The translations under genes were made by a program, and so were the position numbers. This document shows, piece after piece, positions 1 through 30,747 of a stretch of 30,747 nucleotides of DNA. The stretch is taken from the IMG/VR virus record IMGVR_UViG_3300042464_000625, positions 1-30,747 of that record; one strand, written 5' to 3'. Position 1 is the first letter of the stretch. Every line of letters begins with the position of its first letter. Origin of the DNA: a virus (lineage: Duplodnaviria; Caudoviricetes). Below the pieces are notes generated by a model. It searched no databases. It had not been told where the DNA came from and saw only the letters and a program-made list of their open reading frames with translations.

Positions 1-162
1 GAAGGCCTCAGATGCGGTCAAACGGCGCTCGACCCACACGATTTTGACCAGCAGGAGACGGCATGGCTCCAGTTCCGGGTATTCAACAAGGGTGTATCCC
101 ACCCCGTGGCTAAACAGGGTGTCGAACACGGAACCGATGCACAAGGGTTTAGTGGTTGCCAT
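1..162 (-). CDS. Hypothetical protein, partial (runs off window start)
   Basis: ATG at 162 overlaps the end of the upstream gene. Frame is open to position 1: MATTKPLCIGSVFDTLFSHGVGYTLVEYPELEPCRLLLVKIVWVERRLTASEAF. Confidence 0.45.
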   Translation of the reverse strand, partial: MATTKPLCIGSVFDTLFSHGVGYTLVEYPELEPCRLLLVKIVWVERRLTASEAF

Positions 163-490
163 TTGGCGTTGTTGTTTGGGTAAGGAAAATCTGCCGCTCG
201 GGATACGGCAGGTGCGGGTGCGGCCTGGTGTCTACCAGCCGGAACGGGCTGTTTCTGGTTTTGCCGGGGCCCAGGTTGACGGCCCGACCCGACAGCAGAA
301 ATACGGATCGCTGGACGGCATGTAACCCCATGCCTGATGCGGCCATCAGCTCCCGGTAGGTGTCCCGACCAGCTGCGACCCAAAGCAGCACCTCGACGTC
401 TCGAGACTTCAGGTTGTGCCCTGCCGCCTTGGCTACCTCTCTCATGGCCCTGAACCTGGCGGCCAGGGCGGCGCATTCAGCGGCGTCCAT
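149..490 (-). CDS. Winged helix-turn-helix (MarR-like) DNA-binding protein
   Basis: 113 aa. LKSRDVEVLLWVAAGRDTYRELMAASGMGLHAVQRSVFLL fits a wHTH, followed by a wing with LV...PHP....RQIFLT. MarR-like regulators occur in early regions of cyanopodoviruses. Confidence 0.6.
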   Translation of the reverse strand: MDAAECAALAARFRAMREVAKAAGHNLKSRDVEVLLWVAAGRDTYRELMAASGMGLHAVQRSVFLLSGRAVNLGPGKTRNSPFRLVDTRPHPHLPYPERQIFLTQTTTPNGNH

Positions 491-665
491 GGCGCTGCGC
501 CTCCTCGTAGAGGAATGCCCCCACGTAATCGCGCACGCGGGGCTTGCCCTTGGCCCTGGGGTATCGGGTCGGCCGGGCCGGTGGCTTCGGGTGCAACCTG
601 CCGGCCAGGGCGCAGGGCCCCAGCAGCAGGGTCAGCAGCAGCAGGGCCGTGGCGGTTGCGTTCAT
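477..665 (-). CDS. Small membrane-anchored or exported hypothetical protein
   Basis: 62 aa with hydrophobic N-terminus (ALLLLTLLLGPCALA) and basic tail. Tightly packed between neighbouring genes. Confidence 0.55.
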   Translation of the reverse strand: MNATATALLLLTLLLGPCALAGRLHPKPPARPTRYPRAKGKPRVRDYVGAFLYEEAQRHGRR

Positions 666-666
666 G

Positions 667-882
667 TCAATCCTTGATCATTTCCATGCAGCAGCCCAAA
701 GAACCCATCTTGTTTTGTTCTTGGCTGAAGGTAATAGTCCTTGAGCGTTTCCCGTTTTCTGATATGTAGTCGTATCCCATCCAGTTGCCTCCACTGACAT
801 CTTTGTCAGATGCACGGGTTCGCCTCCATCCATCTGCCAGGGCTTCAGCGACGGTGGCGTAATGAGTGCGTTCGTTGTCCAT
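667..882 (-). CDS. Hypothetical early protein (71 aa, MDNERTHY...)
   Basis: Start placed at ATG 882, 9 nt downstream of the repeated leader core. The longer 948 start runs through the leader hairpins. Confidence 0.65.
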   Translation of the reverse strand: MDNERTHYATVAEALADGWRRTRASDKDVSGGNWMGYDYISENGKRSRTITFSQEQNKMGSLGCCMEMIKD

Positions 883-891
883 GGTGTCGTT

Positions 892-949
892 TGTCGGGTG
901 AGTAGCAGCAGAGCGCTGCAGGGTGGCCGAGGGTTGCCCCAGGGCCACC
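892..949 (-). repeat. Repeated gene-leader element, copy 1 (hairpin A - hairpin B - TCACCCGACA)
   Basis: Core 892-901; hairpin B GCAGC-5nt-GCTGC 905-919; hairpin A GGTGGCC...GGCCACC 922-949. Confidence 0.85.
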
Positions 950-958
950 GGGCAGGGT

Positions 959-1438
959 TCAGGCGGCTAGTTGTTGGGGTCCGCGGGCTTTACTTCTGAA
1001 CTCCTGGACGCCGTATTTTGCGGCCAGTTCGTCCAGGCTGCCAGGATTGGCACGGGATCGGCCCAGATCCGCTGGCTTCCAGTACCAGCAGCCACGGCCT
1101 GAATGCCACCTGCAACCCTTGGCCTTTAGCAGTTCCTTCTGGGGCTTGGTGTTACCGCGAATCCAGATCCAGAGGCCTATTAAGTCGATCGTCAAACCTG
1201 GCAAGGTGAGTAGTTCGCTTATCTTATCCATGATCTGTTGCTCCCGTTCTGAGTTATAGGTATATTTTCTGCCGTCGCATTCTTGACCGTTGTTACCTTT
1301 CAAGGCTTTGTGGTATTGGGCATTAATGGCCTTCATTGTTTCCAGGCATCCACCTAAATCTGGGTGATGCTGCCGAGCGAGTTCCCGGTAACGGGATTTA
1401 ATCTCGATCACGTCTACGAGCCCGTAGAAATAATTCAT
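959..1438 (-). CDS. J-domain (DnaJ-like) protein
   Basis: 159 aa from ATG 1438. IKSRYRELARQHHPDLGG...MKAINAQY is a J-domain with HPD motif, followed by a Trp-rich domain (WIWIRGNT..KELLKAKGCRW...CWYW). Confidence 0.85.
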   Translation of the reverse strand: MNYFYGLVDVIEIKSRYRELARQHHPDLGGCLETMKAINAQYHKALKGNNGQECDGRKYTYNSEREQQIMDKISELLTLPGLTIDLIGLWIWIRGNTKPQKELLKAKGCRWHSGRGCWYWKPADLGRSRANPGSLDELAAKYGVQEFRSKARGPQQLAA

Positions 1439-1449
1439 TGTCGTCAGGG

Positions 1450-1498
1450 TGTCGGGTGAATAGCTGCCAGAGGGCAGCAGAGGGCCCGGTGTGGGCCC
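1450..1498 (-). repeat. Repeated gene-leader element, copy 2
   Basis: Core 1450-1459; hairpin B GCTGCC-4nt-GGCAGC 1463-1478; hairpin A GGGCCC-5nt-GGGCCC 1482-1498. Confidence 0.9.
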
Positions 1499-1508
1499 AG
1501 TGCTGGCT

Positions 1509-1820
1509 TCAGGTGGTAGCCGTGGGCTGGCCCAGTGGCTCCAGGCGATCAACCACAACCGCCAGATTCTCCGATTGCTTCAAGTTGGCAAAGGTGCCGA
1601 TGATGCCAATTAGGTGGCCTTGCTTTACGTGATCAGCGGCAATCTGCGCTTGTTTACCCCATAGTTCAAGGTCAAACAACCTAGGGCCCGTAAACTCAGG
1701 GCCCCATTTGATGCCCATAGTCAATGTTGCGCGAATAGCGCCGGACTCGTAGTAGGTGACAGCGGGGTCAGCGGTGGCGCGGCCAACAAGAGTGACCGAT
1801 TGGAGTGATTTAGCAGGCAT
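1509..1820 (-). CDS. ssb: Single-stranded DNA-binding protein, bacterial (cyanobacterial-like) OB fold, no acidic tail
   Basis: 103 aa. SVTLVGRATADPAVTYYESG...FDLELWGKQAQIAADHVKQGHLIGIIG...VDRLEPLG closely follows picocyanobacterial SSB as I recall it. Confidence 0.9.
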   Translation of the reverse strand: MPAKSLQSVTLVGRATADPAVTYYESGAIRATLTMGIKWGPEFTGPRLFDLELWGKQAQIAADHVKQGHLIGIIGTFANLKQSENLAVVVDRLEPLGQPTATT

Positions 1821-1831
1821 TGCCGTCAATG

Positions 1832-1890
1832 TGTCGGGTGATTGGCTGCTGAGGGCAGCAGGGGCCCAAGGGTGGGCCCGTGATGCCGTC
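1832..1890 (-). repeat. Repeated gene-leader element, copy 3
   Basis: Core 1832-1841; hairpin B 1845-1859; hairpin A 1862-1879. 1833-1890 matches 2671-2728 at 54/58 nt. Confidence 0.95.
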
Positions 1891-2272
1891 AGACCCAGGT
1901 TTCTTCGCTGAACCGATATGGGCGAACAGAAGGGCCCCATAGCTCAACCCACCTAATCAGCGCTTCATTCCTGCCGGTGTCCCTGTTGCGCACCACCAGC
2001 GCTAGGCCTACCTCGTTCATAGCGACAAGGTGCATAACGGCCGCCATTGCTGCGCTATGCCTGTTGGTGGAGCTGGCGATCATTTGGACCGGGCCAAATA
2101 GCGCCTGGCGCCAGGTGCTCACCGGCTGGCCAGAGATCCAGAACACGCCATAGGAGGCGTTTAGCCCGTTGATTGGCCCCGCGTAGTCAATCGGCTCTGC
2201 ATCGTCTGCGGCGGTGACGCCATGGGCCAGGCTGGTTACCTCGTGGGCGGGAACGGCGATAAGTCGGTTCAC
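1889..2272 (-). CDS. Hypothetical early protein (127 aa)
   Basis: GTG at 2272 lies 11 nt downstream of leader core copy 4 and overlaps the upstream stop (GTGA). Confidence 0.6.
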   Translation of the reverse strand: MNRLIAVPAHEVTSLAHGVTAADDAEPIDYAGPINGLNASYGVFWISGQPVSTWRQALFGPVQMIASSTNRHSAAMAAVMHLVAMNEVGLALVVRNRDTGRNEALIRWVELWGPSVRPYRFSEETWV

Positions 2273-2460
2273 GGTTGGTTGGGTGTCGGGTGAGTATTGA
2301 ACAAGGGGCCAAGCACGCTCCCATCGAGCGCTAGGTACCCCTGGGCAGGCTTGGCGTCGATCGTTTGCGGGCCCCACTCCTGCGAGGGGCCAGGGAGGCC
2401 AGGGAGTGGATCCATCCGGTATCTGGCGGGCTTGGGTGCCCGTGGGATGCGGCCTGTCAT
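2269..2460 (-). CDS. Small Pro-rich hypothetical protein (63 aa)
   Basis: ATG 2460 starts 4 nt after the stop of 2465..2659 and ends in a GTGA overlap with the next gene, exactly filling the gap. Confidence 0.45.
   Translation of the reverse strand: MTGRIPRAPKPARYRMDPLPGLPGPSQEWGPQTIDAKPAQGYLALDGSVLGPLFNTHPTPNQP
2284..2293 (-). repeat. Repeated gene-leader core, copy 4 (core only)
   Basis: Exact TCACCCGACA. Twin hairpin absent; a different stem CGCTC-5nt-GAGCG lies at 2316-2330. Confidence 0.8.
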
Positions 2461-2464
2461 GGCC

Positions 2465-2659
2465 TCAGGCCTGCCCATCGGGGCTGCCGTCTGCTGCGGT
2501 AACGGCAAATTGGTGATCCGGGTAGGTTTTGGCCAGAGCAGCGGCGCGGGTGAGCAACTGCGAGCGGTTGGCGTCTGTGTGTTGGTGGTGCCAGCGCCGC
2601 CAGCCGTCAGATGGGCAGCCGCTTAGTTCAGGGGAGCGGCACCAGAGAGACCAGAGCAT
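2465..2659 (-). CDS. Hypothetical early protein (64 aa)
   Basis: ATG 10 nt downstream of leader core copy 5. Confidence 0.6.
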   Translation of the reverse strand: MLWSLWCRSPELSGCPSDGWRRWHHQHTDANRSQLLTRAAALAKTYPDHQFAVTAADGSPDGQA

Positions 2660-2669
2660 GGTGTTGTCC

Positions 2670-2728
2670 TGTCGGGTGAATAGCTGCTGAGGGCAGCAGG
2701 GGCCCGAAGGTGGGCCCGTGATGCCGTC
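2670..2728 (-). repeat. Repeated gene-leader element, copy 5
   Basis: Core 2670-2679; hairpin B 2683-2697; hairpin A 2700-2717. Confidence 0.95.
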
Positions 2729-2739
2729 TGGTGGTGGTG

Positions 2740-3093
2740 TCAGGCGACCCGTTGGCGACGGCTACGGCGTGCCACTGGCGCAGGTGCTGCTACGGCGTAA
2801 TTCAGGCCAAGATCGCGCGCGATCGCTTCGATCTCATCGGCAGCGGCCACCAGGTCCGCATCTGCAGCATCTGCAGCAGCACGCAGATCAGCGATCGCTA
2901 CCAGTGCCATTGATTCCATTGATTCCATTGATTCATCGGATGCCGTGGCCTTGCGTGGCAGCAGCCCATCCAGGCGAACCAGCACCAAGGCCAGCACCAC
3001 CATCCACGCCAGCCCTTTGGCCAGGGTGAATAGGGCAACCCACCCCAGCAAGAGCGCACGCTGGCCGGGTGTCGTTGTTGTCGTTGTTGTCAT
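2740..3093 (-). CDS. Membrane protein, first gene of the early cluster (117 aa)
   Basis: ATG 3093 is 7 nt downstream of leader core copy 6. Poly-Thr N-terminus, long hydrophobic stretch, Ala/Asp-rich helix and basic tail. Confidence 0.6.
   Translation of the reverse strand: MTTTTTTTPGQRALLLGWVALFTLAKGLAWMVVLALVLVRLDGLLPRKATASDESMESMESMALVAIADLRAAADAADADLVAAADEIEAIARDLGLNYAVAAPAPVARRSRRQRVA
2907..2933. repeat. In-frame 9-bp tandem repeat (CCATTGATT)x3
   Basis: Three exact copies encoding ESM-ESM-ESM in the minus-strand ORF. Confidence 0.9.
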
Positions 3094-3100
3094 CGGTCGG

Positions 3101-3134
3101 TGTCGGGTGAACACTGCAGCAGTGGAGTGCAGTG
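3101..3134 (-). repeat. Repeated gene-leader element, copy 6 (single hairpin + core)
   Basis: Core 3101-3110; adjacent stem CACTGCA-9nt-TGCAGTG 3112-3134. Confidence 0.8.
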
Positions 3135-3181
3135 CAGCCACTATGGCCTCCTGCTGTAGGGAAGCATGGAGATGGGATGGA

Positions 3182-3199
3182 TTCGTAACAATTCGTAAC
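3182..3199 (-). promoter_or_regulatory. HLR1-like (RpaB-type) direct repeat
   Basis: GTTACGAA-TT-GTTACGAA versus HLR1 consensus (G/T)TTACA(T/A)(T/A)-N2-repeat: 7/8 match in each half with correct spacing. Confidence 0.5.
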
Positions 3200-3207
3200 A
3201 ATAGGAA

Positions 3208-3227
3208 GGGAATGAGAACCATTATCA
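3208..3227. promoter_or_regulatory. Fur-box-like site
   Basis: GGGAATGAGAACCATTATC matches GATAATGATAATCATTATC at 15/19; the 7-1-7 core TGAGAAC-C-ATTATCA matches 12/14. Confidence 0.55.
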
Positions 3228-3954
3228 AGCCATTGGCCATAGCCGTAGCGCCGGCAGGCAGGCTCCCCAAGGCTGCAGCGGATGTTAAATCTACTGACAG
3301 CCCAGGCCACGACTGGCAGCAGGCAGGCAGGTCTGCCGCAGACGGCACCATCGGCTCCCAGGGCAATCAGCAGGGGGGCATGGGGGGCGCCAGCGGGTGC
3401 GTTTTGCGGTGCAACCCATCACAAAATGCGACCCAAAAATTCAGGGCCCTCATGGCGCCAAGGGATGCAGGGGTGTTGAGCAGGTTCGGTCTGGGCTCTA
3501 GGGCAAATGGTTGTCTCCCCTTCTGCGAAATGGATTCGAAGGGCTGATGAGCAGGGAACCCGGTGGGTGGTGGGTAGACGGTGCCCTGAGACCGGTTGGG
3601 AGGCGCAGCCGAGCACACCGGCGGTAGCCTCCCAACGCAGCAATGGCAACTCCCCAGCCCCTGACGATGGGCCTGCTGCCGACCGGAGGCCATGGCGATG
3701 ACCGGGGGTGTGGGGCAGGCCAAGCGGCTGGGGCTGGGGAGGAACGGATCGGGCTTGCGCCCGTCTTGTTTCTGGGTTCCTATACAAGAGATAAGAGTGG
3801 CGGCAAAACGGCCCAGTGGTTGCAATGGATGTGCTCCACCGTTGTACTGTATGACCTATAAAACGGGTAAGCAAACCCCTTCCCCCCACTGGGTCGCAAC
3901 CAGCAGGGGGAATTGAACGGGGCCCGCCGACCACCTTCCAGGACGGATCGACCT

Positions 3955-4326
3955 ATGCAGGCTACAGAGGGGACAGAGGACTTCCGCATGGTCCACAAGG
4001 AGGGACTGGAGAAGCTGGTTGAGGCCCTGGCTGCCAGGCGCCTGCGGCCTCGGGATATTGCGGTGTTCATGGCGGTCATGCCTCACGTCAACCTGCGGAC
4101 CGGTAAAGCGCACGTCGGGCCAGCTCGCCTGGCCCAGGACATGGGGGAGCATGCCTCCAATGTTTCGACCTCGCTGCGCAAGCTCCAGGTCGAGCTATGC
4201 CTGGTGCGATGCCGGGACAGGGACAACGGCGGCTACTGCCTGCTGCTCAACCCCTACATCTGCTCAATCGGCGGCCCCCAGAAGCGGGGATTCTTGTGGC
4301 AGCAGTTTCAAGAAGCGCTGGAGTAG
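3955..4326 (+). CDS. Winged HTH protein, RepL-like
   Basis: 123 aa. LRPRDIAVFMAVM...GPARLAQDMGEHASNVSTSLRKL...GGYCLLLNPY is an HTH plus wing ending in LNP. Confidence 0.65.
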   Translation: MQATEGTEDFRMVHKEGLEKLVEALAARRLRPRDIAVFMAVMPHVNLRTGKAHVGPARLAQDMGEHASNVSTSLRKLQVELCLVRCRDRDNGGYCLLLNPYICSIGGPQKRGFLWQQFQEALE

Positions 4327-4347
4327 GTAGGCTCAGGGAGTAATGCG

Positions 4348-4361
4348 CTCCAGGGTTGCAG
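4348..4361. promoter_or_regulatory. Palindromic start-associated motif (CTCCA-GGGT-TGCAG)
   Basis: Matches three other copies at start codons; last base is the G of GTG 4361. Confidence 0.4.
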
Positions 4362-4792
4362 TGGCTAGCTACGAGTCGATCAGTGTTGAGGAATTGGGCA
4401 GGCTGGGCCTGTCGAGCACTTTTGTCGAGGAGGGGGAGCTGACTGCCGCCAGGGCGCGGTATCAAGCCAAGGTCGGGGCCGATATGGCATCAATGGACGC
4501 CCAGGCCAAAGCCAACCACGAAACCCCCGCAAAGGCCTCTTTTGCGGTTAGCGAGGAAGAGTTTGCTGCCTTTATGGCGTGGAAGGCCAAGGCCAGCCAC
4601 GAAGGCGCGGTCGCCGCTGCTGTGTCTGACGCAGTGCTGTTTAACGAGCTGGACCCCCTGCTGAAGGCAGTCAGGGGCGACGAGGCCCCCCAGCCCACTC
4701 AGGATGCCCAGGAGCAGGCCCCGGAGGCTGAGGAGGCATCAGTGGACCCTGAGCCCGTTGCAGAGGCCAAGCAGGGGCGGGGGAGGCGGTGA
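4361..4792 (+). CDS. Hypothetical acidic, Ala-rich protein (alternative start ATG 4343)
   Basis: Open frame with protein-like composition; GTGA overlap with the next gene. Confidence 0.7.
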   Translation: MASYESISVEELGRLGLSSTFVEEGELTAARARYQAKVGADMASMDAQAKANHETPAKASFAVSEEEFAAFMAWKAKASHEGAVAAAVSDAVLFNELDPLLKAVRGDEAPQPTQDAQEQAPEAEEASVDPEPVAEAKQGRGRR

Positions 4793-5034
4793 GCTACGAC
4801 GAGCGCTACGAGGAGGCCGGCGCCCGGTTCTGGGGGGCGGCCAAGGCCCTGCTCAGCCTGAAAAGCATCGACCTGCTCAATGTCGCCACCGACGCCATGA
4901 AGCAGCAGGCCAAGGAGTTTGCCGAAGGCATCAATGGCCCCCACGTTGGCTGCATGTGCGAGCGCTGCATTGAACTGCGGGAGCAGATCGCAGCCCAGTC
5001 TGCCGATGCGCCTGACCCAACGGATGCCTGGTAA
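4789..5034 (+). CDS. Hypothetical protein (81 aa) with H-x-x-C-x-C-x-x-C cluster
   Basis: Translationally coupled to the upstream gene; HVGCMCERC may bind metal. Confidence 0.65.
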   Translation: MSYDERYEEAGARFWGAAKALLSLKSIDLLNVATDAMKQQAKEFAEGINGPHVGCMCERCIELREQIAAQSADAPDPTDAW

Positions 5035-5054
5035 GGTGGCAGAGTCAATCATCT

Positions 5055-5064
5055 TGTCGGGTGA
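5055..5064 (-). repeat. Repeated leader core, copy 7 (antisense to terL)
   Basis: Exact TGTCGGGTGA on the + strand in the gap upstream of terL. Confidence 0.75.
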
Positions 5065-5071
5065 AAGGCAG

Positions 5072-5107
5072 GCAAAGCCCCACGGCCCTGAAAGCCGGGG
5101 GTTTTGC
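5072..5107. terminator. Strong hairpin (terminator or attenuator-like) ending 1 nt before the probable terL start
   Basis: GCAAAGCCCC-A-CGGC-7nt-GCCG-GGGGTTTTGC: 14 bp stem with one bulge and one G-U pair. Confidence 0.6.
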
Positions 5108-5108
5108 T

Positions 5109-6935
5109 GTGTCTGAGCGCTACCCGAACTCCATCCTTCCAGAAGAGCTGGAATCATTCCCGTACTTCCTTGCTTGGGGGATGCGGGAAACCGGGCTGAT
5201 CGGCCCGGAGGAAGAGCCCACCAGGATGCAGCTGCTGATCGCTGACTGGCTGAATCACGAAGCAGGCGGGGCCTCCATCACGGCCGCCTTTCGAGAGGCG
5301 TCAAAGTCTTACATCGCTGGCTGGGCCGCGCTGCACCGGCTAAGCCTGGATCCGTTCAACGAGAAGGTGTTGCTGACCGGTGCCACGGCCAAGAAGCCGA
5401 CTGAGGTCAGCAGTTGGATGCAGAAGACCGTTGCGGCGGTAGATCTTTTCGAGCCTTTGCGGCCACGGCGTGATCAGCTGTCTTCGGTGATTGCGTGGGA
5501 CGTGGGGCCCAGCTCGATCGACCAGGCCCCAAGCGTGCGGGTCTCGGGGATCCTTTCCCCTGGCCTAACCGGCTCCCGTGCCACCTTCATCCTGCCGGAT
5601 GACGTGGAGAACGAAAGCAACAGCATCACGCTGCTCAAGCAGCAACGGCTGGCGTCAATCTTCAACGAGCTGGTGGCCATCTTGAAGGTGCCGGCCCCGG
5701 GTCAGATGAAGCGCTCCATCCGGGTGCTGGGCACCCCGCACATCGAGACCAGTTTGTACCTGGAGCTATCGCGCAACCGCGGCTATGGGATCCGCTATTT
5801 CCCGGCCCGATACCCAGACCCCAACGACGAGAACAGCTGGGGTTGTTACGACGGCAACCTATGTCCGCAGCTAGCGGAAGAGGTCCAACAGCACCCATGG
5901 CTGATTGGGATGCCGACCGACCCGGAGCGGTTCCCAGAGGTAGTGCTGCTTGAAAAGGAGCTGAGGGGCACCAGAGCATGGGTGCAGCTTCAGTACCAGC
6001 TCAACTGCCGACTGAGCACCGCCGAGAAGTACCCCTGCCGCCTGGGCGACCTGCTGGTGTTGAGCCTGGACGGCAAGGCGCTGCCGGAGCTGCTGGCATG
6101 GAGCGGCAGCCCGGAGCAGCGCATCAATCCGTTCGGCGTCAAGAGCGAGCTGCAGTGCGTGGGCATGGGCTCCGATCGCTTCTATCACCGCCCGGTGATG
6201 CAGGGCGGCTGGCTGCCACGGTCGGAGGTGTGGCGAACGGCAATGGCGATCGACCCATCGGCCCGGGGCCGCGACGAAATGGCGTGGGTGGTGCTGGCGG
6301 AGCTGAACGGCAACGTGTTTGCGCTGGACTGGGGAGGCACGCAGGCCGGCTTTGAGGATGCGACCCTGACGGCCCTTTGCGAAAAGGCCAAGCAGTGGGG
6401 TGTCCAGGTGGTGCTGCCAGAGCCCAACTACGGCGGCGGCATGTTCAACCAGATCCTGCTGCCCCACATGCAGCGGATCTACCCAAACTGCTCAATCCTG
6501 GGGCCTGACGAGGTGCCATGGAGCACGGCGCAGAAGGAAGTTCGCATCGTGAACACCGTGGCCCCCTTGGTGCAGCAGCACCGGCTGGTGGTCAACGAGG
6601 CCCGAATCCAGTCGGAATGGGAGGAGGCCGAGCGGGATCCTGAAACCGGGCACCAGCGGACGCTGATGTTCCAGCTCAGCAGGGTTACAACCGACCGCAA
6701 CTGCCTGCAATGGATCGACCGGCTCGATGCCCTGGCGATCGGTTGCGCCTGGTTTGAGGAATCAGCGGCCCAGGATCAAGCGAAGGTGACGGAGCAGCGC
6801 AACGCGGAGAAGCTCCAGGCCGTTATGGACGCAATCCACGACGAATCAGGGCGTGGTATCGAGGCCCTGGCCCTGGGGCTGCCACTCAACGGCTACTACG
6901 GCGGCCGAGCTGTCGGCGGCCTCAAGCGCCGCTAA
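5109..6935 (+). CDS. terL: Terminase large subunit (T7 gp19-like)
   Basis: Walker A region AFREASKS, LTGSRA, Walker B ILPDDVE, coupling motif LGTP, FPARYP, nuclease IDPSARGRDE and DRLDALA. Start GTG 5109 is preferred over 5061. Confidence 0.95.
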   Translation: MSERYPNSILPEELESFPYFLAWGMRETGLIGPEEEPTRMQLLIADWLNHEAGGASITAAFREASKSYIAGWAALHRLSLDPFNEKVLLTGATAKKPTEVSSWMQKTVAAVDLFEPLRPRRDQLSSVIAWDVGPSSIDQAPSVRVSGILSPGLTGSRATFILPDDVENESNSITLLKQQRLASIFNELVAILKVPAPGQMKRSIRVLGTPHIETSLYLELSRNRGYGIRYFPARYPDPNDENSWGCYDGNLCPQLAEEVQQHPWLIGMPTDPERFPEVVLLEKELRGTRAWVQLQYQLNCRLSTAEKYPCRLGDLLVLSLDGKALPELLAWSGSPEQRINPFGVKSELQCVGMGSDRFYHRPVMQGGWLPRSEVWRTAMAIDPSARGRDEMAWVVLAELNGNVFALDWGGTQAGFEDATLTALCEKAKQWGVQVVLPEPNYGGGMFNQILLPHMQRIYPNCSILGPDEVPWSTAQKEVRIVNTVAPLVQQHRLVVNEARIQSEWEEAERDPETGHQRTLMFQLSRVTTDRNCLQWIDRLDALAIGCAWFEESAAQDQAKVTEQRNAEKLQAVMDAIHDESGRGIEALALGLPLNGYYGGRAVGGLKRR

Positions 6936-7211
6936 GTGCGGGGATACCTTCAGCCTGGCCTCTAGGTGGCCTTTGGGGATCCGGCTGCCGGCAAGGGCCT
7001 TGGCCAGGGCCCCCAGGGGGTCTTCCGGCGTGGCTGCCACTGAGATCCTGTTCTGCTTGAGCAGCTGCAACGCTGTCCTGAGGTCGTCATTGGACGCCGG
7101 AATGATTGTGCCCTCAGGGCCAGGCCTTCCGTTCTGCACCACGTCGAGAATCTCGTCCGCGACCGCCTCGTGCAGCTCTTCTAGCTTCTTCTTAAGGCTT
7201 TCCTGGTCCAT
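6846..7211 (-). CDS. terS: Terminase small subunit (T7 gp18-like)
   Basis: 121 aa from ATG 7211. LEELHEAVADEILDVVQNG...DLRTALQLLKQNRI...PLGALA pattern, and position after tail fibre and holin. Confidence 0.7.
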   Translation of the reverse strand: MDQESLKKKLEELHEAVADEILDVVQNGRPGPEGTIIPASNDDLRTALQLLKQNRISVAATPEDPLGALAKALAGSRIPKGHLEARLKVSPHLAALEAADSSAAVVAVEWQPQGQGLDTTP

Positions 7212-7213
7212 TT

Positions 7214-7432
7214 TCAGCCAGCGGGGGTGCTTGGGGGCGGATCGCTGGGGGGCGGGGCCTGGTCCTCCCGTTTGCGGGCCTGCCATTGCTTCCCTAGCCA
7301 GTCCAGGGGTGATTTCACCAGGATGCCGGCGGCAAAATTCCACCGTGGCTCGCAAAATTCCCACGGCTTGGGGGCTCGCAGCTCACACGCGGCAAGGTAG
7401 GAGGCAAGAAAAGCGCTGACCACCCACATCAT
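7214..7432 (-). CDS. Small membrane or lipoprotein-like protein, possibly lysis-related (72 aa)
   Basis: ATGA overlap with the upstream gene; hydrophobic N-terminus ending LAAC; Pro-rich tail. Confidence 0.5.
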   Translation of the reverse strand: MMWVVSAFLASYLAACELRAPKPWEFCEPRWNFAAGILVKSPLDWLGKQWQARKREDQAPPPSDPPPSTPAG

Positions 7433-7632
7433 TTCGTGTGGGCCTCCACAATCCTGATCCGGTCTTCGTGATCGTTGATTTTTTCGTGATGGTGGGCCAG
7501 CAAGGCGTCGATTCGGCCCTGAGACTTGCCCAGATGGTTGCCGATCGACCACAGCGCCTTAACCGCTGAGCCGCCAAGGGTCAATACTGCAGCGACGGTG
7601 GCGAGGACGCCGGCTACTTCAACGACTCCCAC
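7429..7632 (-). CDS. Putative holin-like membrane protein (67 aa)
   Basis: N-terminal TM helix plus coiled-coil tail (INDHEDRIRIVE); holin position downstream of the tail fibre. Confidence 0.55.
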   Translation of the reverse strand: MGVVEVAGVLATVAAVLTLGGSAVKALWSIGNHLGKSQGRIDALLAHHHEKINDHEDRIRIVEAHTK

Positions 7633-7646
7633 TACAGGGCTGCAGA
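7632..7646. promoter_or_regulatory. Palindromic start-associated motif (minus strand TCTGCA-GCCC-TGTAG)
   Basis: Overlaps the GTG start by 1 nt; -10-like TAATAT at 7657-7662. Confidence 0.45.
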
Positions 7647-7699
7647 GTTCTGGTGAATATTAGCGTGTTATGAGTGATTGCCCGCTGGTTATACGATCA

Positions 7700-9400
7700 T
7701 CAAGAGGTCGGGAGCGGCCCGGTCGGGACAACGTGAGGCAGGGCGACACCAAGAAGAACCTGGAAGTCGTTCATATTTCCGATCCAAAGCCTGCCTGTAG
7801 TGTCATAAGTCCCGATCGCAAGCAGTGTTTGCAATATACTGTCGGTGTAAGGATTACTGACGCCATGCGAAAGATTACCGTTTACCGTAGTTCTTGCTAC
7901 CCCACTTGCTCTAGTGTGTTGTATAAATGCCCATTCATCATTAGCGGGCACGTTTTGCGTTCCATCTTGAAAGAATCTATTATGGCCAGACACCACCACT
8001 TTGTTAGTAGACATGGCGCCCCATAGCGTAAAAGAATCGCGGGGTAAAAATAGATTACTAGAGTTAACGCTATCGTAAAAATAAAACAAGCCTCTATTAG
8101 AAGAGTAGCTTGGCTTTATAGCCCAAAACCGTATTGTGTAGTCTCCTTCTCCTATGACATCCGCCAGCGCAGCAGACATCCATGCTCCCGCAGCGCCGCT
8201 GAAAGATGCGCTGCCCGCGCCCCAGCGTCCTACCGTTGTACTAATTGACACGTTTCCAGGCGTTACTGAGAGAGATCTACCACTTACATCAGTAAAGCCC
8301 GTGGCGCTGGTCAGCGGCAGATGCAGGATGACCGACCTATATCCAGGGTCTTTCCCTACAAGCCTAGGAGGCGTTGTTGTAGCGTTAAGATTTACCCGGA
8401 TGGATAGGCTATAGTATTTCATTATCGCCCTTTCGGCGACATTCTTAGGCCTAGCTTCTTGGCCGGCACCAATAACCAAATTCGAGCCTGTGCCCTCTGG
8501 ATTCAAAGCAACATCCCCAGACCCCGCCGCTGGTGTGTCCCGTCTGTAAGGAATCACAATTTCCTTGTTTTGATCTGCCTGATAGCTGCCCTTTACCCGG
8601 TTTGGATCCAGCCCTCTGCCATTGTCTAGGCCCCGCAGGACTACTCCTCGCAGGTCTGGGCCGGCCACAAACGTTGTCGATCCATCGCCTGCTCCGTAGG
8701 ACGTGCCGTGCTTCAGGAATAATTCAGCGAACGCAACCCGGCTCACAGTTGCGCCAATGGCAGGGCCCCAGCCTAGTGGGTCTGTAGGTGAAGTTGTATA
8801 AGCAATGTCTCCAACCTCGCCAGCGCCACTAGCGATTAGCCTTACGTCGGCAAGGCTGGTATTAACACCAGCTAGCTGGGCTGTAACCACAGCATTCGCC
8901 GCAGTCACTTGCGCCAGCAATGCAGCGTTTGCCGCGTTTACCTGTGCCAGCAATGCAGCATTCTGCTGCTCTACCTGTTGGTTTACGACGACAGCCTGCC
9001 CTTCTAGCTGCTGGCTTGTGCTTAGCGATATTGATACCGATACATTGGCCTTGTCTAGGTTCTCCTGGACCGCATACAACTTCTGTTTGTCTGCTATCAG
9101 TAGATCATTCGCATCAACATTTGACCCGTCAGTCCAGCCCACCAGTGGCGCGGCAATCGGCGTTCCACGGATCACGGTCAGGGTTTTACCTGTCGTGACG
9201 GCAACCATGCTGATCTGGCCGTCGTTGATCCAGTTGTAATCAGTGCCGCTGATATAAAGCTGGTCAAAGGTGCCTTCGGACAAGCTCAGGTTGGCGAATA
9301 CCTGGACGTGGGATCTTGAGATAAAGGGGAACGGGACGGGCACCGATAAGCCCGCAACGCCTCCCTGCAGGGTGCGGTAGCTGTAAGGGGTAGAGGTCAT
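7700..9400 (-). CDS. Tail fibre: T7 gp17-type N-terminal anchor, coiled coil, tail-collar domain, C-terminal LamG-like domain
   Basis: VPFPFISRSHVQV...IRGTP (gp17-N); VSRVAFAELF..HGTSYGAGDGSTTF..PDLRG..LRGLDNGRGLD (collar); LHLPL...FTDVSG...GAGSASFSG...DYTIRFW (LamG). Confidence 0.9.
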   Translation of the reverse strand: MTSTPYSYRTLQGGVAGLSVPVPFPFISRSHVQVFANLSLSEGTFDQLYISGTDYNWINDGQISMVAVTTGKTLTVIRGTPIAAPLVGWTDGSNVDANDLLIADKQKLYAVQENLDKANVSVSISLSTSQQLEGQAVVVNQQVEQQNAALLAQVNAANAALLAQVTAANAVVTAQLAGVNTSLADVRLIASGAGEVGDIAYTTSPTDPLGWGPAIGATVSRVAFAELFLKHGTSYGAGDGSTTFVAGPDLRGVVLRGLDNGRGLDPNRVKGSYQADQNKEIVIPYRRDTPAAGSGDVALNPEGTGSNLVIGAGQEARPKNVAERAIMKYYSLSIRVNLNATTTPPRLVGKDPGYRSVILHLPLTSATGFTDVSGRSLSVTPGNVSISTTVGRWGAGSASFSGAAGAWMSAALADVIGEGDYTIRFWAIKPSYSSNRGLFYFYDSVNSSNLFLPRDSFTLWGAMSTNKVVVSGHNRFFQDGTQNVPANDEWAFIQHTRASGVARTTVNGNLSHGVSNPYTDSILQTLLAIGTYDTTGRLWIGNMNDFQVLLGVALPHVVPTGPLPTS

Positions 9401-9405
9401 AACGC

Positions 9406-9420
9406 CTGCACGGTTGCAGA
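9406..9420. promoter_or_regulatory. Palindromic start-associated motif (minus strand TCTGCA-ACCG-TGCAG)
   Basis: Perfect 5-4-5 palindrome 5 nt upstream of the tail fibre ATG; -10-like CAGAAT at 9422-9427. Confidence 0.45.
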
Positions 9421-9439
9421 CATTCTGGCAGGCCCTGGC

Positions 9440-12400
9440 TTAATCGCCTTGCGGCAATACCTGAAGCACCCCTGCCTTCTCGATTGCCCGCTGCAAGCTG
9501 CCCTCGTTGGCGGCGGTCATCAGCCGCTGGTATTCCTGCGCTGGCTCGGTGTCGCTGCCGTCCAGCTTCCAGATGGCCCTGTTCTCGTAGTAGCTCTTGA
9601 CCGCCCGGATCATCCACGGGCCAGGCTGCTGCAGCCGTGCCGCCGGCGGCAGGTCGTTCACCTCGGGGTTGGAGCTGGTGAGCTTGTTGGCCTGGATCGC
9701 CTTGTACTCGGGGGACCGGAACAGGTGTTCCATGGCCTGGTAGACGGTGCGGCCCTTGATCGCCCGGGCAACGGCATCACCCAGCGCCGTGGGGATCGGC
9801 ACGTTGACGCCAAACCGGACCTTGGACCCGTTGGGTAGGTCGATAATGGTTTCCTCCCTGCCCTGCACCGCATAGGTGAATGCCTGACCGGCCAGGTATC
9901 GGGTTGCCGGGAAGTCGTCCTCGCCGACGATGGTGCCGATGTAGCCGTTCAGCTCCTTCTGCACCTCGGGGCTCAATGGCACCCCCTTGTGGTGGGCGGA
10001 CAGCAGCGGTGTGGGCGGATCCAGCAACTGCTGCTTCTCCAGCTCCCGATGCACCGGCGAGTTGTAGAAGCCGGGGAAGCCGCTGGGGAAGCCCTCCTGA
10101 TCCATGCCCTCGGGCAGGTGGATGGCGCGGCCCAGCCAGTCGGTTTCGCGGTAAGGGATGCCGGCGATCCGGCCAGCCAGCGGCTGCAGGTTCACCAGCA
10201 GGTTTTTGATGCCATCGCGGGTGAACTGCAGCTCGGGCGGCAGTTCCGCTTTGGCGATCAACTGCTCGTCTGCCGGGCTGATCTTGGGGTACTCGAACAT
10301 GTCATTGCGGGTGGAGCCGCTGTAGCGCTCAATCATCCGGATAGGCCCGCTGAAGGGGTTGAACTGGCCCGCTGCCACCCATCCGGCGAACTTGCCCCAG
10401 GCTTGCTCGTCACCCCGGCTGGATAGCTCCAGGAGGCGCTGCATCATTGCCAGGGTGGTCTGGCGGACTATGGCGCCAGTGAGCACCTGCATCATCCCCA
10501 TGCCGACCTTGCGCTTATCCATCTGGCTGGCATTGGCAGCCTCCAGCGCATCGCTGACGTCCTTCCACAGGAAAAGGGTGTTCAGGATTGGGATGCCGCC
10601 CAACGGGATCGGGATGCCATAAACACTGTTTGGCACCCGGCCCTCAGCTTTCATCCTCGTCATCCACTGCTGCCGGGCTATGGGGTCCACCGGGCCATTG
10701 CCGGTGAGCTTGCCGGTGTCGTTGTCGAGGGCGAAGAATGCCGCGGCGAGCAGGCCGCTCGTCACCCATGCCGCCTCCACCTGGGCGGTCTGGGCCGCCG
10801 TGGGCATTCGGCCGTGCAGCTTCTCGTTGAGGAACTTGAGCGTCGGCACCGTTGGCCCCAGGCCCATTTCCATCACGTCGAAGATCAAGCCGTTAATCGG
10901 CATCCTGATCACTGGCGCCAGCACGGCATCGCCAATCCAGCTCGATTCCTGAACGGCCTTTGCCACCTTGTACGCCGTGCCGCCAAGCGGCCCGTCTGGC
11001 GTGTTCTGGAATCGCATCTTGTCGGCATAGTCCCAGGCCCGCTGGGATAGGTCGTCAGCCAGCACGGGATAGCCGACCACCCGCTTGGACTTGATCATGT
11101 AAGCCCGCAACTGCTCGTCATCCACCATCTCGGCAGTGAGGCTGTGCTTCCTGCGGAAGTCGAGCAGGTTCTGCTCAGTGGGGATCTCCTGGTAGACGGC
11201 ATCCTCCATCTTCTTGTTCACCCAGTCATTGACCCGTTGGGTGTCAGGGATGCCTGCTTCGTCAAGCAAGCCCAGCTGCAAGCCATCCTTGCGGGCCTGC
11301 ATCAGCAGATCGTTGCGCATCTTGAACCGAAAAAGCCGCATCCCGGCAACGTTGTCCACTGCGGCAAGGCCCGCAAAGGCTTGGTTGATCGGGAAGTCGA
11401 TGCCGGTTGCTTTCTTCAGCAAGGCATGAATTGTGAGCCTGGTGCCCACATGGATCTTGTCGCGCAGGTCCCGCAGCAGGCCCTCGTCGCCAAGCAAACC
11501 TTTGCCGCCTGGGCTGAAGTCGGCGATGTTGGTCCATGGGTTGGCGATCGGCTTGTGCCAAACCTCCCGCGCCACCCGCAGCGCCTCTTCGGGGTCCATG
11601 GCCCTGCTGTGGACCGTCACATCATTGGCGAATGGGGTGTTGCCTGTCAGGAACCCTTCTTTGTAAAGCTCCATGGCACCAAGGTTCATCGTGGCGCCCA
11701 TTTGTTTGTTGGCCTCCCATGCGAGCTGGATGCCCTCCAGCCGGTCTTTCATTGAGGTCCGAAAAAGCTTGGTGCCAAACGGCGCCATCATCGGCCCGTT
11801 CTCGATGGCCGTCCGCAGTAGGCCGACCCGCTCCATGACCGCGTTGCTGCCCAGGTTGAGCACCACTTGAGTATTGAAATTCCAAAACCAAGAATCCTTG
11901 AAATAACCAAGATCCCGCCTGGCGCCAGGGGAGCGCCACAACCGGTCCAGCGCCGCCTCAGGATCGATGCTGTCGATCCTGATGTCGAGCTCCAACTGCT
12001 TCAAGGCTTCAACGCCATCAGGGCCCTGGTCGATGGCCTGCAACACCTTGCCGATCAGGGTGTCGTCTCCCAGGTCGTCCGGGGTCAGGTTCAGGGGGTC
12101 GCCACCGGGTACGTCAGGCGTGGCCTCCGGGGGCGCCCAAATGTCGCGGGTGGGGGCTGGCAGGTCGCCGGGCTCGCCGATGGACCGCTGGAGGCTTTGC
12201 AGATACTGGCCGCCACTGCGCCGCGCCTTGGCGTTGTGGCGCTCCAGGATCAGCGCTTTCTTGTAGGCCTCGACAAACCTGGCGCCAAGCTCCGTGGGTG
12301 GCGTGTCTCCCGCTTCTTGCATGAAGCCACGCAGCGCAGCGATGGACTCCACCAGGTTGTGCTTGGAAATATCGGCCATCGTTCGCAACCTTGTGCCATT

Positions 12401-12889
12401 TTCGACAAGTTGCATAAAAGGCTGGACGCTGCGGCTTGCCGCTTTGAGCATGGCGTCGTAATTCAGGCCAAGATCGCGGTAGCCATTGGCCACCCATCCG
12501 GCGAATTGTTCTGGAGTGGTGGTCGCCGTGACGAAGGCGTAGTCGTCGGGTGCGCGGGTTTCCCAGTTGCCCAGCAGGGCCTCGGTGACCGCCCCCATCT
12601 CCTGAGCCTGCACGTCGTCAAAGCGATCGGCGAGCTGGGCAAAGTTGGTAAACCTGCCCTCCATGCCCACAGGCGTTTCGCGCTCCCCCAGTGACCGGCG
12701 CACCGCTGCATTGACTGCCGGGGAGTCGGCGACGCCAACGAAGTTCCGCCAGATCGTGGACACATCGCTGCCCGGGCTGTCGCTGATCTGCCTGCTGACC
12801 CGTTGGGTGTAGGCCATCTCCCCTTGGATCCTGGCCAGCTCGGCCTCCGCTGCAGCCAGTTGCCGCTGCAGGTCATCGCAGTTGGTCAC
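9440..12889 (-). CDS. Large internal virion (ejection) protein, gp16-like position (1149 aa)
   Basis: Size and position before the tail fibre; LTGNGP...W...GRVPNS and DWLGRAI segments resemble gp16-like proteins. GTGA overlap with an upstream GGAGG. Confidence 0.7.
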   Translation of the reverse strand: MTNCDDLQRQLAAAEAELARIQGEMAYTQRVSRQISDSPGSDVSTIWRNFVGVADSPAVNAAVRRSLGERETPVGMEGRFTNFAQLADRFDDVQAQEMGAVTEALLGNWETRAPDDYAFVTATTTPEQFAGWVANGYRDLGLNYDAMLKAASRSVQPFMQLVENGTRLRTMADISKHNLVESIAALRGFMQEAGDTPPTELGARFVEAYKKALILERHNAKARRSGGQYLQSLQRSIGEPGDLPAPTRDIWAPPEATPDVPGGDPLNLTPDDLGDDTLIGKVLQAIDQGPDGVEALKQLELDIRIDSIDPEAALDRLWRSPGARRDLGYFKDSWFWNFNTQVVLNLGSNAVMERVGLLRTAIENGPMMAPFGTKLFRTSMKDRLEGIQLAWEANKQMGATMNLGAMELYKEGFLTGNTPFANDVTVHSRAMDPEEALRVAREVWHKPIANPWTNIADFSPGGKGLLGDEGLLRDLRDKIHVGTRLTIHALLKKATGIDFPINQAFAGLAAVDNVAGMRLFRFKMRNDLLMQARKDGLQLGLLDEAGIPDTQRVNDWVNKKMEDAVYQEIPTEQNLLDFRRKHSLTAEMVDDEQLRAYMIKSKRVVGYPVLADDLSQRAWDYADKMRFQNTPDGPLGGTAYKVAKAVQESSWIGDAVLAPVIRMPINGLIFDVMEMGLGPTVPTLKFLNEKLHGRMPTAAQTAQVEAAWVTSGLLAAAFFALDNDTGKLTGNGPVDPIARQQWMTRMKAEGRVPNSVYGIPIPLGGIPILNTLFLWKDVSDALEAANASQMDKRKVGMGMMQVLTGAIVRQTTLAMMQRLLELSSRGDEQAWGKFAGWVAAGQFNPFSGPIRMIERYSGSTRNDMFEYPKISPADEQLIAKAELPPELQFTRDGIKNLLVNLQPLAGRIAGIPYRETDWLGRAIHLPEGMDQEGFPSGFPGFYNSPVHRELEKQQLLDPPTPLLSAHHKGVPLSPEVQKELNGYIGTIVGEDDFPATRYLAGQAFTYAVQGREETIIDLPNGSKVRFGVNVPIPTALGDAVARAIKGRTVYQAMEHLFRSPEYKAIQANKLTSSNPEVNDLPPAARLQQPGPWMIRAVKSYYENRAIWKLDGSDTEPAQEYQRLMTAANEGSLQRAIEKAGVLQVLPQGD

Positions 12890-15800
12890 AGTCCGCAGCC
12901 TCCTTCGTTGAGTTTGTTCTTGAGATCGGCGACCTTTTGGCTGGCCTTGCCGGCCTGGCGGCCCTGCTCGGGCAGGGGCAGGCGTGGGGTGTCACCGCCA
13001 AATGGTTGCACCGGAATGACGGCAGTGGCGCCATCAGCATCCTTGACCCCATCCTTGACGGCCTTTTTGACCATGGCGCCATGGGCGGCAACCTGATCCA
13101 CGCTGAAGCCGGCGGCGGCCAAGGCCTCCCGGTATTTCTGGGCTGCCTTGGATTCGCCCTTGGTTCGATCGCTGGCCAGCATGTAGGCCGTGCGGTCCAG
13201 GTCTGATTCGAACTGCAACTTCTTGTTGCCGTAGCGCGGGGCCGCCTTGCTCAGGTCGGCGGGTAGGACGAACGGCGGGGCATTGCTGACCTCGGCGGCG
13301 ACCAGGGCCTTCCTGGCGGGTGGCGGTAGCTCGCCCACATCTTCCAGTTCAAGATCGATGGCCCGGCGCCGCAGATCGAATATCTGTTCGCCAATGTCAT
13401 CTAGCCGCTCATCCGATGCCTTCATGGCGTCAATCACGTCCCGCAGTGTTTCAGACAGCTTTTTGGGCTTGCCGTCACTGCTGGCCGCCACCGGCGATGG
13501 TTGAGTGGCTTTAGCGTCTTGCATCCGCTGACCAAAATCCTGGATAAATGCAGCCTGCGCCTCTTCTTTTGTCATGCCTTTATATTTCTTGCCACGCTCC
13601 AAGATCCAATCGGTCTCGAAAAGCTGGCTGGCCAATATTGAAAACGATTTTACGTCTGACTCTTTCATCTTTTGAATTACATCGCGCATTACACCGCTTA
13701 TTGACCCCTTGGCCGCAGGCTGCACTACCTCGGGGGTGATGGCTTTAGATGCGGCGGGCGGTAATGCATTAGACGCGGCGGGCGGTAATGCATTAGACGC
13801 GGCGGGCGGTAATGCGTCAGAATCGAGAGGGATACTCGTAATAAATTCGCTAAGTTCATCGTTCATACGGCCTAAAAATTTGCCGTGTTCTTTCATGTGA
13901 TATAACGCATTTGCCATAATTTCCAGCGTATCTCTGCCGTCTCCGTCTATTGGTGAGGCCAGCCAGGCATCCCCCACTCCGCTCTCCCGCTGCCGCTCTT
14001 CCCACGGCTTGAAGTCATACCCTGACGCCTCGCGCATGGCCTTCTCGACCTCCCAGCGCATCTGGGCATCGCTGGCCTGGTATTCAGCCCCCAGCACCAG
14101 ATCGTGTTGCGCATCGCCCCAGTCGCCACCCAACCCCTCGGGTACCTCCACGGGCCCGGTTTCCGTGGGCCGCACTTCGCCGTTGGCAATCGCCCGCTGC
14201 AGGGCGTGGCGCTCCAGGTCGGCCCTGGGCACCGGGGGCAGGACTTCAGGGGTGATGGCAGCCGGGGAGGGAGGGGCAGCCGTCGGGGCCACGGGGGCCG
14301 GGGTGTCAGCGCCGCTCCTGGTCGTCAGGCCCGCTTCGTTCAGCACTTGCTCAATGCTTTTGACGATCTCCTTCTGCACCTGTTTGGTGACGACATCGGC
14401 CTTTTCGCCGCTGGCGATGCGCTTGGCGCCCTCGTTCAGTGTGTCGGCCATGGGGCCCTTGACAGACTTGAGCGTGTCGAACATCGCCAGCGCCTGGGAA
14501 GCGTCCGCCACCCGCGCACCTGCCGCAGCGGCGTCAACTGAAGCAACGCCGGCCCCCTCAAACGCATCGGCGTTCTTGATGGCTGATCCAAATACCCGCT
14601 TCTCTTTGCCAAGCGCTCGGCGCACATCGGCAACCAGTTCTGCCCGCACAACCATCGGGGCCAAGACTTCTTCTTCAAAGCCTGGGAGCTTGCCCTGGCC
14701 GTCCTGCGGTTTTACGACGACGCTGCCTTGATCCCGCGCCACTTCGATGATTTCACGGAATGCGCCGGCCGACATCTTGGGCCGCTGCTGCAGCACCTGA
14801 TAGGCGCCGCGCATCCCCGCTTCATCCAGCCCCGACGCCCCCAGGTCCAGGAAGCGGCCTAGGTCGTGGGTTTCGTTGATGGCATCTTGAAATATCTCAG
14901 CCGGCAGTTTGCTCAAGGCCAGGCCCTGGCGGCCATAGCCCTTGTCGGTCGGGATCCCGGCGGCATCCAGCTGCGCCGCGTCAGCCAAGCCTGTGGCCTT
15001 GATGAACTTGGCCGCATCGAATGGCGTGCCGGCCCCGGCGGCAATGTTGGCCATGGCCCCCTCGGCCTTGGCGGCGGGAGGGGTTGTGGCGTCCACCTCG
15101 CGGGTGATCAATGACGGCACCCCAAGCCGCTCAGCCAGGGCCCGCCGGTTGTGGCCGTTGACGACCACGGTTTCGCCGGTCTTGGGATCGGTGAAGGTGT
15201 CCACCACCCCTTCCAGGTTGGGGTTCCACTTGTCCACTCCCCCCAGGGAATGGCCCATCTGCTCGCCCTTGGCGTTGACGTTTTCCTTGTACTGAAACTC
15301 CTTGGGCCTGGCGACGACCTTGCCGATTGGCGTCAGGGTCACATCGTCCCGCAACCGATTCGGCAGGATCGTGGTGCCCTGGGCTGAGAACTCTTTAATC
15401 CCCGCAACTATGTCTGGCCGGGTGAAGGCTTCCCAGTCGCGGCCGGTGGCGGCATGGATCAGCTCGAACAGCCGCGGGCTGGCCTCTGGGTGGGCCAACT
15501 CCTGCAATGTGACGGTCGGGATCTTGTCGAACTGCTTGATCCATGGCTCAAGGTCGCCAGCACCGTTCAGGTAGAGCTCGCTCAGGTTCGCGGTCGGCAT
15601 CCCGGCCGCATCCTCGCTGACCTCAGCCCTGATGCGTGGCACCGGCCTAGTGGCCACCACGTCATTGAGCTGCTGGAGCACCGGGCCACCATCGGCCCCA
15701 GCGACAGCCAGGGCCGCCAGCTCGTCGTCATCGAGGAGGCCCAGGGTTTTCTGGACATCGGCGACTTCGGGGAGGTCCCCGTTGTTCCAGAACTCTTCGG

Positions 15801-17061
15801 CTGGGTCGATCTGTGTTGCCGGGGGTTCCTCGGCAACCTGTAAGGAGGGCTTACCGGTTGGGGCGGGCGCGGCATCATCCGGCAGCCCGGGGGGCGGGGG
15901 CGGAACGGGGGCAGCGGGGTCTGGCACTGGCGCCACCCCTCCATCGTCCGCCGGCTTGCTGGGCTTAAACCGATCCAGGATCTGCTGCGTCCTTTCGTCC
16001 ACCGTCAGCTTCAGCGGCGCCGGCTTGGCCCTGCCGGCCTGGGTGAACTGCTGCCGGCCGTCCACGTCCTCCACCAGCCCCGCGGCCTTCACCGCCTCGT
16101 TGGCCGTGGTGTGTTCGGTGTTGGCCCGCAGCGCCCGCTTCTGCCTGGCGATGTTGGGGAACATGTCGCCGGCCTTGCCGAGCGCCCGCACGCCGCCGAC
16201 GATCCCCAGCCCCAGCACTTCCCCGCCGACCAGGTTGGGCAGCACCGACTTCATGCCGGCCGTCACCCGGTCATCCTTGAGGGGGTCCACTGCCCCAGGG
16301 ATCTTCTGGCCGGTCAACGCCTCGGCCATGTTCGACATATTGCCCTGGGTGGAGTCCTGGGTGAAGCTGCTCAGCCCGTGGGCAAGCCCCAGCCGGGTGC
16401 CCAGGCGCAGGCCCTTGCTGACCACGCTGGGCCCTTGAAACAGCTTGACCGGGGGGACCAGCACTGCGGTGCCGCCTTCCACCCCCAGCGATCGGGCTGT
16501 GGTATCGATGATGCCCCGCTGCGGCTCGGTCAGGTCCTCGGGTTGCTTGGCGCGATTCAGCGCATAGCCCTCGCGGACAAAGGCATTCAGCGCTCGCCCA
16601 GGGCGCGATGCTTTTGGATCGGCAAACTTTGCGCCCTTGAACACCCTTTGGCCGATGGCGATGGCGCCCTCGCCAGCCGTTTGCATGGCGCCATAGCTGA
16701 ATGCCGCCAGCCCTTGGCGCACGGTCGGGGAATGGCGGCCAATTTCACGAAGGAACCCTCCGCCAGGGTTGATCATGTTGGCAACTCTCGTCTTTGCATC
16801 CGTTCGCAACGGGCCGCCCGTCTGCGTGGCCTCCAAGCTCTGGATCACCTTGCCGGCGTACTTCAGCTCATTGGTGACGGCATGGGTGAGGTTTTGCCAC
16901 CACGGCTTCGCGGGGGCAGCCTTCTTGCCCTTGGGCTTCGGCTTCGGTTTGGCCTTGGGGGCCGGGGCCGCCGGGGCGTCCGGTATCGGGGTGTGATCGT
17001 TGGCCGTGTCGTCGCCGGTGAGGACGAGCTTCCCGTTTACGAAATCAACTTGTTGTGGCAT
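12886..17061 (-). CDS. Large internal virion protein with ParB/Srx-like domain (1391 aa)
   Basis: Located in the internal-protein block; Pro/Ala-rich linkers; FQYK...KWNPNLEG...VVVNGHNRRALAERLG carries a ParB-like GHxR motif. Confidence 0.7.
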   Translation of the reverse strand: MPQQVDFVNGKLVLTGDDTANDHTPIPDAPAAPAPKAKPKPKPKGKKAAPAKPWWQNLTHAVTNELKYAGKVIQSLEATQTGGPLRTDAKTRVANMINPGGGFLREIGRHSPTVRQGLAAFSYGAMQTAGEGAIAIGQRVFKGAKFADPKASRPGRALNAFVREGYALNRAKQPEDLTEPQRGIIDTTARSLGVEGGTAVLVPPVKLFQGPSVVSKGLRLGTRLGLAHGLSSFTQDSTQGNMSNMAEALTGQKIPGAVDPLKDDRVTAGMKSVLPNLVGGEVLGLGIVGGVRALGKAGDMFPNIARQKRALRANTEHTTANEAVKAAGLVEDVDGRQQFTQAGRAKPAPLKLTVDERTQQILDRFKPSKPADDGGVAPVPDPAAPVPPPPPGLPDDAAPAPTGKPSLQVAEEPPATQIDPAEEFWNNGDLPEVADVQKTLGLLDDDELAALAVAGADGGPVLQQLNDVVATRPVPRIRAEVSEDAAGMPTANLSELYLNGAGDLEPWIKQFDKIPTVTLQELAHPEASPRLFELIHAATGRDWEAFTRPDIVAGIKEFSAQGTTILPNRLRDDVTLTPIGKVVARPKEFQYKENVNAKGEQMGHSLGGVDKWNPNLEGVVDTFTDPKTGETVVVNGHNRRALAERLGVPSLITREVDATTPPAAKAEGAMANIAAGAGTPFDAAKFIKATGLADAAQLDAAGIPTDKGYGRQGLALSKLPAEIFQDAINETHDLGRFLDLGASGLDEAGMRGAYQVLQQRPKMSAGAFREIIEVARDQGSVVVKPQDGQGKLPGFEEEVLAPMVVRAELVADVRRALGKEKRVFGSAIKNADAFEGAGVASVDAAAAGARVADASQALAMFDTLKSVKGPMADTLNEGAKRIASGEKADVVTKQVQKEIVKSIEQVLNEAGLTTRSGADTPAPVAPTAAPPSPAAITPEVLPPVPRADLERHALQRAIANGEVRPTETGPVEVPEGLGGDWGDAQHDLVLGAEYQASDAQMRWEVEKAMREASGYDFKPWEERQRESGVGDAWLASPIDGDGRDTLEIMANALYHMKEHGKFLGRMNDELSEFITSIPLDSDALPPAASNALPPAASNALPPAASKAITPEVVQPAAKGSISGVMRDVIQKMKESDVKSFSILASQLFETDWILERGKKYKGMTKEEAQAAFIQDFGQRMQDAKATQPSPVAASSDGKPKKLSETLRDVIDAMKASDERLDDIGEQIFDLRRRAIDLELEDVGELPPPARKALVAAEVSNAPPFVLPADLSKAAPRYGNKKLQFESDLDRTAYMLASDRTKGESKAAQKYREALAAAGFSVDQVAAHGAMVKKAVKDGVKDADGATAVIPVQPFGGDTPRLPLPEQGRQAGKASQKVADLKNKLNEGGCGL
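13745..13815. repeat. In-frame 24-bp tandem repeat x3 (ALPPAASN)
   Basis: TTAGAYGCGGCGGGCGGTAATGCA repeated three times, the third lacking its last base. Confidence 0.9.
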
Positions 17062-17083
17062 CGGTCAGTCCCTCTGTTGGTGG

Positions 17084-19957
17084 TCAGTTCCCGCGAAACT
17101 CGAAGTGGCCGCCGTGGTCCCCGGGCCCCCCATAGCGGTGCAAGTACCAGCCATAGCGGGCGCCGTTCTTCTCGATCCAGTCATGCGATGCCCCGTGAAT
17201 ATCCATGGCATTGCCCCCCAGATGCTTCGACTTAGGTGCCCCCCCCACGGCCGCGTTTTTGCTTGCGGACCTTTGGGAGCTAGCAATGTCACTGGCTTTG
17301 ACTATCCCGCCAGAGTCGCGCACCATCGCCGCAAAGGCGTTCGCGGCAGACCGGCCAAACACAACTGGACGCCCCTTTGAGTCGCGGCCGCCGGGGACGG
17401 TGTACCCGCTGCCTGTCTCTGGGTGGGCGATGGCGACGGCGGGGCCTCGGTCCCACTGACCACCACCACCGCTTGGCGCCGTGGATCTTGCCGCCGGCCG
17501 CCGATACGGGTTGAAGGAAATCAGCCGTTGCGGTTGCGCCGGCATCCCCCCGGCCGGCATCCCCGCCGCGATTGATGGCTGGGTGCCGGTGATCGCATCG
17601 AGCGCCCACATCGAGGCCCTGGCCAGCACGGGATAGGCCGCGTTGGCCGCAGTGGCGACGTACCGCAGGGGAGTCGTTTCGGCGCTGCTGATCTCCTGCA
17701 GGTGCTTCATCGCCTTGGGAGTGATCGTCATGCCGTAGCGCTTCATCTGCCCCTCCAGGAATTCGGCCGGCGTCCGGGCCCTGCCATCCATGGCGGCCCG
17801 CTTGAGCTGGGGGCTGAAGCCCTTGCCGGACTGCAGCCGCACCAGCTCGGACTGGATGCCCTCCCGGTTCAGGATCGTTTCGTTCTGCCAGTTCAGCAAG
17901 CGCTGCTGACGCTTCGGGAAGTTGTCGAGCTGCTGGACGCCAAAGGTCGGGGGCGCCGCCTGTGCCGGCTTGCCGGTGGCGGCCGGGTCCGCAGGGGTCG
18001 CCATGGTGCCAGGGACCGATGGGGCGCCGCTGACCCGTCCGCCGGGGAACAGCGTTTTGTAGGCCGCCTTACTGGTGTCGCTCAGGGTGCCGTATTGCGT
18101 AGCGGCCTTCTGAGCAATCTCTTCCGTCTCGGCCTCGCTCAGCGATGCCCCTTTCTTCGCCGCTGCAGCGCTGATGGCGGCGTTGACATAGGGGAACAGG
18201 GCGTTCTTGAGGTTGGCCCTTGCCCGGTCCTTGTTTGCCAGCAGGCTCGTCAGGGCGTTGGGGGTCCGGGACAGCAACGCCTCCCGTTCGTTGCCCCCGT
18301 ACTCACGAGTCAAGGCGGCAGCGATTTCGCCCTCAACAATCCGATTCACTGCGCTTCGGAACAGGGTTCCGCCCTTGCCGTCCTTCTCCTTGACGATCGC
18401 CTCAAACTGGCGGTCCTTGGCCCCCCGGTCTTTGGGGTCGATGCTTTCCCGCTCCACCATCCAGCCCCGCCGGGCCTTCACCGGATCCCAGTCATCCCCG
18501 AACTGGCCCTGCAGCCCAAGGAGGTAATCATCGCCAGCGCCAGGGGCGTAGCTGTAGCCAGGGATGTCCTTGACCACTCCCACCATGCCCCCCAGCGACT
18601 TCAGGAACGGGGCCAGCGGGGCGCCAGGGTTCTCCTGCTGGTAGCGCTTGAGCTGGGCCTGGGCCCATGCCGCCTTCGCCTCTTCGTCCTGCGGGTCAAC
18701 TTGCAGCAGTCCTGGGAGGTCTGGTCGCCCGGTCAGCAGCATGTCTTCGGAGCTTTCGAGCAGTTGCTTCTCCCGCCGCTCCCGTTGCTTAAACGCATAT
18801 TCCCCATACTTCATTTCACTATCAATGCTTTCCAGCCTATACATGGCGCCAAGCGTCATGCGCTCTTTCTCGCCCGTCGCCGGGTTCGTCACAAGCGCTG
18901 GGCCAGTGCGGATCCCGCTGACAAACTTCTTAAACTGCGGATCATCGAGCCCGTTTGCATCGGCATTGGCGAACAGAACCTCGGCCACTTTCTTGCCGAA
19001 GTAAGTCGGCTCCCCCGTCAAGCCCATCTTTGCCGATTCGCCGTCAAGGATTATCTCTGCTTGGTTGTAAAGAGCCGCATCCATGGCCCTCTGGCTTTCG
19101 GGGCTGTCGTCGTTATTGATTGCCTGATTGCCAATGATGACTTGGCCTTCCTTGCGATACCGCTGGGCCTTAAAGTCCGCCCACAACGCCATAATCCGGG
19201 TTGCGGCAATGGGCGGCACGGTGGCTTTCACATACTCAACCTTGTCCCTCAGCGAGCGATTGGAGACCTTCTCCCAGGCTTGGTTGATCTTTGGCAGCGT
19301 GTTAGCCAGGAAGCCAGGCGTGGTTTCGTCCAGCGCATATTTCTGGGCCAGCTGCGTGGTCACATTGGCCCGCAGCCGCTGGAGCATGGCGGGCCCCTTG
19401 TCGCCGGCCGCCAGGATCGCAGCGGCGTTCTGCTCGTAGGCCGACTCCATTGCGGACCCGATCTCTGCGCCCGCCAGCGTGGCCAGCCCCCGCTGCACAC
19501 CCATCTGCCGGTAGGGGTTGAGCAGGTCCATCAAGAACCCGCCCTCGGGGTCTTTGGCCGCCAGCCTCCGATTCGCTGCGGCGTAGTCGTAACTGGCTGC
19601 CTCGTTGGTCCGGTCAGCTGTGCTCAGCGCCTGCAGGCTGGCGTTCCTTGCTTCGTCGTAGGCCTGCCGCTGGCCCCGCTGGGCCGCCGATGCAGCCGCA
19701 GATTCAGCGCCCTGCTGCAAGGTTGCAATCAGGCTGCGCGAGAACGGCGCCAGGGCCTCGGCCAGCTGCTGGCTGCGGTTGACGCCGCCGATGCTGGCCA
19801 TGCCGGGCCCCTGCAGCAGGGTGGCCCCGGGCAGCGCCGGCATCCCCGGAGGCGCGACCGGTGCGGCGAGCTGTATCTGCGCCGGCCGCACAAAGTCGGA
19901 GACCGGCCTGGCAGCCGGGTTAATCGAGCCCTGGGGGAGGTCGGACTGCGCCATCAA
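17084..19957 (-). CDS. Internal virion protein (gp15-like) with C-terminal M15-family Zn peptidase
   Basis: QLAEALAPFS near the N-terminus; C-terminal SSQRS...VGGAPKSKHLGGNAMDI...WIEKNGARYGW...HFEF contains SxHxxGxAxD. Confidence 0.8.
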   Translation of the reverse strand: MMAQSDLPQGSINPAARPVSDFVRPAQIQLAAPVAPPGMPALPGATLLQGPGMASIGGVNRSQQLAEALAPFSRSLIATLQQGAESAAASAAQRGQRQAYDEARNASLQALSTADRTNEAASYDYAAANRRLAAKDPEGGFLMDLLNPYRQMGVQRGLATLAGAEIGSAMESAYEQNAAAILAAGDKGPAMLQRLRANVTTQLAQKYALDETTPGFLANTLPKINQAWEKVSNRSLRDKVEYVKATVPPIAATRIMALWADFKAQRYRKEGQVIIGNQAINNDDSPESQRAMDAALYNQAEIILDGESAKMGLTGEPTYFGKKVAEVLFANADANGLDDPQFKKFVSGIRTGPALVTNPATGEKERMTLGAMYRLESIDSEMKYGEYAFKQRERREKQLLESSEDMLLTGRPDLPGLLQVDPQDEEAKAAWAQAQLKRYQQENPGAPLAPFLKSLGGMVGVVKDIPGYSYAPGAGDDYLLGLQGQFGDDWDPVKARRGWMVERESIDPKDRGAKDRQFEAIVKEKDGKGGTLFRSAVNRIVEGEIAAALTREYGGNEREALLSRTPNALTSLLANKDRARANLKNALFPYVNAAISAAAAKKGASLSEAETEEIAQKAATQYGTLSDTSKAAYKTLFPGGRVSGAPSVPGTMATPADPAATGKPAQAAPPTFGVQQLDNFPKRQQRLLNWQNETILNREGIQSELVRLQSGKGFSPQLKRAAMDGRARTPAEFLEGQMKRYGMTITPKAMKHLQEISSAETTPLRYVATAANAAYPVLARASMWALDAITGTQPSIAAGMPAGGMPAQPQRLISFNPYRRPAARSTAPSGGGGQWDRGPAVAIAHPETGSGYTVPGGRDSKGRPVVFGRSAANAFAAMVRDSGGIVKASDIASSQRSASKNAAVGGAPKSKHLGGNAMDIHGASHDWIEKNGARYGWYLHRYGGPGDHGGHFEFRGN

Positions 19958-20790
19958 TAGGCCCCCGCAGCGTCACCAAGGCCGGCCATGGCCGACCGTC
20001 TCATCCCCTGCTGGCTTTGCTGATAGGTACCAATGCCGCCCAGCAACGCGGTGCCAAGGCCCAGCCCGCCGATGCCACCGCTTGGAGCTACCCCTGTCAT
20101 CGAGGGGGCGGACGGCATCATCAGCGCAGGTAGCGGCACAAACGGCGCCATGGGTTCGATGTAGCGGGTGGGCTCGTAGAAGCTCTGGCTGTTCCATTGG
20201 CTCAGATACCGGCCAACGGACGCGGCCTGCTGGCGGGTGTATTGCTTGTCCTGGAGCTTCCTGTTGATGGCAGCGATCGAGTCGTAATCCCCGGCCTGCT
20301 TGGCGTAGTTGTTGATCAAGCGGTCCACCGATTGGCCCTGTCGATCCATGGCCTGCACCGACGCCCTGCCCTGCAGCGCCCGCCAGTGATACTGCTGCTG
20401 GGCCACCAGTTCTTGCATGGCCGCCTCTTGAAACTGGGCCGCCATGGCCTCTGAGTTGCCGACGAACTCCGCGCCCGCCGCTGCCCGGGTGTTTGCCACC
20501 AGGTCTGCCTGGCTTGCCTGTTTGGCCAGCTCAAAATTCTGCAGTTGGTGGACATAGGCCAACTGCTGGTTGTGTTGCAGCGTTGCTTGCCAATACTGCT
20601 GCTGAGATGCAGCGTCCTGAAATCTGGCATTCAGATCAGATTGCCATTTTGCAAACTTATTCGTTGCCTCCTGAAAAGACCTTTGGGCCCTGTATTCCTG
20701 CTGCTGCGCCTTGGCCTGGGCATTAGCGCCGAACAGCCCCAGGCCGGTGCTAACCGCTGAGATACCAAGCGAAATAGGGTTCAGAATCAC
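19954..20790 (-). CDS. Internal virion protein (gp14-like, 278 aa)
   Basis: GTG 20790 with upstream GGAGGT and GTGA overlap; hydrophobic N-terminus, Gln/Ala-rich helices, GQSVDRL motif. Confidence 0.75.
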   Translation of the reverse strand: MILNPISLGISAVSTGLGLFGANAQAKAQQQEYRAQRSFQEATNKFAKWQSDLNARFQDAASQQQYWQATLQHNQQLAYVHQLQNFELAKQASQADLVANTRAAAGAEFVGNSEAMAAQFQEAAMQELVAQQQYHWRALQGRASVQAMDRQGQSVDRLINNYAKQAGDYDSIAAINRKLQDKQYTRQQAASVGRYLSQWNSQSFYEPTRYIEPMAPFVPLPALMMPSAPSMTGVAPSGGIGGLGLGTALLGGIGTYQQSQQGMRRSAMAGLGDAAGAY

Positions 20791-21251
20791 AGCGACCTCC
20801 AGACATTGCAGAACAGCTGCCCATAAGGACCAAATGGCGCCGCGGCTTCGACTCGAAACTCCATCGCCTCCAGCCAGCACAGGGATTCTACGTTGGCCGC
20901 ATGGATCCAGTTCTCCACCATTGGATAGTCGCCCGCTTCCTCCTTGTAGGCCAGTAGCCAGTCGATCCATCGTCGCCCCTGCAGCGCCAGGGCGCGCCGC
21001 CGCTCGGGCGTGGCCGTCAGCGCATCGGTCGCCAGCAGCCAGATAATCGAGCCATTCAGGCCGCAGGCCCCCAGGGCCTCGCCGTTTTCTGCGCAGATGG
21101 AATGAACGATGTCCGACTCACGCACCGCCTCCCGGAGGGCCTCGGCGCCGCTGATGCCATAGGCGTACCGGCATTCGAGATCGTCGCTATGGCGCAGGTT
21201 GGCCGCCACCGCTTCGACGTGTTTTGCTGTTGCCGGGCATAGCTTGATCAT
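20787..21251 (-). CDS. T7 gp13-like / acetyltransferase-fold virion assembly protein (154 aa)
   Basis: ATGA overlap at 21248-21251; VAANLRHSDDLEC...IIWLLAT...ENWIHAANVESLCWLEAMEF pattern. Confidence 0.75.
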   Translation of the reverse strand: MIKLCPATAKHVEAVAANLRHSDDLECRYAYGISGAEALREAVRESDIVHSICAENGEALGACGLNGSIIWLLATDALTATPERRRALALQGRRWIDWLLAYKEEAGDYPMVENWIHAANVESLCWLEAMEFRVEAAAPFGPYGQLFCNVWRSL

Positions 21252-23749
21252 TGGATGGGCCGGGATCTGCTGGTAATGGTGGCGATCCAGTCCAGACCGC
21301 TGAACATGCACGGGTTGGGGGTGCTGTTGACCAGATCGACCTGGCAAGTTTCGCCCTTGGAAGCAATCGGGACTTGGAACACCCCCTCGAAATAGCTGCG
21401 GTCCTCGATGTCCAGGCCCTGGCCCAGGGTGCTGCCAACCTGGCTGTTGCGAACCCCCAGGGTCCAGCCGTCAAACTTGTAGACGGCGGTATCCCGTCTC
21501 TCGGGCGTCACTTCAACCTTGAAAAAGCTGGTGTCGTGATACCGCAGCATGGCGTGCCGAACCTGGGTGCGGGCCACATTGGACGCCACCTTCCCGGCCC
21601 CGGCGTCAGCCTTCAGCACAAACTTGGAGAATCGATACCGAAACTCAAACGGCTGCCCGAAGACGATGTCCTTGTTCCGCCAGTCCCCCTGGGCGGCGAT
21701 GGTGGTGGCCCCCGCCAGGGCCCGCCCGATCAGCTTGCCGCCGTTCTGCGTGGGCCCGTAGAGGGTCCATGCCTCCACCGGCACCTCAGCTGTATATCCC
21801 AGGGGCCAGACCGTGGCATCGGCCACCACGTTGTAAGTGCCGTTGGGCACCCGCACCGCTGCCGGGGTTGCCGTGGTGGTGGTCACACTGCGATCGAGCA
21901 GCAGGGTGGTCAACGCATCGGTGGACAGCCGATCTGCCACCGACATCTTCTCCAGCCAGACAGAGCCATCGGCGTACTCAATCAGCAGGTACAAGGTCTC
22001 GGTGACGCACTGAATCGCCAGCACCTTGCCGGCCGTCAGATCCCAATAGGACCAGCTGCGCTGCACCCGTTCGACGCCGTTGGCGCTGCCACGGTCCGAA
22101 TACTTGTAGACGTAGATACGACTGCTGGTACCGGTGATGGCGAACCAGATCCCGGCGGTGTCATTGGCCGCCAGTTGCCGGATGCCGGCGGGGATGTAAG
22201 TGGGCACATGGTCGGTAATGCTCGGGGCTGCCCCGGTGAGCGCGGTTCCCACTCCCCTCAGGGCAAACTCCCGAAACTGGGTCCAGGTTCCATTGGTCTG
22301 GGCGAACACAATCCCGCCGGCCACTTGCAGCGGGGCCACCGCCGTGTCGCATTCGTAAGCCGTGAGTTGGTCGATAGTGGCAGTTGAAGGGGTCAACGCC
22401 TGCCCGCTGGACGCAGTCCTGAACTGCAGTTGATCGCTCCACAGGATCAGCTCGTCCTGACTGGAGACGGCATGGCGCAGGATGCTGACTTTGTTGCCGC
22501 TGGGCGCTTGGTCGTCGATCGGGTCGGTGTCGAGCACCGTTGTCACGGTCTCGGGGAAGAAATCAAAGAACGACTTGGCCCTGCTGAGGATTCGGCTTTC
22601 GTCAGCCAGCAAGCCCAGTCGGTTGCGGTGAATGAAGACCGCCTGGATCGGGTAGCCAATGAAGCTCGGGTCTGGGGCGGTGTCGTAATCGCCGGCCGTC
22701 CGCTCCCCCCACGCCGGGATCTTGGTGCCCCCCTGGGTGGTGCCGTTGGCGGGGCCAAAGTAGAAGGTGCCGTTGGCCAGCCGGACCAACAGATGGGGCA
22801 TGGTGGCGGCATCGAGCCGGTAAGGCATCCCTGGCCCCACACACTCCTCCCATGCCCCCTCGCCGAACGACGACGCGGCTCCCCGGGGGACGAAGGAAAC
22901 GTAGTAGTTGTCGAACTGGTTGCTTGGGTCGCCCTTGACCTCCACCTGGTAGCCGCGGGGGGCGATGGCCGGCAGATCGGTGAAGGCCTGCACGCTGCTC
23001 GTGATGGTCGTGATGTCGTCGTTGGCCCTGGCATCGACGGCGGCAATCGTGATAGCGCTGGCAGATCTGAAATGCAGTACCGACCCTTCTTGGACGATCG
23101 CTACTGTGATCCCTACTGAAGTGTTTTCCAATGCCGTCCTGATCTGACTCGCAATCTCGGCGGTACTGATTCGGTTCTCGATAATGTCGCTGCCGCTGGT
23201 GGTGACGGGCTGAATAGGGGTGACGACGGTGGCCAGCTGGCCGTTGACAGACACCCGGTAGGTCTGGCCGTAGTTGGCGGCCTTTACCCACACCAGGGCC
23301 TCGTGAGCCTCGGGCCTGGCCACTGCCGGCGCCAACGCGGCGGCCATCGCCGGCACCCGCTTGACATTGGAAATGAAGGTAAAGTCGGCAATGCTGGCGG
23401 CGCGAATCTCGGCGGCAGGGTTGCTGGCAGTGGAGAGATAGGAGTATCCCGATGGGGCGGACACCGTTTTCTCGTTGCCCGCCAGGTCAAACACCCGGAT
23501 GGAACTGGCCCCGATTGCAACCAGGTACTGCTCGGTCGAATCCCGCAGGATCGAATGGAAAAACACGTTTCCCATGGATGCTGTTGCGACTCTCCGCAGC
23601 GCACTGGTGCCAGCACGCTTGCGTAGGCCATCGGCCATCGAGCTGTACCCATTGATCTGCAGCCTCCCTTGCGTCGGGTCGCATTGGGCGTCCGACTGCT
23701 GGGAGACGCCCTGAATCAGATTAGGGATTGATTGGCTGGATTGGCTCAT
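21248..23749 (-). CDS. Tail tubular protein B (nozzle, T7 gp12-like)
   Basis: SIPNLIQGVSQQSD, GLRKRAG, ADFTFISN, TMPHLLVR, WGERTAGDYDTAPDPSF, RNRLGLL, DTDPID. Confidence 0.95.
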   Translation of the reverse strand: MSQSSQSIPNLIQGVSQQSDAQCDPTQGRLQINGYSSMADGLRKRAGTSALRRVATASMGNVFFHSILRDSTEQYLVAIGASSIRVFDLAGNEKTVSAPSGYSYLSTASNPAAEIRAASIADFTFISNVKRVPAMAAALAPAVARPEAHEALVWVKAANYGQTYRVSVNGQLATVVTPIQPVTTSGSDIIENRISTAEIASQIRTALENTSVGITVAIVQEGSVLHFRSASAITIAAVDARANDDITTITSSVQAFTDLPAIAPRGYQVEVKGDPSNQFDNYYVSFVPRGAASSFGEGAWEECVGPGMPYRLDAATMPHLLVRLANGTFYFGPANGTTQGGTKIPAWGERTAGDYDTAPDPSFIGYPIQAVFIHRNRLGLLADESRILSRAKSFFDFFPETVTTVLDTDPIDDQAPSGNKVSILRHAVSSQDELILWSDQLQFRTASSGQALTPSTATIDQLTAYECDTAVAPLQVAGGIVFAQTNGTWTQFREFALRGVGTALTGAAPSITDHVPTYIPAGIRQLAANDTAGIWFAITGTSSRIYVYKYSDRGSANGVERVQRSWSYWDLTAGKVLAIQCVTETLYLLIEYADGSVWLEKMSVADRLSTDALTTLLLDRSVTTTTATPAAVRVPNGTYNVVADATVWPLGYTAEVPVEAWTLYGPTQNGGKLIGRALAGATTIAAQGDWRNKDIVFGQPFEFRYRFSKFVLKADAGAGKVASNVARTQVRHAMLRYHDTSFFKVEVTPERRDTAVYKFDGWTLGVRNSQVGSTLGQGLDIEDRSYFEGVFQVPIASKGETCQVDLVNSTPNPCMFSGLDWIATITSRSRPIQ

Positions 23750-24450
23750 AATGCAGGCAGGCCAAACCGGCTCCGGAACGTTTCGTATTCCACTGCCAAC
23801 GCAGCCGTATCTAGCGCTGCGCCAATTATCTTAATTACACTAATAGCCCCGCTGATATAGTCCTGATTGGTTGCGCGACCGCCCCATCGTAACGGGGTGG
23901 CTTGAGAGCCCAGCGTGGCGGGTATGGTCGTGGTTGCTGTCGCCAGGATTGTCGTAACGTTACGTCGCAGGGTCATTGACGTTGATGGCACCCAAACCCC
24001 AGAAAACATACCCCATGTATTGTTAAAGTTACCTGAGGGATTGGCAATGAACCGGTTGTTTACATAGAACTGTAAAGCTGCGCCGTCTGCGGTTAATGCG
24101 TAGCCTGCTGCAGCCCGGTTCCCTCCAATTTTATCTAGCGACCATTTATCATTAGTGGCAATACGAGCCCAGATGATAATAGTTAGGCCAGCTGTTGGCA
24201 CCAACTGGGTGCCGGAGTCGTTAAATTGAACGTAATCGTTCACACCGTCTAGCGGCAAGATGCCCCCGTTAGCCGTGCTAAATACAGGGCCACCTGTTAG
24301 CGTGCCACTAACGCCGGCAACCGAGCCCAGGTTGCTTAAGGTTGTACCACTGCCTGGATAACTGGCAGAGCTGCCGAAATCACAAAACAGCAGCGGCGTG
24401 GGGGCGCCGCTGGTAACGGGGGGCCTCCTTCTGTCTGCAACAACGGTCAT
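23746..24450 (-). CDS. LamG / concanavalin-A-like lectin domain protein (234 aa)
   Basis: ATG 24450 with GGAGGT 6 nt upstream; SYPGSGTT..NL...GTLTGGPVFSTANGG.L.LDGVNDY is the common cyanophage LamG-like pattern. Confidence 0.8.
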   Translation of the reverse strand: MTVVADRRRPPVTSGAPTPLLFCDFGSSASYPGSGTTLSNLGSVAGVSGTLTGGPVFSTANGGILPLDGVNDYVQFNDSGTQLVPTAGLTIIIWARIATNDKWSLDKIGGNRAAAGYALTADGAALQFYVNNRFIANPSGNFNNTWGMFSGVWVPSTSMTLRRNVTTILATATTTIPATLGSQATPLRWGGRATNQDYISGAISVIKIIGAALDTAALAVEYETFRSRFGLPAL

Positions 24451-24487
24451 CCGGTTACCTCCCACCCATGGCCCGCGTCTCCATTCC

Positions 24488-25102
24488 CTACGAAACCTCA
24501 TTGACCCAACCGGCGGACAGGTCAACCGGGCGGCCGGCCTTGATTTCTTCAATCAGAAACGATTGACGTTCCAAGTTGACTAGGCCAGCATCCCTAATCC
24601 TTTGGCGCAGGGCCAATAACTCCTGCATTGCTGGCGTCGCCTGGTTTGCCTTGTCCCTTTCTTCAGCTTCGTCCAGCAACTCGCGGAACAGGGGATCACT
24701 GTTGGGAGGGTAGAGGCGGGAGTTTGCTTGAGAATAGGCAGCTTCGACTTGGCTTATCAACACTGCTTCTGGGTGCGGTTTTACCTCCAGTGTTTCCTCC
24801 CACGTTCCCAGTGGGCCGCCGGGTTTGGGGCTGGTATAGGGGACAGGACCCCAGATTGCGATCTCGTAATGGGTGCGGTCGTCATACTCGCGGACCTGGG
24901 GGGCGGTCTTCAGGTACCAAACCAGTTCAGGGCGGTCCTCGGGGAGGCCAAACAGGTTGGGCCATTCCGTGCCGGTTGGATTGGTGACAACGCCATCGCG
25001 CAACGGAACAAACAGATCAACGCTATGGCCCTCTTGTGGCCCTGGGTCAGCGTAATAACGAACCCCTGTATCAGGATTGGTGACAATGTTGGGAGCAGGC
25101 AT
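24488..25102 (-). CDS. Hypothetical protein, possible fibre assembly chaperone (204 aa)
   Basis: Between the fibre-like fusion and the LamG gene; C-terminal helical region ending DLSAGW. Confidence 0.65.
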   Translation of the reverse strand: MPAPNIVTNPDTGVRYYADPGPQEGHSVDLFVPLRDGVVTNPTGTEWPNLFGLPEDRPELVWYLKTAPQVREYDDRTHYEIAIWGPVPYTSPKPGGPLGTWEETLEVKPHPEAVLISQVEAAYSQANSRLYPPNSDPLFRELLDEAEERDKANQATPAMQELLALRQRIRDAGLVNLERQSFLIEEIKAGRPVDLSAGWVNEVS

Positions 25103-25104
25103 GA

Positions 25105-26730
25105 TCAGACCGAAGTGCGAGTGAATAGAAAGACAACAAAAACACCTGTAGCGCCCCCGAATCCCAGGACATCAAAGCCAACACGAGTGCCGGCAGTGAT
25201 CCCAGTAGCTCCGGTTAGCAGCGAGGTCGCGTCCACCAGGCTGGCGCCAGCGGACAAAGTTGCATTGGCCGTCAGCAGCGACGTTTTAACGCCTGCCGCT
25301 GTTCGGCGGTAAGCGTTAAAAGTCGCCGTGCCAGTGCCAACAGTATCAATGTGACACCCAAAATATATACCCGTAATAGCAAAAGTTCCAGCGACAACAG
25401 CAACCGGCAGTTCGTCATAATTGGTGGCGGCGGTTCCCGCTTCCCCCTTGTTTGTTGCCTTGAATATCATCCCGTCAGCAATGGACGACAGACTAATAGC
25501 ATTAGTGGTGGGGTTATAGGAAAGAGGCGCAACGGCTGATGCGACGCCATCGGTCCCGTCCGTTCCCGCGTCCCCGCGAGGGATCGTGAAGTTGAGGACC
25601 GCAGCCTGAGGCGTGCCGGCGTTGCTGACCGCTGCGGAGCTTCCCGCCGCTCCGGTGGTGATCGTTCCAATCCCGATCGTTGCGGCAGTCCCGTTCGTTC
25701 CGTTCGTTCCCGCGTCCCCGCGAGGGATCGTGAAGTTGAGGACCGCAGCCTGAGGCGTGCCGGCGTTGCTGACCGCTGCGGAGCTTCCCGCCGCTCCGGT
25801 GGTGACGGTGCCGATTTGGATTGTTCCTGCCGGCCCCTGGGTTCCGCTGCCCCCGGCTGCCGTCAGCATCCCATTGACAATGGACAAGCCGCTGCCCAGG
25901 GGAAGGGGTATTACTGCCCCCCCAGTGCCAAACAAGGCCAGGTTGCCGGCGCTCCCGGCTTGACCCGAAAGTGTTAGGCCAACAAAGCTCGGGGAGGCGT
26001 CAGTCCCCAGCGCTTGGGGCAAAGTGACACTCGCTCCCGGTGCTCCCCCCGACGACGCCCCCCTGCTCCCGCCAAAGCCAAGCGCCCCATCCCCCAGCCC
26101 GCTGCCGCGGCGTCCCCCCACCCCCAGACGCGGGCGGAATGTGGCCCATGAATCGCCGCCGGTCAGGGCATTGGGTTGCGACTGCGCAGTGTCGGTCCGC
26201 AGCAGGTTGGCCCATGCCTCGTCCTGATCGGCCTGCGTGAGCTGGTAGGTGGTGGTGTTCCCCACCGCCCTGTTGCTGAACACCCGCGCCGCACGGATGG
26301 TGGCCCAGCGGTTGTAGACCTCGGGGGATTCGTCCCACGACAGCAGGGTGACGACGTTGGCGTAGATCGTCGCCTCACCGATCGCATAAGACCTGGCTTG
26401 CGAGTCATAAACACGGGCCCCGCGCAACTGGAAACGCCCGTTCCATTCGACCCGGCTGGGCGCCCACTGCACGATGTTGGCCGGGACTGTCAGCCCCCCG
26501 GTATCCGAATCCCGGTGGAAGGGCACCTCGGTCTCCCGGTTCCAGCTCCACCCCTGGGCCTGGCCCTCCTTGTGAAATTCGAGCAGGGCACGCTCGGCGT
26601 CCGCCGCCTCGCCTACCTGCTGCGACTCCAGCGAATTGACCGGCGCTTCGCCGATCGTCGCCAGGCAGATATTGACCGCTTCCAGGAGCGTGGTCCGGCC
26701 GGGGCTCAGTTGCTGGGCCGCCTGCCCCAT
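25105..26730 (-). CDS. Tail tubular protein A (T7 gp11-like) fused to a Gly/Thr-rich fibre-like extension (541 aa)
   Basis: TLLEAVNICLATIGEAPVNSL...QAQGWSWN...IRAARVFSNRAVG (gp11 domain, ~200 aa), then GTVTTGAAGSSAAVSNAGTPQAAVLNFTIPRGDAG x2 with G-x-x triplets. Confidence 0.9.
   Translation of the reverse strand: MGQAAQQLSPGRTTLLEAVNICLATIGEAPVNSLESQQVGEAADAERALLEFHKEGQAQGWSWNRETEVPFHRDSDTGGLTVPANIVQWAPSRVEWNGRFQLRGARVYDSQARSYAIGEATIYANVVTLLSWDESPEVYNRWATIRAARVFSNRAVGNTTTYQLTQADQDEAWANLLRTDTAQSQPNALTGGDSWATFRPRLGVGGRRGSGLGDGALGFGGSRGASSGGAPGASVTLPQALGTDASPSFVGLTLSGQAGSAGNLALFGTGGAVIPLPLGSGLSIVNGMLTAAGGSGTQGPAGTIQIGTVTTGAAGSSAAVSNAGTPQAAVLNFTIPRGDAGTNGTNGTAATIGIGTITTGAAGSSAAVSNAGTPQAAVLNFTIPRGDAGTDGTDGVASAVAPLSYNPTTNAISLSSIADGMIFKATNKGEAGTAATNYDELPVAVVAGTFAITGIYFGCHIDTVGTGTATFNAYRRTAAGVKTSLLTANATLSAGASLVDATSLLTGATGITAGTRVGFDVLGFGGATGVFVVFLFTRTSV
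25561..25805. repeat. Perfect 101-bp direct repeat (25561-25661 and 25705-25805), period 144 bp
   Basis: Base-for-base identical as read from the sequence; in frame. Confidence 0.9.
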
Positions 26731-26738
26731 CGCTGCCG

Positions 26739-26753
26739 CTGCAAGGTTGTAGA
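26739..26753. promoter_or_regulatory. Palindromic start-associated motif (minus strand TCTACA-ACCT-TGCAG)
   Basis: 8 nt upstream of ATG 26730; -10-like TAGGAT at 26757-26762, just past the capsid terminator. Confidence 0.45.
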
Positions 26754-26773
26754 GCAATCCTAGCGGCAGCCAT

Positions 26774-26801
26774 GAAAAAGCCCCCGGTTTGACGCGGGGG
26801 C
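26774..26801 (-). terminator. Rho-independent terminator after the capsid gene (T7 T-phi position)
   Basis: GCCCCCG-8nt-CGGGGGC followed by TTTTTC. Confidence 0.85.
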
Positions 26802-26827
26802 CTGCTCCCATGTGCTCCGGCTGCAGC

Positions 26828-27844
26828 TTAGGGGACGACGATGCACCCCGCGCATTCGGGGCTCAATTTGCCCATGCCGATGGCCATGGATGCCACCAAC
26901 AGTTGGGACTGGTAGACGATGTTGTAGTCACCATTCGGTGCGGTCATCTGGAGCTTCGGCGCCCGCAGCTCCAATACGCCCATTGCATCCCCGTGGTAAA
27001 TCAGGGCCCGGCACTTGGAGAGATCCTGGGCGTACTCGCTGTTGGCGTTGTCCTGGGCCTGCAGGGTGTAAGCCGGCTGCTCGATGAAGTTCGACCAGTA
27101 GACAGGCACTCCAGAGATCCGCCCAGCAAACACTTCCTGGACAGTGCCGTTGCTGCCGGTCCCGCCGTTGAAGTCGGCATTAATCAGCCGCTTCGAGTCC
27201 TGTAGCCAACCCAAGACATCAGGGGTAACGACGCAGCGCATGCCCCCGGTGGGGATGTGTTTCTTCTGCTTCAAGGTCACCATCTGTTTGATGGCGGCAT
27301 AGAGCTCGTCACCCTTTGCCTCGTTGTTGGCAGCGGCAAACCCAGCGCTCAAGGTGATCTTGTCGCCAGTGCGGCCGGCGTTGATCGATTTGGCGAACGG
27401 TTCAGCGGTGGTGTTGGCAGCCGCAAACAGGATGCGGGCAACCCGCAGTTCCCTCTCGTCAGCCAGTGCCTCCCCCAGCTGGTGCATGGTTTCCGCCCTG
27501 GTGGCCGGGTCCTCCTGCAGCTCGTCCAGGTCGTAGATCGCCTCATCGGCAATCATCAACCCATCGAGCCGGAGGATCCGGCTGTTGAGGTCGGACGGGG
27601 AGTTGCCGCCGCCGTCGATTGGGGTCCCAATGGTGTGGTAGCGGGCCTGACGGCGGGCGGTCATGTTAAACCGCATGGTTCGACCACCCTTGATGGTCTT
27701 GGTCTTCACGGTGGAAGACAGGATCTTCTTCTTGTCGTAAGCCCTCAGCAGCTCTTCGCCGCCAAGGTCCAGGAACAGGGCGTTGACATCGCCAGCGCCC
27801 CGGACCTGCCCAAGTCTGGACAGGCTGATTAAATCAGCAGACAT
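26828..27844 (-). CDS. Major capsid protein (T7 gp10-like)
   Basis: ALFLDLGGEELLRAY...KTIKGGRTMRF...YHTIG...LDGLMIADEAIYDLDE...QLGEALA...MAIGMGKLSPECA. Confidence 0.95.
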   Translation of the reverse strand: MSADLISLSRLGQVRGAGDVNALFLDLGGEELLRAYDKKKILSSTVKTKTIKGGRTMRFNMTARRQARYHTIGTPIDGGGNSPSDLNSRILRLDGLMIADEAIYDLDELQEDPATRAETMHQLGEALADERELRVARILFAAANTTAEPFAKSINAGRTGDKITLSAGFAAANNEAKGDELYAAIKQMVTLKQKKHIPTGGMRCVVTPDVLGWLQDSKRLINADFNGGTGSNGTVQEVFAGRISGVPVYWSNFIEQPAYTLQAQDNANSEYAQDLSKCRALIYHGDAMGVLELRAPKLQMTAPNGDYNIVYQSQLLVASMAIGMGKLSPECAGCIVVP

Positions 27845-27951
27845 TGTGATTGCGGAAATGAAGTTCTTTTGGAACCCATCGCCTTCCGCTAATCAAGTTG
27901 TCGGCCGCAGCCGGCTAGATAGCTACAAGGGTGGAGTAATCCACCCAAACA

Positions 27952-28893
27952 TTACCACTTGTTGGCCTTCTTTGTTCTGGCGAACTTGGCATTCACGCGA
28001 CGCTGATAGTTTTCGTCCTTCAGGTACAGCTCGTTGTCGTTGGCATCCTTGGCGTAGCGGTCCTTTCTGTAGTCCTCCCGCGTGTCGTAAACATCGGCTG
28101 GCTCGCTGGTCTGCGCCCCGCCCCCCAGGTATTCCGGCTCCTTGGGAGCAGTGCCGGCGCGGGCCTGAAATGCCTGCAGCGCAAACTGCACCGCCAGCAG
28201 ATTGCCGGTATCTAGTGCCTGCTGGTAGGCGATCTTCTCCTCTGGCGCCAGGTTGGCCTGGGCCCATCGGCTCAGCTTGTCGAAGGCGGCATCACCGCCG
28301 ACCGACTGGCGCAGGGCCGCCACCACCTCGGGCTGATCGTTCAGGCTGCCGGCGGCCGGTGCTGCTGCCTCGGCTGGTTTGACGCCGGCCAGATAGGTTT
28401 CGACCAATGCCCTGGGCAGTCCGCCCTTGTCGGCCAGGGCATCCACGTAGGCGGAGACGTCCTCGCCGGCCTCGAACTTGGCCGCCATCTCGAAGGGGTT
28501 GACCTCGGCTTCTTGGAACCTGGCGGCCAGGGCTTCGCCGTAAACCTCGACGCCACGCTCGGGGGTGTACTCCTCGATCTCGGCGGCGGCCGGGGGTGCC
28601 TCGGTCTTCTCGCTGCGCTGACCCTGCTGGCCCTGCCTGCGCTGCAGCTCCAGGTAAGCCCTCTCCAGGTCGGCCGGGGTTTCGAACTTGCCGGCCAGCT
28701 TTGCCGGCTTGGCCTCGGGGGCAGCGGGCGCTTCCTCGCCCTCGACCTCCTCGCGGTCGGGGACGCCTGCATCGTCCAGGAACCTGTCCAGGATGCTGAT
28801 CTGCTTGGAGGACGCGGGATCGACCAAGGCCTTCAGCTCAGCCGGCGCATTGATCTGGTCAAGGGTCTTGGGGGGTGTGACTTCAGTGGTCAT
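27952..28893 (-). CDS. Capsid scaffolding protein (T7 gp9-like)
   Basis: KLAGKFETPADLERAYLELQ, VGGDAAFDKLSRWA, C-terminal Y.KDENYQRRV; located between portal and capsid. Confidence 0.9.
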   Translation of the reverse strand: MTTEVTPPKTLDQINAPAELKALVDPASSKQISILDRFLDDAGVPDREEVEGEEAPAAPEAKPAKLAGKFETPADLERAYLELQRRQGQQGQRSEKTEAPPAAAEIEEYTPERGVEVYGEALAARFQEAEVNPFEMAAKFEAGEDVSAYVDALADKGGLPRALVETYLAGVKPAEAAAPAAGSLNDQPEVVAALRQSVGGDAAFDKLSRWAQANLAPEEKIAYQQALDTGNLLAVQFALQAFQARAGTAPKEPEYLGGGAQTSEPADVYDTREDYRKDRYAKDANDNELYLKDENYQRRVNAKFARTKKANKW

Positions 28894-30611
28894 GGCTGCA
28901 TCTCGGGCGAAGTGGGTTGTTGGGGCTGGCCGTCAGGAGGGGCCCCCTCGGCCATCTGCTGCACGGCCATGCCGGCATTGGCCAGCTTCTGGGGATCCCC
29001 CATGCCGGCCTGGATCAACTGCTGCTGCTGCTGGGCCTCCATCGCGGCAGCCTGCTCCTCTTTGATCCGCTTGTCGGACTTGACCAGCATCGGATCAACG
29101 CCAATCGCAGTAGCCCACTGCCTGGCCCATGCAGCGCCATCAATCATTGAGCCGAACTGCTGCGGCATAGCCTGGTTGCCGCCCAATGCAAACTGGTTTA
29201 ATCGCTCCGCGTCGGACTGGCGGCCCAGCGCGGCAAGGCCAATGACGATCAGCGGCTCAACGCCTGGCAGCTCGGGCAGCCTGTTCCGCTTGCGCAGGAG
29301 GGCCAGGATCCTGCGGACATAGGGATACTGAAACTCAACCGTCAGAATCGAGTAGATGGAGCCCAGCATCTGCTCGATCTGGGTGATCTGCAGCCTGACC
29401 TCCTCGGCCGTAGTGCGTTCCGACTGCCGGATATTGGGCAGCAGAAAGATTTTGCTGAGACGGTCCTCCAGTGTTGATTTTTCCTGGAAAGCAACACCCA
29501 GGTCACGCACGCTGCTGGTTTCAATCGGGAAGAAATCTTGGGGCTGCCCATCAATTACGCTCAAATTGGGGGCCGCAGCAAAGGCATCTTTACTGGTGAT
29601 GGCCGATGGCTTGCGGCCAACAATCTGCCGCGCTGCTGCCGCGCTGCCTTCCGCCACTGCCTGGCTGACGCCATCCAGGTTGGATAGGTCGGCAAGGGCG
29701 CACCACTCGACATAGCCAGGGCCGTAACTGTCGCCATCAATGCGGAACAGCCGGAGCGGCATCCACGGACTGGCATCGGCCGGCTCGCTCCCCTCGGTTC
29801 CGGGAACGATGTAGCCCCCTACTTCTTGGTGCCATGTCACCTTGCCCGGGGGGTCATCAGACCCCGGTTCCCATTTGATGTGGGTGAAGACCTTGATTCG
29901 TCTGTAATCCCGCCTGGCGTTGTCCTCGTTTTGGTAGTCGTTACGCAGCTTATCGGCCTCATCCAGAACCGCCTTGAGCCTTGGATTAAGGGACGCATAG
30001 AGATAGGTTTCGCAGGCCACGGCTTCCACCGGTTGGCCCATCGGATCCCTCAAAAGCACATGCTTGTTGAGGTGAAAACACTTCATCGCCGTGGGGGCCC
30101 GGTACAGCATCACCGCACCGCCCACGATCAAATGCATCAGCGCCTCGAAGAGCGCAACCCGATCATTTGATGTGGCGATTGAGCGCTCGATGGATCGGTC
30201 CAGCAAGGCCAGGGCCTTTTCGATCTCAATCTTCTGATTGGCGATGTCCTCCTCCCCAGCCCCCATTTGCGCGGCTTCGGCTTCTTCCGCCGCCGCCTTC
30301 AGCTCGTCCTTTGTCAGCCGGAACAGGCCACCCGTTGGCGGCAGGAGTGCCAATAGCAACCGAGAACAGATGTTGTTTACCCCCATGGCGCCAATTCCAT
30401 TCCAGGGCAGTTCCTGCTCCCTGGCCGCCTCCACCAGGATCTCGTCCGACTCAGGAATCAGGAATGGAATCGTGAGCCTTGACGCCCTGCGGGCCCGCTC
30501 CAGCCACACATCACGGTAGGTGCGCAGCTGGTCGTACCTGACCTCTGCCCGGCCCTCCAGCAGCCCCTGCACCTTGGAGATCGAATCGACGCCGCTGTCT
30601 CCGCGTTCCAT
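28890..30611 (-). CDS. Portal / head-tail connector (T7 gp8-like)
   Basis: LTIPFLIP, WNGIGAMGVNNICSRLLLALLPP, PWMPLR...GDSYGPG, RQSERTTAEEVR, GLAALGR. Confidence 0.95.
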   Translation of the reverse strand: MERGDSGVDSISKVQGLLEGRAEVRYDQLRTYRDVWLERARRASRLTIPFLIPESDEILVEAAREQELPWNGIGAMGVNNICSRLLLALLPPTGGLFRLTKDELKAAAEEAEAAQMGAGEEDIANQKIEIEKALALLDRSIERSIATSNDRVALFEALMHLIVGGAVMLYRAPTAMKCFHLNKHVLLRDPMGQPVEAVACETYLYASLNPRLKAVLDEADKLRNDYQNEDNARRDYRRIKVFTHIKWEPGSDDPPGKVTWHQEVGGYIVPGTEGSEPADASPWMPLRLFRIDGDSYGPGYVEWCALADLSNLDGVSQAVAEGSAAAARQIVGRKPSAITSKDAFAAAPNLSVIDGQPQDFFPIETSSVRDLGVAFQEKSTLEDRLSKIFLLPNIRQSERTTAEEVRLQITQIEQMLGSIYSILTVEFQYPYVRRILALLRKRNRLPELPGVEPLIVIGLAALGRQSDAERLNQFALGGNQAMPQQFGSMIDGAAWARQWATAIGVDPMLVKSDKRIKEEQAAAMEAQQQQQLIQAGMGDPQKLANAGMAVQQMAEGAPPDGQPQQPTSPEMQP

Positions 30612-30747
30612 CAGACCCCCAGGTTCAGGCCGACGCCTGCAAGGTTGATGTCAGCGGTCAGGCTGAGCCTCTGGCCCGGCTTCTTCTTGGGTGCAGTAAC
30701 CGCCGTGGTCTGTTCCTGCCCTGCCCCAGCGGTGCCCAGATCCAGGG
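30611..30747 (-). CDS. Small virion protein (T7 gp7.3-like), 3' end only
   Basis: ...APKKKPGQRLSLTADINLAGVGLNLGV* ends in a TGATG overlap with the portal start. Confidence 0.55.
   Translation of the reverse strand, partial: LDLGTAGAGQEQTTAVTAPKKKPGQRLSLTADINLAGVGLNLGV

Follow-up and report, generated by a model that had tools for sequence, protein, structure and literature searches.

The early region and its repeated core

The window, i.e. the whole stretch of 30,747 nucleotides that was analysed, belongs to an S-SRP02-like T7-type cyanophage, which likely infects freshwater cyanobacteria. Little is known about post-transcriptional control of early genes in T7-like cyanophages, whose hosts often do without Shine-Dalgarno (SD) sequences. 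The early genes and the elements between them are collected in Table 1; the boxes upstream of the early operon are candidate host-regulator sites, Fur-like and RpaB/HLR1-like. A terL search of genome contigs returned no relative, and a nucleotide search of cultured phages gave a sole match of 37 nt (two records of a single coliphage). A pattern scan for further relatives gained some, most of its matches being unrelated.

Table 1. Features of the early region and the terL leader (positions in the window)
Feature	Position	Strand	Remarks
First early gene	2740..3093	-	without Pfam or PHROG family
Variable-slot gene	2465..2659	-	other genes after the same core in L076, G005 and lake RNA
63-codon gene, conserved	2269..2460	-	three close relatives at 82-92%; L098 at 58% over 33 aa
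Cassette gene of unknown function	1889..2272	-	missing in L076, where SSB directly follows core 4
Cassette gene, single-strand binding protein (SSB) family	1509..1820	-	missing at this slot in G005
Cassette gene, weak DnaJ-like start (phrog_15863)	959..1438	-	L076 has an ArdC antirestriction gene instead
Core copy 1 (UCACCCGACA)	892..901	-	9 nt before ORF 667-882
Core copy 2	1450..1459	-	exact match
Core copy 3	1832..1841	-	exact match
Core copy 4	2284..2293	-	within 3' end of ORF 2269-2460; without two-state junction
Core copy 5	2670..2679	-	homology to relatives stops at last base of core
Core copy 6	3101..3110	-	preceded by simple hairpin
Seventh core copy	5055..5064	+	between ORF 4789-5034 and terL, antisense to both; terL-sense RNA is the G/U-rich complement of six leaders
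Junction 1, two-state	905..960	-	stop at base; C950×C921; RNA contig ends 957/960 and 919/921
Junction 2, two-state	1463..1510	-	C1500×C1480
Junction 3, two-state	1845..1890	-	C1880×C1861; contig ends 1885, 1887, 1888
Junction 5, two-state	2683..2728	-	C2718×C2699; contig ends 2723-2728 and 2686, three runs
Palindrome and direct repeat, conserved	3182..3226	-	upstream of early operon
Long hairpin	5066..5114	+	spans ribosome-binding region and terL start; better fold on terL-sense strand
terL, terminase large subunit, T7 type	5109..6935	+	sense opposite to remaining genome; 51% identity with S-SRP02

The core TCACCCGACA occurs exactly seven times in the window, six times on the minus strand among the early genes and once in the opposite sense 45 nt before terL. 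An earlier note on this DNA had listed the six early copies (from 892, 1450, 1832, 2284, 2670 and 3101) and their distances of 9, 11, 11, 11, 10 and 7 nt to a start codon, all of which were borne out. It had also found none in the ~25 kb structural region; because of the seventh copy, absence outside the early region is true only beyond position 5065. Seven matches compare with 1.81 expected even if one mismatch is allowed, and 0 of 100 shuffles reached seven; the motif was chosen after being seen, but relatives retain it.

The spacing is not fixed in relatives: the distance from core to start ranges from -1 to 26 nt (56 of 57 distinct copies have a start), and the 3-nt gap between hairpin and core varies too. 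The word itself differs by lineage, with five core types that are all A/C-rich, and is therefore not a fixed host signal. Relatives show tandem expansions of core units that vary in number and are of low complexity, and in G004 and S38-C3 a core copy in sense orientation matches the strand of its gene. Among 56 lineage copies, 21 are followed by a gene with threonine at residue 2. Core variants tolerating G·U were too few to serve as a pairing test, and most transitions of the word are tolerated regardless, making the test uninformative. The idea that the core is a generic host repeat was rejected: genomes of 30 relatives of a Synechococcaceae genome show no enrichment (113 matches vs 153 in the control), and of the 17 matches in G006, two phage-like contigs account for 11 and small contigs for another two. 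A covariance-model search of five whole genomes missed a known positive in G006 and was uninformative.

A junction with two alternative folds

The twin hairpins and the 3-nt gap described for core copies 1, 2, 3 and 5 were confirmed in all four, as was the flipped stem in copy 1; the stop of copy 5 lies ~10 nt further upstream than those of the other three. This twin hairpin represents one of two conserved folds open to the junction, which occurs in at least 18 related phages and consists of a stop codon, a segment X, a C×C mismatch, an inner stem (often 6-7 bp), X', CUC, and X''. Here, X' pairs either downstream with X'' or upstream, giving a hairpin of 17-21 bp with two C×C mismatches, ~10 bp below the loop and 6-10 bp above. 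The earlier claim that the stems are too short for typical RNase III sites was wrong because the same bases build this conserved 17-21-bp hairpin with bases just after the upstream stop, and RNase III-type processing is therefore plausible rather than unlikely. In T7 early mRNA, RNase III sites are positioned between the early genes and extend over about two helical turns.

Pairs of the junction covary. In 31 aligned elements, 92.1% of the cells form pairs, vs 72.8% after shuffling (0 of 500 shuffles) and 38-50% with slid partners, in controls that ignore relatedness, and both sides had changed in 9 of 16 junction pairs. Among 34 distinct elements, G·U outnumbered A·C by 22 to 5, which favours the coding strand, and X':X'' formed 6.06 of 7 pairs vs 5.20 when shuffled. 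A structure scan that made no use of the core gave 79 coding-strand matches, 30 of them with an A/C-rich tail, compared with 0 of 50 on the opposite strand; removal of one spurious element left 29 in 18 genomes, where the C×C anchor (28 of 29 automatic matches) is partly there by construction.

The junction model detected elements outside the training loci, including marine phages at 45-47% terL identity, and no element in 20 loci at 34-39% identity. A search of positions 1-6000 against Rfam 15 returned seven weak matches, all far under the gathering threshold and none on a junction, so that the check proposed earlier gave no match at family threshold.

Lake transcripts, translation starts and gene exchange

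Lake RNA contigs (Logan; without strand or true ends, depth 2-12) were compared with the window, one of the comparisons listing 32 of 61 pieces. The centres of junctions 1, 2 and 3 were covered in 0 of 8 runs and that of junction 5 in 2 of 8, both with a variant allele, while the copy-4 region, which has no two-state junction, was covered in 7 of 8. Among the contigs listed, the terL hairpin, which is just as stable, was bridged in 3 of 4 runs. Low contig ends fell on a junction 5' base in 9 of 42 cases vs 0.8 expected, and 14 of 44 high ends lay no more than 20 nt to the 5' side of a core vs 2.2 expected, in windows that were picked after seeing the data. The RNA 5' ends have no common register (1 to 20 nt before the core), and among the contigs listed those of three runs end at 3112, by copy 6. 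The breaks at junctions are a weak hint of a discontinuous transcript, and a stable hairpin that halts reverse transcription could leave much the same gap in coverage. Branching of the assembly graph is judged an unlikely source of the breaks because it predicts overlapping contigs, whereas gaps of 35-45 nt were seen. Positions 3113-4250 are uncovered among the contigs listed, a gap that was not counted as evidence; one run in a further comparison covers 3359-3500.

The core had been described as lacking complementarity to the 16S tail, and the final 13 nt of four 16S rRNAs, taken from relatives of a Synechococcaceae genome, indeed offer it no pairing. Pairing elsewhere on the 16S was rejected, being no better than in shuffles. 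SD energies of the six early genes range from +0.1 to -4.0 kcal/mol (a strong SD is also absent from 5 of 9 late genes), and the core is predicted to be unpaired at 0.62-0.79 vs a background of 0.42. A/C-rich N-terminal codons were considered as an additional enhancer and not seen in the window, where the A/C content of codons 2-7 is 0.61 in early vs 0.64 in late genes.

Homology blocks among relatives have a boundary at -1 to +18 nt from a core, and among the lake RNA contigs listed, genes other than that of the window follow core 5. That the same leader precedes different genes, which the earlier note had named as support if seen in related phages, was borne out there and also within the one lake; genes carried in this way by relatives include ArdC antirestriction, SSB and a sigma-factor-like gene. 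A homology of ORF 2465-2659 to an S-SRP02 gene, proposed by eye, was rejected as the similarity is not significant. The available part of PMC2839356 describes T4-type PeSL cassettes in similar terms, as repeated intergenic stem-loops beside small variable genes that are gained, lost or replaced. A PeSL combines a sigma-70 promoter and a stem-loop terminator with an SD at its 3' end (PMC2839356, same part). For the junctions, the scan gave 0 promoter-like sites in positions 1-5200, although cyanobacterial promoters may escape it, and no terminator-like site, and the energies above speak against an SD. Anti-defence genes of archaeal viruses likewise share one early regulatory signature across diverse accessory genes, but that signature is a strong promoter as presented in the accessible text of PMC11065993, and the one found here is post-transcriptional by present evidence. 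The earlier proposal of a plug-in module acting at the RNA level is supported by the covarying coding-strand fold, the unpaired SD-less core, the RNA breaks and the gene swaps. The junction offers a searchable marker for early accessory genes of this phage group and a compact expression part for Synechococcus; S-SRP02 is in culture and has the entire architecture, which is therefore directly testable.

Readings of the junction and of the reversed copy

On balance, I lean towards the junction being a cut-and-protect RNA site fused to an SD-free ribosome landing pad, at the edge of which relatives have exchanged genes; in the best reading, it doubles as a recombination joint. A host double-strand RNase of the RNase III type would nick the long fold close to its C×C mismatch. 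The inner stem would then stay on the upstream mRNA and cap its 3' end, and X', now paired with X'', would cap the 5' end of the downstream mRNA. The core, being unpaired and U-poor, may then load ribosomes without an SD while offering few RNase E sites, and genes would be shuffled by homologous recombination between junctions, which would also keep the core uniform per lineage. The parts of PMC1540722 at hand give 11 bp as the minimum for E. coli RNase III and describe internal loops that restrict it to a single cut, leaving a protective 3' hairpin. Against the reading stand the inner stem, often shorter than this minimum, and a predicted minimum-energy fold other than the long hairpin in 11 of 34 elements. 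Like the early sites of T7 (R1.1 type), the junction is an internal-loop hairpin between early genes on the mRNA strand; unlike them, it has a second fold (X':X''), a stop in the stem base, a shorter inner stem, an SD-free A/C core and gene exchange, and its cleavage is predicted. According to the available sections of PMC10989914, cyanobacterial RNase E favours U at +2, and infection by P-SSP7 induces the enzyme.

The same folds may instead act without cleavage, in that a ribosome terminating at the stop would melt X, flip the junction to the twin-hairpin fold and pass expression on to the next gene. In 28 of 34 elements a stop codon precedes the 5' C by 8 nt, and in 25 of 31 the upstream ORF has its in-frame stop at the stem base; the two folds are 0-10 kcal/mol apart. 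I regard such coupling as doubtful, however, as core and start are unpaired in either fold, RNA breaks are not predicted by it, and the G-C and A-U pairs of the stem base are retained in 31 of 31 elements even where the stop is absent, so that the stop may merely reuse structural bases. The cut-and-protect reading alone leaves the exactness of the core and the antisense copy that tracks it unexplained. In another reading, a lineage-specific phage protein would bind the core, as a stoperator-like DNA operator or as RNA, with the terL copy as a further site. These phages carry integrase, MarR-family and other winged-helix genes, the core is asymmetric, exact, intergenic and bounded abruptly at 10 nt, and co-variation of all sites suits a co-evolving protein. 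Cluster A stoperators are similarly numerous, short, asymmetric and intergenic in a temperate phage, but in the portion of PMC9283540 consulted they are DNA sites oriented with transcription genome-wide, whereas the core is linked to starts, A/C-rich, absent from late genes and once reversed. The copy at 5055-5064 runs opposite to its flanking genes (overlapping late read-through is possible), and A/C-richness in five lineages, variable tandems and a position always just before a start point to single-stranded RNA, making a protein site unlikely. A promoter of the phage single-subunit RNA polymerase, with the last A of the core as start site, is highly improbable: the phage group does encode such a polymerase, nearly all copies lie on the main strand and the core overlaps the AUG in 4 of 57, but there are 0 copies in 25 kb of late genes and none after the integrase in S-SRP02, the core has no AT-rich part and forms tandem low-complexity units, and most copies lie upstream of the polymerase gene. 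IS200/IS605 ends, primase, Chi or KOPS, and integrase arm sites were considered and dropped, as they leave the start-codon link and the RNA-strand bias unexplained.

A further possibility, tentative and compatible with the cut-and-protect reading, is that the seventh copy acts as an antisense master switch, the G/U-rich core complement in the terL-sense RNA binding each of the early leaders in trans, which would set early translation and terminase expression against each other. Of 27 loci examined, 20 have an early core, and 18 of these carry their own word reversed within 400 nt of terL and two near variants, but none the reversed word of another lineage. In marine S38-C3, a reversed copy of its own word precedes a long hairpin of the terL block, and the five core types require five changes on a quick terL tree. 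In 24 of 24 cases, the terL-sense strand gives the better fold of the hairpin by the reversed copy, and the leader region has three covarying hairpins (both sides changed in 12 of 31 pairs, 13 sequences). Behind the reversed copy, relatives conserve neither a start codon nor an ORF, for which reason a leftward gene behind copy 7 was rejected. Predicted duplexes reach -21.6 to -36.8 kcal/mol with own leaders vs -10.3 to -25.4 with other cores, and among the contigs listed the stretch occurs in lake RNA, where contigs bridge the region. Against this, the reversed copy is mostly paired in cis (unpaired 0.25 in the window, opening cost 3.7-14.7 kcal/mol), so that a toehold would be required; there are just about four or five independent co-changes, with cores defined post hoc; a separate small RNA was not seen in the contigs, which carry no strand; and the more distant leader-bearing relatives L110, L116 and L167 have no reversed copy within 130 nt of terL. 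A shared binding protein also predicts identical co-variation. The precedent is the silencing of ACA translation enhancers by GcvB, reported in the available text of PMC3879156: these are A/C-rich, near the start, loosely positioned and silenced by a complementary RNA, a pairing that is predicted here. GcvB, however, is a small RNA of the host, and its target mRNAs have an SD (PMC3879156, same text), whereas the complement here lies in the phage's own terL leader region. As judged from sequence and predicted duplexes, a G/U-rich complement to several A/C-rich leaders is present as in GcvB; an accessible seed in a discrete small RNA was not found, the seed being mostly cis-paired and the region bridged by contigs. 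Taken together with the junction, it is conceivable, though less than probable, that these phages run a protein-free timing circuit in which processing of the two-state hairpin frees a private A/C-rich enhancer and the packaging transcript bears its G/U-rich complement, giving mutual shut-off of early genes and terminase, with lock-and-key co-evolution in at least five lineages. Start-associated sequences (SAS/ESAS) of Cluster K phages are likewise repeats just upstream of start codons and rare in the host, but have an SD core as described in the accessible part of PMC3203893, whereas the core here does not pair with the 16S tail, its upstream part is a covarying two-state fold and its reversed site co-varies across lineages. 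Cluster K SASs, which have lacked an explanation since 2011, also include a single reversed site in three genomes, and the reversed copy beside terL offers a concrete hypothesis for start-associated repeats in general, these SASs included.

The junction and its two folds

The earlier note described twin hairpins, A and B, ahead of the core, a 10-nt A/C-rich word before the early genes. Both are real as one fold of a junction that runs from the upstream stop codon through X, a C×C mismatch, an inner stem, X', CUC and X''. A second fold had been missed, in which X', the left arm of B, joins X, just past the stop, and lengthens hairpin A to 17-21 bp, a length that makes RNase III-type processing plausible where the note had judged the stems too short.

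Scanning for this layout without the core sequence gave 79 coding-strand matches, 30 of them followed by an A/C-rich tail, whereas none of the 50 matches on the non-coding strand had such a tail. One tailed match was dropped as spurious, and 28 of the 29 retained elements, from 18 genomes, had the C×C mismatch followed by U. Across 34 distinct elements, 28 of them found automatically and the others by pattern, G·U pairs were more frequent than A·C pairs (22 to 5), and outer stem pairing (0.87 versus 0.67 shuffled) and X':X'' pairing (6.06 of 7 versus 5.20) exceeded controls that take no account of kinship. In a 31-row alignment, 92.1% of cells were paired under the named structure, the base of the stem held invariant G-C and A-U pairs built with the GA of the stop codon, and the upstream stop was in frame in 25 of 31 elements. 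The covariation that the note had proposed to look for was present in the same rows, with both-side changes in 9 of 16 pairs, a count reached by 28 of 500 shuffles that likewise ignore kinship. A junction model gave high-score matches in the window at junctions 1, 2, 3 and 5 only, also matched loci outside its training set (including L105, L110 and L116), and found no element in 20 more distant T7-like loci.

Rfam held no match, and none of the papers listed in literature searches outside subscription journals described the junction. The main text of the paper on S-SRP02, a cultured relative, lacks the words 'promoter', 'motif' and 'intergenic' (PMC8790148). Four supplementary files of a viral candidate-RNA catalogue contained no match, and the catalogue with its alignment archives may hold the junction (PMC10690425). 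I conclude that the junction is a real, uncatalogued RNA family of S-SRP02-like phages. In L077, L078, L084, L098 and L099 the leader of the first early gene has instead a simple CUGCA/UGCAG hairpin, its four-base loop mostly GNRA-like.

The core and its reversed copy before terL

The six core copies and their spacings to the starts held up in the window sequence, and a seventh exact copy (5055-5064) lies on the same strand as these but opposite to its flanking genes. At one mismatch the window holds 7 matches versus 1.81 expected (0 of 100 shuffles). The five relatives searched whole each carry 7-12 copies, nearly all on one strand (reversed control pattern, 0), and a copy stands before integrase, SSB and some middle genes as well. 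Only ten bases are conserved (57 distinct copies), and the core lies -1 to 26 nt from the first start, 7-11 nt in 29 of 56, subject to errors in automatic start choice. Thirty host-side genomes showed no core enrichment, and hence no sign of a generic host repeat.

S-SRP02 has the same junction with a different core, CCCAACAACCACC, and other groups carry GACCAACCAC, CACACCACCA or ACCA repeats; the core word is lineage-specific. Every lineage core is A/C-rich, with an opening cost of 0-3.9 kcal/mol, and none pairs with the 16S tail, in line with the earlier observation. Shine-Dalgarno (SD) energies of the window's six genes behind cores were +0.1 to -4.0 kcal/mol, and SD was also weak in 5 of 9 late genes. 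In two phages (G004, S38-C3) a sense-oriented core copy accompanies a gene on the other strand. Cheaply opened A/C-rich cores without 16S pairing, together with these sense copies, fit an unstructured ribosome landing pad; ACA motifs are described as enhancing translation without strict position (PMC3879156). In L167, a distant T7-like phage (terL 36%, 45% GC), A/C-only tandem leaders precede early genes and integrase but the junction model has no match; the landing pad may have arisen before the hairpin. In a pair of homologous 3' gene ends, one in L098 and one in the window, each lineage's own core lies inside coding sequence.

An early core was present in 20 of 27 loci examined. In 18 of the 20 the same word recurred in reverse orientation no more than 400 nt before terL (terminase large subunit), and the other two had near variants of it there; another lineage's word was found before terL in none of them. 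With S38-C3 as a fifth type, five core types require 5 changes on a quick terL tree, which suggests about four or five independent co-changes of core and reversed copy. The co-evolving reversed copy is a testable feature of the family. In an unbiased 10-mer test against 39 control windows, the 130 nt before terL ranked first in 5 of 17 genomes; the test failed in phages with a short upstream sequence or an inserted gene and in distant phages. The terL upstream region holds three covarying hairpins, and for the hairpin adjoining the reversed copy, which has 2-5 G·U pairs, the terL-sense strand gives the better fold in all 24 cases. S-SRP02-like phages also keep a hairpin before terL with a covarying stem and an invariant six-base G/U-rich loop complementary to early leaders. 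Some relatives have an extra gene between terL hairpin and terL, which would make the site an insertion point as well.

Coordinates of features in the window and in loci of related phages (L-numbers)
Feature	Location	Strand	Remarks
First-early-gene leader with simple hairpin	L077:3641, L078:8010, L084:2829		also L098, L099
Palindrome / direct repeat	window 3211-3226 and 3182-3199	-	one or both at the corresponding position in L292, L077, L084, L088, L094, L098, L100
CCTAGG pairs	L083:839-868 and 4962-4980		near MarR and SSB in L094, L098, L100, L088
Hairpin with invariant G/U-rich loop	L094:9870-9995	+	12 homologues, alignment A5
Extra gene before terL	L077:5400-5650, L231, L089:42992-43672
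Core inside coding sequence	L098:6950-7048, window 2269-2460
A/C-only tandem leaders	L167:4000-8200	-
terS/terL 3' overlap	window 6846-6935
Sigma-70-like gene	L077:2055-2642
Sigma-70-like gene	L078:6586-7173	-

Lake RNA and the reading of the junction

Part of the window stretch is present in 24 lake metatranscriptomes, and coverage was analysed in eight runs from the listed pieces (32 of 61 in one set, all 26 in the other) within 640-3112. Among these listed pieces, none of the 8 runs covered the centre of junction 1, 2 or 3, and 2 covered that of junction 5. By comparison, a position was covered on average in 4.5 runs, and copy 4, a core with no junction, in 7 of the 8. Again among listed pieces, contig ends clustered in two places, the long hairpin's 5' base (9 of 42) and the stretch just 5' of cores (14 of 44; test windows set after looking). 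Position 3112, 2 nt ahead of core 6, was a contig stop in three runs, and the terL hairpin, which is about as stable or more so, was bridged in 3 of 4 runs. Two contigs spanned junction 5, both of a variant allele; in run X6 this allele lacks the basal G that is invariant elsewhere, a change seen in one allele and next to an indel. The breaks are a hint, not proof, of processing at the junctions, since contigs are strandless and windows were chosen after looking.

I lean, by a small margin over disbelief, towards a host RNase III-type enzyme cutting the junction near the C×C mismatch. The upstream product would keep a 3' hairpin, and X':X'' pairing would give the downstream mRNA a 5' hairpin, followed by the U-poor core as landing pad. 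A 5' hairpin stabilises mRNA. The proposed working is, by analogy, similar to that of the T7 early processing site. Internal loops are described as directing single cuts, after which a 3' hairpin remains and protects the RNA (PMC1540722), and cyanobacterial RNase E as preferring U at +2 and rising during P-SSP7 infection (PMC10989914).

An antisense switch, in which the reversed copy on terL-sense RNA would pair with early leaders, is a tentative possibility that could be combined with junction cutting: the reversed copy co-varies with the lineage core and is a G/U-rich complement to every early leader, the predicted duplexes in the window ranging from -19.0 to -29.5 kcal/mol. However, it is predicted to be mostly paired in cis, which speaks against a ready seed, and a shared binding protein would yield the same co-variation. 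The latter speaks for the core as a putative protein site, which I nevertheless consider unlikely; coupling of translation without cleavage is doubtful, and a phage promoter in the core is very improbable. These last three readings are weaker, and not all of the readings are mutually exclusive. Among repeat units of other phages, the PeSLs of T4-type phages show similar gene shuffling, but the junction fails their promoter, terminator and SD tests. Nearest in layout are the SAS/ESAS of Cluster K mycobacteriophages, for which one reversed site is also reported in three genomes (PMC3203893).

Gene exchange, relatives and host

Different genes behind the same leader, as the note had anticipated for related phages, were seen in L076, G005, L292 and lake RNA. 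L076 lacks gene 1889-2272 and carries ArdC in place of the window's DnaJ-like gene, G005 is without the SSB cassette, the junctions are almost the sole sequence common to L292 and the window, and two other genes follow core 5 in lake RNA contigs (loose contig ends, among listed pieces). Homology blocks end at the last base of the core or at most 18 nt from it. I infer swaps by homologous recombination at junctions, by analogy with PeSLs, where recombination at the units was shown (PMC2839356).

The window encodes a T7-type terminase, small terminase, tail fibre, tail tube, major capsid, scaffold and head-tail proteins. Among cultured phages it is closest to S-SRP02, a phage of Synechococcus (terL 51%), with a common layout in which the terL block stands opposite to the early genes and MarR, integrase and RNA polymerase come next; close relatives G001-G005 have integrase and polymerase at positions past the window's end. 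Three genome contigs carry a related integrase, two of them labelled Synechococcaceae and one Rhodobacteraceae, making a picocyanobacterial host likely.

Upstream of the first early gene lie a palindrome and a direct repeat, one or both kept in each relative tabulated, which look like candidate boxes for the host regulators Fur and RpaB (HLR1); if so, the early promoter would be tied to iron and light. CCTAGG pairs spaced ~11-14 nt apart upstream of MarR and SSB genes are a candidate operator or promoter. The reading frames of terS and terL run towards each other and have overlapping 3' ends, which forces an antisense overlap between late transcripts. In a T7-like phage, an early cassette carries a sigma-70-like gene with regions 2 and 4.
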